Positions 1-55,267 of a stretch of 55,267 nt of DNA are shown here, piece by piece. Every line of letters begins with the position of its first letter. The stretch's first letter is position 1. The DNA is from Thermoanaerobaculia bacterium (lineage in GTDB: Bacteria > Acidobacteriota > Thermoanaerobaculia > Multivoradales > JAHEKO01): contig JBOGJI010000235.1 of NCBI GenBank assembly GCA_050747865.1, forward strand, positions 1 through 55,267, read 5' to 3'. The notes under the pieces are model-generated. The model ran no database searches and had not been told where the DNA came from. It saw only the letters and a program-made list of their open reading frames with translations. A program made the translations under genes and the position numbers.

Positions 1-809
1 GGCGACACCCGCTGCAGCACCCACAGGCCGGCCAGCGCCACCAGGGCCAGGGTCACCGTCTCGACACGCGCCATCGCGTCGTCGCCGTTCAGGCGCGAGA
101 AGACGATCTGCGTGGTCATCACCCGGAAGCCGCCGCCGAAGATGTACGGCGCCGAGAACGACGCCAGCGCGGTCATGAAGGTCAGCAGCGCCGCCCCGGC
201 CAGCGCCGGGCGCAACAGGGGCAGCGTGACCCGCGTCAGGGTGCGCCGGCGGCCGGCGCCGAGCGAGGCCGCGGCCTCGAGCAGGGCGGCGTCGAGGCGG
301 GCGAGGCCGGCGCGGGTGAAGAGGTAGAAATACACGTACATGGAATACGCATGGACGAGCAGGATGGCCCCGGCGCCGCCCAGGCGCCAGGGCGGCTCCT
401 CGAGCCGCAGCATTGCCTGCGCCGCGCGGGAGACGAAGCCGCTCTCCCCGTACAGGAACAGGAAGGCGATGACGCCGACCAGCGGCGGCAGCGCCACCGG
501 CAGCGCCACCAGGGCGCCGAGCAGCCGCCGGCCGGGGAAGTCGGTGCGCTCGAAGACGAAGCCCAGCGGCACCCCCACCGCCGCTGCCAGCGCCACCGAG
601 GCGAGGGAGATCCAGAGGCTGCGCCACAGCGCCAGCCACTCGTCGCCGCGGCGGGCGAAGTCGGCGAAGTGGTCGAGGGTGAAGCCGCCGGCGCCGGCCA
701 GGCCGAAGGCCTGGGCGACGGTCATGGCCAGCGGGTAGCCGACCACCCAGGCGAGCAACGCCGCCAGCGCCGCGGCCCGCCAGGTCGGGACCCGCCTCAG
801 CGCGCTCAC
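1..809 (-). CDS. ABC importer permease (FbpB/ThiP-like), distal part cut by window edge
   Basis: Not in the ORF track because it runs off the edge. Minus-strand GTG at 807-809 overlaps the ATPase stop (GTGA). My translation VSALRRVPTWRAAALAALLAWVVGYPLAMT... is hydrophobic and TM-like. It is the third gene after the SBP and ATPase. Confidence 0.7.
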   Translation of the reverse strand, partial: MSALRRVPTWRAAALAALLAWVVGYPLAMTVAQAFGLAGAGGFTLDHFADFARRGDEWLALWRSLWISLASVALAAAVGVPLGFVFERTDFPGRRLLGALVALPVALPPLVGVIAFLFLYGESGFVSRAAQAMLRLEEPPWRLGGAGAILLVHAYSMYVYFYLFTRAGLARLDAALLEAAASLGAGRRRTLTRVTLPLLRPALAGAALLTFMTALASFSAPYIFGGGFRVMTTQIVFSRLNGDDAMARVETVTLALVALAGLWVLQRVS

Positions 810-1921
810 GAGGAGGCCGTCCCGCCGAAGACTCTCGGCGCAGCGCCGTCCCTGGGTGCCACCGCCACGGCATCTCCCTCCCTCGCCGGAGCCGCGGGCT
901 CCAGCAGCACCTCGACCTCGGGGTCACCCGGCAGAGCGAGGCGCACGGTGACGTAGGTCAGGACGCCGGTGAAGCGGCGGTTGAGGACGTGTCCGGGGAC
1001 CGCGCGCGGCGCTCCGGGCTCGACCAGGCGGAGATGTTCGGGGCGCGTCACCAGATCGACGGGGCCGCCGGGCTCGAGCGGGTGCCCGCCGGGGCCGGCC
1101 ACCACCTCACCCGGCCAGACCGGGCCCTCGGGGCCGGCGAGCCGCGCGCCGCGGCCGCCGTCGTCGGTCTCGGCGAGCGTGCCCGGGACCCCGCTCGCCC
1201 GGCCCACGAACTCCGCCACGAATCGTGTCTGCGGCGAGGCGTACAGATCTTCGGGCGTGCCGATCTGCTCGACGGCGCCGTCGTGCAGCACGGCCACCCG
1301 CTCCGCGAGGTCGAAGGCCTCCTCCTGCTCGTGGGTGACCAGCACGGTGGTGATCCCGACCTCGCCCACGGTGCGCTTCAGCGCCCGCCGCGTGCGCTCG
1401 CGCAGGCCGGGGTCGAGGTTCGACAGCGGCTCGTCGAGAAGCAGCAGGCGAGGCCGCGGCGCCAGAGCGCGGGCGAGGGCCACCCGTTGCTGCTGGCCGC
1501 CGGAGATCTCCCCCACCTTGCGTCCTTCGAAGCCCTCGAGGTGGACCAGGCGCAGCATCTCGGCGACGCGTTCCGCGACCGCGGCGCGCTCTCGTCCCCG
1601 ACCGACGTCCGCGAGCCCGAAGGCCACGTTTTCGCCCACCTTCAGGTGAGGGAAGAGGGCGTAGTGCTGGAACACCATGCCGAAACGGCGGCGTGCCGGC
1701 GGCAGGTGGGCGACGTCCGATCCCGCCACCCGGATCGAGCCCGCGTCCGGCGTCTCGAAGCCGGCGAGCAGGCGCAGCAGCGTCGTCTTGCCGCTGCCGC
1801 TGGGGCCGAGCAGGGCGAGGACCTCACCTTCGGCGACGGTCAGCGAGACCTCGCGGATCACGGCGACGTCGCCGAAGCGCTTCCGCAGGCGCTCGAGAAC
1901 GAGAAACGGCTCGGGGGGCAT
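806..1921 (-). CDS. ABC transporter ATP-binding protein (Fe3+/spermidine-type, FbpC/PotA-like)
   Basis: ORF 806..2083; internal start MPPEPFLVLERL at 1921. Walker A GPSGSGKTT, signature SGGQQQR, Walker B LLLLDEP. The ATG shares 1 nt with the upstream stop (TAATG). Confidence 0.9.
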   Translation of the reverse strand: MPPEPFLVLERLRKRFGDVAVIREVSLTVAEGEVLALLGPSGSGKTTLLRLLAGFETPDAGSIRVAGSDVAHLPPARRRFGMVFQHYALFPHLKVGENVAFGLADVGRGRERAAVAERVAEMLRLVHLEGFEGRKVGEISGGQQQRVALARALAPRPRLLLLDEPLSNLDPGLRERTRRALKRTVGEVGITTVLVTHEQEEAFDLAERVAVLHDGAVEQIGTPEDLYASPQTRFVAEFVGRASGVPGTLAETDDGGRGARLAGPEGPVWPGEVVAGPGGHPLEPGGPVDLVTRPEHLRLVEPGAPRAVPGHVLNRRFTGVLTYVTVRLALPGDPEVEVLLEPAAPAREGDAVAVAPRDGAAPRVFGGTASS

Positions 1922-2997
1922 TATTTCGGTAGCGTCGGGCGTCCCTGCCCGACGCCTCGGGCCCGCTCGCCGCGGCCGCGCACCGTGCGATCCCAGGTCG
2001 CCATCCACTCCTGGCCATGACGCTCGAGGCGGCCGCGGTCGATCTCCGCGACGGCGAGCTGGCCGAGCACCGTCCGCGCCCACTCGGGCAGCTCGGATAC
2101 ATCCAGGTCGCCGCCTGCCGGCAGCCTGAAGGCCTGTTCGGCGGCCAGCTCCAGGGCCTCGCGCTCACCGATCCAGTCGATGAAGGCGCGTGCCGCGTCG
2201 GCGTCGGGCGCGCCTTCGATCAGCCCCACCGAGTCGACGATGATCGGGGTCCCGGACGCCGGGAACCGGTAGTCGAGCGGACGGCCCCATTCGAGTTGCC
2301 ACAGCGCATCGGTCAGCTCCCAGACGGTCACCAGCCCCTCGCGGCGGACCAGCTTCTCGATCATCAGCGTCGGGTTGAGGACGTATTCCTTGGTCTGCGC
2401 GTCTAGCGCGAGCAGCCAGTCGAAGCCGGCCCGGGTGTCGCCGGTCGCCGCCAGCGAGCGGGTCAGCACCATGCCGAAGAAGGTGCGCATGGTGCCGCTG
2501 GCCATGGGGTCGCGGATCAGGATCTCGTGGTCCCAGCGCGGGTCGAGCAGATCGTCCCAGTCGCCCGGCGCCGCGGCGTCCGGCACCGCGTCGGAGTTGT
2601 AGAGGAGGACCGGTGCCGTGCGGTAGACGGCGTGGTAGCGATCCTCCGGGCCGCTGTAGCCCTCGGGCAGTCGATCGGCCCACGGCGGGCGGTAGGCGGA
2701 AAGCAGCCCTTCCGCGGCGCCGCGGGCGAAGATCTCCGACGGGCCGCCGAACCAGACGTCGCCTTGCGGATTGGCCGCCTCCGAGCGCACCCGGTCGTAG
2801 ACCTCCTGCGAGCCCATGTCGAGCCAGCGCACGTCGACTCCCGGGTGCTCAGCCTCGTAAGCCTTCTCGACCAGCGACAGCAGATCGCGCCCGTGCGGCG
2901 AGTAGAGGAGCAGCTCCTCGCGCCCGTCGCCGCAGCCCGCGACCAGCGTCGCCAGCACCGCGCTCAGCGCGGGCGAACGAAGCGATCGAATCCTCAT
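1921..2997 (-). CDS. ABC transporter periplasmic substrate-binding lipoprotein (Fe3+/FbpA-like family)
   Basis: Real start MRIRSLRSPALSAVLATLVAGC (lipobox LVAGC) lies inside ORF 1921..3765. The family-1 SBP-like sequence LLLYSPHGRDLLSLVEKAYEAEHPGV...GDVWFGG follows. Confidence 0.8.
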   Translation of the reverse strand: MRIRSLRSPALSAVLATLVAGCGDGREELLLYSPHGRDLLSLVEKAYEAEHPGVDVRWLDMGSQEVYDRVRSEAANPQGDVWFGGPSEIFARGAAEGLLSAYRPPWADRLPEGYSGPEDRYHAVYRTAPVLLYNSDAVPDAAAPGDWDDLLDPRWDHEILIRDPMASGTMRTFFGMVLTRSLAATGDTRAGFDWLLALDAQTKEYVLNPTLMIEKLVRREGLVTVWELTDALWQLEWGRPLDYRFPASGTPIIVDSVGLIEGAPDADAARAFIDWIGEREALELAAEQAFRLPAGGDLDVSELPEWARTVLGQLAVAEIDRGRLERHGQEWMATWDRTVRGRGERARGVGQGRPTLPK

Positions 2998-5759
2998 GGG
3001 GCGGCGTCCTCGTCCTGTGTGCGCGCCAAGGCCAGCAGGTTGGCGAACAGGCGGTACGCCCCGGGCACGCCGGCGGGGAGCTGGCGGAAGAAGGCGAGGC
3101 CGGTGTAGACGTAGGTGCCCTCTCCCACCGGCGCCACCAGCAGCGCTCCCCGTTGCGGCTCCTCCCTCGGATCGGCCATCGCGAGCAGCGGGCGGAACGG
3201 CTCGCCCCACGACGACGGCATGTAGAGCCCTCGCTCCTGCACCCAGCCGTCCCAGTCGCCGGGTCCGATCACGTTGGGTGTGGTCAGCACCGGGCTGTCC
3301 GGCTCGAGCACGGTCACGGCCGCCGCCTGGTCGGTGACCCGGCCGTGCGGGCGCGCGATCTCCAGGGGATAGGGCGCGTAGCCGCCCGTGCTGTAGTCGT
3401 ACTGCTGGTACTGGACGATCACCAGGCCGCCGCCGCGGGCGTAGTCGAGCAGCAGCGGATTGGCGCTGCCCAGAGCCGGGCTGACCTCGAAGGCGCGGGC
3501 GCCGATGACGAGGGCGTCGAAGGGCGACAGGTCGCGCGTCGCTAGCTCCGTTGGCGCGAGCAGCTCCACGGGCAGGCCGAGGTCGATGAGCGCCTCCGGC
3601 ACCCGGTCGGCCGCGCCGCGCACGTAGCCGATGCGGTCGACGGGCGGCAGGGCGAGATCCAGGGCGACGACGCGCACCGCCGCCGGCCGCGGGTAGGGCG
3701 TGGCGCGCACGTGGGAATAGTCGACCAGCGGCACCGCCGCATCGTAGCGTCCCTCCGCCGCGCAATCAGACCCGTCGGCCGCGCAATCCACCACCGCGGT
3801 CACGGTGATCAGGTGCTCGCCCGGCGCCACCGCCCCGGACGGCTGCAGAGTCAGGCGCACGGTGGACCGCGCGTTCTCGGCCGGCAGGTGGAACGGCTGC
3901 GTCGACGAGCGCCACCCGTCCGGCGCGCTGGCCTCGAGCCGGCCGGCGAGCGGGAAGGCGGCGTGCGAGGTGAGGGTCACCTCCGGGGTATGCGGCTCAC
4001 TGCGGTCGGTCGGCCACACCAGCAGGTCCTGCGCCACGGTCACTTCGAGCGGTGGGACCACCCGAAGGGCTCGCCGCACCTCGCCGAGGGCCTGGTCCTG
4101 GCGGCGATGGACCACCTCGCGCACGAGGTCGATCTCCTCGCCGGCCAGACGCAGCCGGAACGACGCCGAAAGCGGCGGCGGCGCGAACGGCTCGCCGCGC
4201 AGCGGAGGCGAGGCGGTGGTCCAGTCGTAGAGGTCGCCATCCGGCGGCGCCGCGAGGAAGTAGGGCACCGTGGCCGGGGTGTCGGGCGGCACGTGCACGC
4301 GAAAGGCGCGCCGGAAGTAGCCGGGCTCCGCGGTGTCGCGGAACCGTGACTCGAAGCTGTCTTCATCCTCGATCTCCGCCGGCTCCACGGGGAACCCGGA
4401 GACGGACGTCAGCCGGACGTCGAGCAGCACCGCACCCGAGCCGCCGGCGTCCCAGACGGCGGTCTCGACGGTGAGTTCGGAGCCCGCGACCAGCAGGTCG
4501 CGATCGGCGAAGGCGTCGAGGCCGAGGCCGGCGACGGCCGCCAGCAGCTCGGCGGCGACGGCACGTTTCTCCTCGATCAGGTCCGCCACTCCCGCGTAGC
4601 GGCCGAGCTCCGTGCCGGCCGAACCCCGGCCGGCAGGGACGCCGGCCGCTTCAGCCCGAGATTCCACGGCCGCGAGTGCCTCCGTGAGCTGCAGATGGAT
4701 CTCCGCGGCCAATGGAAGGACGGCGCCGGGCTCGGCCGCGGTCAGCTCGGAGCGCGCCTGCCGCGCCAGCTCCTCGACCCGCGCCAGTCGCTCGCCGACC
4801 GCCGCCCGCAAAGGCTCGGGCAAAGGTTCCGCGACGGCCGCCAATCGCGTGTCGATACCGGCGAAGAGGTCGCCCGCAGCGGCATCCTCGCGCCGCCCCG
4901 CGCCACGCTCCCACGCCAGGCGGCCGGTGAACGGCCCCAGCGGCTGCAGCCTCCCCATGTCCTGGCAGCGGTGCTGGCTGCGGCTGGCCATGGCGATCTG
5001 GTAGATCGAGCGCCCGCTGACCCCTTCGAGTACGCCGAGCGGAATCTCCAGAGTCGCCTCCTCCGGCCGCCACCTGGCGCCGCGGTAGAGCGCCTGCGGC
5101 CGCCAGGGGGAAAGCCCTTCGGCGGCCAGCTCGGGGACCGCGTCCGGATCCCCGGCCATCTCATAGGCCTCGTCGGCGACGACGCCCGCCGCCTGGTGCT
5201 GCCCGTGCCCGGCGCGCTCGTCCGGCGGGAAGACCGAGACCACCACCTGCGGCCGGAAGCGGCGGATCACCCGCACCGTGTCCTCGAGCAGGACCTCGCG
5301 CGGCCAGCGCTCGAAGGTCTCCGCGAGCGAGCGGGTGTAGCCGAAGTCGAAGGCACGGGTGAAGAACTGCCGCCCGCCGTCGATGCCGCGGGCGGCGAGC
5401 AGCTCGCGGCTGCGCAGCAGGCCCAGCTCCATGCCGAGCTCCGGGCCGATCAGGTTCTGCCCGCCTTCGCCGCGGGAGAGCGACAGGTAGGCGGCCTCGC
5501 CGCCGAGGGCTCGTGCGACGTAGGCGATGAGCGTCGTGTCCTCGTCGTCCGGATGGGCGCCGATCACCAGCAGCCGCCGGTGCCCGGTGAGCTTGGCCAG
5601 CAGCCGATCGGCGCGCGCCACGCCGCCGGCGGCGGGTGGCACGAGAGGGTCGTTCAGCGGATCGAGCGCTCCGGTGGCGCCGGCGGGCGAGGTCGGGTGG
5701 AGGAGGACGAGGACGGGGAGGGCGGCGAGCAGGAGGACGACGGGAAGGATTCTGCGCAT
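2994..5759 (-). CDS. large secreted PIG-L/LmbE-family deacetylase (about 921 aa)
   Basis: Start MRRILPVVLLLAALPVLV (signal-like) at 5759 inside ORF 2994..5915. Contains the PIG-L motif VIGAHPDDED. The stop overlaps the SBP start (ATGA at 2994-2997). Confidence 0.8.
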   Translation of the reverse strand: MRRILPVVLLLAALPVLVLLHPTSPAGATGALDPLNDPLVPPAAGGVARADRLLAKLTGHRRLLVIGAHPDDEDTTLIAYVARALGGEAAYLSLSRGEGGQNLIGPELGMELGLLRSRELLAARGIDGGRQFFTRAFDFGYTRSLAETFERWPREVLLEDTVRVIRRFRPQVVVSVFPPDERAGHGQHQAAGVVADEAYEMAGDPDAVPELAAEGLSPWRPQALYRGARWRPEEATLEIPLGVLEGVSGRSIYQIAMASRSQHRCQDMGRLQPLGPFTGRLAWERGAGRREDAAAGDLFAGIDTRLAAVAEPLPEPLRAAVGERLARVEELARQARSELTAAEPGAVLPLAAEIHLQLTEALAAVESRAEAAGVPAGRGSAGTELGRYAGVADLIEEKRAVAAELLAAVAGLGLDAFADRDLLVAGSELTVETAVWDAGGSGAVLLDVRLTSVSGFPVEPAEIEDEDSFESRFRDTAEPGYFRRAFRVHVPPDTPATVPYFLAAPPDGDLYDWTTASPPLRGEPFAPPPLSASFRLRLAGEEIDLVREVVHRRQDQALGEVRRALRVVPPLEVTVAQDLLVWPTDRSEPHTPEVTLTSHAAFPLAGRLEASAPDGWRSSTQPFHLPAENARSTVRLTLQPSGAVAPGEHLITVTAVVDCAADGSDCAAEGRYDAAVPLVDYSHVRATPYPRPAAVRVVALDLALPPVDRIGYVRGAADRVPEALIDLGLPVELLAPTELATRDLSPFDALVIGARAFEVSPALGSANPLLLDYARGGGLVIVQYQQYDYSTGGYAPYPLEIARPHGRVTDQAAAVTVLEPDSPVLTTPNVIGPGDWDGWVQERGLYMPSSWGEPFRPLLAMADPREEPQRGALLVAPVGEGTYVYTGLAFFRQLPAGVPGAYRLFANLLALARTQDEDAAP

Positions 5760-5904
5760 CGGTTGTCGCCTGGATCGCCCGAGACCCGCGCGCCCGGAGG
5801 TACGATCGTCACGCGGTCTGCGCAGTATAGCCACTGCCTGCCGCCGGCCGAGCCGGTTCTCCCACCCGAGCCTCGACGCGAGCCCGGCGAGGCCGAGCAG
5901 TTCC

Positions 5905-5934
5905 TTGACATGCAACTAAAAAGTTGCATAATAT
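5905..5934 (+). promoter_or_regulatory. sigma70-like promoter with embedded palindromic operator upstream of the ArsR-family gene
   Basis: TTGACA (5905-5910), about 17 nt, then ATAATA/TAATAT (5928-5934). A perfect 8-4-8 inverted repeat ATGCAACT-aaaa-AGTTGCAT (5910-5929) fills the spacer. It is an AT-rich patch in a GC-rich context. Confidence 0.6.
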
Positions 5935-5940
5935 GTTGTC

Positions 5941-6270
5941 GTGCAGGCGGATGCCGACAAGGTGTTCAAGGCACTGGCCGACGCCACCCGTCGGCGGCTG
6001 CTCGATCGGCTGCGCGCGGACAACGGCCAGACGCTCGGCGAGCTCTGTGCGCGCCTGGACATGACCCGGCAGGCGGTGACCAAGCACCTGAAGCTGCTCG
6101 AGGAGGCGCAGCTCGTGGTCCCGATCTGGCGCGGCCGCGAGAAGCTGCACTACCTCAACCCGGTGCCGATCCACGACATCGCCGAGCGCTGGATCGGCAG
6201 GTTCGAGCGGGGCCGCCTGCACGCCCTCGTCGAGCTCAAGGAACAACTGGAAGGAGAGACCGATGGCTGA
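5941..6270 (+). CDS. ArsR/SmtB-family transcriptional regulator
   Basis: 109 aa with a winged-HTH pattern: FKALADATRRRLLDRL...LGELCARLDMTRQAVTKHLKLLEEAQLV. GTG start. Confidence 0.85.
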   Translation: MQADADKVFKALADATRRRLLDRLRADNGQTLGELCARLDMTRQAVTKHLKLLEEAQLVVPIWRGREKLHYLNPVPIHDIAERWIGRFERGRLHALVELKEQLEGETDG

Positions 6271-6724
6271 TTCGAGGTTCGTCTACGTGACCTACATCCG
6301 CACCACGCCGGAGAAGTTGTGGCAGGCGCTGATCGACCCCGAGTTCACCCGCCGCTACTGGGTGGAGACGTGGCAGGAGTCCGACTGGGAACCCGGTGCA
6401 TCGTGGCGGCTGATGATCCCCGACGGGCGTATCGGCGACAGCGGCGAGGTTCTCGAGATCGACCCTCATCGGCGGCTCGTGCTGTCGTGGCGGGTCGAGT
6501 TCATGCCCGAGCTGCGTGCCGAAGGCCATTCCCGTGTGACCTTCGAGCTCGAGCCGGTGGGCGAGTCGGTCAAACTCACCCTGATCCAGGAGATCGAGCG
6601 CCCCGATTCCAAGCAGGTCGAGGAGATGTCCCGAGGTTGGCCGCACCTCTTCGCCAGCCTCAAGAGTCTCCTCGAGACCGGCGAGCCTCTCGGGGAGACC
6701 CGTCGCTGGCCGGAGGGGATCTGA
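6263..6724 (+). CDS. SRPBCC/Aha1-like domain protein
   Basis: 153 aa; TPEKLWQALIDPEFTRRYW is a typical START/Aha1-like N-terminus. Overlaps the ArsR gene by 8 nt, which is the usual ArsR-SRPBCC pairing. Confidence 0.75.
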   Translation: MADSRFVYVTYIRTTPEKLWQALIDPEFTRRYWVETWQESDWEPGASWRLMIPDGRIGDSGEVLEIDPHRRLVLSWRVEFMPELRAEGHSRVTFELEPVGESVKLTLIQEIERPDSKQVEEMSRGWPHLFASLKSLLETGEPLGETRRWPEGI

Positions 6725-6741
6725 CCGAGCAGCAGGTAGAC

Positions 6742-7890
6742 CTATTCCGCCATCAGACGCGCCCAGAAGGCGATCATGTTCCAGACGTCGGCGGCGCCGG
6801 CGTTGCGGTCGACCTCGGCGTGGGTGAGGAGGGGGCTGGTCAGGTGGAACACTCGCGTCTCCCGCTCGAGGTGGCGCGCCAGCAGAACGGACTCGGCGGC
6901 CGGGATCACGCGGTCTTCGGCACCGTGCAGCAAGTAGACGGGCGCCGACGGGCTCGGCGCGCGCTCGGGTGAGAGGGCGGGGTCGTCGCCCCATGCCTCG
7001 GCATGCGGCAGCAGCAGAGGCCCCAACGCCCCTACGTCACGAGCGTTGACGGCCGCGAGCAGCCGCCCGGCCGGATCGGCGAGAGTCGCCGCGTATTCGC
7101 GCGCACGCGCGAACGCCCCGGCCGCCTCGGCCCGGTCGGCCAGAGTCCGGGAGGCGGCGTCGAGGAACATCCGGATCCCGTGACGCAGTGGCTCGACCTG
7201 CTCGACGGGCACGACGCGGTCGGCGACCGTGTGCAGGAGGATCGCCATGCCGTAGTCGTGCGGCTCTGCAGAAGCTCCGTCGGGCAGCCTGCCGGTGCAC
7301 AGGAACCGCAGGACCCGCGGCAGGTCGCCGTGGCCGCCCAGCGAGAGCACGAACCGGATCCGGTCGGCAAGCGGGGCGTGGCCCGCGGCGACGACCGTGA
7401 GCCCGCCGCCGAAGCTCACGCCGATCAATCCGACCGTGCCATCCGCGGTGAGCCCCGCTTGGGAGCTCGTCCAGCGTGCGGCGTCTTCGATCTGATCGGT
7501 CGTGCGCGCGGAGACACGGTAGGCGCGCAGGTCCGGGTAGTCGGGAGAGACGACGGCGAAGCCGTGCGCGGCGAGGCGGGAGGCGAAGCCGACCAGCCGC
7601 AGCTCGTCGAAGCCGGCGGGATGCAGGCCCGGGGTCAGGACGACGGCTCCGCGGGTGCTCTCCGCCGGCCGGTAGACCTTGGCGGGCAGCGGGCCGTGGC
7701 GCGTGGGGATCGCCTGCTTCTCGATCGACAGGACCTGGAGCCGCCCCGCCGTCAGCCGGCGCGCCCACAGGGGAGCGTCGGCGGTATGGGCGACGAGGGA
7801 GACTCCGCCGACGTAGTCGCGCTTGCTGCCCAGCCACGCGGCAGCCAGCAGCGCGGCCACGGTGAGCGCCACGATCGCGCGGACTCGCAT
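6742..7890 (-). CDS. alpha/beta-hydrolase fold protein, secreted or membrane-anchored
   Basis: Internal start MRVRAIVALTVAALLAAAWL at 7890 in ORF 6742..8307. Nucleophile elbow GVSFGG. The ORF portion upstream of that start looks non-coding. Confidence 0.7.
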   Translation of the reverse strand: MRVRAIVALTVAALLAAAWLGSKRDYVGGVSLVAHTADAPLWARRLTAGRLQVLSIEKQAIPTRHGPLPAKVYRPAESTRGAVVLTPGLHPAGFDELRLVGFASRLAAHGFAVVSPDYPDLRAYRVSARTTDQIEDAARWTSSQAGLTADGTVGLIGVSFGGGLTVVAAGHAPLADRIRFVLSLGGHGDLPRVLRFLCTGRLPDGASAEPHDYGMAILLHTVADRVVPVEQVEPLRHGIRMFLDAASRTLADRAEAAGAFARAREYAATLADPAGRLLAAVNARDVGALGPLLLPHAEAWGDDPALSPERAPSPSAPVYLLHGAEDRVIPAAESVLLARHLERETRVFHLTSPLLTHAEVDRNAGAADVWNMIAFWARLMAE

Positions 7891-7947
7891 CCCGGGACAG
7901 TCTACGAGGGTCGCGGGCGGCCGCGGTCGGCATAGACTTCGCCCACC

Positions 7948-8694
7948 ATGGCACGTGTCCAAGCTGTTCTCGAGGCCTCCGCATGCTGCTTCGTGCTTCT
8001 CCTGTGCGCCGTCGGGGCGAGCGCGCAGGAACGGCCGGATCCCCGCACCGAGCTGCCGCGGATCGCGCGGGAGCTGCTCGCGGCGGTGGCAACCGGCGAC
8101 CGCGCGGTCTGGGATCGCCATCTCGCGGACGACGGAGTCTTCACCGACGAGCGCGGCGTGCGGAGAACCAAGGCGGAGCTGCTGGAGGTCCTGCAACCGC
8201 TCCCCGCCGGCTATGACGGCCGGCTCGAGCCGCGCGACGTCGAAGTGCGCGATTTCGGGACCACGGCGGTCCTCACCTTCCGCGCCGAGGAGAGCCTGAC
8301 CTTGCACGGCCAGACAGTGGCCGACACCTATTTCGAGACCGACACCTATCTGCTGCGTGACGGGCGCTGGCAGATGGTGGCCTCACACGTCCAGGCGGAG
8401 GTCGGCGATCCTCCGGTCGCGGAAGTGCCCCAGGCGGCGCTCGATCGCTGCGCCGGCGTCTACCAGCTCGCGCCGGACGTCCGGGCGACCCTGCGCCGCG
8501 ACGGCGACCACCTGGTGATGGAGCGCGAGGGCCGGCCGCCGCAGTCGCTCCTTCCGGAGACCGAGCGCGTCTTTTTCACTCCCGAAGGCTGGGATGCCCG
8601 CTGGATCTTCGTCTCCGACGCCGACGGCCGCGTCACCCGTTTGGTGGCCCGGCGGCGGGGAGCCGATCTGATCTGGACTCGGGTCGGCGACTGA
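7948..8694 (+). CDS. secreted SnoaL/DUF4440-like (NTF2 fold) protein with C-terminal extra domain
   Basis: 248 aa. Signal-like N-terminus ...CFVLLLCAVGASAQE. NTF2-like stretch LLAAVATGDRAVWDRHLADDGVFTDE...YLLRDGRWQMVASH. Confidence 0.6.
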   Translation: MARVQAVLEASACCFVLLLCAVGASAQERPDPRTELPRIARELLAAVATGDRAVWDRHLADDGVFTDERGVRRTKAELLEVLQPLPAGYDGRLEPRDVEVRDFGTTAVLTFRAEESLTLHGQTVADTYFETDTYLLRDGRWQMVASHVQAEVGDPPVAEVPQAALDRCAGVYQLAPDVRATLRRDGDHLVMEREGRPPQSLLPETERVFFTPEGWDARWIFVSDADGRVTRLVARRRGADLIWTRVGD

Positions 8695-8800
8695 GAGCCT
8701 GTGAAGATATCTCCCGCCTCCCGCTGCTAGCGCCCGAGCCGTCCGGCCTCGCGTGGCGATCGGCCTTGATGCCGCGATCCGCGCGATGAGTCCGCTTGCC

Positions 8801-8829
8801 TTGACATGATATTGGCATAGACGTATACT
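8801..8829 (+). promoter_or_regulatory. near-consensus sigma70 promoter for the toxin-like gene
   Basis: TTGACA (8801-8806), 17 nt, TATACT (8824-8829). SD GAGGAGAG at 8869-8876 precedes the ATG at 8882. Confidence 0.6.
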
Positions 8830-8881
8830 AGGATTCCATGGCGATGATGGAGCGGACAGACGACTGCTGAGGAGAGATCTG

Positions 8882-9979
8882 ATGGGCATCCTGGACAGCA
8901 TCGGTGACGCGGCAAGACAGGTCGGCGGCGTATTCAAGGGGGCCGCCGAGGCGCTGTGGGAGACCGGCGAGGGCATCGTGGGCCTCGGCGTCGGAATCGC
9001 CAAGACGAGCTACGACACGAGCCCCCTGGGGCTCGCGATCACCGGCGCGACGCAGCTCTACGAACGAACGACCGGCAACGAGGCGAAGCTGCCGGAGTGG
9101 CTGCCCTCGGCCGAGCGCGGCGCGGCCCGTCTCGGCGCCGCGGCCGAGGTGGTCGGCACCATCGTGCAAGACCCCGGCCTGCTGGTCGACGCGGTCGTCG
9201 ACCCGATCAGGGACGACTGGAACAACGGCAACTACGGCGAGGCCATCGGCCGCGGCGCCATCGAGGTCCTCGGTGTCGTCTTCGGCACGAAGGGCGTTGA
9301 CAAGCTCGCCAAGACGGCGCGCATCGCCGACGCCGCCGGCGACGCGGGCCGCGCCGCCCGCGCCGCCGATACCGCGACCGACGCCGCAAGGGCCGGCCGA
9401 GCAGCCGAGACCGCCGAGGACACGGCCGATGCGGGCCGCGCCGCACGGCAGGCGGACCGAGCCACCGACGCCGGGCACGGCCTAAGCCGGTCCCAGATTG
9501 ACGAGATCAAGGCGACCCCGAAGGGTCAACGGCCAGACCCGAGCGAATATCTGTCCCCGACCTATATCTCCGACCACCTGGCCCAATTCGACGCCGGGGC
9601 CACGCGATTCATGCCGCGCAGCACACTGAACAAATACGGCATCGCTCGTGAGGACGGGACGTCCTTCGTCATGCCGCGACACGAAGCCGACCTGATCGAG
9701 GATGCCGCGAGGCGCGGTGACCTGCGCTACGTGGAGGAGGCGTTGGGTCTGAAGGAGGGCTTCTTCGATCAGGGAGAGCTTGTCCGGGTCGACGTGCCGA
9801 ATCCGCGCGAGCTGAATCTGCGCATACCGTCGGGAAACGAAGCCGGGGCGAGCGAGCTTTGGATCCCCGGAGGCAAACTCCCGAACGGGGCCTCTGAGGC
9901 TGTCATCGACGCCGGCGGCCTGCCCGATTCGCGCTACACTACGCGTGTCGTCGAGGTCGCCGGGGGAAACGGAGAATGA
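8882..9979 (+). CDS. polymorphic-toxin-like protein (helical N-terminal module, repetitive linker, unassigned C-terminal domain)
   Basis: 365 aa with no signal peptide. PT-TG-like stretch ITGATQLYERTTGNEAKLPEWLPSAERGAARLG (assigned from memory). Quasi-repeat linker DAGRAARAADTATDAARAGRAAETAEDTADAGRAARQADRATDAG. Distinct C-terminal domain with ...IPSGNEAGASELWIPGGKLPNGASEAVID. Confidence 0.6.
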   Translation: MGILDSIGDAARQVGGVFKGAAEALWETGEGIVGLGVGIAKTSYDTSPLGLAITGATQLYERTTGNEAKLPEWLPSAERGAARLGAAAEVVGTIVQDPGLLVDAVVDPIRDDWNNGNYGEAIGRGAIEVLGVVFGTKGVDKLAKTARIADAAGDAGRAARAADTATDAARAGRAAETAEDTADAGRAARQADRATDAGHGLSRSQIDEIKATPKGQRPDPSEYLSPTYISDHLAQFDAGATRFMPRSTLNKYGIAREDGTSFVMPRHEADLIEDAARRGDLRYVEEALGLKEGFFDQGELVRVDVPNPRELNLRIPSGNEAGASELWIPGGKLPNGASEAVIDAGGLPDSRYTTRVVEVAGGNGE

Positions 9980-10260
9980 AGCACGCGAAAGACTACTTCG
10001 TCTCGCGCGAGCACTACTATGCGCTTGGCGTCGACGAGGACACTGGTCGTCATTACCTCTCGATCCCGGTCGACAACGGTCGCGTCTCGTACGAGGAGTA
10101 TTACGAGATCGACGAGGAGACCTACAGCCGTTACATGGCCGATCCCGAAGCCGCCTTGGCGTTTGCGGAGCGGTGCAGGAATCGCGAGGTGGACGACGCG
10201 CTGATCTACCAGCCGAGCAAAGTTCGCGGCGAGCCGTATCGGCCCAAGGCATCGCCGTAG
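9976..10260 (+). CDS. putative cognate immunity protein (small acidic cytoplasmic protein)
   Basis: 94 aa. Its ATG lies inside the toxin stop (ATGA at 9976-9979) with SD GGAG just upstream. No signal peptide and rich in D/E/Y. Same lowered G+C as the toxin C-terminus. Confidence 0.55.
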   Translation: MKHAKDYFVSREHYYALGVDEDTGRHYLSIPVDNGRVSYEEYYEIDEETYSRYMADPEAALAFAERCRNREVDDALIYQPSKVRGEPYRPKASP

Positions 10261-10358
10261 TCCACAGCCCGCTTTCTCCGGGCTGGGGGCGGTGGCGATC
10301 AACTTCAGAGACGTCTGGTTCAGCCGGCGGGGGAGGTGCATGAGACAATGCCGGCGTT

Positions 10359-11204
10359 GTGTGTTCGCTGTCCCTGCGTCTGCGGTTGAGCGCTGTACTG
10401 CTTGTGGCCGGCGCGGCTAGCGTGGCGTCGGCGGTGGCCGGCACGGCGACCGAGGTGGCGCCCGGCAACCTGGTGCGCTGGAGCGGGGACGCGGCGGTGA
10501 CGGCCTGCCAGATGCAGGGCCGTCGGTGGGTGCCGATCGAGGGGACCTGCTGGTACGCCGTCGACCTGCTGCAGCCCGCAGGCGGCGTCGAGCTCGGCCG
10601 GGTGCGCGACGGGCGGATGGAGACCGCACGAGTGGCCGTCGCGGAATACCCGTATCCGGTGCAGCACATCACGCTGACCGACACCAGCCGGGTCGATCTG
10701 TCGCCGGCCGATCTCGAGCGCGCGGAGCGCGAGGAGGCCGAGATCGAGCGCCTGTGGGAGCTCGACACGCCGCGCCGCTTCACCCTGCCGCTGGCAGCGC
10801 CGCTCGAGCCCCTCCCCGGGGGCGGCCGGTTCGGCAGCCGCCGCTTCTTCAACGGTCAGCCGCGCAACCCGCACTCGGGCGCCGACTATGCGGCCGCGAG
10901 CGGCGCCCCCGTGCTCGCCGTCGCCGACGGCACGGTGGCGCTCGCCGGCGACTTCTTCTTCTCCGGCAACTCGGTGTTCATCGACCACGGCGACGGCCTC
11001 ATCGGCATGGCGTTCCACCTCTCCGCGATCGACGTCGCCGAAGGTGAGGAAGTCGTGCGCGGCCAGGTCATCGGCAAGGTGGGCGCCACCGGCCGCGCTT
11101 CCGGCCCGCACCTCCACTTCGGCGTCCGCTGGCGCGGCGCCCGCGTCGATCCCGCCCTCCTCTTCGATCCCACGCGAGTCCCGGCGGTCGCGCCACCGCC
11201 GTGA
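10359..11204 (+). CDS. M23-family metallopeptidase (secreted)
   Basis: 281 aa. Signal-like LRLSAVLLVAGAASVASAVAG. HxxxD motif HSGADYAA and HxH motif GPHLHFGV. Confidence 0.85.
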   Translation: MCSLSLRLRLSAVLLVAGAASVASAVAGTATEVAPGNLVRWSGDAAVTACQMQGRRWVPIEGTCWYAVDLLQPAGGVELGRVRDGRMETARVAVAEYPYPVQHITLTDTSRVDLSPADLERAEREEAEIERLWELDTPRRFTLPLAAPLEPLPGGGRFGSRRFFNGQPRNPHSGADYAAASGAPVLAVADGTVALAGDFFFSGNSVFIDHGDGLIGMAFHLSAIDVAEGEEVVRGQVIGKVGATGRASGPHLHFGVRWRGARVDPALLFDPTRVPAVAPPP

Positions 11205-12712
11205 CCGTGCGGTCCGCGCTCCATCGACCGCTCTGCCCGGAGGGACGCGCCGCGGCGGAGGGGGCGGCGAGCGCGGTCTGTGCCGAGGCGGCCCGGCCCT
11301 ACGTGCTCGCCGCCACCATCCTCGCCTCGGCCATGGCCTTCATCGACGGCTCGGTGGTGACCATCGCGCTGCCGGCGATCCAGGACGAGCTGGCGACGGA
11401 CTTCCAGAGGCTGCAGTGGGTGGTGCACGGCTACACGTTGATGCTCGGCGCCCTGTTGCTGGTCGGCGGCGGGCTCGGCGACCGCATCGGCCGGCGTCGC
11501 GTGTTCGTCGCCGGGCTCCTCCTCTTCACGCTCGCCTCGATCGCCTGCGCGGCGGCGCCGTCGATCGGCGTATTGATCGCCGGGCGCGTCGTGCAGGGGA
11601 TCGGCGCGGCCGCGCTGGTGCCGCAGAGCCTGGCGATCATCGCCGCCAGCTTTCCGAAGGAGGTGCGGGGCGCGGCGATCGGGACCTGGGCCGCTGCCTC
11701 CGCGGTGACCACGGCGCTGGGGCCGCCGCTCGGCGGCTTCCTGATCGACAGCCTCTCCTGGCGGGTCGCCTTCTGGATCAACATCCCGCTCGCCGCCGCC
11801 GCCTTCTGGCTGACGCAGCGCCACGTGCCGGAGAGCCGCAACGAGCAGGCAGGCGGCGCGGTCGACTGGGGCGGGGCGGCGGTCGCCGTCGTGTCGCTCG
11901 GCGTGCTGACGCTCGGGCTGACGATGCTGTCCGAGCAGGGCGGCAGCCGCGGCCTGGCCTACTCTTGCCTCGCCGTCGGCGCGCTCGGCATCCTGCCGTT
12001 CCTGCGCCTGGAGAGCCGGGCTGAGAACCCGGTGATGCCTCCGGCGCTCTTCCGCTCCCCGGTCTTCACCGGAACCAACATCGTCACGCTGTTCCTCTAC
12101 GGGAGCCTGTCCGGTGCGCTTTTCCTCCTGCCCTTCGAGCTCATCGAGCGGCGCGGCCTCTCGGCGACGCAGGTCGGCCTCACGCTGCTGCCGCTCGGGC
12201 TCATCATCGGCCTGTTCTCGCGCCGGGCCGGCGCGGCGGCCGACCGCGTCGGGCCGCGGCCTTTCCTCGCCGTGGGCGCGCTGCTCGTCGTCCTCGCCTG
12301 TGCCGGGCTGGCGCTGAACCTTTCGAACTTCTGGCTGGGCGTGCTGCTGCCCGTGCTGCTGCTCGCGGCCGGTTTGGCGACGGCGGTGTCGCCGCTCACC
12401 ACGGCGGTCATGAACTCGGTGCCGGACGCGCAATCCGGGGCCGCCTCGGGGGTCAACAACGCGGCGAGCCGGCTCGCGGGCCTGTTTTCGGTGGCGATCC
12501 TCGGCGCCGTGGCGAGCTTGCTCTTCGCCCGTGCGGCGCCGCCGCAGGCGCGGTTCGGCGTGCTTCCGCCGCTCGACGATCCGGCGCGCGCCACGCTGGA
12601 GGGCGCTTTCTCGACCGGGTATGCGGCCGCCATGGCTTTGGCCGCCGTGGGGGCCGCGGCGGCGGCGGTCTGTTCGTTCCTGTTGCCACGCCGCGCCGCG
12701 CGGCCGGCGTGA
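11201..12712 (+). CDS. MFS transporter, DHA2 (EmrB/QacA-like, about 14 TMS)
   Basis: 503 aa and highly hydrophobic. LGDRIGRRRVF motif. GTG start overlaps the M23 stop (GTGA). Confidence 0.85.
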   Translation: MTVRSALHRPLCPEGRAAAEGAASAVCAEAARPYVLAATILASAMAFIDGSVVTIALPAIQDELATDFQRLQWVVHGYTLMLGALLLVGGGLGDRIGRRRVFVAGLLLFTLASIACAAAPSIGVLIAGRVVQGIGAAALVPQSLAIIAASFPKEVRGAAIGTWAAASAVTTALGPPLGGFLIDSLSWRVAFWINIPLAAAAFWLTQRHVPESRNEQAGGAVDWGGAAVAVVSLGVLTLGLTMLSEQGGSRGLAYSCLAVGALGILPFLRLESRAENPVMPPALFRSPVFTGTNIVTLFLYGSLSGALFLLPFELIERRGLSATQVGLTLLPLGLIIGLFSRRAGAAADRVGPRPFLAVGALLVVLACAGLALNLSNFWLGVLLPVLLLAAGLATAVSPLTTAVMNSVPDAQSGAASGVNNAASRLAGLFSVAILGAVASLLFARAAPPQARFGVLPPLDDPARATLEGAFSTGYAAAMALAAVGAAAAAVCSFLLPRRAARPA

Positions 12713-13179
12713 ATCGGCTGCGGGCCGACCACCACATCCTGTGCTACCCTTGCGACCCGGAGACGGTTTTGACTGGTCAAAAGCTCGCCAGCGCGATCCT
12801 CGCCATGCAGCTCCTGGTGCCTCTGGTGTGGGCGCCGTTGCGGCTGGCGCCGCTGGCTCGTGAGTGCACCTGTGACCACGCGCACAGCCACTGCACCGAC
12901 TGCGCCTGCCCGGTGCCACCGGTGAAGCGCCCGCAGCCCGAATGTCACGGCAGCGGTCCGGGCGCGCAGTGCTCCATCTCCTCGGCCGGCAAGTCGGCGC
13001 CCGTCGCTCTGCTCACCGTCCTGGACGAGCTGTTTCGGGGCGCCACCATGCCGACGGCGGCGCGACTGCTGCCTCCCCGGTTGAACGGCGTCACGCGGCC
13101 GCCCGAGTCCCAGGCGCCGTTGCAGGCGAGCCCCGCCCCTCCGACCCCTCCGCCTCAGCCTTCCTTTCGCGTCGCGTAG
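12709..13179 (+). CDS. small Cys/His-rich exported protein (DUF2946-like motifs), start uncertain
   Basis: Motifs HHILCYPC, ECTCDHAHSHCTDCAC and PECHG. One hydrophobic segment, LASAILAMQLLVPLVW. Alternative in-frame starts are TTG 12769 and ATG about 12805. Lies immediately upstream of the TonB-dependent receptor. Confidence 0.5.
   Translation: MNRLRADHHILCYPCDPETVLTGQKLASAILAMQLLVPLVWAPLRLAPLARECTCDHAHSHCTDCACPVPPVKRPQPECHGSGPGAQCSISSAGKSAPVALLTVLDELFRGATMPTAARLLPPRLNGVTRPPESQAPLQASPAPPTPPPQPSFRVA
12767..12782. promoter_or_regulatory. AT-rich perfect palindrome TTTTGAC-tg-GTCAAAA (candidate operator)
   Basis: Read directly from the sequence. 7-bp arms with a 2-nt spacer, sitting between the MFS stop and the hydrophobic segment of the Cys/His protein. 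Confidence 0.35.
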
Positions 13180-13326
13180 CCCGTCGGATCCCCGCCGCAC
13201 GCCGCGACGGAGATCCGGGTATCGGGCGGCCGCGCTCCGTGAGCCCCTACCGGGTCTCTTCGTGTCCTAAGACAACGGGCTCCCGGCGGCGCGGGCCGTC
13301 CGCGATGACTCGAAAGGAAGGAGTAG

Positions 13327-15714
13327 ATGATGCGCACGTGGAGTGCCAGGCGCAGCGCCTGGATGTTCCCCTCGCTCGTCGCGGCCGTTGCCCTGCTGGC
13401 CACGGCGCCGGCCGGAGCTATGAGGTTCGCACAGACGGCTGAACCGAGCCAGACATCGCGCGGCGACGAACCGACCGAGGACAAACGACCCGAACAGTCA
13501 ACGGAGGACGACCCGCCCGCCGCGCGCGGAGAGGTCAAAGAGTCGATCACCGTCTTCGGTGAGGGCGTGGAGGAGACCGACTACACCAGCCCCAAGAGCT
13601 TGCTTACCTCACAGGACCTCGAGCCGATCGCCGTCGTGACGACCGAGGACATCGTCAAATACGAGCCGAGCCTCGTCATCCGGCGCCGCTTCATCGGCGA
13701 CGCCAACGGAACCATGGGCATCCGCGGCTCGAACATGTTCCAGACCACCCGCTCGATGGTCTTCGCCGACGGGATCCCCCTGCACTATTTCCTCGAGACT
13801 CGATGGAACGGGTCGCCGCGCTGGGGCCTGGTCAACGCCGATGAGGTCGGCTTCGTGGAAGTGGTCTACGGGCCCTTCTCGGCCGAATACAGCGGCAACG
13901 CGATGGGCGGCGTCGTCAATATCGAGACCAAGATCCCGACCGAGCGCCACGTCCACTTCGAGGGCATGCTCATCAACCAGGATTTCGACGCCCTGGGGGT
14001 GGGGGACGACTCGCTGGACGGCTTCCGGGGGTTCCTCTCCTACGGCGACCGGATCGGCGGCTTCAGCTTCTACGGTGCCATGACCCGGCTGGAGAACCAC
14101 GGGCAGACACAAGCTTTCCTGTTCGACACCCAGGGTGTGCCGAGCGGAGAGGAGGTTCCGGTCCGCGGATCGCTGAGTGGCCGCGACGAGTACGGCGAAG
14201 GCGCCCGCTACTTCGGCAACGCCGGCCCGGTCGATTCGCTGACCGACCAGTTCAAGCTCAAGCTCGGCTACGAGTTCGGTGACGGCTGGCTGGCGCTGCT
14301 CAACACCGGCTATGAGGTCCGAAACCTCGAGACCGACGCTGCCGAGAATTACCTGGTCGGTCTCGACGGCCAGCCGGTGTGGAGCGGCAGGGTGGTCGAA
14401 GACGGCGTCGCCTTCGACGTTTCGGGCAGCGACTTCCTGGTCGACGTGCAGGATCGCCGCACGCTGCTCCTGGGGCTGCGCCTCAGCGGCCCCCTGAACG
14501 ATCGCTGGAGTCTGCAGGCGGCGCTGAGCTCGTTCGACATCCTCGAGGACGAGGCGCGCGCCTCGCTGCGCAATCCCGCGGACCCCGCGTACACGCCGAC
14601 AGGCACCGTCCGCGACAACGACGACGCCAGCTGGCAGTCGGCCGACGTGAAGCTGCAGAACGACGCGCTGGGAGGCAACGACGCCCTCAGCCTAGTCACC
14701 GGCTACCGCTGGGAGACCTACTCCCTCGGCGTCAGCAACTACGACTCCGACGACTACGCGAGCGGCGCGCGCAGCGCGCTCAACAACGCCAGCGGCGGGG
14801 ACAGCGAGCTGCACGCCCTCTTCGCGCAGCTCGGCTGGCGTCTTGGATCCCGATGGGACCTGGCGCTCGGCGGGCGTTACGAGGACTGGGCGACCGACGA
14901 CGGCTTCTTCAACGACCTGGGGGAGGTCGAGCACCATGTCGACCGCGCGGAGGAGCGTTTCTCGCCCAAGTTCTCGCTCGGCTTCGCTCCCAGCGCCGGC
15001 TGGCGGCTGCGCCTGTCGGCGGCCAAGGCTTACCGCTTCCCGATCGTCGAGGAGCTGTTTCAGAACGAGCGGAGCACCAACGGCACCTCGATCGCCAACG
15101 CCGACCTGGAGCCCGAAGACGGCCGGCATCTCAACTGGATGGTCGAACGCTATCTGTCGGCCGGCGTACTCCGGCTCAACGTGTTCACGGAGACGATCGA
15201 GGACACCATCGAGGGCCAGTCGACCATCGTCGACAACCGCACCATCCGCACCTTCCTGCCGATCGACGAGGTGGAGACCCATGGAGTCGAGCTGATCTAC
15301 GGACGGAGCCGCATCGGTGACAGCCGGCTGGGCGCGCGGTTCAACGTCACCTATCTCGACTCCGAGATCATCGAGAACCGCGCCGACCCGAGCCTCGAGG
15401 GCAAGGTCTATCCGCGCATGCCCAGGTGGCGCGCCAACCTGCTGCTCGACTACGCGCTCGCCGCTCGCTGGCAGCTCGGCGGCGGCGTGCGGTACTCGAG
15501 CGACAGCTACGGCGATCTCGACAACGCCGACACCGCGCGCGAGGTCTTCGGCGCCATCGACGCCTACACCCAGCTCAATCTCAAGGTCGGCTACCGGCTC
15601 AACGAGATGGTCCGCTTCAACCTGGCGGTCGACAACTTGACCGACGAGATCACGTACGTGCACCACCCATGGCCCGGCCGCACGGCGAGCCTGGAGGTGG
15701 TCATCGACCGTTGA
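13327..15714 (+). CDS. TonB-dependent outer-membrane receptor
   Basis: 795 aa with a signal peptide. Plug-domain pattern ...VVTTEDIVKYEPSLVIRRR...IRGSN...VFADGIPL and a long beta-barrel. SD AAGGAAGGAG lies before ATGATG. Confidence 0.9.
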   Translation: MMRTWSARRSAWMFPSLVAAVALLATAPAGAMRFAQTAEPSQTSRGDEPTEDKRPEQSTEDDPPAARGEVKESITVFGEGVEETDYTSPKSLLTSQDLEPIAVVTTEDIVKYEPSLVIRRRFIGDANGTMGIRGSNMFQTTRSMVFADGIPLHYFLETRWNGSPRWGLVNADEVGFVEVVYGPFSAEYSGNAMGGVVNIETKIPTERHVHFEGMLINQDFDALGVGDDSLDGFRGFLSYGDRIGGFSFYGAMTRLENHGQTQAFLFDTQGVPSGEEVPVRGSLSGRDEYGEGARYFGNAGPVDSLTDQFKLKLGYEFGDGWLALLNTGYEVRNLETDAAENYLVGLDGQPVWSGRVVEDGVAFDVSGSDFLVDVQDRRTLLLGLRLSGPLNDRWSLQAALSSFDILEDEARASLRNPADPAYTPTGTVRDNDDASWQSADVKLQNDALGGNDALSLVTGYRWETYSLGVSNYDSDDYASGARSALNNASGGDSELHALFAQLGWRLGSRWDLALGGRYEDWATDDGFFNDLGEVEHHVDRAEERFSPKFSLGFAPSAGWRLRLSAAKAYRFPIVEELFQNERSTNGTSIANADLEPEDGRHLNWMVERYLSAGVLRLNVFTETIEDTIEGQSTIVDNRTIRTFLPIDEVETHGVELIYGRSRIGDSRLGARFNVTYLDSEIIENRADPSLEGKVYPRMPRWRANLLLDYALAARWQLGGGVRYSSDSYGDLDNADTAREVFGAIDAYTQLNLKVGYRLNEMVRFNLAVDNLTDEITYVHHPWPGRTASLEVVIDR

Positions 15715-15736
15715 CGACAGGGGCGAGGAGGACACC

Positions 15737-16981
15737 ATGCGATTCCCCGGAGCCGTCTCTCGTTTCCTGGCGACCGCCGCGCTGGCGGCGGTCGCCGGCT
15801 GCGCGCCGGACGGCGTACCATCGCCGCAGGCGGGGGCCCACCATCACACCGTGGCCGAAGAGCCGCCGTGCGAGGAGACCTCGATCGACTGTGGCAACAC
15901 ACCGAGCCTCACCTTCGACCGCTCCGGGCGGCTGTGGGCGGTGTTCGAGCAGGAGGGGCACGCCTACGTGACCCGCTCGGATGACCGAGGCGCGAGCTTC
16001 TCGCCGCCGGTGCGGGTCAACGCCGAGGCCGAGGAGATCGAGACCAACGGCGAGGGCCGACCGAAGCTGGCTCTCGGGCCGCGGGGGGAGGTCTATATCT
16101 CGTGGACCCGCAGCACCGGGAGGTTCAGCGGTGACATCCGCTTCAGCCGTTCGCTTGACGGCGGCGCCAGCTTCACGCCACCGGTGACGGTGAACGATGA
16201 CGGCAAAGACACCGGCAACCGCTTCGACTCGCTGTGGGTCGACGCTGCCGGCGACGTATACCTGGCCTGGATCGACAAGCGCGACCGCGATGCCGCGGAG
16301 CGCGCTGGCAGGAAGTACCGGGGAGTGTCGGTCTACTACACCGTCTCCATCGACCGCGGAGCGTCGTTCGTGCCCAATCGACGGGTGGCGCACAACGCCT
16401 GCGAATGCTGCCGCATCGGCATCACCGACGCTCCGGGAGGCGGCGCGGCGATCCTCTGGCGCCACGTCTTCGCCCCCAACGTCCGGGATCACGCCTTCAC
16501 CCTCCTCGACCGCGAGGATGCCGGCGAGCTGCAACGCGTCTCCCACGAGGGCTGGGCGATCGACGCCTGCCCTCACCATGGGCCCGCGCTGGCGCCTGCC
16601 TCCGTCGACGGCTACCACATGACCTGGTTCACCGCCGCGGACGGGCGTCCGCGGATCTACTACGGCCGGTGGGACCCGGAGAGCGGAGAGACTCGCCACC
16701 GGCGGGAGATCGCCGGTGGCGCGCAGGCCTCGCATCCGCATATCGCCCGGACCGGTGACCTCCTGGTGGTCGTCTGGAAAGAGGTCGGCTCGCCTCGCAC
16801 CAGCGTGTACAGCATCGTGTCGACCGACGGTGGCGAGACCTGGTCCGACCGCCGATCCCTCGCGACCACCGAGGGCGCTTCGGATCATCCGTTCCTCCTC
16901 GGTTACGGCGGCGACACCTATCTCGCCTGGCACACCGGCTCCGAGGGCCTGCGGATGGTTCCGGTACCTCATGAGGGCTAG
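15737..16981 (+). CDS. BNR/sialidase-like beta-propeller lipoprotein with Cys/His motifs
   Basis: Lipobox LAAVAGC. BNR-like repeats SDDRGASF, SLDGGASF, SIDRGASF and STDGGETWS. Unusual AHHH, NACECCRIG and DACPHHGP motifs. Confidence 0.75.
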   Translation: MRFPGAVSRFLATAALAAVAGCAPDGVPSPQAGAHHHTVAEEPPCEETSIDCGNTPSLTFDRSGRLWAVFEQEGHAYVTRSDDRGASFSPPVRVNAEAEEIETNGEGRPKLALGPRGEVYISWTRSTGRFSGDIRFSRSLDGGASFTPPVTVNDDGKDTGNRFDSLWVDAAGDVYLAWIDKRDRDAAERAGRKYRGVSVYYTVSIDRGASFVPNRRVAHNACECCRIGITDAPGGGAAILWRHVFAPNVRDHAFTLLDREDAGELQRVSHEGWAIDACPHHGPALAPASVDGYHMTWFTAADGRPRIYYGRWDPESGETRHRREIAGGAQASHPHIARTGDLLVVVWKEVGSPRTSVYSIVSTDGGETWSDRRSLATTEGASDHPFLLGYGGDTYLAWHTGSEGLRMVPVPHEG

Positions 16982-17415
16982 CCCTGGGGGCCGCACCTAC
17001 GACACCCGGGATTGTCGAGTTTCGGACGGTCGTCCCTCTCGCCTCGGACGGCGCCGGCGCTCTGACGCTCCGGCCACTGCCGAGCCAGCTCGCGGGCGAG
17101 GACGACCTCGGCACGGCGCTCGACCTCGGCCTCCGCAGGCGAGCCTTCCGCGATCAGCAGGGTCTCGTCGAAGCCCACCAGACCGGGGCCATTTACGGTC
17201 TCGGCGCCGGCGGTCAGAGGAGCGGCAAGGAGGTCCAGCTTGTGGTAGGGATACGGTACACCGGAGTCGGCCTCCAGGGATCGTATGATCCGCGGCAGCA
17301 CGTCCTGGAGGTGGGCGGTCTCCGCGGCCCTGCCACGCGGCGTGAAGATGCGTATCTCGATCCCCTTTGACCCGGCGGGTTCAGTTCGCGCCACGTCGAA
17401 GGGTCCGACCCCGAA
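16978..17415 (-). pseudogene. internal remnant of an M1-family aminopeptidase gene
   Basis: Tail of ORF 16978..18198: ...GIEIRIFTPRG...YPYHKLDLLAAPLTAGAETVNGPGLVGFDETLLIAEG...VVLARELARQW. GAMEN is degenerated to GAETVN and HEXXH is replaced by RELAR. The N-terminal domain and everything after the zinc site are missing. Confidence 0.6.
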
Positions 17416-18639
17416 CGCATCATGTGCTCGTTGAGCTGCAGGTTGATCCGCCGCCGGTGCGCCTCGGCGGCGTCCACGAAGTGGAGGTGCTGCGCCAGGT
17501 CGGTGCCGGCCATGCCCATGGACAGCCCGCGCACGGCGAGGGCCGGCGCCAGCAGGCCGGCCCAGGACTGCAGGCGCTCCTGGCGTTCGTAGATCGCCCA
17601 CAGCTCCCCCCAGCGCCGGTCGTAGACCCGGTCGCCGAATGCCTCGCTGTCGATCAGGGCGATGGCGTCGAAGTTGACGGGGAGATCCTCGAGATCGTCC
17701 ACGCCGTATTTCTCGAGCGCCTCCCGCTGCAGCTTCGCGATGCGGGCGTCCGCGGGGTCGTACCAGTCGATCCCCTGCGTCATGTCGCGCTGCACAAGCT
17801 GCCAGAACTCGCTCGCCGTGGGCGCCGGAACGAGCCGCTCGGAGAGGTCGGCCGCCAGCCTCGGCGGCAGCAGACCGTTGGCCATCCACAGTCCGACGAG
17901 GACGAGCAGGGCGGCACGCGAGGAGGGCGCCAGGGCTGAGACCGCGAGCGAGAGGCCGAGCCAGGCGATGAAGTAGAGGAGGTAGCCGAGGGCGAGCAGA
18001 GAGGCCCGTCCCCCAGGTCCGGGAGCCCGGTCGTGCCGCCGGCGACCACCAGACCGGCGGCACCGAGCAGGGCGACGGGGACCAGCGGCACCAGCAGGGC
18101 GCCGCCCAGCCCGATGAGCTTGCCCAGGACGAGGTCGCGCGCCCGTGCCCCCTGCGCGAGCTGATGCCGCCAGGTGCCGCGCTCCCGCTCGCCGGCAACG
18201 GCGCCGAAGGCGATCAGCACGATGATCAAGGGCACCAGCAGCCGCAGCACCGTGGCCGCGGTCAGCTCGCCGAACCGCGCGAGCGCCGTGCGGTCGGCGG
18301 CCGGCCGGAAGGAGGCGGGGTCCTGGTAGTGCGCCTCCATCCACAGCGCCACCCCGGTCTCGGCGTCGACGCCGCGGTCGACCCAGGTGAGTGGCGACGT
18401 CGGTTTGAACGCGTATTGCCCGAAGTGGGCCGCCGAGTGCGGATTGCGCGACCCCTGGTCGAGCCAGGCGGTGCGGTCGGCCTGCCGGGCGGCGGCGACC
18501 TGCCGGGCGTTCTCGGCTTGCGCCCGCCAGCCCACGATCGCCGCGACGGCTAGCAGCACCAGGACATTGTCACCGTCCAGGCGAGGCGTCGGTCCCGCAC
18601 CGCCTGGCGCAGCTCCTTCGCGGCGACGGTTGCGATCAC
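17415..18639 (-). pseudogene. ABC-2-type permease (DUF3526-like by recollection) split over three reading frames
   Basis: GTG at 18639 (GTGA with the ATPase stop) gives VIATVAAKELRQAVRDRRLAWTV, then a stop at 18550. Sense continues in ORF 17780..18694 (VLVLLAVAAIVGW...GLPDLG) and then in ORF 17214..18344 (RASLLALGYLLYFIAWLG...INLQLNEHMMR). Confidence 0.6.
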
Positions 18640-19256
18640 GACACACCTCCCGGGAGCGCCCTCGACTCCACCGCCACTGCGACGTCCGGAGCAACCTCCA
18701 GAGGCGCCACGTCCACCTGTTCGAGATAGATCCGCTCCAGGTCGGTGTGCGAGACCCCAGAAGTCTCCAGCTCCTGGACCAGCCGTCCCTCGCGCAGGAT
18801 GCCGACCCGCCGTGCCACCTCGCGGGCGCGGAAGAGGTCGTGCGTCGCCATCAGCACCGCCACGCCGTCGCCGGCCAGGTCGACGAGTGTGCGCGAGAAC
18901 TCGTGCGCCGCCTTGGGGTCGAGCCCCGATGTCGGCTCGTCGAGCAGCAGCACCCGCGCCCGCTTCGCCAGCGCGATGGCGACGCCGACCTTTTGCCGCA
19001 TCCCCTTCGAGTAGGCGCCAACCCGTCGATCGACGGCGGCAGGAGGCAGCCCGGCCCGCTGCAGGAGCGAGGCGAGCTGCGATGGGCTATGTCGCTCGCC
19101 GGCGAGCTCGCTGAAGTAGCTCAGATTCTCTCTTCCGGTCAGATTGTCGTAGAGGTTTACCTGCTCGGGGATGTAGCCGAGCAGCCGGCGGGCTTTCAGG
19201 GTCTGCTTGGCGACGTCGAGGTCGCCGACCCGCGCGGCGCCGCCGTCGAGCGGCAT
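18636..19256 (-). pseudogene. ABC transporter ATP-binding gene lacking the Walker A region
   Basis: 206 aa from MPLDGGAARVGDLDV. Q-loop GYIPEQ, signature YSKGMRQK, Walker B VLLLDEPTSGLD and H-loop ATHD are all present. No GxxGxGK[ST] is found in this or the upstream sequence in frame. Confidence 0.55.
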
Positions 19257-19279
19257 TCGAGCGAAGCTAGGGCTGCGGG

Positions 19280-19663
19280 CTAGGAGCCGAGGGGGGGCGG
19301 ACCACGGGGCGAAGCGCCGGTCAGCGGGAGCGACCTGAGCTCGCCCTGCGCGCTTGCCGGTAGGGAGCCGCTTCGGACGGGAGCGGAGAGCCCGGCGGGC
19401 GACGCGAGCCGAGCGGTGCCGGCCTTCAGGCGGTGCAGGCAGGCGGTGCAACTGCGGTGTACAGGAGCCGTCGCAGCGTCGAGGTGCGGCGCCTCCCAGG
19501 GATGCGCCGCTTCGGCGAACACCAGGTATTCGGCTGCGGCGTCGACCGCATCCCAGTGGGGCCCATGATGCGCCTCGCCGAGCTGCAGGGCCAGCGCCGG
19601 CAGAACCGCCAGCGCGAGGAGCCCTCGCCACCACCCTCTCGTGAGCCGACACGACGATATCAT
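19280..19663 (-). CDS. small exported protein with DUF2946-like H-x-x-C-x-x-C-L-H motif
   Basis: ORF 19280..19699; probable start MISSCRLTRGWWRGLLALAVLPALALQLGEA (signal or TM). Carries HHGPHWD and VHRSCTACLHR motifs. Confidence 0.45.
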   Translation of the reverse strand: MISSCRLTRGWWRGLLALAVLPALALQLGEAHHGPHWDAVDAAAEYLVFAEAAHPWEAPHLDAATAPVHRSCTACLHRLKAGTARLASPAGLSAPVRSGSLPASAQGELRSLPLTGASPRGPPPLGS

Positions 19664-19768
19664 GTCTGAGCATACCACGAGTCGCGCGAGAGGCTCCATG
19701 GGACCGCCGGCGTTCCACCCGGAGTCGGGTGACGGGTGGTGCGCGTGCGACGCGGCGCGCGGTTCGTT

Positions 19769-22426
19769 CTACCGATGGGTGGGATCCGGTAGCCGGTAAG
19801 CCTCGTCGGCGGGGCGGGCAGCGCGAGGAAACCAGAGAGGGCGGCGCAGGGTGCCTTGGGGGGGGCGCGTCAGCCCGCGCCACTCGGCGTGCACCGCGCG
19901 GGCCTTGGCGCGATCGACGCCGATGTCGCCGACGCGGTCCTCGGGGTCCGCGCGGCGGACGCGGACCTTCTGGTGCCAGCAGTGCATGCCGCTTATCGGG
20001 TCGGGCTGGACGGGGAAGGTGATGTTCTGGTGGACGCCGCTCTCGCGCCACCAGCCGGCGCGCCGACCCTTCTCGGCCGGGTCGAGCTCGGCCTCCGCCG
20101 CGCGCCGCCAGCGCCAGAGGTCGCCTTCGACGGTCATCACCACGGGGGTGCTTCCCCAGCGCGAGGCCTTGTCGCCTTCGCCCACCGGGTGCCAGCGCCC
20201 GAGGTGATGGCTGCAGGCGACGACGCCCGGCCGCATGCCTTCGGTGATGAAGGGGCGGAGCACGAACCAGCCGATCGCCGTCTCCACCCGCACGGTATCG
20301 GCCTCGGTCAGCCCCAGGCGCTCGGCGTCTTGCGGGTGCATCCACAGCGGATTGCTGTGGCTGATCTCGTAGAGCCAGGGGGCGTTGGCCGAGCGCGAGT
20401 GGATGAGGGTGGCGAGGCGGAAGGTCGGCACCAGGACCATCTCGTCGGCGGTCAGGCGCGAGCGGGCGACGTGGCTCTCGATCGCGCCCGGCAAGGCGTG
20501 CTCCGGCCAGCCCCACTCGGCGAGCGTCGGGGAGTAGATCTCGAGCTTGCCGCTGGGCGTGGCGAAGCCTTTCTCCTCGTGGACCCGGTAGACGTCCTTC
20601 TTGACCTCGAAAGCTCCGAAGCGCCGCATGTACTCGAGCGGCGCCAGCCCCTTGGCCGCCGCCGCCTCGGGGAGCCCGGGCACGGAGTTCTCGAAGATCC
20701 AGCGGTAGGTTTCGTCGATCGTCACCTGCTCGCCCGGCCGGTACGGCGACTCGAAATGCCGGCGGATCCCCAGGGCGCCGTCGGGGTCGATGCGCCAGGA
20801 GAGCTCGATGAAGAGCTCCTCCTCCTCCCACACCTCTCCCGGGTTGGTTTCCCAGGTCCGCTCCACCGTCTGGCCGTCGCGCTCGGCGAGCACCCGGTGG
20901 ACCGGTTGGCGGAAGCCGATCCACGCCCCGGCGTGGGTCTCCTGGCTCATCAGGTCGTGGCGCTCGGGGGAGTGGCCCATGGGCAACACGAAGTCGGCGT
21001 AGCGGGCGGTCTCGTTCCAGGTCGGGGTGAGCGCCACGTGCAGGCCGACGCAGGACTCGTCGGTGAGCATGTCGATCCATGCGGTGCCGTCGGGATAGGT
21101 CCAGACCGGGTTGAAGACGCGGGTGAAGTAGACGTCCAGCCGGCGCTCGCCGTCGACCAGGTAGGGCAGGAGCGGGGAGAGCTCGAAGAAGGAGAGCGGG
21201 TAGTCGCGCGGGAAGAGCAGCTCGTTCCAACGGCTCTGGGGCGGCGGGCTGGTGAACGACTGCGGCACGAACTTGTTCCAGCCGGCGAGCGAGGTGCCTC
21301 CGGGCGTGCCCACCGACCCGGTCAGCACGTTCAAGAACTGTAGCGCCCGGGCGATCTGCCAGCCGCCCAGGTTGCCGGTGGCCGGGCCGCGCCAGACGTG
21401 GCTCGAAAGCCGGTGGCGGGTGTCGGCGATGAGCTCGGCGGCCTCCTCGAGCCGCGCCGCCGGAACCCCGGACTCCTCTTCGGCTCGCGCGAAGGTGTAC
21501 TCCGCGTAATGGCTCAGCAGGGCCTCGACGAAGGCGTCGAAGGTGGCGTCCACGTCCGGCCGCAGGTGGGCGAGCGTCTCCTGCCAGTTGCTGTGGCGCT
21601 CCAGGGTCTCGGCGTCGAAGCGCCCGGTCTCGAGCATGTGACGGGCAATGGCGAGCAGCACCGTGGCCTCGGAACCGGGCCAAGTCGGCAGCCACAGGTG
21701 GGCCTTGGCGGCGGTGTTCGAAAGCCGCGGGTCCATGACGATGAGCTTCGCCCCGTGCGTGAGCGCCTCGACGATGCGCTGGGCGTGGGGGTTGAAGTAG
21801 TGGCCCGACTCGAGGTGGGCCGACAGCAGGAGGATGGTCTGCGCGTTGGCGTAGTCGGGCGACGGCCGGTCGCCGCCCGACATGATGGTGTAGCCCAGGC
21901 GGGCGGCGCTCGAGCAGACGTTGGTGTGGCTGTTGTGGCCGTCGATCCCCCAGGCCCTCAAGACCCGCTGCATCACCAGGTCGTGGCCCGGGCGGCCGAC
22001 GTGGTACATGACCTCGTCGTGGCGGCCTTCGGCGAACGCCGCGCGGATGCGCGCCGCGATGGTGTCCAGGGCCTCGTCCCACGACACCCGCTCGAAGCGC
22101 GCCTGGTGCCGCGCACCCACGCGCTTCAAGGGATAGAGGATGCGGTCGGGATCCTCGATCTGGTTGAGCGTCGCCGGCCCCTTGGCGCAGACGCGGCCGC
22201 GGCTCCCCGGGTGCACGGGATTGCCCTCGAAGCGCACGATGCGCCCGTCGGCGCGGTCGACGTAGGCGAGCAGGCCGCAGGCCGACTCGCAGTTGAAGCA
22301 GATGGTGGGCACCAGACGCAGGTGCCGCTCCACGCGCCTCGGCCAGGCGGCCGGGTCGTACTCCAACCAGTCGTCCCAGCGTTCGGGGGGCGGCGTCGTG
22401 GAGATCGCGTCCGGCACCAGCTTCAC
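19769..22426 (-). CDS. molybdopterin (bis-MGD) oxidoreductase catalytic subunit, no Tat signal
   Basis: 885 aa from the GTG at 22426 (GTGA overlap with the upstream stop). FS0 motif CFNCESACG...CAKG. Long collinear Mo-enzyme sequence. The N-terminus VKLVPDAISTTPPPERWDDW has no RR plus hydrophobic signal. Confidence 0.85.
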   Translation of the reverse strand: MKLVPDAISTTPPPERWDDWLEYDPAAWPRRVERHLRLVPTICFNCESACGLLAYVDRADGRIVRFEGNPVHPGSRGRVCAKGPATLNQIEDPDRILYPLKRVGARHQARFERVSWDEALDTIAARIRAAFAEGRHDEVMYHVGRPGHDLVMQRVLRAWGIDGHNSHTNVCSSAARLGYTIMSGGDRPSPDYANAQTILLLSAHLESGHYFNPHAQRIVEALTHGAKLIVMDPRLSNTAAKAHLWLPTWPGSEATVLLAIARHMLETGRFDAETLERHSNWQETLAHLRPDVDATFDAFVEALLSHYAEYTFARAEEESGVPAARLEEAAELIADTRHRLSSHVWRGPATGNLGGWQIARALQFLNVLTGSVGTPGGTSLAGWNKFVPQSFTSPPPQSRWNELLFPRDYPLSFFELSPLLPYLVDGERRLDVYFTRVFNPVWTYPDGTAWIDMLTDESCVGLHVALTPTWNETARYADFVLPMGHSPERHDLMSQETHAGAWIGFRQPVHRVLAERDGQTVERTWETNPGEVWEEEELFIELSWRIDPDGALGIRRHFESPYRPGEQVTIDETYRWIFENSVPGLPEAAAAKGLAPLEYMRRFGAFEVKKDVYRVHEEKGFATPSGKLEIYSPTLAEWGWPEHALPGAIESHVARSRLTADEMVLVPTFRLATLIHSRSANAPWLYEISHSNPLWMHPQDAERLGLTEADTVRVETAIGWFVLRPFITEGMRPGVVACSHHLGRWHPVGEGDKASRWGSTPVVMTVEGDLWRWRRAAEAELDPAEKGRRAGWWRESGVHQNITFPVQPDPISGMHCWHQKVRVRRADPEDRVGDIGVDRAKARAVHAEWRGLTRPPQGTLRRPLWFPRAARPADEAYRLPDPTHR

Positions 22427-23784
22427 GACAGCGGCACCTCCTGCCCGGCACGGATGTAGGCCCAGTCGAGCAGCGCCATGGCGAGGAAGACCAGCGGCGG
22501 CCAGAGAATCGCGGCGCCGGCGGCCGCGAGCCCGCCGACGAAGCTCGGCCGGCGCACCATCAGCCGGTGGGCCTGCCGGGCGTGGGCCGTCGGCAGCGGC
22601 ACCACCAGAGCCAGCATGCCGACGACCAGATAGAGGCCGACGGCGAGCGGCGCCGAGATCCCGAACAGCCACGCCAACCCCGCCGCCGCCGCGATGCTCT
22701 GCACGGTCAGCGTCGCCGGCAGCAGACGATCCTCCGACCACAGCTCCCGCCCGCGCGCCTGGCGGAAGAGGAAGGCGGTATACACGGACGTGGCGAGCGC
22801 CACCGGGACCCCCGGCACGCTCCACGGCGCCCCGCCCAGCCCCAGCGCCCACGGCAGGCTGAGCAGTGCGTGGGCGGCCAGGATCCAGCCGCCGCGCACC
22901 AGCCAGGAGCCGGGGTTCGGCCGCGTCAGCAGGTAGAAGAAGCGCGCCGGCTTGTGCAGGTCGGAGATCAGCAAGACGCAGGTGACGGTGGTCATCACCA
23001 GGCTCAACCAGCCGAGGAGCACGGGATGGAGGGCCGGCAGCCAGGGCGACAGACAGGCCGCGAGCAAGGCGCCCGAGGCGGCCGCCTTGGTCACCATGTA
23101 GGCGGCGATGCGCCCGCCCCAATACCGCTCCCGCGGCACGTCGTACACCGCCCGCGCCGCCAGGGTACCGGGCGCCGGCAGCGGATCGGGCACCTCGGCG
23201 TGGCTCAGGGTGCGGGTGCCGTCGACCGCCAGAGGATCGAGCGCCGCCGGATCGGCGTCCAGGTAGAAGGTCTGCGGCCGGGTGCGGCGCTCGGGCTTGC
23301 GCACCGTGGCGCGCCGGGCGGCGAGCGCGGCGCGGGTCTCCGGGTCGTCGAGGTCGATGACGTGGATCGCCTCCTCGGGGCAGACTGAGACGCAGGCCGG
23401 CGCAAGACCGACATCGAGGCGATGGGCGCACAGGTGGCACTTGGCCGCGGTGCCGTGCCGGTCGTCGATGTGCAGCGCGTCGTAGGGGCAGGCCTGGATG
23501 CAGGAGGCGCAGCCGATGCAGCGGTCCCGGTCCAGGTCGACGATGCCGTCCGGCCGCTTGTGCAGCGCCCTGGTGGGACAGATGGTGATGCACGGGGCGT
23601 CGGCGCAGTGGTTGCACCGCAGCACGGCCGCCGAGCGCCGGGTGTCGGGGAAGCTCCCGTGCTCGATCCACTTCACCCAGGTGCGGAAGCTCCCCAGTGG
23701 CACGTCGTTCTCCGCCTTGCACGCCACCGTGCAGGCATGGCAGCCGATACACGCCGCCTGATCGAGAGCGAATCCGTACCGCAT
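22423..23784 (-). CDS. fused 4x[4Fe-4S] ferredoxin subunit + NrfD/PsrC-type integral membrane subunit
   Basis: 453 aa. Cys clusters CIGCHACTVAC, CNHCADAPCITICP, CIGCASCIQACP and CHLC...CVSVCP, followed by about 8 hydrophobic helices. Confidence 0.8.
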   Translation of the reverse strand: MRYGFALDQAACIGCHACTVACKAENDVPLGSFRTWVKWIEHGSFPDTRRSAAVLRCNHCADAPCITICPTRALHKRPDGIVDLDRDRCIGCASCIQACPYDALHIDDRHGTAAKCHLCAHRLDVGLAPACVSVCPEEAIHVIDLDDPETRAALAARRATVRKPERRTRPQTFYLDADPAALDPLAVDGTRTLSHAEVPDPLPAPGTLAARAVYDVPRERYWGGRIAAYMVTKAAASGALLAACLSPWLPALHPVLLGWLSLVMTTVTCVLLISDLHKPARFFYLLTRPNPGSWLVRGGWILAAHALLSLPWALGLGGAPWSVPGVPVALATSVYTAFLFRQARGRELWSEDRLLPATLTVQSIAAAAGLAWLFGISAPLAVGLYLVVGMLALVVPLPTAHARQAHRLMVRRPSFVGGLAAAGAAILWPPLVFLAMALLDWAYIRAGQEVPLS

Positions 23785-23869
23785 GCAGCGCCCCGCAGCC
23801 TAGCAGACGCTCTCGCAGTCGAGTGACGACTGCTATACTGAGGGGAACGACTTCAGACTCTTCAGCCTG

Positions 23870-25042
23870 GTGCGGCAAACGAAGACCCGACCCCGATGGT
23901 GGCAGGCGCTGTTGATGGTTGCGCTGTCGACGGGCGGGACGCTCGTGGCCGCGGAGATGGGTCTGCGGCTCTACTACTGGAGCAAGGGGGTCGGGCGGGA
24001 CGACGTTCGGGAGCTGTTGCTGCGGTCGCAGCACGCGGAGCTGCGAGAGCTGGGGAAGGGCGGCGGCCTGCACGGCCTGCTGCGACCGAGCGCGATCCCC
24101 GACGCCGTCTACGAGATCAAGCCGCATCTGCGCGGGACCTTCCGGGGGAAACGCCTGGAGACCAACGCCTGGGGTCTGCGCGGCCCCGCGGTGAAGCGGC
24201 GCAAGCCGTCCGGCGTGATCCGGGTGGCCGGCCTCGGCGATTCCCACATGTTCGGCTGGGGGATGCCGGATGAGGCCTGCTACATGGCCATCCTGCAGCG
24301 CGAGCTCGACGCGCAGGCGCGGCCGGGCGTCCGCTTCGAGGTCCTGAACTTCGGCACGCCCGGTTACAACACCGCCATGGAGGCGGCCATCTTCGAGCAC
24401 AAGGCGCTCGCTTTCGCACCGGATTTCGTCGTCCTGCACTTCGTGGGCAACGACCTCGACCCGCCCCACTTCCTGGAGCCGCCGCGCCCGTTTCGGCCGT
24501 CGCGCTGGGTCCTGGTCGAGACGGTCCGGGGTCTGTTTGGCGAGGTGGAGGAGGAGTTCGACACGTCGCGGCTGCCGGCCGCCGAGCTCGAGGGGCTGCA
24601 ACGGGCCTCCCACGAATCGTTCCGCCACCTGGGCGGTAGTGAGGAGCTCCGCCGCGCGCTCTTCCGCATCCGGGAGCTGGCGGAGGAGCGGCAGATCCCC
24701 ACCCTCTTCATGATGCTGGGCGAGAGGTCGCGGGTGCGGCGGTTCGCGCGCGCCGCCGCCGTCGAGGCCGGTTTCCCCGTCCTCAATCCGGCCGGATACT
24801 TCACACGGCTGCTCGCCGAGACGGGTCGCGAAGTCACGCCGGAGAGCTTCCGCGAGACCTTCAGCCGCGGGGACCTGCATCCGACCCATCTCGGTCACCG
24901 AGCGTACGCCCGGACGCTGCGCTGTGAGCTGGCCTACCTGGGGCTTGCCGGCCTCACGGCGCGGGCCACTGCCGGCTGCCCGCCGCAACAGACCGTGGCG
25001 CCCCGCGAGATCGGCGCCCGGAGGAAGGCCGGCGGCCGGTGA
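23870..25042 (+). CDS. SGNH/GDSL-family hydrolase, N-terminally membrane-anchored
   Basis: 390 aa. Block I GLGDSHMFGWG, block III FVGNDL, block V DLHPTHLGH. Confidence 0.75.
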   Translation: MRQTKTRPRWWQALLMVALSTGGTLVAAEMGLRLYYWSKGVGRDDVRELLLRSQHAELRELGKGGGLHGLLRPSAIPDAVYEIKPHLRGTFRGKRLETNAWGLRGPAVKRRKPSGVIRVAGLGDSHMFGWGMPDEACYMAILQRELDAQARPGVRFEVLNFGTPGYNTAMEAAIFEHKALAFAPDFVVLHFVGNDLDPPHFLEPPRPFRPSRWVLVETVRGLFGEVEEEFDTSRLPAAELEGLQRASHESFRHLGGSEELRRALFRIRELAEERQIPTLFMMLGERSRVRRFARAAAVEAGFPVLNPAGYFTRLLAETGREVTPESFRETFSRGDLHPTHLGHRAYARTLRCELAYLGLAGLTARATAGCPPQQTVAPREIGARRKAGGR

Positions 25043-25163
25043 AGCGGAGGAGGGGCGAGGTGGGCAAGATTCGGCCGCACTGACGGGGCTGCGCATCATC
25101 CACGGGCCTAATACGTTGCGGTCCGCTCGAGGACCGGGCGCCGCTGCCGTATCATCCGCGGTC

Positions 25164-26108
25164 ATGTCCGGCACGCGGCTGCGAGTCGTCAGCGACGTTC
25201 GTTGCGGGCGGCATCGCGTGCCGGCGGGCTTCCCCGAGCGTCCGGAGCGGCTGACGACGGTCCTCGACGCCCTCGAGCGGGCGGGGATGGAGGTCGAGGC
25301 GGCCGGCGACCACCCGCAGGCCGCGGAGCGTGTGGCGACGCTGCACAGTCTGGCGTACGTCGAGCGCTTCGAGCGCGCGGTGGCCGCCGGGCGCTCCCTC
25401 CTCGACACCGACGACAACCCGATCATGGCCGCCACCTGGGAGGCGGCCTGGGCCGCGGTGGCGGCCTCGCTCCACGCCGCCGACCGGGTCCTCGACGGCG
25501 CCGCCCGGCGGGCGTTCGCCGCAGTGCGGCCGCCCGGCCATCACGCCGAGCGCGGCGAGGCCATGGGGTTCTGTTTCTTCAACAATGCCGCGCTGGTGGC
25601 CGAGCACTGCCTCGCCCGCGGGCTTGGGCGGGTGGCCATCCTCGACTTCGACGTCCATCACGGCAACGGCACCCAGCACCTCTTCGAGGAGCGCGCCGAT
25701 GTCTTCTACGCCAGCCTGCATCAGTTCCCTTTCTATCCCGGAACCGGCGCCGCGAACGAGCGGGGCCGCGGCGAAGGCGCGGGCACCACGCTGAACGTGC
25801 CGCTGCCCGCCGGTACCGGGGACGCGGCCTACGAGGCGGCGCTCGAGGACGAGGTGCTGCCACAGATCGAGGCGTTCGGTCCGCAGCTGCTCGTGCTCTC
25901 GGCCGGCTTCGACGCCTACGAGCGCGATCCCCTGGGCGGCATGCGGGTCACGCGCGCCGGCTTCCGGCGTTGGGGCGAGATGCTCGGGGAGCTCGCCGAT
26001 CGGGTCGCGGAAGGGCGCGTCGTGGTGGTGCTGGAGGGCGGCTACGCGCTGCCGGACCTCGGCGCCCTGGTCGTGAAGCACCTCGCCGCTCTGGCCGGCG
26101 GCTCGTAG
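25164..26108 (+). CDS. histone deacetylase-family (HDAC/AcuC/APAH-like) deacetylase
   Basis: In-frame ATG at 25164 of ORF 24924..26108. Motifs RPPGHHAE, DFDVHHGNGTQ and SAGFDA. Confidence 0.85.
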   Translation: MSGTRLRVVSDVRCGRHRVPAGFPERPERLTTVLDALERAGMEVEAAGDHPQAAERVATLHSLAYVERFERAVAAGRSLLDTDDNPIMAATWEAAWAAVAASLHAADRVLDGAARRAFAAVRPPGHHAERGEAMGFCFFNNAALVAEHCLARGLGRVAILDFDVHHGNGTQHLFEERADVFYASLHQFPFYPGTGAANERGRGEGAGTTLNVPLPAGTGDAAYEAALEDEVLPQIEAFGPQLLVLSAGFDAYERDPLGGMRVTRAGFRRWGEMLGELADRVAEGRVVVVLEGGYALPDLGALVVKHLAALAGGS

Positions 26109-26129
26109 CGGCCGCAACGAGACCGGGCT

Positions 26130-27071
26130 CTAACGGGTCCAGCTCGGATGGGCGTCGTGGGCGCTGCCGAAGGTGAGCTGGCGCCGGCCGGTGCCGTCGG
26201 CGCCGACGACGTACAGGTTGTAGCGCTCCTTGTCCGGCCCCGCGGCGAAGGCGATGTGGCGGCCGTCGGGGGACCAGCTCGGGTGGTAGTCGTAGAGCTG
26301 GTCGGCGGTGGTCACCCGCCGCGGCTCGCCGCCGGCGAAGCCCACGGTCCAGATGTCCCCCTTGCCGTCAGCGCGCATCGACACGAACGCCACCGAGGCG
26401 CCGTCGGGTGAAAAGGCGGGCCGGCAGTCGCCCTCGGCGCTGGCCACGATCCGGTAGCCGCTGCCGTCGGGACGCACGGCGGCGACCCTCCAGGAGCTCC
26501 CCCGCCGCCGCGCGGAGAGGGCGAGCCACCGGCCGTCGGGCGACCAGGCGGGGATCGCCTCGATGCGGCGCCGCTCGTCGGTGACCCGCCGCGGGTCGTT
26601 GCCGTCCCGGGTCATCACCCACAGGGTGGGATCGCCCGCGCGCTCGGAATCGAAGGCCAGGAAGCGCCCGTCCGGCGACCAGGCGGGGTTGCGATCGTCG
26701 GCCGGATGGGAGGTGAGGCGTCGGACGTTGCCCCCGTCGGCGTCGACCACGTAGATCTCCTCGTTGCCGTCGCGGTTGGAGAAGAACGCGATGCGCGTGC
26801 CGTCCGGCGACCACTTCGGGTTCATGTCGTCGCCGGGGCCGCGGGTCACCTGCCGCACCTCCTGGTGGTCGAGGACGAAGATCTTGGCGCGACCGGTGCG
26901 GTCGGACTGAAACGCGATGCGACCGGAGAGGTCGGGAGGCAGGCGCACGGAGGCAGTCGCCGGCCGCGGCTCATCAGGCGTGGAGGCACCGGATGCCGCC
27001 CTGCCGTCATCGCCGCATCCACTGAGCGCCGCTGCCACCACGACGAGCACTGCCAGGAACCGTTGTAGCAT
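26130..27071 (-). CDS. TolB-like WD40/PD40 beta-propeller lipoprotein
   Basis: Start MLQRFLAVLVVVAAALSGC (lipobox) at 27071. Repeated ...P.WSPDG..IAF motifs. Confidence 0.8.
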   Translation of the reverse strand: MLQRFLAVLVVVAAALSGCGDDGRAASGASTPDEPRPATASVRLPPDLSGRIAFQSDRTGRAKIFVLDHQEVRQVTRGPGDDMNPKWSPDGTRIAFFSNRDGNEEIYVVDADGGNVRRLTSHPADDRNPAWSPDGRFLAFDSERAGDPTLWVMTRDGNDPRRVTDERRRIEAIPAWSPDGRWLALSARRRGSSWRVAAVRPDGSGYRIVASAEGDCRPAFSPDGASVAFVSMRADGKGDIWTVGFAGGEPRRVTTADQLYDYHPSWSPDGRHIAFAAGPDKERYNLYVVGADGTGRRQLTFGSAHDAHPSWTR

Positions 27072-27240
27072 GAGTTGCACGTCGTCTCGCCAGTGTATCC
27101 CGAGGATGTGGCGGAAGAAACTCTCGGCGGCGCGGCAGAGCATGTCGAGCAGCGACGGCGGCTGGCACGTCCGCCGTGCGGTATCCTTGCCCGCACGGCA
27201 ACATGGGGAGTCGCACCTGTGGCCGGCCCACCTTCAGAGG

Positions 27241-28308
27241 ATGCCAGGCGTGAGAGTCGTCATAGTCGATGATCAGAGCTCAGCGCGCACGATGCTGCGG
27301 TACATCATCGAGGACGTCGCGTCCGAGCTCGAGGTGTTCGACTTCGGCGATCCAGCTGTGGCGCTGGCCTGGTGCGAGGCCAATCAGCCAGACCTCCTGT
27401 TGCTCGACTATCGCATGCCCGGCATCGACGGCTTGGAGTTCGCGCACCGTTTCCGCCGCCTGCCGCTGCACCGTGACATCCCGATCATCCTGGTGACCGT
27501 GGTCGGCGACGAGCCGGTACGGCAGGCCGCGCTCGACGCCGGCGTCATCGATTTCCTGGTCAAGCCGGTGCGTCCACGCGAGCTGCGCGCGCGTTGCCGC
27601 AATTTGCTGCAGCTGCGTCAGCAGTCGGAGAGCATGAAGCAGCGTGCGCTGTCACTGGAACAGCGCCTGCTGGCGAGCATGCATGAGATCGAGGAGCGCG
27701 AGCGGGAGACGCTTTCGCGGCTGGCACGCGCGATCGAATACCGCGACTCCGGCACCAGCGCCTTCCTCGAGCGCATGTCTCGAGTTGCCGGGTTGATCGC
27801 CGAGCAGCTGGGCTTGCTCGAAGACGAGGTGCGGGTGATCGAGTTGGCCGCGCCGTTGCACGACATCGGCAAGATCGCGATCCCCGACGCGGTGCTGATG
27901 AAGCCCGGCCCACTGACCGACGAGGAGGTCGCGGTGATGCGCCGCCATCCGCGTATCGGCTACGAGCTGCTCGGCGGCAGCCAAAACCGATTCATCCAGA
28001 CCGGTGCGGTGATCGCGCTGCGCCACCATGAGCGTTACGACGGAAGCGGCTACCCGGATGGCCTGATCGGCGAGGAGATCCCGCTGGAGGCCAGGATCGT
28101 GGCGGTGGCGGACGTGTTCGATGCGTTGATCTCGCCGCGCCCGTACAAGGAGGCCTGGGACGTGGACAGGGCGCTGGCGTACCTGTTCTCTCAACGCGGC
28201 CGGCACTTCGACCCGCGTTGCGTGGATGCGCTGATGGGTTGCCGCGAGCGGCTGGAAGAGATCTGCGGCCAGTTTTCGACCGCCAGCGCTCGTCGGGGCG
28301 TAGAGTAG
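27241..28308 (+). CDS. rpfG: response regulator with HD-GYP phosphodiesterase domain
   Basis: REC domain (VVIVDDQ...LLLLDYRMPGIDG...KP), then HD-GYP (LHDIGKIAIPD, HHERYDGSGYPDG). ATG at 27241 in ORF 26917..28308. Confidence 0.9.
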   Translation: MPGVRVVIVDDQSSARTMLRYIIEDVASELEVFDFGDPAVALAWCEANQPDLLLLDYRMPGIDGLEFAHRFRRLPLHRDIPIILVTVVGDEPVRQAALDAGVIDFLVKPVRPRELRARCRNLLQLRQQSESMKQRALSLEQRLLASMHEIEERERETLSRLARAIEYRDSGTSAFLERMSRVAGLIAEQLGLLEDEVRVIELAAPLHDIGKIAIPDAVLMKPGPLTDEEVAVMRRHPRIGYELLGGSQNRFIQTGAVIALRHHERYDGSGYPDGLIGEEIPLEARIVAVADVFDALISPRPYKEAWDVDRALAYLFSQRGRHFDPRCVDALMGCRERLEEICGQFSTASARRGVE

Positions 28309-28314
28309 TCGACG

Positions 28315-30504
28315 ATGGTCTCCGTACTGCGCAGATTCAAGTCGCGTCTGGCCGCACGGCCCGACAGTGAGCACCAGCAGGATCTGGTCCGCATCGCGAT
28401 CACGGCCCTGTTCATGAGCTACCTGGGCTGGCGCCATATTCATGTGGCGGCCGGGAATGCGGCCTTACCGGTCACCTGGCTGATTCTGGTCGGCGCGCTG
28501 GCGGTTGCGCTGGGCCTGCTCGCTGCGATCCTCTGGCGGCCCGGTGTCTCGCACGCGCGGCGGTGGATCGGAATGCTCAACGACTACTCGGTGATGGCTG
28601 CGATCCTGTGCATCGAGAGCGAGCCGGCTGCGCCGCTGTACGCGGTGTACCTGTGGGTCACGATCGGCAACGGCATGCGCTACGGGCACCGCTACCTGCG
28701 CATTGCCACGGCGTTGGCAGCGACCTCGTTCCTGGTGGTGGTCCTGTTCTCGCCGTACTGGCGTGCCAATCCGTACCTGGCCTGGGGCCTGCTGCTTGGC
28801 CTGATCGCGGTGCCGCTGTACTTCGACTCGCTGCTGCGGGCGCTGATCCGGGCGGTGGATGCCGCGCGCACGGCAAACGAAGCCAAGAGCCGCTTCCTGG
28901 CCAACATGAGCCACGAGTTCCGCACGCCGCTGCACGGCCTGGCCGGCATGTCCGAGCTGCTGGCGACGACGCGGCTGGACAGAGAGCAGCGCGAGTGCCT
29001 GGACACGATCGAGGCTGCCACCCGCAGCCTGCTGGCGCTGGTGGAGGATGTGCTGGACATCTCCGTGATCGAGGCCGGCGGGATCAAGCTGGACCGGGTC
29101 GAGTTCGTGCCGCAGGACCTGATCGACAGCGTCGGCCTGGTTCTGCAGCCGCAGGCCAAGGCCAAGAAGCTACGTTATGAGGCCGAGATCGCGGACGACG
29201 TGCCATCCTGCGTGCGCGGCGACATGGTGCACCTGCGCCAGGTGCTGCTGAATCTGGTCGGCAATGCCGTCAAGTTCACCAACCAGGGCTCGGTGACGCT
29301 GGATGTGGCGGTGACGGAACGGGCCGCAGAACGTGTGCGCCTGCGCTTCACCATCTCCGACACGGGCATCGGCGTGCCGGCGGCGATGCGCCAGCGGCTG
29401 TTCGAGGCGTTTGAGCAGGCCGATGGCGGCCTCGCGCGCTCCTATGGCGGTACTGGCCTGGGGACGACGATCGCCAAGGGCCTGACGGAGGCGATGGGCG
29501 GCAGCATCGGTTTCGAGAGCGTGGAAACCCGCGGCAGCCGGTTCTGGGTCGAGCTGCCGTTCGAGCGTGCAGACGGAGTGCCGGCGGACGTGCAGGCGGC
29601 GTCGCGGTCGCCGGCCGCCGTCGACTTCGACGGCACGGATGCGCCGGCGGGCAACGTGATCGCCTTTTCCGACCCGTTCCTACGCCACCGAGTGCGCGTG
29701 CGCAGCCTGTCGATCCTGGTGGCCGACGACCATGCCGCGAACCGGATGGTGCTGCAGCGTCTGGTGGAGAAGGCGGGCCACCGCACGACCTGTGTCGATG
29801 GTGGCGAGGCGGTGCTCGATGCGTTGGCGGCGACCGACTACGACGCGGTCATTGCCGACCTGCATATGCCCGACGTCAGCGGCCTCGACCTGCTGCGGCA
29901 GTTGCGGGTGATGGAAGCCGGCAGCCGCCGACGCACCCCTGTGGTCATCCTCAGCGCCGACGTGACGCCCGAATCGATCCGCGCCTGCGAGCAGGCCGGC
30001 GCGCGTGCATTCCTGGGCAAGCCGGTGCCGGCCGTACGCCTGCTCGACTCGCTGGCCGACATCGCACGAGGCGACCGCCTCAGCGCAACGTTGGTGGCCG
30101 AGCGCAGCGTGCCGGTGCTTCTAGGCGACGGCGTACTCGACAGCTCCGTGCTGGACGAGATGAGTGGTCTCGGCATGGGGGCGGGATTCGAGCGCGAGTT
30201 CATCGCGCAATGTCTGCTCGACGCCGAAACCTGCCTGGACGCGCTCGCGGCGGCGGGCGAGGGCAACGACTGGGAGCGTCTGCGCGAGCAGGCGCACGCG
30301 CTCAAGGGTGTGGCCAGCAACTTCGGTCTGATCAAGCTGGCCGCGGTCAGCGGTGAGGCGATGCAGCTGCCCGACTGGCAACTCGCACGCGAGTGGCAGA
30401 CACGGGTGGACATGCTGCGCGACCTTCTGGCCGAGGGCAGGGCGGCGCTCGATGCCCGCGAACGGCAACGCGCCGCGCGCGACGAAGGCGAGCATTCCCC
30501 TTGA
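28315..30504 (+). CDS. rpfC: hybrid sensor histidine kinase (TM sensor-HisKA-HATPase-REC-HPt), DSF sensor type
   Basis: 729 aa with about 5 N-terminal TM helices. H-box [11 protein letters not shown] box [12 protein letters not shown] boxes DTGIGV and [18 protein letters not shown]...VIADLHMP and HPt [11 protein letters not shown]. Collinear with Xanthomonas RpfC as I remember it. Confidence 0.85.
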
Positions 30505-30528
30505 TCTTCCGGCCCTGCACGGGGCGCC

Positions 30529-31401
30529 TCAGGCCGCTACCGCGCCTGCCCGACGCTGCTGCGCCCGCACCAGTCGGTCCATCGTTCGCAGCGACTTCTC
30601 CTCGAGCTGCAGTGCGGTGTCCACCCAGATTTCGGTGATCCGCATCATCTCCTCCAGCAGCGCCGGCCGAGACAGCTCGCGCACCCGCTGCATCGCGCCG
30701 CGCGCATGCGGCGTGCGGCGATTGGCGTGGATCACCTTTTCAACTGCGGCGACGCCTTGGCCGCGCGGCGCCAGCACGTCGACCAGCCCCATCGCGTGCA
30801 TCTGCTCGCTGCTGTAGCACTCGCCTTCCAGCATCAGCTTCTCGGCCTGCTGCGGCGGGATGCGCTCGCACAGAAAGGACCAGGCGCCCATCCCCGGGAA
30901 CAGGTCGAACAGCACCTCCGGCAGCCCCATCGTCACGCCCTCCTCGGCGACGATGGTGTGACAGCTCAACGCCGCCTCGAACCCGCCACCGAGCGCGTCG
31001 CCCTGCACCAGCGCGATGGTGTGCGCGCCCGCGCCACATCCGTCACGGAACCCTTGCGCGCCGCGCACACATTGGTGCGCGTAGTGCAACAGCCCTTCGC
31101 GATCGCCACTGCGGATCAGTCGCGAGAACAGCTCCAGATCGCCGCCGAGATTGAACGCATTGCCGTCCGATGCGAGCACTAGATGTGCCGATGCGGAGGT
31201 GTCGGCACGCCGTCGCAGGCGTTCGCCCAGACTGCGCTGGTAGTCGAGGACGTCCTCGACCAGCTCTGACGAAAAACACGGGCGCTGCCCCGGAGCGGCG
31301 TTGGCGTGCATGTGGCACCAGTACACGTCGCGCTGAGGCTCCTCATCGACGCGCAGAGTGCGGCCGGGCGCAGCGTGGCGGATGGGCTGAGCTGCTGACA
31401 T
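30529..31401 (-). CDS. rpfF: DSF synthase (crotonase/enoyl-CoA hydratase superfamily)
   Basis: 290 aa. EEPQRDVYWCHMHA, LVQGDALGGGFEAALSCHTIVAEEGVTMGLPEVLFDLFPGMGA and EEMMRITEIWVDTALQLEEKSLRTMDRLVRAQ closely match my memory of Xanthomonas RpfF. Convergent with rpfC. Confidence 0.85.
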   Translation of the reverse strand: MSAAQPIRHAAPGRTLRVDEEPQRDVYWCHMHANAAPGQRPCFSSELVEDVLDYQRSLGERLRRRADTSASAHLVLASDGNAFNLGGDLELFSRLIRSGDREGLLHYAHQCVRGAQGFRDGCGAGAHTIALVQGDALGGGFEAALSCHTIVAEEGVTMGLPEVLFDLFPGMGAWSFLCERIPPQQAEKLMLEGECYSSEQMHAMGLVDVLAPRGQGVAAVEKVIHANRRTPHARGAMQRVRELSRPALLEEMMRITEIWVDTALQLEEKSLRTMDRLVRAQQRRAGAVAA

Positions 31402-31474
31402 TTCGGATCCTCCCTGGTAAAGTTGCAGGCTCGATTGTTGGCGTAAATCGTAGCATACGCCTACGCAGCCCGCT

Positions 31475-31987
31475 TCAGTAACGCCAGCTGGTGATGTCGG
31501 CGCCCCGCGGTGCCGATTCTTCGATGCGCTCCAGGATCCGCGGCACGTACATCGTGTCGTAGCGCAGGCGCGTGATGTGGTTGGGGTTCTCGTGGTCTCC
31601 GTTCCAGCAGCGCTCGGCGCGGTCGCCGTATTCGACGACGCCGTCGTAATGCGGATCGGTCGTCGACTCGAGGAACTCCTCCATCAGATTGACGGCATTG
31701 TTCAGGTAGTAGTTGTCCATGTCGCCGCAGTAGATGTGGATCTTGCCGACGAGCTTCTGTCCGAGGGTCGACCAGTTCATCTCCAGCACGTGGCGCAGGT
31801 CGTACTTCTTCCACGCCTCGGCCACCTGCGGGTCGACCTCTCCGGTCAGCTTGTTCCAGAGGCGAGCGGGATAGCCGTCCTCGCCCATGGGTGAGAAGGC
31901 CGCCTCCCAGATGTCGAACTGCTGGCCCGAGCGGCCCTTGGCGCCCAGCGCCTCCCAGCCGCCGGTCGAGCCGCCGTCGCGCGGAAT
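31475..31987 (-). pseudogene. 3' remnant of a larger hydrolase/esterase-like gene
   Basis: The frame is open only from the TGA at 31988-31990 down to the stop at 31475 (171 codons). Sense sequence IPRDGGSTGGWEALGAKGRSGQQFDIWEAAFSPMGEDGYPARLW...HIYCGDMDNYYLNNAV... begins without a start, SD or N-terminal domain. Markedly low G+C. Confidence 0.5.
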
Positions 31988-32026
31988 TCAGCCTGTTGGA
32001 GCGACGTGGGGGAGCGGCGCCGCGGC

Positions 32027-33502
32027 CTACAAGGCGCGAGCGAGGCGTCGCACCGCGGAGGGAATCTCGTCGGCTCGCGTGCCGCCGTAGCCGAGAACCA
32101 GGCCCTGCCGGTGGTCCGGGCCGAGGTAGCAGGTCGAGAGCGGCAGCACCTTGACGCCCTCCTCGAGCGCCCGCGCCGCGACTTCGACGTCGCGCAGGCT
32201 CGCGGGCAGGGTCGCGACCAGGTGCAGTCCGGCCCGATCTCCGAGCACCGTGATGCCTTCCCCCGGCAGATCCCGAATGGCGTCCACGAGCGCGCTGCGG
32301 CGCTCGCGGTACAGCTTGCGCATCCGGCGCAGATGGCGCGCGAAGTGCCCTTCGTTGAGGAAATCCGTCAGCACCGCCTGGAGGAAGGTCGGAGGCGAGA
32401 TGTCGGCCGTCCAGCGCAGCAGGCCGAAGCGATCGACGAGGTCGGGCGGCAGCACCAGATAGCCGATGCGCAGGCCCGGGGAGAGGACTTTGCTGAAGGT
32501 CCCGATGTAGATCACCCGGGCGTCGCGATCGAGGCCCTGGAGGGCGGCGATGGGCAGGCTCTCGTAGCGGAACTCGCTGTTGTAATCGTCCTCGATGATC
32601 CAGGCTCCGGTTCGCTGGGCCCAGTCGAGCAGCTGCATGCGGCGCGAGGCGCTCATGGTCACGCCGAGCGGGAACTGATGCGACGGCGTGACGTATACGG
32701 CGTGCGCCCGCGGGCAGCGGGCGACGCCCTCCGCCACGTTCAGGCCCTCTTCGTCCACCGGCACTGGAACGAGGCGCGCGCCCGCCAGCGTGAACGCGTC
32801 GCGCGCTCCCCAATAGCCGGGCTCCTCGATCCACACCGGCCTTGACGGATCGAGCAGCAGACGCGCCGCGAGCGCGAGCGCCTGCTGGGAGCCGCTGACG
32901 ACCATGACCTGGTCGGGCTCGCAGAGCACGCCCCGGGACGCTCTCAGGTAGGCGGCGATCGCCTCGCGGAAGGACTGCAGGCCATGCCGTGGGCCGTAAT
33001 GCAGGAGCTCCGGCGAGATGTCGCGGGCGCGGCGGGTGAGCAGGGTCGCCCAGACCCGCAACGGGAACTCGTCGACGGCCGTGCCGCCGATGGTGAGCGG
33101 GCCGGGACCCGCGAGCCAGGGGGGTGGGCTCGACACATCTGCCGCCGGACCGCTCGCAAGCTCCCGGGGTCCGGAAGACGGTGTCCTGGGCGCAAGGCCA
33201 TTCGTCGTTCGCGACGGCGCGACCGCCTCCGGCAGCGAGGCGGCGACGAAGGTGCCGGCTCCGGTCTGGGCTTCGCAGTACCCCTCGGCGACGAGCTGCT
33301 CGAAGGCGTTGAGGATGGGGAAGCGCGACACGCCGAGCTCCGCGGCGAGGTCGCGGGTGGACGGCAGGCGCTCGCCGCCATGCAGCCGGCCGTCGACGAT
33401 CGCCTCGCGGTACCCCTCGTAGATCTGTCGATAGAGGGGCTGCGGCGAGTCGCGATCGATCGCGATGACGACGGGGACGACGCCGTGCCGCGCGTCCTGC
33501 AT
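32027..33502 (-). CDS. MocR/PdxR-type regulator (GntR HTH fused to a class I aminotransferase-like domain)
   Basis: 491 aa. PLYRQIYEGYREAIVDGRLHGGERLPSTRDLAAELGVSRFPILNAFEQLVAEGY, then a long AAT-fold domain. Confidence 0.85.
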   Translation of the reverse strand: MQDARHGVVPVVIAIDRDSPQPLYRQIYEGYREAIVDGRLHGGERLPSTRDLAAELGVSRFPILNAFEQLVAEGYCEAQTGAGTFVAASLPEAVAPSRTTNGLAPRTPSSGPRELASGPAADVSSPPPWLAGPGPLTIGGTAVDEFPLRVWATLLTRRARDISPELLHYGPRHGLQSFREAIAAYLRASRGVLCEPDQVMVVSGSQQALALAARLLLDPSRPVWIEEPGYWGARDAFTLAGARLVPVPVDEEGLNVAEGVARCPRAHAVYVTPSHQFPLGVTMSASRRMQLLDWAQRTGAWIIEDDYNSEFRYESLPIAALQGLDRDARVIYIGTFSKVLSPGLRIGYLVLPPDLVDRFGLLRWTADISPPTFLQAVLTDFLNEGHFARHLRRMRKLYRERRSALVDAIRDLPGEGITVLGDRAGLHLVATLPASLRDVEVAARALEEGVKVLPLSTCYLGPDHRQGLVLGYGGTRADEIPSAVRRLARAL

Positions 33503-33533
33503 GGGACCATCTTAGCGGCGCGGGGGCCGGTGC

Positions 33534-33550
33534 TGTCCGATGTCGGGACA
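33534..33550. promoter_or_regulatory. inverted repeat TGTCC-N7-GGACA upstream of the MocR gene (candidate operator)
   Basis: Read directly from the sequence, about 32 nt upstream of the MocR start codon in the divergent intergenic region. Confidence 0.25.
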
Positions 33551-33800
33551 AGGCCATCGCGATCCAGGCTGCCGAATGGAGATCCGAGTGGCTGGATGTC
33601 GGTGCCGGTCGGCGGCCAACCGCCGGCGGGCCTCGTGGCCGGAGAACGACGGTGGCGCCGGCCATCCGGGCCTCGACGTTGGATCCCGGCCCTCGTGGCA
33701 ACGTGCTTGCAGATCTGCTCGAGCAGGGGCACGACGGCGAAATGGTCATGCACGCGGAGGGAGAAGTGGCTATTGAGAACCGTCGCTCACGAAGGCAGGC

Positions 33801-34370
33801 TTGCGAGTCAGCGTGCCGGGCCTACGCGCCCGGCCGGGAGCGAAGCAGTTGAGCAAGGCGACCCAGTGGAGCAACCGGTCCCTGTCCGGAGCTTGGGGGC
33901 CCGGAGCCTTGGGCGGAGAACCGTCGACCTCGAGCGTCGTCCGTCCTTTCTCCGCCGCTGGCTCGGTTCCCCAGGCGGCGCCGGCGGGCCGCGGCGAGCA
34001 GCACGGGCCCGGGCCGCGCCCCAAGTCACTTCCCGATTTCTTGTCGCGGCTCCTGGTCCGCAAGGATGGATGCCTCGTCGTCGTCCGCCTCGAGGAGGTC
34101 GACTGGATCGAAGCGGAGGGCAACTACGTCCGCTTGCACGACCGCACGGCGAGCCACCGCTACCGTCGGACGCTGGACGCTCTCGAGTCCCGCCTGGATA
34201 TGCGACGTTTCGTGCGCACGCACCGTTCCGCCATCGTCAACGTCGAGCGGATCCTCGAGCTCCATCCCACGGGCTCCGGCGGCTACGACGTCCTGCTCCG
34301 CGACGGTACGCGGGTGCCGCTTTCGCGCGGCTACAAGAAGCGCGTCTTCGTCTTGTTGGGAAAGGAGTGA
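33801..34370 (+). CDS. LytTR DNA-binding domain protein without a recognisable receiver domain
   Basis: The C-terminal 110 aa are LytTR-like: VVRLEEVDWIEAEGNYVRLH...FVRTHRSAIVN...DGTRVPLSRGY. The N-terminal 80 aa are low-complexity and not REC-like, so the true start may be further downstream. Confidence 0.6.
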   Translation: MRVSVPGLRARPGAKQLSKATQWSNRSLSGAWGPGALGGEPSTSSVVRPFSAAGSVPQAAPAGRGEQHGPGPRPKSLPDFLSRLLVRKDGCLVVVRLEEVDWIEAEGNYVRLHDRTASHRYRRTLDALESRLDMRRFVRTHRSAIVNVERILELHPTGSGGYDVLLRDGTRVPLSRGYKKRVFVLLGKE

Positions 34371-34372
34371 CC

Positions 34373-35185
34373 ATGCCGGTCTTCGAACGTCCTTCACCGA
34401 ACGTGAGGCGATTCCGCCGCGGGGCCGTGGGCCTGCTGTTACTCGGCCTGCTGGCGTCGCCGGGAGGCGTCGCCGGCGCGGACGACCAGGGCGGTCCGGT
34501 GCTGGTCGAGCTCTTCACCTCCCAGGGGTGCTCGAGCTGCCCGCCGGCCGACCGCCTGCTCGCCCGCCTGGGCGAGGAGAGCGACGGCGCCGTCGTACCG
34601 CTCGCCTTCCACATCGACAGCTGGAACTATCTGGGGTGGACCGATCCCTTCTCGAGCTCCGCCTGGACCTCGCGTCAGGCCGCCTACACGCGTGCCCTGA
34701 AGGCGACGCCGTACACCCCGCAGGTGGTGGTCGGCGGCCGTGTGGAAGTGCTGGGGTCGGACGAGCGCGCGATACGAGAGGCCGTCGCGGCGGCCGCGGC
34801 GACGCCGCGCGGGGAGCTCAGTCTGGCGGTCGCTCTGGCCGGCTCCAGGCTCGAGGTGACCGTAGAGGTGGAGCTGCCAGAGGAGCTGCGGGATCGCAAG
34901 CTCGACCTGATGGTCGCGGTGTTCGAGTCCGGCCTGGTCACACCCGTCGAACGGGGCGAAAACGGCGGCCACACGATGCACAACGACTACGTGGTGCGGC
35001 GGCTCGAGCGCGCGGGCCGGGTGCGCCCCCGCGATCCGGCGCGCAGCAGCCACTCGGTCAGCCTGAAGGTCGCTGACGATTGGCGGCGGTCGGAGCTCGG
35101 CGTCGCGGCATTTCTCCAGGAGGCGGGTTCTCTCGTGGTCCACGGCGTGGCGGTCCAGACCTTCCCGGAGAGTGCCGGCGGATGA
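34373..35185 (+). CDS. DUF1223-family secreted thioredoxin-like protein
   Basis: In-frame ATG at 34373 of ORF 32984..35185, with a signal peptide. LVELFTSQGCSSCPPAD and HIDSWNYLGWTDPF are typical of DUF1223. Confidence 0.75.
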   Translation: MPVFERPSPNVRRFRRGAVGLLLLGLLASPGGVAGADDQGGPVLVELFTSQGCSSCPPADRLLARLGEESDGAVVPLAFHIDSWNYLGWTDPFSSSAWTSRQAAYTRALKATPYTPQVVVGGRVEVLGSDERAIREAVAAAAATPRGELSLAVALAGSRLEVTVEVELPEELRDRKLDLMVAVFESGLVTPVERGENGGHTMHNDYVVRRLERAGRVRPRDPARSSHSVSLKVADDWRRSELGVAAFLQEAGSLVVHGVAVQTFPESAGG

Positions 35186-35628
35186 GGGCGACACGTCCGG
35201 TCCTGACGGCTGGCTTGGCGGCCGGCACCCTGGACCTCATTGCCGCGATCGTCACCAGCGCGTACTACGGCCGCAGTCCGTCCTGGCTGCTCAAGCTCAT
35301 CGCCAGCGGCTTCTTCGGCTCGGCTGCGTTCGACGGCGGCGCGAGCACCGCCGCCCTGGGTGTTGTGTTTCATTTCGTGATCGCGACCGGCGCCGCCGCC
35401 GTCTATTACGCGGCAAGCCGTCGCTGGCCGGTGCTGACGACCCGACCCCTGGCCTGCGGCGCGGCTTTCGGCATCGCGGTGTGGGTGTTCATGAATCTCG
35501 TCGTGCTGCCGTTCTCGGCCTACCCGTTCCCCTCTTCCTTCCGCGCCGTGGGGGTGATCCGCGGTCTGCTGATCCACATCTTCTGCGTCGGCCTGCCCAT
35601 CGCCCTGGTCGTAAGGAGGGTACGATGA
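35182..35628 (+). CDS. small integral membrane protein (about 4 TM), unknown function
   Basis: 148 aa from MRATRPVLTAGLAAGTLDLIAAIV. ATGA overlap with the DUF1223 gene. Confidence 0.6.
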   Translation: MRATRPVLTAGLAAGTLDLIAAIVTSAYYGRSPSWLLKLIASGFFGSAAFDGGASTAALGVVFHFVIATGAAAVYYAASRRWPVLTTRPLACGAAFGIAVWVFMNLVVLPFSAYPFPSSFRAVGVIRGLLIHIFCVGLPIALVVRRVR

Positions 35629-35634
35629 ACGTGC

Positions 35635-37179
35635 ATGGGCAGGATCTCCACCCGGCTACGCGCCCGGGGCTCGCGCTCCGCTCTGCGGCGCGCCGGTAGG
35701 CAGGTCCTCGTCCATCTCGGGCTGGCCGCCGTGGCCGTAGGCGGCGTGGTCCTGGCCCTGCGCGCCGCCGGACCGAGCGTCCGCGGCTTCGCGCTGGGGA
35801 CGATGCGGGTCGCCGTCACGCCCGCCGTTCGGGGAGCGGTCGACGTCTACATCCCGATCGTGGACTGGGGGGTGCGCATGCGCCCCTACCGGACGCCGCT
35901 GCTCGTCTCGCTCGAGTTCCGGTCTCTCGACCGGGCCTCGGCTCTCACCGCGCTGCGCTCGGGGGTCGCGGCGCAGGCCCGGCTCGCCACGCTGCAGCAG
36001 GATCTCGCAAGCATGGTGCGCCTGGAGCTGCGCCGTGCCGCGGGGGTCGCCCTGATCGGCGGTGCCGCCGGAGGTCTGCTCGCGGGATTGCTGCTCGCCT
36101 CCCGGCGAGGCTGGCCGTGGCTGCTTCTCGGGCCGGCGGAGGGTGTCGCGGCGGTGCTCTTCATGGCGAGCCTGTTCGCCGTCGACCTCTCACGCGCCGA
36201 CTTTCGCCGGGCCCTGGACGAGCCCAGCTTCTACGCCCGCGGTGAGGAGCTGCCGGAGCTGCTCGCCTTCTCCAGCCAGCTGCTGACCGTCAGCGAGCAA
36301 TACACCGAGGACTTCGATCGCGCCGTCGCCGGCCTGAGCAACCTGGTGGCCGCGGCGACCGGGGGAACGGGGCTGCCGGAACCGGCGCACACCGCCGTGC
36401 TCGCCTCCGACATCCACGCCAACACCTTCCTGTTCCCGGTGCTGCGCCAATACAGCCGGGGGCGGCCGGTGTTCCTGGCTGGCGACTTCGCGCTGCTCGG
36501 CACCGAGCTGGAGGAGACGGTGGTGCCGGGCGTCGCGGCGCTGAGCCGAACCGTGGTCGCGGTGTCGGGCAATCACGACTCGCGCTCGCTGATGCGCGAG
36601 CTGGCCAGGGCCGGCGTCATCGTGCTCACCCGCGAGGGCAGGCTGCGCGCCAACGGCCGCGTTACCGGAGGACCGGTCGTCGACGTCGCCGGCCTCAAGG
36701 TCGCCGGCTTCGAGGACCCGCTGGAGCGTGGGGAGGAGGGCATCGGCGGACATCTGCTCGAAGGCCGCGGAGCCTTCCTGGAACGGGCCGGCCGCGAGCT
36801 GCTGACCTGGTTCGCCGGCCTGCCCGAGCGACCCGACGTCGTCATGCTGCACCAGCACCCTCTCGCCCACGTGCTGCTGGACGAGCTGGAGGCGGGCGAG
36901 GGACCTCCGGTCATCATCCTCACCGGTCACGACCACTGGGCGCACTACCACCAGGCGGGCGAGCACCTGCTGCTCGACGGCGGCACGCTGGGCGCCGGCG
37001 GCCCGTTCGCCATCGGCGAGACACCGGCCGGCTTCGCTCTACTCCACCTGGACCGTGACCGCCGGCCGCTCGCCCTCGACCTGATCGAGGTCGAGCCCCT
37101 CTCCGGTCAGGGAACGGTGCGGCGACGGGTGGTGCGGCCCGTCGAGGAGTCGGCGGCCGACGCGAGCGCCACGGAGTAG
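35635..37179 (+). CDS. membrane-anchored metallophosphoesterase
   Basis: 514 aa with N-terminal TM segments. Calcineurin-like motifs SDIHAN, LAGDF, VSGNHD and LTGHDH. Confidence 0.75.
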   Translation: MGRISTRLRARGSRSALRRAGRQVLVHLGLAAVAVGGVVLALRAAGPSVRGFALGTMRVAVTPAVRGAVDVYIPIVDWGVRMRPYRTPLLVSLEFRSLDRASALTALRSGVAAQARLATLQQDLASMVRLELRRAAGVALIGGAAGGLLAGLLLASRRGWPWLLLGPAEGVAAVLFMASLFAVDLSRADFRRALDEPSFYARGEELPELLAFSSQLLTVSEQYTEDFDRAVAGLSNLVAAATGGTGLPEPAHTAVLASDIHANTFLFPVLRQYSRGRPVFLAGDFALLGTELEETVVPGVAALSRTVVAVSGNHDSRSLMRELARAGVIVLTREGRLRANGRVTGGPVVDVAGLKVAGFEDPLERGEEGIGGHLLEGRGAFLERAGRELLTWFAGLPERPDVVMLHQHPLAHVLLDELEAGEGPPVIILTGHDHWAHYHQAGEHLLLDGGTLGAGGPFAIGETPAGFALLHLDRDRRPLALDLIEVEPLSGQGTVRRRVVRPVEESAADASATE

Positions 37180-37258
37180 GCGGCGGCGGTCCGAGTGCGC
37201 ATCGCGGGAATGGCGGAAGGCGCGGCAAGGGCGTAGACTCGCAGAGGATCGACAGGGC

Positions 37259-38326
37259 ATGAATACGGCGGTCGCGAACGACGGAGGCGGACGGCGGTTG
37301 CTCGTCACCGCCGCGGCGGCGGTCATCGTGATCGCCGGCATGAAGGCGGCGGCGCCGATCCTCGTGCCCTTGATGCTCGCCCTTTTCATCACCCTCGTGA
37401 GCTTCCCCCTGCTCGAGTGGCTGCGCACACACGGCTGGCCGCGATCGCTGGCCTCGGCGGCGACCCTGGTGGTCGACGCCCTGGTGCTGACGGCCTTCGG
37501 CTTCCTGGTGGCGCGGGCGGTGGATCAGTTCGTCGAGGCGGCTCCCGAATATCTCGAGCGAATCAAGCAGATCGCGCGCGGCTCGATGGAGAGACTGTCG
37601 AGCTTCGGGCTGTTGCCGCCCGAGTGGGTCGACCCCGAGCGCATCGGCCTGCCCGACGTGCTGGACCTCGCCCGCGTGGTGGTCGGGCGCACCTTCGCCG
37701 GCGTCACCTCGACGTTCCTGTTCGCCACCTTCGTGCTGCTCTACATGCTGTTCATGCTCGGCGAGGCACAGGCTCTGCCGGACAAGCTCGACCGCGCGTT
37801 CGGATCGAGCCTCGCGGGCTCGCGGCGCATGCACCGCTTCGTCCGCGACGTGCAGCGCTACCTGCTGGTCAAGACCTGGCTCAACCTGATCCTGGCGGTG
37901 CTGGTGTGGATCTGGCTGGTGATCCTCAAGGTCGACTTCGCGTTGCTGTGGGCGATCCTCTCCTTCCTGCTCCACTACATCCCCAACCTCGGCATCATTC
38001 TCGCCGCCGTGCCGCCGGCGGTGCAGGCGCTGATCCAGCACAACCCGGGACGCCTGCTGCTCGTGGTGCTCGGGTTCCTGGTCGTCGGTGTGGTGCTCGG
38101 CAACCTGGTCGAGCCGCAGATCATGGGACGTCGCTTCGGGTTCTCCTCTCTCGTGGTCCTCATCTCGCTGGTCTTCTTCGGCTGGATCTGGGGACCGGTG
38201 GGCGCGCTGCTGTCGGTGCCGTTGCTGGTGGTCCTGCGCGTGCTGTCGGAGAACTCCGACGACTGCCACTGGTTGGCGGTGTTGCTGGGTCGCGGCCGCC
38301 CTGTCTCGGCGCCGCACGCGCCTTGA
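37259..38326 (+). CDS. AI-2E (PerM/YdiK) family transporter
   Basis: 355 aa and multi-TM. Typical ...FLLHYIPNLGIILAAVPP... region. Confidence 0.8.
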   Translation: MNTAVANDGGGRRLLVTAAAAVIVIAGMKAAAPILVPLMLALFITLVSFPLLEWLRTHGWPRSLASAATLVVDALVLTAFGFLVARAVDQFVEAAPEYLERIKQIARGSMERLSSFGLLPPEWVDPERIGLPDVLDLARVVVGRTFAGVTSTFLFATFVLLYMLFMLGEAQALPDKLDRAFGSSLAGSRRMHRFVRDVQRYLLVKTWLNLILAVLVWIWLVILKVDFALLWAILSFLLHYIPNLGIILAAVPPAVQALIQHNPGRLLLVVLGFLVVGVVLGNLVEPQIMGRRFGFSSLVVLISLVFFGWIWGPVGALLSVPLLVVLRVLSENSDDCHWLAVLLGRGRPVSAPHAP

Positions 38327-38417
38327 CACCCGGAACCGATCGGGCTACCGTTCCAAGCCACTGGTTTGCGTGGTGTGGCGACCTGTCGACCCGCGCGGTG
38401 GAGGGGAGGGTCGGAAC

Positions 38418-39614
38418 GTGTCACGATCGATAGTCAATCTGCTGGTGGGGACGGTCGGCCTGTGGACGGCGGCTCCCGCCCCGGCGCAGCAACCCCCGCG
38501 AGAGCTCCACTGGACCGGCGATCACTGGACGGCCTGGCACCCGCCGGCCAGCGCGCCGGAGGGCGCCGAGATCCACGTCATCGAGCCCGGCGACACGCTC
38601 TGGGACCTCGCCGCCCGCTTTTACGGCGACCCCTACCTGTGGCCGCAGATCTGGGATCAGAATCGGTACATCGAGGACGCCCACTGGATCTATCCCGGCG
38701 ATCCCTTGGCCGTGCAACCGTCCGTCGTGCCGGTCGAGTCGCTCGCCGAGGGCACGGAGCCGGCTCCCGGGCGCTGGCAGCCCGCTCCCGAGTGGACGTT
38801 CACCGGCGAAGAAGCGGGGGAGCGGCGGCCTGAGTTCGCCCGCTTCGAAGGCGCTCCAGAGGCGCTGGGCAGCGAGTCCGACATCACATGCAGCGGCTAC
38901 ATCGGCGAGGTGGAGGAGAGCTTCGACTCGCAGGTGATCGGCTCGGAGCACGAGTCGCTGACGCCGCGGCTGTCGGGAGACGTCTACGGGCGGGACTTCT
39001 ACACCGGTGTGCAATCTGCGAAGGCCGGCTTGACGCTGGGGGACATCGTCTACCTGAACGGCGGCGCGGCACAGGGGATGACCCCTGGGCGGCTGCTCAC
39101 CGTCGTCGAGCCGGCGGAGAAGGTGCTCCATCCGGTGAGCGGCGACGTCGTCGGCAGGCACTACCGATACGACGGCGCGGTCCGCGTGCTGTCGGTGCAG
39201 GAGGAGTCGGCGATCGCCGAGATCACCCAGGCCTGCCGTCCGATCGTCGGCGGCGCGGGGCTCAGGCCGTTCGAGGAAGAGCCGGTACCGCTGGGCCGGC
39301 GCCTCCCGATGCAGCCGGTCAACGATCCTCCCGCGGAGGCCGAGCTGGCCGATGCGCCCGTCGTCCTCCACGCGGACGCCGGTGTCGTGTCGCTGGGAAC
39401 CGGCCATCTGGTCTATATCGACCGCGGTGCGGGAGACCGGGTAGCCCCTGGAGACCTCTTCACGATCTACCGGGCCAACCGCGTGGCGGGCCTGCCGCCG
39501 CTGGTGCTCGGGGAGCTGGCGGTGCTCTCCGTGCGCCCGAACGGCTCCCTCGCACGCATCCTGGAGTCGCGCTACCCGGTCCATGTCGGCGATCGGCTCG
39601 GGGCCAGGCCATGA
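38418..39614 (+). CDS. LysM domain-containing secreted protein
   Basis: GTG at 38418 (SD GAGGGGAGGG) inside ORF 38088..39614, with a signal peptide. LysM motif HVIEPGDTLWDLAARFYGDPYLWPQIW. Confidence 0.75.
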   Translation: MSRSIVNLLVGTVGLWTAAPAPAQQPPRELHWTGDHWTAWHPPASAPEGAEIHVIEPGDTLWDLAARFYGDPYLWPQIWDQNRYIEDAHWIYPGDPLAVQPSVVPVESLAEGTEPAPGRWQPAPEWTFTGEEAGERRPEFARFEGAPEALGSESDITCSGYIGEVEESFDSQVIGSEHESLTPRLSGDVYGRDFYTGVQSAKAGLTLGDIVYLNGGAAQGMTPGRLLTVVEPAEKVLHPVSGDVVGRHYRYDGAVRVLSVQEESAIAEITQACRPIVGGAGLRPFEEEPVPLGRRLPMQPVNDPPAEAELADAPVVLHADAGVVSLGTGHLVYIDRGAGDRVAPGDLFTIYRANRVAGLPPLVLGELAVLSVRPNGSLARILESRYPVHVGDRLGARP

Positions 39615-39880
39615 AGAGGGACCTGAACGGTCGGCTCTATTCGCTGGTGGACGAGCTGGTCAGCCGCGGGATCACGCTGCAGCAGGCCAGGCGGGAGTTC
39701 GAGAAGCAGTTCATCGTCGCCACCCTGCGCAGCCATGAGGGCAACCTCTCGCGCGCCGCCAGGGAGCTGGGCGTGCATCGCAACACGCTGCGCAACAAAG
39801 TGACCGACCTGGGGATCGGCTCCGATGATCTGCCCGGCCGCGGGCGATCGCGCAGTCGCCAGCCGCGCCTGGGCCGCTGA
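39611..39880 (+). CDS. small Fis-type HTH DNA-binding protein
   Basis: 89 aa. FEKQFIVATLRSHEGNLSRAARELGVHRNTLRNKV. ATGA overlap with the LysM gene. Confidence 0.75.
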   Translation: MKRDLNGRLYSLVDELVSRGITLQQARREFEKQFIVATLRSHEGNLSRAARELGVHRNTLRNKVTDLGIGSDDLPGRGRSRSRQPRLGR

Positions 39881-40114
39881 AGCGGCCGACCGCGGCAGCG
39901 GGGGCGCGGCGACGCCGCTCCCAGGGGCCCCGCGCAGGCGCTCTGCCGGCCGTTTCTGGCACCGATCTCGCTTTGCTTCCGCCGAGCCCAATCCGGGCGG
40001 CGTCGTGGCGCCCCCGCCCCAAGCCTGGGAAGCCGTCCATGGGTACAGCGCAAGTCGCGATTTGCCGGGTATTTGCGAACTGTATCCGCATGCGATCGAT
40101 ACCAAGGTGACGAC

Positions 40115-40861
40115 ATGAGCCCCATCCAGCGATGCCAGTTTGACGTACGGCGAGCCATGGGCCTGGCACTCGGGGCGGCGGGATTCGTCGCCTTCATGGC
40201 CGTTTCCGTCCCCTCGATCACATCGGTACCCGATGCTTCCGTGCCGCCACCGACGGTCGACGAGGTACGCCTGTCCAGGGAGCTGACGGACTGGCTGCTG
40301 GGCGGCGAGGCGGTAGGACGGTTCAGCACGTTCACCTCCGCCGACCTCGCGGCGGCCCTGCGCCAGGAGCCGCAGACCTTCGAGCTCTTTCGCCGGCCGC
40401 TGGAGCTGGCCGCCGAGAGCGAGCTCTTGGAGGAGCTGCCGTACGGCGAGCTGATCCTGCGCTCCGCCCGGCGCCACCGTGTCGACGCCCTGTTGCTCGC
40501 CTCGGTCATGGAGACGGAGTCGCGCTTCGATCCCGCCGCCGTATCGCCCAAGGGGGCGGTCGGCCTCATGCAGGTCATGCCGGCCACGGCCCGCCGGCTT
40601 GGTATCCGCAACCCCGCGGATCCGGGCCGCAATGTCGAGGCCGGAGCGCGGTATCTGAGCCAGCTCCTGCGACAGTTCGATCAGGATGTCGTGCTGGCGC
40701 TGGCGGCCTACAACGCCGGGCCGGCCAAGGTCGAGCGGTACGGGGGCGTGCCCCCGTACCGCGAGACGCGAACCTACGTCGAGCGCGTCCTCAACCGGTA
40801 CGTCGGGCACTATCGGGAGCTCTGGCAGTCCGCGGGCGGCGACTCCCCGTCGCAGAGCTGA
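40115..40861 (+). CDS. lytic transglycosylase (SLT domain)
   Basis: SLT motifs VMETESRFDP, GAVGLMQVMP and AYNAGP. The ATG at 40115 has SD AAGGTGA; the ORF track start 40073 is also possible. Confidence 0.85.
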   Translation: MSPIQRCQFDVRRAMGLALGAAGFVAFMAVSVPSITSVPDASVPPPTVDEVRLSRELTDWLLGGEAVGRFSTFTSADLAAALRQEPQTFELFRRPLELAAESELLEELPYGELILRSARRHRVDALLLASVMETESRFDPAAVSPKGAVGLMQVMPATARRLGIRNPADPGRNVEAGARYLSQLLRQFDQDVVLALAAYNAGPAKVERYGGVPPYRETRTYVERVLNRYVGHYRELWQSAGGDSPSQS

Positions 40862-40894
40862 CCCTGCGACCCTGAAGCGGGGGGCCGCTTGCGG

Positions 40895-41086
40895 TCACTT
40901 CTCTTTCTTGTCGTTGGATGCGGCCGCCGCCTCGTCCGCGCTCTCGTCCCCTTGCAGCCCGCGGCGGAAGTTGCGAATGCCTTCGCCGAGGCCGCGCCCG
41001 AGCCGCGGCAGTCGAGAGGCGCCGAAGATCACGAGCACGATCGCCAGCAGGACGAGCAGCTCGGTGGTGCCTATGGGTCCAAACAT
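40895..41086 (-). CDS. tatA: twin-arginine translocase subunit TatA/E
   Basis: 63 aa, [43 protein letters not shown], as an internal start in ORF 40895..41329. Confidence 0.9.
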
Positions 41087-41096
41087 GGGATCACCC

Positions 41097-42086
41097 CTAG
41101 AGGCAGTGTAGCACGCGCGAGCTCCAGGCAGCGCGCAGACCGGGGGCCAGAGACCGGCCTTCCGGCAGCGCCTCCAGGTGCGTGAGCGCCCGCTCGAGCG
41201 TGGGCGCGAGCAGGGGGAGGTGCTGGCGCCGGCCCGCGGCGGCGGCCGCGGCGTAGGTGCCCATCGCCTTGAGCGTGCGCTGCGCCGCCGTGCGGTGGAA
41301 GCGCTCGCGGGAGACGCCGTCCTCGACACCGGCCTCCGCGAGGAGCTCCCGCTCGAGGTCGCCCGGCAGGAACAGGCTGTCGTTGAGCAGCGAGGCCAGA
41401 TCGTACAGCGGCGGTCCCAGGCGCAGGTCCTGATGGTCCAGCACCACGAGCGTGGGAGGCGGCGACACCGGCACCAGGTTGCGCACCATGAAGTCGCGAT
41501 GGCAGGGTCGCGGCGTCTCCTCGGCGATCCGCGCGGCCAGGACGTCGAACAGCTTCTGGACCGGATCCATCAGCTCGGGAGGGGTTGCGTCTTCGGCGAA
41601 CGCGGTCCACGTGCGGGCGAGCTCGGCGCGCAGGAGCCGGGCATCGAGCGGCGGGTTGAGCGCCGCCACGTCTCCCGGAGGCAGCCGCGAGATGCGATCG
41701 GCGAGCCGCAGGGCCTGGCGGAACCAGGCCGCCAGGGAGTCGCGCTCGCGGGGCGTGCTCTCGTAGAGTGTGCGCGCTCCGACGTCCTCCAGCAACATGA
41801 GCCCGCGCCGGCAGTCCGCCGCCCGGATGCGCGGCACCGGCACCGCGATCTCCTCCAGCCAGGCCGTCGTGCGGCGGTAGCGCCGGCAAGCTTCACGAGC
41901 GGCACGCGGGTAGCGCACCGCGATCGCGCGCTCGCCGTCCACAAAGTGCACCCGCGAGTACTGCCGTACCGACACGTCGCCGGCAAGCGGCTGCAGGCGG
42001 TCGACCTCATGCCCCAGATCGCGCAGCCAGGCGACGATCTCGGAGGCGACCCGCGGCTCCACGGGGGATTCCGTCATCGGATTCAT
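41097..42086 (-). CDS. phosphotransferase of the APH/choline-kinase fold (AmgK-like?)
   Basis: 329 aa from MNPMTES. Catalytic HRDFMVRNL and VLDHQDL motifs. Only 10 nt upstream of tatA. Confidence 0.7.
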
Positions 42087-42100
42087 TATCTCCCGCGCGT

Positions 42101-42129
42101 TTGACAGCCGCGCGGGCCGTCGCGATAAT
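42101..42129 (+). promoter_or_regulatory. near-consensus sigma70 promoter
   Basis: TTGACA (42101-42106), 17 nt, GATAAT (42124-42129). Confidence 0.5.
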
Positions 42130-42166
42130 CGCTTCCGTCTTGATTGGCCGGGAACGAGGTGACGAG

Positions 42167-42466
42167 GTGTTGGATCAGGAGACGCGGCAGGCCTTGCATG
42201 ATCTCGAGCGGGTGCTGATGGACGCGGTGTCCAACTCCGCCGACGCGGCGCTCGCCCTGCACCAGCTCCAGGCCCGCGGCTACTCGCTCTATCTCGCCGT
42301 CGACTGCGACGGTGAGCTGCCGGAAGAGCCCAAGCCGTTGAGTCTCCCGCCGGCGCGGGGGGCGAGCCGTCCGTCGTTCCGCATCGACGGCCGCGACCTC
42401 GCGTTCCTGCGCTCCATCGGCATCGACCCCACCCGCCGTACGCGCCGCCGCAAGAGCAGTCAGTAG
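42167..42466 (+). CDS. hypothetical protein (about 99 aa)
   Basis: ORF 42101..42466, but its first 22 codons coincide with the promoter. GTG 42167 or TTG 42170 follows SD GAGGTGACGAGG. No family recognised. Confidence 0.4.
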   Translation: MLDQETRQALHDLERVLMDAVSNSADAALALHQLQARGYSLYLAVDCDGELPEEPKPLSLPPARGASRPSFRIDGRDLAFLRSIGIDPTRRTRRRKSSQ

Positions 42467-43164
42467 GACTCGTGCTTCCAGATGAGTGCGTGATTGCGGC
42501 TCGCCGTGGCACCGTCGCGGCGATAGCTGGACCACCGTCCGTCGCCGCAGCGGGTACAGTGGCGCCAGGTCTCGGCGGTCTCGACGCCGGCGGCGGCGAG
42601 CTGGCGCTCCACGGCCAGCGGGAGATCGGCGTGAGGAAGGTCGCCGGCGCCGGGCCGCAGGACCCCGTCACCCGCCACGGCGGCGATCGAACGGGCCACG
42701 TCGTCTCCGATCTCGTAGCAGCATGGTCCGATCGCCGGGCCGATCCATGCCGTCACGGTGGCCGGCGCCAGGAAACGGCTCGCCGCCGCGCCGACCACGC
42801 CGGCGACGATGCCGCGCCAGCCGGCGTGCACCGCGGCGATGCGCCGACCGTCCGACATCAGGAGCGGGACGCAATCGGCCGTCACGACGCAGAGCGCCAG
42901 GTCGTTGTCGTCCGTGACCAGCGCGTCTCCCTCGCCGCAGAGGCCCGGGCGGGCCGTGAGCACGGTGGCGGAGTGAATCTGCCGAGCCCAGGCGGTGGCG
43001 GTGCCGGGGGGCGCGAGACGGGACACCAGCGCCTCCGTGGCGGCCGGCTCGCCGCGGCCCGTGAAGGCGATCGACACGGCACCGGAGCGCGCCCGGGCGA
43101 TCTCGCGAGCGACGCCTGCCGCACGTGATCCTGTAATTTCTGGGTCGGCCATGGGGAAGGGCAC
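42460..43164 (-). CDS. pgeF: PgeF/YfiH (DUF152) purine nucleoside phosphorylase / peptidoglycan editing factor
   Basis: 234 aa. Motifs TADCVPLL, AAVHAGWRG, GPCCYE and YRRDG. Confidence 0.85.
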   Translation of the reverse strand: MPFPMADPEITGSRAAGVAREIARARSGAVSIAFTGRGEPAATEALVSRLAPPGTATAWARQIHSATVLTARPGLCGEGDALVTDDNDLALCVVTADCVPLLMSDGRRIAAVHAGWRGIVAGVVGAAASRFLAPATVTAWIGPAIGPCCYEIGDDVARSIAAVAGDGVLRPGAGDLPHADLPLAVERQLAAAGVETAETWRHCTRCGDGRWSSYRRDGATASRNHALIWKHESY

Positions 43165-43172
43165 CTATACTA

Positions 43173-43954
<782 letters not shown>

Positions 43955-43967
<13 letters not shown>

Positions 43968-44854
43968 TCTCGCGGCTGGCGCGTTCCCTGCTTTATTTCC
44001 TGGTCGAGGCGGCGGTCGGCCTGCGGCGCAGCTGGAGCGTCGGCCTGCTGGCGATCCTGACCATCGGTACCAGCCTCTTCGTGCTCGGCCTCTTTCTGCT
44101 CGGCAGCCACAACCTGGCGGCGCTGGTGGAGCAGTGGCGCCGCGAGGCGAGGATCCTCGTCTACTTTGCCGAAGAGGCCTCTGCGGACGCCATGGCGCGA
44201 TTCTCCCGGCGAGTGGAGTCGCGGCCCGAGGTGCGAGAGGTGTCCTTCGTCGATCGGGAGCAGGCCAATGCCCGCTTCGTGCGGCTGTTTCCCAACCTCG
44301 AGGGCGCGCTGGGACGGGGTGGGGAAGGCGCCCTGCCCTCCTCTCTGGAGATCCAGCCGCGGCCGGGCAGCGCGCGGGCCGTGGTGCGGTGGCTGCGCGG
44401 CCAGGCTGCCGATCCGGTGATCGGCATGGTCGACGACGACCGCGAATGGCTGGCACGGTTGCAGGCACTGGTCGGGTTCCTCCGCTTCGTAGGCCTGGCG
44501 CTAGGCGGCATCCTGCTCGCCGCCTCGGTGTTCACCATCGCTGCCGTGGTGCGCCTGGCCTTCTATCTCTACCGTGAGGAGATCTCGGTCATGCGCCTGG
44601 TCGGGGCGACCGAGCTCTATGTCCGGGGTCCGTTCTATCTGAGCGGCGTGCTGCTGGGTCTGGTGGGCGGCCTGGCGGGCGTCGCCGGCCTGATTCTCGC
44701 CTATCGCATCGTCGCGCCCGCCGTGCCGGTGTCGATCTTCGCGGCCGTCGTCGAGGGGGGCTTCCTTCCCTGGTCGCACCTGGCCCTCCTGGTCCTGGTG
44801 GGGGCCGCCGCCGGTCTCGCGGGCGCGGTCGTCTCCCTGCGACGAGAAGGCTGA
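43955..44854 (+). CDS. ftsX: cell-division permease FtsX (start codon unresolved)
   Basis: ORF 44081..44854 plus in-frame upstream sense sequence LISRLARSLLYFLVEAAVGLRRSWSVGLLAILTIG. The frame opens after the TGA at 43919-43921 and contains no ATG or GTG before 44081. Confidence 0.75.
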
Positions 44855-44858
44855 ACAA

Positions 44859-44892
44859 AAGCCGCCCCGTTCCACAGGGAACGGGGCGGCTT
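44859..44892. terminator. strong hairpin between convergent ftsX and the OmpA-family gene
   Basis: AAGCCGCCCCGTTCC-acag-GGAACGGGGCGGCTT, a 15-bp perfect stem. The T-run is on the minus-strand reading (aaaa at 44857-44860), so it best fits termination of the OmpA-family gene. It may act in both directions. Confidence 0.7.
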
Positions 44893-44914
44893 GAGAGATC
44901 TGAAGCGGTAGCCG

Positions 44915-46123
44915 CTATTCCGTCGTGAGGATGATCACCGCACGGCGGTTCTCGGCCCGGCCTTCCGACGTGTCGTTGCCGGTCACCGGCTCCTGATCGG
45001 CGCGGCCCTCGGTGGTGATGCGCGCGGGATCGATGCCGTGGCGGGTGACCAGGTAGTCGCTGACCGCCTGGGCGCGCTGCTCGGACATCGCCTGGTTGCC
45101 CTCGGGCGAGCCCGAGGAGTCGGTGTAGCCGATGATCTGCGTATCCAGCTCAGCATCGTCCTGCATCTGCAGCGCCACCTCGTCGAGCTTGGCCTGGCAG
45201 ATGTTGTCGACCCGGGCGCTGCCGGAGGCGAAGTGACACGTCTCGCGGATCTCCCTCGGGGCCTCGGGCGCCGGCGGTGGAGGCGGAGGCGGCGGTGTCG
45301 GTGCCGGCGGTGTCGGTGCCGGCGGCGGCGGCGGCGGCGGCAGCGACACCGGCTGGCCGCACAGCGGACCGTTGTCGCGGCCGAAGCGGTAGGCGAAGCC
45401 GGCGTTCAAGAGGAACGGGTCGATGTCCACGTCCAGCCCGGAGACCGAGTCGGACTCGAGCGAGATGCCGTTCAGGTAGCGGACGTTGGCGTTGAAGGCC
45501 CAACCGCCGCTCGCCGGCACGTCCAGCCCGAGCTGGGCACCGAAGCCGATGTCGTCTCCGAAGTCGCTGTCGAAGTCGCCGAGCGAGCCGCCCATGGAGT
45601 AGGTCGTCTCGCCGGCCCGAGCCCACCCGATGAGCGGGCCGAGGTAGAAGTCGACCGGGCTCTTGGGGCTGACGTGGAAGTTGAGGGCGAGGGCGAGGAC
45701 ATCGAGGTCGATCTCCTCGTCCGCCATCAGCCACTCGAAGTTCGAGTCGAACATCAGGTGGCTGTCCACCTGGTAGCGGGCGATCGACGGTTCGAGGCCG
45801 AGCAGGCAGGACAGGCGCCACTCGAACGACAGGCCGGCGCCGACGCCGTTGTCGACGCTGAGGTGCCAGCGTTCGAGCTCGTCAGCCGTCGAGTTGTCGA
45901 CGACGGCCTTCTCGCCGATCTGGGCGCGTCCGAGGAAGCCGCGCAGGATATAGCGCGGCTGCTGCACCACGCCGCTCCAGTCGTAGCCTTCGGCGCCGTA
46001 CTCGAGCTCGCCGGTCTCCATCGGCTCTTCCATGGACTCTTCCATGGGTTCTTCTTCCTGTGCCACGCCGACGACCGGTACCAGGAGCAACAGCAGGGCG
46101 ATCAGAATCCATCTCTGTTTCAT
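44915..46123 (-). CDS. OmpA-family outer-membrane protein (beta-barrel, Pro-rich linker, OmpA_C domain)
   Basis: Start MKQRWILIALLLLLVPVVGVAQ at 46123. Linker PPPPPPPAPTPPAPTPPPPPPPPAP. OmpA_C motifs GYTDSSG...NQAMSEQRA...NRRAVI. Confidence 0.85.
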   Translation of the reverse strand: MKQRWILIALLLLLVPVVGVAQEEEPMEESMEEPMETGELEYGAEGYDWSGVVQQPRYILRGFLGRAQIGEKAVVDNSTADELERWHLSVDNGVGAGLSFEWRLSCLLGLEPSIARYQVDSHLMFDSNFEWLMADEEIDLDVLALALNFHVSPKSPVDFYLGPLIGWARAGETTYSMGGSLGDFDSDFGDDIGFGAQLGLDVPASGGWAFNANVRYLNGISLESDSVSGLDVDIDPFLLNAGFAYRFGRDNGPLCGQPVSLPPPPPPPAPTPPAPTPPPPPPPPAPEAPREIRETCHFASGSARVDNICQAKLDEVALQMQDDAELDTQIIGYTDSSGSPEGNQAMSEQRAQAVSDYLVTRHGIDPARITTEGRADQEPVTGNDTSEGRAENRRAVIILTTE

Positions 46124-46234
46124 GGCGTCTCCTCCCCTCGGCTCGAACCGTTTACCCTCCCCGGGAAATCCTAGCACGGAACGATATTTCGGGCACTATG
46201 CAGGAAAGTTTCCCGGACGATCTTCTTGCCTCCC

Positions 46235-47491
46235 TCAGTGGTACGACTTCACAGACAGATGCGCCTCCAGACCCCCTTCCTCGTGCAATGCATGCGCAAC
46301 GATACCCGCCAGGAAGAAGGTGTGGTTTTTCAACCGTACAGAGGATTCAAAGCCTATGCCAAGATCGGGTATGTACTCGTCGAAGTCGCCGTAGACGTCG
46401 TCATCGAAGCCGATCGTGCCCACGCCACCGTAGAGCACCCAATACCAGTCCTGCCAGGTCAGCCCGAGCGCGCGGCGGTCGGCGTCGAGAAACCAGGGGG
46501 TGAAGAACTCCCAGGTGCTGTGGATCTCCTCGGTGCCGCGGAAACGGCCGTCGAGGCCCCTCAGCCGGTCCCGGCCGTCGAGCGAGAAGAACTCCGGGCG
46601 CGGGATGTTGAACTCCTCGAACGGCTCGAGGTCCGGCGGCGGTTGCCCGTCGTGCTCCTCGGGGCGGCTGTAGAGGAAGTTCCCGGCGTGCAGCCGGCCG
46701 ATGAGGAACGTGCGCCGCGAGGTCTCGAACCGCTTCACCATCTCCAGCTCGCTCTTGACGTAGCGGAACTCGCCGCCCAGGCCGTCGAAGGCGTAGGTCA
46801 GGGCCCCGGTGAGCCCGAAAGCGCCGGGGCCGATCTTCTGGTAGGCGGTGAACAGCTCCTCGGAGAAGGCGCGGGACTCGCCGACGATGGCGTTCGAGCG
46901 GCGGTCGTTGGGGGTGCCGATCTGGTGTCCGAGCCGGACATAGGTGTTGGTGCGGTTGGTGCTGAAACGGAACGATTCGGCGTTCGAGGTGTAGCGGTCG
47001 AGCTCGGCGAGCAGGAAGGTGCGGCTGTGCAGGCTGTGGGGCCACTGCAGCAGCAGCAGACCGCCGCGCGTGCGCGTGAAGTCGTTGGAGCGCCGCTCCA
47101 GGTTCGGGAACTCGATGGCGTCGAACACGCCGATCTGGTAGATCGTGGAGTAGCCGTAATAGCGGTAACGCAAGAAGGCGGAGATGTCGCCGTCCACGAA
47201 ATCGTACTTCACCTGTCCCTGGTAGAAGGCGTTCTTGATCAGCGTCTGGAGCTTGAGGTCCATCTGCCCTTCGGGGAAGTAGAAATCGACTGAGGGCAGC
47301 AGCGGCTCGTCGTCCCGCTCCTCGGCGGGCTCCTCGCTCGCCGGTGACGTCTCTTCCTCGCCGGACGAGGCCCCGGGGTCGGCCGGCCGCTGCGGATCCG
47401 CCGCCGGAGACCGCTCCTGCGCCGCGCCGAACGAGCCGGAGACGGCGAGGAGGATCAGCAGCAGACCGATCGTCGGGCCGGGGAGGCGCAT
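46235..47491 (-). CDS. secreted/outer-membrane protein of unknown function
   Basis: Start MRLPGPTIGLLLILLAVSGSFGAAQ at 47491 in ORF 46235..47944. Acidic linker followed by an aromatic-rich, beta-strand-like sequence. Confidence 0.6.
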   Translation of the reverse strand: MRLPGPTIGLLLILLAVSGSFGAAQERSPAADPQRPADPGASSGEEETSPASEEPAEERDDEPLLPSVDFYFPEGQMDLKLQTLIKNAFYQGQVKYDFVDGDISAFLRYRYYGYSTIYQIGVFDAIEFPNLERRSNDFTRTRGGLLLLQWPHSLHSRTFLLAELDRYTSNAESFRFSTNRTNTYVRLGHQIGTPNDRRSNAIVGESRAFSEELFTAYQKIGPGAFGLTGALTYAFDGLGGEFRYVKSELEMVKRFETSRRTFLIGRLHAGNFLYSRPEEHDGQPPPDLEPFEEFNIPRPEFFSLDGRDRLRGLDGRFRGTEEIHSTWEFFTPWFLDADRRALGLTWQDWYWVLYGGVGTIGFDDDVYGDFDEYIPDLGIGFESSVRLKNHTFFLAGIVAHALHEEGGLEAHLSVKSYH

Positions 47492-47531
47492 GGACGAGAG
47501 ATTGTAGTTCTCCGCGGAGCCGGGAGGCACG

Positions 47532-47556
47532 AAAAAGGGGGCCGAAGCCCCCTTTG
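47532..47556 (-). terminator. rho-independent terminator after the TPR gene
   Basis: Minus-strand reading is GGGGGC-TTCG-GCCCCC followed by TTTTT, about 30 nt past the stop at 47584. Confidence 0.7.
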
Positions 47557-47583
47557 GATCCCGGTTCTGGATGGTTGGAGCGC

Positions 47584-48819
47584 CTAGCGACGATCCGGCC
47601 GGCGGCCGCCGGGAAGCTCTTCGAGCTCGCGCTTGATGCGCTCCTCCTCCTGCTGGCGAGCCTCGGCGTCCGCGTTCTCCTGCTCGACTTGCTGGTTGTA
47701 TTCGGCGGTCTCCTGGTTCTGCTGCACGCGGCTCACCGCCCCGGAGTCCCCGGCTTGCTGATAGGCCTGGATCGCCTCCTCGAAGTTGTCCTGCTTCTCG
47801 TGGACGAAGCCTAGCTGGCGCCAGACCATGCGCTGCGCGTCGCTGCTCGAAGCCCGGCTCTTGGCCTGCTCCAGGGCGGCGATGGCGTTCGAATATTGCC
47901 CCTCCATGGTGTAGGCCTGACCCAGGTAGAAGTGGGGCTCCCAACCGGCGCCGCTCTGCTGCGTCGCCTGCCTGAACGTGTTGACGGCGGCGCCGTAGTC
48001 CTTGGCGCCGAGCTGGGCGCCGCCCAGCTTCATCGTGCTGTCGTAGCCCGGCGCCACCGCGACGAGCTGCTGCGCCGGCGCGATCGCCTTGCGGTAGGCG
48101 GCGGCGCCCGCGTCCCCGGACTTCTGGGCACCCTCCATGAAGAGGGCCTGGACGTACGCCTTGAGGTACGTCGGGTTGTCGCCGTCAAGCTCGACGGCCT
48201 TGCCGAGGGCGACGATGGAGGCGCCGAGCTCGCCGGCGTTCTGGGCCGCGGCGCCGTAGGCGAACTGCGCCTTGGCGTCGCTGGGGTTGGCCTGGGTGGC
48301 CTGCCGCAGCGGCGCCAGCGCCGCCGCGCCCTGGCCGCTGTCGGCCAGCGCCTTGGCCAGGAGCTGGTTGTACGCGCCCTGAGCGCTCGCCGGCAGCGAA
48401 GAGGGGGCGATCCGCTGCAGCAGCGCCGCGGCGTCCGCCGCGCGACCGTTCTCGAGGTAGGCCTGCGCCAAGTTGATCTGGACCTGCGCCTGGTTCGGAT
48501 CGAGGTCGTAGGCCTTGCGCAGGCTGTTCAGGCCCTCGCTGCTGCGGCCCAGCTTGAGCAGGGACATGCCGAGCAGCCAGTGGCCCTGCCACGCGTTGGG
48601 CGCCCCCTCGATGTAGCCGCTCACCTCGTCGACGGCGGCCTGGTAGTTGCCCGCCTGGAAGGCTGCGAACGCCGTGTTGAAGTCGGCGGCCCAGGCGGAG
48701 CCGGCGAAGGCAAGCACTGTCAGCACGGCGAATATCGGGCCCCGCAGGCGCGTGAAGCGCGCGGCCGCGAAGCGGCCCCGAGCGAAGCGAGGCTGTGGGC
48801 TGGTGATTTGGCGTTTCAT
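47584..48819 (-). CDS. tetratricopeptide (TPR) repeat protein, exported
   Basis: 411 aa with a signal-like N-terminus. Repeated A..Y/A..A TPR pattern and a charged coiled C-terminus. Confidence 0.75.
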   Translation of the reverse strand: MKRQITSPQPRFARGRFAAARFTRLRGPIFAVLTVLAFAGSAWAADFNTAFAAFQAGNYQAAVDEVSGYIEGAPNAWQGHWLLGMSLLKLGRSSEGLNSLRKAYDLDPNQAQVQINLAQAYLENGRAADAAALLQRIAPSSLPASAQGAYNQLLAKALADSGQGAAALAPLRQATQANPSDAKAQFAYGAAAQNAGELGASIVALGKAVELDGDNPTYLKAYVQALFMEGAQKSGDAGAAAYRKAIAPAQQLVAVAPGYDSTMKLGGAQLGAKDYGAAVNTFRQATQQSGAGWEPHFYLGQAYTMEGQYSNAIAALEQAKSRASSSDAQRMVWRQLGFVHEKQDNFEEAIQAYQQAGDSGAVSRVQQNQETAEYNQQVEQENADAEARQQEEERIKRELEELPGGRRPDRR

Positions 48820-48943
48820 GGTCGGTTCACTCCTCCCAGAGAGATTCCGTAGTCACTGCGTCCACGTCTGAGGGACAGCAAGCGACGTGCCAGAGACCCC
48901 CGCCCGGGGACCTCCGGCGTGGACGCCTCTGCCGATGGGACGG

Positions 48944-49675
48944 TCAGTTCAGCTGGAAGTTCACCGTCAGCGTGTAGTAGACGTCCACCGGCTTGCCGTG
49001 CAAGGTGGCCGGCTCGAACCGCCACCGCTTGACGGCGTCCACCGCCGACTGGTCGAGCCCCATGGGCAGGCCCTTCAAGATCTTGACGTTTTCGACCACC
49101 CCTTCCTTGTTCACGATGGCCTGCACGATGACCACCCCTTCGATGCGGGCGCGGCGGGCGATCTCGGTGTAGGTCGGCTCGGCCCCCGAGAGCTTCACCG
49201 GTGCCTGGACGTCGCCGCCCACCATGATCGGGCCCTGCGGCTCGGCCGGCGGCGCGTCCGGCATGCCGAATATGAGATCGGTGTCGGGCAGGTCGATCTC
49301 GGGCTGGAGCTCCTCGGGGTCGACGATCGGTTCCGGCTCGTCCGGCGTCGGGTCCGGGATCGGCACCTTCTTGGTCTTCGGCGGCGGGATCTCCTGCTCC
49401 TGTGGCGGCGGCGGCGGCTGGAAGCGCACCTGCTGCACGACGTAGACCTTCTTCTCCTGCTCGATCTCGCGGCCGATCGTCGGCAGCGCCCCGAAAACCC
49501 ACCAGAAGCCCGCCACGGCCAGATGTAGCGCCACGGCGGCGGCGATGGCCACTTTGCGAATCCGCCGCTCCTCCGCCTCCTCGCGAGCGAAGTCACCCCA
49601 TTCCCCGAGGGCGAACTCGTCGTCGCCGGCGTTGGAGGACTGCTGCTGGAGCGTCTCGTCGTCTCGCTTAGCCAT
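48944..49675 (-). CDS. tonB: energy transducer TonB
   Basis: 243 aa. TM anchor, Pro-rich spacer (PPPPPPQEQEIPPPKTKKVPIPDPTPDEPEP) and a TonB_C domain (EGVVIVQAIVNKEGVVENVKILKG...AVKRWRFEPA). Confidence 0.9.
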   Translation of the reverse strand: MAKRDDETLQQQSSNAGDDEFALGEWGDFAREEAEERRIRKVAIAAAVALHLAVAGFWWVFGALPTIGREIEQEKKVYVVQQVRFQPPPPPQEQEIPPPKTKKVPIPDPTPDEPEPIVDPEELQPEIDLPDTDLIFGMPDAPPAEPQGPIMVGGDVQAPVKLSGAEPTYTEIARRARIEGVVIVQAIVNKEGVVENVKILKGLPMGLDQSAVDAVKRWRFEPATLHGKPVDVYYTLTVNFQLN

Positions 49676-49687
49676 GACCGGTCTCCA

Positions 49688-50125
49688 TTAGAACCAGAAC
49701 TGGTCGATCTCGCGCTGCGTGGGCAGGTTGATGTTCTTCACCTCGATGCCGATCTTCTCCTTGCCCTGGCGCAGCTCGTCGAACACGGCGACCATGGCGC
49801 CGTAGGGCGACGCGGGAGTCGGCCGGATGATCACCGGCTTCAACGGATTGCGCGCCAGCTTGGGCTTCAGGTAGTCGAGGATGTCCTGGAGCTGCATCGG
49901 CTGCTGATCCACCAGATAGGACCCGTTCTGCTGGATCTCGATCAGCGTCGACTCCTCCTTCTCGACGATCGGCGGCTTGTCCTCCTCCTTGGGCAGGGCG
50001 AAGTCGAGACCCTGGGTGGCGGCGAAGGTGGTGGTCACCATGAAGTAGATGATGAGCAGGAAGGCGATGTCGGCCATCGACGAGGTGGGGATCTCGTCCG
50101 ACGGCTTCTCACGTCTGAATTTCAT
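49688..50125 (-). CDS. exbD: biopolymer transport protein ExbD/TolR
   Basis: 145 aa with the SSMADIAFLLIIYFMVTT motif. Confidence 0.85.
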   Translation of the reverse strand: MKFRREKPSDEIPTSSMADIAFLLIIYFMVTTTFAATQGLDFALPKEEDKPPIVEKEESTLIEIQQNGSYLVDQQPMQLQDILDYLKPKLARNPLKPVIIRPTPASPYGAMVAVFDELRQGKEKIGIEVKNINLPTQREIDQFWF

Positions 50126-50138
50126 GATCGCGACTCCT

Positions 50139-50570
50139 TTACGACTGCTCGTCCACGGTCTCGGCGTCCGACAACAGGTAGATCACCCTGGCTCGGGACT
50201 GCTTCAGCGCGTCGATGACCTCGTCCACGTAGCGGTACGGGACCTCCGTGTCCGCCTTGAGCACGAACTCCTTGTCCGGGTTCTGCGCCACCACCGAAGT
50301 GGCGAACGACAGCACCTCGGCGGGACCGGAGACGGGGACGCTGGTCTCCTCTCCGCTGGAGACGCGGATCTGCCCGTTCTCCGTGATCGAGATGTACGCG
50401 GATCGGCGCTCGGGCTCCGAACGGATGACGCTGGCGGGCAGCTGGACCTGGGTCTTGTCCACCTCGATGTTGAGCGTCAGGAGGAAGAAGATGATGAGCA
50501 GGAAGGCGATGTCCGCCATCGAGGCGGTCGGGATCATGAAGTTCTGCGTCGAGCGTACGCGCAGTCTCAT
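50139..50570 (-). CDS. exbD: biopolymer transport protein ExbD/TolR (second copy)
   Basis: 143 aa with the ASMADIAFLLIIFFLLT motif. Confidence 0.85.
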   Translation of the reverse strand: MRLRVRSTQNFMIPTASMADIAFLLIIFFLLTLNIEVDKTQVQLPASVIRSEPERRSAYISITENGQIRVSSGEETSVPVSGPAEVLSFATSVVAQNPDKEFVLKADTEVPYRYVDEVIDALKQSRARVIYLLSDAETVDEQS

Positions 50571-50620
50571 GGCTTACCTCCTCGTCTCCTTCCGTTGCGG
50601 CTCCAACGGAGTCATCGTCG

Positions 50621-51319
50621 TCAGGTGCGCGCCGGCGCCGAGACGCCCGCGCCGGCGGCCGCCGCGGCCTCGGGCCGCACGCCGCTGCGCTCCAGCTCGC
50701 CGAAGGTCTCGAGCAGCATGTTGGTCGAGGTCTCGATGTCGCGCACGAACTTGTTGATGCGGCTCATGAAGTAGTTGTAGAAGAGCTGCGTCGGGATGGC
50801 GATCGCCAGACCGGCGGCGGTGGTGATCAGGGCCTCGGAGATACCGACCGCCACCGCGGCGGGGTTGGAGAGGCCCTCTCGCGCCAGCGCGTCGAACGAC
50901 CGGATCATGCCGGTGACGGTGCCGAAGAAGCCGAGCAACGGCGCCACGTTGGCGACGGTGGCGAGAACCACCAGTCCCCGCTCCAGACGGCCCATCTCGA
51001 ACAGCGCCGCGTTCTCGATGGTCTTCTCGACGTCCTCCTTGGGGGCGCCGTACTTCAAGAGCCCCGCCTTGACGATCGAGGCCACGGGCCCGCGATACTG
51101 CTCGCAGACCTTGACCGCGTCGCGAATCGACTTGTTGACGATCAGCGCCTTGCGCAGCTTGGCGAGGAACTCGTTGACGTTGATCCTGGCCCGGCGCAGG
51201 TTCCACCAGCGCTCGATGATGAAGACGACAGCGACGACTGAGAACGCGAGAAGGAACCACATCACGTAGGGGGCCTGCATGGCCCCGCCTTTCTGCATGA
51301 ATTCCCAGAAAGCAGTCAC
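50621..51319 (-). CDS. exbB: MotA/TolQ/ExbB proton channel
   Basis: 232 aa. APLLGFFGTVTGMI and EALITTAAGLAIAIP motifs. GTG start with SD AGAGGAGAGG. Confidence 0.9.
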   Translation of the reverse strand: MTAFWEFMQKGGAMQAPYVMWFLLAFSVVAVVFIIERWWNLRRARINVNEFLAKLRKALIVNKSIRDAVKVCEQYRGPVASIVKAGLLKYGAPKEDVEKTIENAALFEMGRLERGLVVLATVANVAPLLGFFGTVTGMIRSFDALAREGLSNPAAVAVGISEALITTAAGLAIAIPTQLFYNYFMSRINKFVRDIETSTNMLLETFGELERSGVRPEAAAAAGAGVSAPART

Positions 51320-51555
51320 TATTCCTCTCCTCTTGCTCCATTGACCCGCGACGTGCGGATCCGGTTCCCGTTGTCTGGTGCCGGGCGCCTGGCGTCCAGC
51401 CGGCGTCGCGGCACCGCCCCTCCGGTCACAAAATCCTCCTCACGCTGCCTACGGTCCAACGCCCCCGTCCCGCATGCCGGAATCCCCGCGAGGGGGGTCG
51501 GTGCCGCGGGGACGTCGGGGGAAGGGAGCACGTTAGCATGGGCGCGAAAACAGGG

Positions 51556-52077
51556 TCAAGAACGGCCGTCCCGGCGGCTGCCCGCGACCGCGCCCGCCAG
51601 GCGGTCGAGCCTGTAGCGATGGGCGGCGCAGATCGCAACGGCGAGAGCGTCGGTGGTGTCGGCGGACAGCGTCGGGTCATTCAGGTCGAGCAGCATCTGC
51701 ACCATGCGTGCCACTTGTCGCTTGTCGGCGCGGCCGTTGCCGGTGACCGCGGTCTTGACCTGCGCGGGGGCGTATTCGACGACCGGCACGCCGCGGCCGG
51801 CCAGCGTGGCGAGCAGCACGCCCCGGGCCTGTGCCAGCACGATCAGGGAGCGGCTGTTCGATCCGTGGAACGGGCTCTCCAGGGCGGCGATGTCCGGTCG
51901 GGCGGCCGCGACGACGGCCGCCAGCCCGTCGGCGAGCCGCGCGAGACGGTCCGCCAACGGCAGACCCGAGGGGGAGCGGAGGCAGCCGCGGTCGGTCGCG
52001 CGCAGGCGGTCGCCTTGCTGCTCGACCAGGCCGTAGCCGGTGTTTCGACTGCCGGGATCGATGCCCAGGAAGAGCAC
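51556..52077 (-). CDS. ruvC: crossover junction endodeoxyribonuclease RuvC
   Basis: 173 aa. LGIDPGSRNTGYG, LESPFHG and DALAVAICAAH motifs. Confidence 0.9.
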   Translation of the reverse strand: MLFLGIDPGSRNTGYGLVEQQGDRLRATDRGCLRSPSGLPLADRLARLADGLAAVVAAARPDIAALESPFHGSNSRSLIVLAQARGVLLATLAGRGVPVVEYAPAQVKTAVTGNGRADKRQVARMVQMLLDLNDPTLSADTTDALAVAICAAHRYRLDRLAGAVAGSRRDGRS

Positions 52078-52133
52078 GATCTCAGGGCCCGCCGGCCCGT
52101 CCGCGGGCCTCGCGGGGTCGCGGCCCGCGGGGT

Positions 52134-52883
52134 TCAGGCCCGCTCACTCGCCATGGCCTCCTCGTCGATCTCCAGGTTGGCCCAGACGTGCTGCACGTCG
52201 TCGTGCTCCTCGAGCGCATCCAGCAGCCGCAGGGCCTGGTTGGCGGCGTCGGCCTCGGGCTCGACCTGGGCCTTGGGATTCATGGCCAGCTGGCGGGAGA
52301 GGGGAGCGAGGCCATGCGCCTCCAGCCGCTCGAGCACGGCGTGGAAGGCGTCCGCGGGCGTATAGAGCTCGTAGGCCTCACCGTCGGTCGACAGGTCCTC
52401 CACCCCGAGCTCGAGAGCCAGCTCGACCAGGCGCTCCTCGTCGACCGCCGCGCGGTCGAGGACGATCTCGCCGCGCCTCTCGAACTGCCAGGCCACCGCT
52501 CCGGCCGCGGCCAGGCTGCCGCCGTGGCGCGAGAAGATGTGGCGCATCTCGGAGACCGTCCGATTGCGGTTGTCGGTCACCGTCTCAACGAGCACGGCGA
52601 CGCCGCCCGGGGCGTACCCCTCGAACACCGCCTCCTCGTATTGCATCCCCTCGAGCTCGCCGGTGCCGCGCTGGACCGCGCGGTCGATGTTGTCGTTGGG
52701 GACGTTGTTCGCCTTGGCCTCGTCGATCGCCGAGCGCAGCCGCGGGTTGCTCGCGGGATCACCGCTTCCGAGCCGCGCTGCCACCGTGATCTCCTTCAGG
52801 ATCTTGGTCCACAGTTGGCCCCGCCGGGCGTCGGTGACGGCCTTCTTGCGCTTGATCTGTGCCCACTTGCTGTGTCCGGACAT
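52134..52883 (-). CDS. yebC: YebC/PmpR-family transcriptional regulator
   Basis: Start MSGHSKWAQIKRKK at 52883 in ORF 52134..52919. Confidence 0.9.
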   Translation of the reverse strand: MSGHSKWAQIKRKKAVTDARRGQLWTKILKEITVAARLGSGDPASNPRLRSAIDEAKANNVPNDNIDRAVQRGTGELEGMQYEEAVFEGYAPGGVAVLVETVTDNRNRTVSEMRHIFSRHGGSLAAAGAVAWQFERRGEIVLDRAAVDEERLVELALELGVEDLSTDGEAYELYTPADAFHAVLERLEAHGLAPLSRQLAMNPKAQVEPEADAANQALRLLDALEEHDDVQHVWANLEIDEEAMASERA

Positions 52884-52972
52884 GATGATCGCTCCCGTAC
52901 GATCGCATTCTACCCGCACGACCCACGGGAGATTCTTTCACAGGCTCTAAGGTGTGGTAGAACCCCCGGCGG

Positions 52973-53815
<843 letters not shown>

Positions 53816-53854
53816 CCGCCGGCTCGGCTGCCGCCACTCCCGCGCCCGAACCGC

Positions 53855-55159
53855 ATGCCCCCCCCCGATCGTCTCGATCTCTTGCTGCGCCGTCTGGAGG
53901 AGCAGGGCATCCGCCTCGGGCTCGAGCCTCTGGCCGCGCTGCTGTCCGCGCTCGGCGGGCCCCAGGGCGGGCTCGTCGCCGTCCTCGTCGCCGGCACCAA
54001 CGGCAAGGGATCCACCTGCGCCCTGCTGGATTCCATGGCGCGCGCGGCCGGCTACCGGACGGGGCTCTACACCTCGCCGCATCTGGAGGGGGTCGAGGAG
54101 CGCATCCGGATCGGCGGTCGCCCGATCGAGCGGCACGACCTCAAGGGCCTGCTCGAGGAGGTGGTGGCGACGGCCGCCGACGGCGGGCTGGAGCTCCCGA
54201 CCTACTTCGAAGCCTTGACCGCCGCGGCCTTCCTGGCTTTCCGGCGCGCGGGCGTGGAGCTGGCGGTGTTGGAGGTCGGCCTGGGCGGCCGCCTGGACGC
54301 CACCAACCTTGCCCATCCGACTCTCTCCGTGGTCACCGGTATCGCCTACGACCACGAGGACGCCCTGGGCCGGACCCTGGCGCAGATCGCGCGCGAGAAG
54401 GCCGGCATCTTCCGCCGCGGGCGGCCGGCGCTCGCCTGGGGCGAGGACGCCGACGTGCGCCGAGAGCTGCTCGCCGTCGCGGCCGAGTGCGGAGCGAGCC
54501 TTGAGCTCGTGGACGAAACCGTCCAGGACCAGGAGACGACCGCAAACGGGGACAACGGGTTGAGCCTCCGGCTTCAGACCCCGGGCGACGAGTACCGGCT
54601 CGAGACGCCGCTTGCCGGGGCGCACCAGGCGCGGAACCTCGCCCTGGCGGTACGCGCCGCCGAGGTGCTGCGTGTCTCCGGCTTCGAGCGGCTGGACTCC
54701 GCGGCGATCCGCCGCGGCGCCGCGGCAGTGCGCTGGCCCGGGCGGCTGGAGCGCGCCGCGCTGCCGAGCGGCGTCTCGGTCCTTCTCGATGCCGCCCACA
54801 ACCCCTCGGGCGTCGCCGCCCTCACCACGCACCTGGATCTCCTCGGCCAGCCTTTCGACCTCCTCTTCGGCGTTCTGGCCGACAAGCGGGCCGACGCCAT
54901 GCTGCCGCCGCTCGCCGAGCGCGCGCGCCGCGTCACCCTCACCCGCCCGCCGGCGGCCGGAGCTCGCGACCCGGAAACGCTTCGCGCCCTGATCCGTTCG
55001 GGCATCGCGTTCGAGTGCGAGCCCGACCCCGCCAAGGCCCTCGACCGCGCACTGGCCGCCAGTCCGGACCTGCTCGTCTGCTGCGGCTCCATCTACCTCA
55101 TCGGTCCGCTACGAACGCTCCTGCGCGAGCGGCACGGCGCACCCTGGCCAACGCCTTGA
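53855..55159 (+). CDS. folC: folylpolyglutamate synthase / dihydrofolate synthase
   Basis: 434 aa with VAGTNGKGST P-loop and TSPHL motif. Follows accD, as in many bacteria. Confidence 0.85.
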   Translation: MPPPDRLDLLLRRLEEQGIRLGLEPLAALLSALGGPQGGLVAVLVAGTNGKGSTCALLDSMARAAGYRTGLYTSPHLEGVEERIRIGGRPIERHDLKGLLEEVVATAADGGLELPTYFEALTAAAFLAFRRAGVELAVLEVGLGGRLDATNLAHPTLSVVTGIAYDHEDALGRTLAQIAREKAGIFRRGRPALAWGEDADVRRELLAVAAECGASLELVDETVQDQETTANGDNGLSLRLQTPGDEYRLETPLAGAHQARNLALAVRAAEVLRVSGFERLDSAAIRRGAAAVRWPGRLERAALPSGVSVLLDAAHNPSGVAALTTHLDLLGQPFDLLFGVLADKRADAMLPPLAERARRVTLTRPPAAGARDPETLRALIRSGIAFECEPDPAKALDRALAASPDLLVCCGSIYLIGPLRTLLRERHGAPWPTP

Positions 55160-55186
55160 GCGCGAGCCGGTCTTTCGTGACCGGGG

Positions 55187-55267
55187 CTATGGACCGTATA
55201 GCGAGAGGCTGAAGGTCTTGGCGAGGAAGGCGGCCATCTGGTCGCGGCTCACCGGGTTGGCCGGGCA
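55187..55267 (-). CDS. 3' end of an unidentified gene entering from the window edge
   Basis: My minus-strand translation is CPANPVSRDQMAAFLAKTFSLSLYGP*, with the stop at 55187-55189. Too short to assign. Confidence 0.35.
   Translation of the reverse strand, partial: CPANPVSRDQMAAFLAKTFSLSLYGP

Follow-up and report, generated by a model that had tools for sequence, protein, structure and literature searches.

Tne5 is an ART-like NAD(P)+ glycohydrolase located at the C-terminus of an Rhs toxin of Pluralibacter gergoviae (Desjardins et al., J Biol Chem 2026, PMC13285283). Five architectures (PAAR, Rhs, CDI, LXG and ShK) have been listed for Tne5 domains; NAD contacts are predicted at K1392, F1409, L1434, N1467 and E1482, the K1392A substitution attenuates toxicity, and the closest solved relative is the SPN NADase (PMC13285283). 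SPN of Streptococcus pyogenes (4KT6, 3PNT) is an atypical NADase of the ART superfamily, which enters host cells with streptolysin O and whose active site is plugged by its immunity protein IFS. The TNT-like toxins Tse6/Tne1 and Tne2 (4ZV0, 6B12) belong to another fold family; they follow the same polymorphic-toxin logic as the locus described below, with PAAR-linked relatives and small occluding immunity proteins (PMC10539506), and the substrate and the depletion of NAD(P)+ are probably common to both.

The gene pair described here lies in a 55,267-nt stretch of DNA, referred to as the window. It resembles the Tne5/Tni5 pair in that a toxin domain of similar length, with a predicted ART-like alpha/beta fold and matching pocket residues, is C-terminal in an apparent polymorphic toxin and is directly followed by a putative gene for a small cytoplasmic immunity protein. 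It differs in its carrier, which is PAAR-TMD-Rhs in P. gergoviae but a 141-aa helical module with a linker here, a stand-alone architecture outside the five listed (PMC13285283), and in having no adjacent T6SS genes. The features of the locus are as follows:

8801..8829, + strand: promoter-like site of sigma-70 type (TTGACA-17-TATACT), 53 nt 5′ of the toxin start codon
8870..8875, + strand: Shine-Dalgarno-like AGGAGA, read directly from the sequence, 6 nt ahead of the ATG
8882..9979, + strand: putative toxin gene, 365 aa, comprising N-module, linker and Tne5-type domain; based on full-length homologs
8882..9304, + strand: N-terminal module (N-module), residues 1-141, common to proteins with other C-terminal toxins
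9305..9481, + strand: linker (residues 142-200) rich in Ala, Asp and Arg, disordered in part and differing in length between homologs
9482..9979, + strand: Tne5-family toxin domain, residues 201-365, assigned by BLASTP to P. gergoviae Tne5
9605..9607, + strand: codon of Arg242, which aligns with Tne5 Lys1392
9839-9841: codon of Glu320, the second invariant Glu
9896..9898, + strand: codon of Glu339, candidate catalytic residue, family-invariant and aligned with Tne5 Glu1482
9976..10260, + strand: putative immunity gene, 94 aa, homologous to the ORF downstream of the Tne5 domain in other loci

Both ORFs reported in a preliminary description of this DNA were present, and so was the ATGA at 9976-9979, in which the start of the 94-aa ORF overlaps the toxin stop codon. 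Full-length homologs of the 365-aa toxin were found at 55-75% identity with E values down to 4e-167, and homologs of the 94-aa ORF down to E = 1.7e-45; therefore, we regard both ORFs as real genes. Neither protein had a match in Pfam, NCBIfam or PADLOC, and the entire window had none in Rfam. GC3 of the toxin gene is 0.84, and that of neighbouring genes is similar. The three-part layout described earlier was also recovered, with an N-terminal part of 17% Gly, a linker of 41% Ala and a C-terminal domain predicted to be globular (AlphaFold2 pLDDT 93).

The promoter-like site, described earlier as one of few near-consensus promoters in the window, matched 11 of 12 consensus positions in a promoter scan, and the first 20 kb contained 4 promoter-like matches against 0.7 in shuffles; the site may function as a promoter, which we infer from sequence. 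In the Luteimonas-type loci another upstream motif was found in its place. A LexA-box-like reading of the promoter region was dropped, the half-site spacing being off by one when judged by eye. The hairpin at 10265-10285 past the immunity gene was unexceptional (z = -1.3), and a terminator scan found no terminator there.

The toxin domain had been described as unassignable and perhaps a new fold. To compare it with Tne5, residues 1330-1503 of the Rhs C-terminus were taken as reference from the genome of the P. gergoviae type strain via the published primer sequence. BLASTP aligned 141 aa at 44% identity (E = 5e-31), which makes the domain a clear homolog of Tne5 by sequence and leaves the earlier claim unsupported. 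The domain is probably an ART-like NAD(P)+ glycohydrolase, and the enzymatic activity itself is probably not new. Its conserved core spans about residues 208-354 and its AlphaFold2 model reached a pLDDT of 93 with a pTM of 0.86. The family contains 1159 clusters at 50% identity, in which the domain is nearly always C-terminal; more than 1000 sequence clusters missing from Pfam can now be annotated as Tne5-type NADases and not as hypothetical. Pfam still has no model for the Tne5 domain.

Searches against PDB sequences with the single protein, or with a first profile that was diluted by unrelated N-terminal heads, returned noise only. With a clean domain-only profile the best matches were the SPN NADase entries 4kt6 and 3pnt at a sub-threshold E of about 0.3; this alignment spans SPN residues 363-383, the NAD-cavity loop. 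In SPN, by contrast, a further helical linker subdomain and an E389-x-E391 motif are present and His273 stands where Arg would be; its immunity protein IFS (about 160 aa) does not correspond in size to the immunity family of 87-94 aa. Foldseek found no significant match to the toxin domain in the PDB (best E = 0.034, TM about 0.3). Its best matches were the toxin-antitoxin (TA) toxins MbcT, ParT and RES, none of them significant, and the enrichment in ART toxins is a lead only.

An NADase had been hinted at in the preliminary description from a vague W.PGG resemblance to the TNT type, and a TNT-type identity was also the first guess from Pseudomonas PAAR relatives. The activity class of that hint is probably right, but its TNT/Tse6 relation is wrong, the domain being of the ART-like SPN/Tne5 type instead. 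A TNT/Tse6/Tne2-type identity was rejected with no Pfam TNT match at E<=1 and no PDB sequence match, and Tne2 (6b12) was hit by Foldseek only at E = 2.3 and TM 0.25, so that membership is not supported.

The ATGA overlap had been read as toxin/immunity coupling, and metagenome loci bore this out. In 72 of the 76 informative loci, the ORF directly after the toxin domain encodes a member of a ~87-aa protein family to which the 94-aa ORF also belongs, and the identities of toxin and immunity proteins co-varied (Pearson r = 0.79; Mantel 0/2000). At locus L089, an additional copy of the immunity subtype of the window was found. The family consensus is ..SIPVSN..DYEEYY..CR.RE.D..KPG..RG. As noted earlier, the 94-aa protein is acidic and signal-less, with a pI of 5.0 and without a hydrophobic segment. 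It is not detectably related to Tni5: BLASTP gave E = 0.66 and hhalign a probability of 1%, the motifs SIPVSN, DYEEYY and KPG..RG are all absent from Tni5, and the immunity family HMM reached E = 0.0014 against Tni5 in a single comparison, at 5 bits. The immunity family would either differ from Tni5 or have diverged past recognition; the protein set searched contained nothing closely related to the P. gergoviae domain that could bridge both immunity families. Immunity families often vary within one toxin family, and for this reason the Tne5 assignment of the toxin domain stands despite the mismatch with Tni5. Most Tne5 domains pair with a conserved ~87-aa immunity family distinct from the published Tni5.

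Genomic comparison further revealed that the two halves of the toxin occur in other combinations. Residues 1 to ~219 recur in Luteimonas-type proteins ending in another toxin, a PF13930 nuclease, and the C-terminal partners of the N-module are Tne5, the PF13930 nuclease and two unassigned C-termini. The downstream ORF switches with the C-terminus, being 87 aa after the Tne5 type and 144-148 aa after the nuclease type; the C-terminus and the downstream ORF are exchanged, sometimes at one chromosomal site, and at locus L082 the two types lie in tandem. Residues ~201-354, for their part, are found again, about 60% identical, in proteins whose heads are of PAAR, Rhs, CdiA-like, DUF4150, DUF6861 or T7SS type; on plasmids the toxin domain was found once only, in a Rahnella CdiA-like gene. 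The preliminary description had proposed examining homologs for a conserved N-terminus with a variable C-terminus and downstream ORF, and this is the pattern that was found; its polymorphic-toxin reading agrees as well with the presence of the toxin domain in PAAR, Rhs, CdiA-like and T7SS toxins. These comparisons support reading the gene pair as a polymorphic toxin plus its coupled immunity gene. Tne5 domains also ride a small Luteimonas-type carrier module, outside the published architectures.

We consider it quite likely that the pair is a chromosomal toxin/immunity cassette of a Luteimonas-like (Lysobacteraceae) bacterium, in which a Tne5-type NADase sits on a swappable carrier and is neutralised by the 94-aa protein. 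This reading starts from the homologies described above, from the swapping of modules and from the linkage and co-variation of toxin and immunity gene, and from it we infer an enzymatic activity, a neutralisation mechanism and a delivery route. In the cytoplasm of a target cell, the C-terminal 165 residues would most likely convert NAD+ and NADP+ into nicotinamide and ADP-ribose, and this hydrolysis would lead to the collapse of target redox metabolism. The NAD pocket is probably made up of Arg242, Phe262, Leu288, the loop SGNEAGA(N/S)..W.PGG and Glu339. In the producer, the ATGA overlap would couple translation of the 94-aa protein to that of the toxin, and the 94-aa protein would most likely bind the toxin domain and block its pocket, a mode of action shown or modelled for the immunity proteins of other NADases. 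The 141 N-terminal residues with the flexible Ala-rich linker would serve as an interchangeable carrier that takes various toxin domains along one export or translocation route.

The N-module is presumed to be a trafficking or pre-toxin module. Helices are predicted throughout, and AlphaFold2 modelled them at the low confidence of pLDDT 37-82; no signal peptide or TM segment was found in it (maximum hydropathy 1.27). It follows the pattern MGI.D.IG..QVGG.FKGAGE.LWETGKG ... W.NGNYGEAIGRG ... GTKG, is 50-83% identical to modules in proteins bearing other C-terminal toxins, and has no Pfam match. A weak quasi-repeat of 21 nt lies in the linker at 9326-9366, residues 135-159 have a pLDDT <50, and homologs range from 321 to 365 aa in length. 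A resemblance to the pre-toxin TG module (PF14449) had been suggested for part of the N-terminus. The likeness is conceptual, in that a helical segment, which here closes with G-T-K-G, lies right ahead of a toxin domain; PF14449 was matched by none of 59 family members, even at E<=5, and GTKG is not conserved in related modules, which have GEAN or GIGA in place of TG. The pre-toxin TG identity was therefore abandoned.

Delivery of the toxin between cells is assumed. The genes sampled were those up to 8 kb to the left and right of the pair and ten larger ORFs from the rest of the 55-kb window; no secretion-system gene was found among them, and none in three Luteimonas-type loci; the literature on T6SS in Luteimonas gave nothing informative. 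Neither an identifiable delivery domain in the toxin nor a linkage to a secretion apparatus among these genes was found, and the sole link is an indirect one through PAAR-like relatives in Caballeronia. These DUF4150 PAAR-like T6SS effectors (P0034 and P0045) share the N-module core, the Tne5 domain and the 87-aa immunity family with the locus, and with the toxin domain masked, profile positions 12-138, which make up this core, matched them at E = 8e-7 and 5e-6. In them the core lies between the PAAR-like domain and Tne5, within a TssF-VgrG-DUF2169 cluster. They differ by an extra N-terminal PAAR-like domain of 240 residues, whereas the protein of the window begins with the module itself (MGILDSIG...) and has no adjoining T6SS genes. 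By these sequence matches, delivery as T6SS cargo is the best lead. An X-T4SS effector was ruled out on architecture: X-T4SS substrates require a C-terminal XVIPCD domain (PMC6536674), and the C-terminus here is the toxin.

We regard it as unlikely that the N-module marks a delivery class not yet described, made up of small polymorphic toxins that stand alone in Luteimonas-like bacteria and are accompanied by a new immunity family unrelated to Tni5. If true, the module would be either a bacteriocin-type entry module independent of secretion systems or a new recognition/translocation module loading PAAR-less effectors onto the T6SS or another apparatus.

A clearly less probable explanation is a soluble bacteriocin resembling colicins or pyocins, released by lysis or leakage with no dedicated secretion system, whose N-module would recognise a receptor and carry the NADase across the target envelope. 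The pair stands alone in ordinary chromosomal contexts that differ among relatives, its order is colicin-like (a Gly-rich flexible N-terminus, a helical middle, a toxic C-terminus and an immunity gene), and the narrow taxonomic range of the N-module, with named members from Luteimonas only, fits receptor specificity. However, no lysis gene was found in the window or in relatives, no TonB/Tol box was recognisable by eye, and the N-module was absent from the plasmids and viral contigs searched, plasmids and phages being home to many bacteriocins. The module is also short at 141 aa, and the occurrence of its core inside a PAAR-like T6SS effector is compatible with injection.

Within the preferred reading of a Tne5-type NADase, the counterparts of the Tne5 pocket residues in the window are R242, F262, L288, S324 and E339. 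Among 223 family domains, the corresponding positions have R in 86% (K in 4%), F in 99%, L in 98%, N in 91% (S in 7%) and E in 99%. Glu339 starts a predicted beta-strand and lies just past the stretch aligned to the SPN NAD-cavity loop preceding E389-x-E391. The founding P. gergoviae Tne5 was found to be the outlier: it has F for R217, which is 100% conserved in the family, K for R242 and G-H for T260-S261, whereas the protein of the window has Arg at the position of Lys1392 and keeps R217 and T260-S261. Because the founding member deviates at several near-invariant positions, the activity of this protein could differ in detail from that of Tne5.

The same residues bear on an alternative in which this protein and the rest of the family's main clade would be true ADP-ribosyltransferases with a macromolecular target, in contrast to the atypical member from P. 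gergoviae, which hydrolyses NAD only. The conserved R, T-S and E set (R242 86%, T260 89%, S261 63%, E339 99%) resembles the R-S-E triad known from ARTs, these positions are occupied by K, G-H and E in the characterised Tne5, where R217 is also absent, and going by the published primer list the family-invariant Glu may not be the residue mutated in the founding study. Which Glu was mutated bears on whether Tne5 enzymes use the classical ART-type catalytic Glu. A Q/E two residues ahead of the catalytic Glu is a criterion separating transferases from hydrolases (PMC3795565); no such residue is conserved at this position in the family, which favours a hydrolase rather than a transferase, and we consider the transferase reading very unlikely. 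R242, E320 and E339 provide concrete residues for testing.

Highly improbable is an intracellular type II TA system like RES-Xre, MbcTA or ParST, serving for example growth arrest or phage defence in the producer: the pair is small and tightly coupled behind a strong promoter, its surroundings lack secretion genes, a signal peptide is missing from the toxin and the top Foldseek matches are MbcT, ParT and RES, but those scores are not significant, PADLOC gave no match, the toxin domain nearly always forms the C-terminal end of a large secreted toxin (of PAAR, Rhs, CdiA-like or T7SS type), a 200-residue N-terminal region swapped among toxin domains is foreign to TA toxins, and the toxin gene comes first with a partner that has no DNA-binding or any Pfam domain.

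Both ORFs, their ATGA overlap, the upstream promoter-like site and the three-part layout of the larger protein were found, on direct reading of the sequence, to be present as in the preliminary description:

8801-8829: promoter-like site TTGACA-17-TATACT, matching 11 of 12 positions
8882..9979, + strand: toxin ORF, 365 aa
9976..10260, + strand: small immunity-like ORF, 94 aa, starting inside the toxin stop codon (ATGA)

We consider it probable that the pair is a toxin-immunity cassette, in which a Tne5-type domain would deplete NAD(P)+ in target cells, the co-translated 94-aa protein would protect the producer, and an interchangeable N-terminal module would carry the toxin, the foremost guess for the route being T6SS cargo. 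An AGGAGA motif lies 6 nt upstream of the toxin start codon; promoter-like matches in the first 20 kb of the window (G+C content of the window 70%) number 4, versus 0.7 in shuffles. The N-terminal part of the toxin is Gly-rich (17% Gly), the linker (residues 142-200) contains 41% Ala and a weak 21-nt quasi-repeat, and the C-terminal part is a globular domain. With a pI of 5.0, the 94-aa protein is acidic. Signal peptides and transmembrane segments are absent from both proteins, and neither had a match in Pfam, NCBIfam or PADLOC.

The C-terminal domain had been regarded as unassignable and possibly of a new fold. AlphaFold2 modelled it with a pLDDT of 93 and a pTM of 0.86; Foldseek found no significant match in the PDB (best E=0.034, TM about 0.3), and the top seven matches, all non-significant, were NAD-using toxins of the ART superfamily (MbcT, ParT and RES). 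Tne5, defined in 2026, is an ART-like NAD(P)+ glycohydrolase which ends a Pluralibacter gergoviae Rhs protein, is toxic in E. coli, is neutralised by the downstream gene and yields nicotinamide and ADP-ribose from NAD+ by hydrolysis (PMC13285283). The mutagenesis primers of that study encode AQFDGGVS-K-IAW and PVT-E-AVIS, stretches similar to AQFDAGAT-R-FMP and GAS-E-AVID of the window protein. The P. gergoviae type-strain locus was fetched via the primer sequence, and a 1503-aa Rhs protein and a 72-aa immunity gene were read there. In a BLASTP comparison with Tne5 residues 1330-1503, the window domain was 44% identical across 141 residues (E=5e-31), and on this identity the domain is assigned by sequence to the Tne5 family, which leaves the proposal of a new fold unsupported. 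Both the family of the toxin and its class of activity have been known since 2026.

A search among 5.8 billion proteins returned 141 matches, which were split into three classes by local BLAST. The first comprises full-length relatives of 321-363 aa with 55-75% identity. The second has residues 1 to about 219 in common and a different C-terminal domain, mostly a Pfam PF13930 nuclease, with two more unassigned types (P0025/P0035 and P0026, proteins from the search). In the third, the shared part is limited to residues ~201-354 (about 60% identical) and stands behind PAAR, Rhs, DUF4150 (PAAR-like), DUF6861, DUF637, and T7SS-secreted or WXG100-like heads. When the C-terminal 165 residues were searched exhaustively, the domain turned up in 1159 clusters (clustered at 50% identity), where it almost invariably forms the very C-terminal end of proteins that reach 5781 aa; the one annotated copy on plasmids ends a hemagglutinin-repeat (CdiA-like) protein. 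A shared N-terminal part with swapped C-termini, together with one C-terminal domain behind many heads, is the defining pattern of polymorphic toxins. From the three classes and the C-terminal placement of the domain we therefore conclude that the polymorphic-toxin interpretation first proposed for the gene holds, the N-terminal part and the C-terminal domain each recombining with other partners among the homologues.

The N-terminal module (residues 1-141) had been likened to the pre-toxin TG module, a resemblance which was not upheld, as the Pfam model matched none of 59 family members even at E<=5. AlphaFold2 predicted helices at low confidence (pLDDT 37-82) for the module and disorder for the linker. 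A profile search confined to the module yielded no more than about 60 clusters, whose named members are all Luteimonas; this makes a Luteimonas-like member of the Lysobacteraceae the probable source of the window. Neither 72,556 plasmids nor the viral contigs of IMG/VR contained the module. The module genes of relatives have housekeeping genes of unrelated kinds as neighbours: dapF-xerC-hslVU in two retrieved loci (L082 and L084), ybeY and corC, one on either side, in a third (L086), and lepA, close by, in a fourth (L089); the window gene is flanked by a DUF4440 gene and a gene for an M23 peptidase. No secretion genes were found near the toxin genes in the window or in these four loci. Conservation of the N-terminus with variation of the C-terminus and downstream ORF, as had been anticipated, is seen for example in L082 (10001..13414), where two cassettes with the same module stand in tandem: a Tne5 type with an 87-aa ORF, an SseB-family gene (PF07179), and a PF13930 nuclease type with a 148-aa ORF. 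At the same dapF-xerC-hslVU site, Luteimonas sp. WGS1318 (L084) carries the nuclease cassette only. The stand-alone architecture on this undescribed Luteimonas-type module is new relative to the published description of Tne5.

With a module profile built from Luteimonas-type sequences only, and with the toxin domain masked in the targets, two Caballeronia proteins matched at profile positions 12-138 (E=8e-7 and 5e-6, nominal database 10^6 sequences). In these proteins the module stands between a PAAR-like domain and Tne5, and the gene lies inside a TssF-VgrG-DUF2169 cluster, with an immunity ORF of 87 aa and a toxin fragment behind it. The module is therefore compatible with T6SS delivery; that the window pair is instead a colicin-like soluble bacteriocin we hold to be unlikely. 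In the Caballeronia locus L088 (9767..10676), the gene caller overlooked the 87-aa immunity ORF directly after the PAAR-like Tne5 toxin, and further downstream are fragments of another PAAR-like/N-module gene, a typical scar of a displaced cassette.

The Luteimonas-type toxin genes have a motif, AGGG-N5-6-CCCC(A/G)GATTG, about 55-65 nt upstream of the start codon (~9930-9950 and ~11830-11850 in L082; ~9930-9950 in L084 and L086), which may be a regulator or alternative-sigma site. The window lacks this motif and has a sigma-70-like promoter in its place.

The NAD-contact residues predicted for Tne5 (PMC13285283) fall on highly conserved columns in an alignment of 223 Tne5-type domains.

Predicted NAD-contact residues of Tne5, their window counterparts and the majority residue of the family column
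K1392; window R242; R in 86%
F1409; window F262; F in 99%
L1434; window L288; L in 98%
N1467; window S324; N in 91%
E1482; window E339; E in 99%

In ART toxins, a Q/E two residues before the invariant Glu is required for transfer to protein (PMC3795565). Since such a residue is not conserved ahead of the invariant Glu in the Tne5-type family, simple NAD hydrolysis appears the likelier chemistry. The same lack of a Q/E-x-E motif, and the presumed relationship to the streptococcal NADase SPN, make it improbable that the main clade of the family consists of true ADP-ribosyltransferases, a reading suggested by the R242 / T260-S261 / E339 set of the window protein and by the atypical residues of the Tne5 reference. 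The founding Tne5 has F where all 223 domains have R (window R217), K where 86% have R, G where 89% have T and H where 63% have S; the window protein carries the majority residues at 217, 242 and 260-261. To judge from the alignment, the founding Tne5 departs from the rest of the family at several near-invariant positions, which is new relative to its published description.

The Tne5 reference also has two EAVI motifs (type-strain locus L001, 2262..2380, - strand), with Glu 1482 (IPEAVID, codon gaa) and Glu 1492 (VTEAVIS, codon gag), of which E1482 aligns with the family-invariant Glu in the numbering of the 1503-aa ORF. The primer named 'E1482A' (Table S1, PMC13285283) matches the DNA around E1492, the second copy (PVT-E-AVIS). 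Provided that the primer table holds no error, the mild effect described for 'E1482A' (PMC13285283) may concern a non-conserved Glu, and would say nothing on the candidate catalytic role of the invariant one.

Among 80 metagenome loci encoding the toxin domain, the downstream sequence was readable in 76, and in 72 of these a homologue of the window 94-aa protein directly follows the toxin stop (phmmer E 1e-16 to 1e-35). The homologues are almost always exactly 87 aa, irrespective of the toxin head, with the consensus ..SIPVSN..DYEEYY..CR.RE.D..KPG..RG, and the family had no match in Pfam. Toxin-domain and immunity identities co-vary (Pearson 0.79 over 60 distinct pairs, a value which includes contributions from linkage and shared descent; reached by none of 2000 Mantel permutations). 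Because of position, ATGA coupling and co-variation, the putative immunity role of the 94-aa protein is well supported, and with it the toxin/immunity coupling originally claimed. That the toxin-immunity cassette is an intracellular TA module is very unlikely, given the distribution of the toxin domain among secreted toxins and the swappable carrier.

The toxin most closely related to that of the window is encoded in L089, where two genes of the immunity family come after it (9092..9659): first one of the standard length of 87 aa, then one of 96 aa whose product is 79% identical to the window 94-aa protein. The 96-aa gene has the appearance of an additional or orphan immunity gene directed at toxins of the window-type variant. 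The window's 94-aa form represents a subtype of the ~87-aa family. Membership of the Tni5 family, that of the published immunity protein of Tne5, was unsupported, with no detectable kinship between Tni5 and the ~87-aa family (BLASTP E=0.66; HMM E=0.0014, 5 bits; hhalign probability 1%). A conserved putative immunity family, distinct from Tni5 and accompanying most members of the toxin family, is likewise new relative to the published description. In L041, L057, L064 and L065 another ORF (114, 822, 211 and 203 aa, respectively) follows the Tne5 domain in place of the 87-aa family, and in L072 the match to the immunity family falls within an ORF of 355 aa; such ORFs may encode alternative or fused immunity proteins.

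The first 20 kb of the window contain just one further promoter-like site close to consensus (5905..5934, TTGACA-16-CATAAT, 11/12). It is located where two divergent genes, 2994-5915 (-) and 5941-6270 (+), leave a short gap, and it overlaps an AT-rich hairpin (5910-5929) scored as terminator-like by the scan. At 49688..52077 (-) there is a run of short high-GC3 ORFs (145, 143, 232 and 173 aa) in which codon positions one and two are unusually poor in GC; the run resembles a conserved housekeeping operon, possibly of ribosomal proteins.
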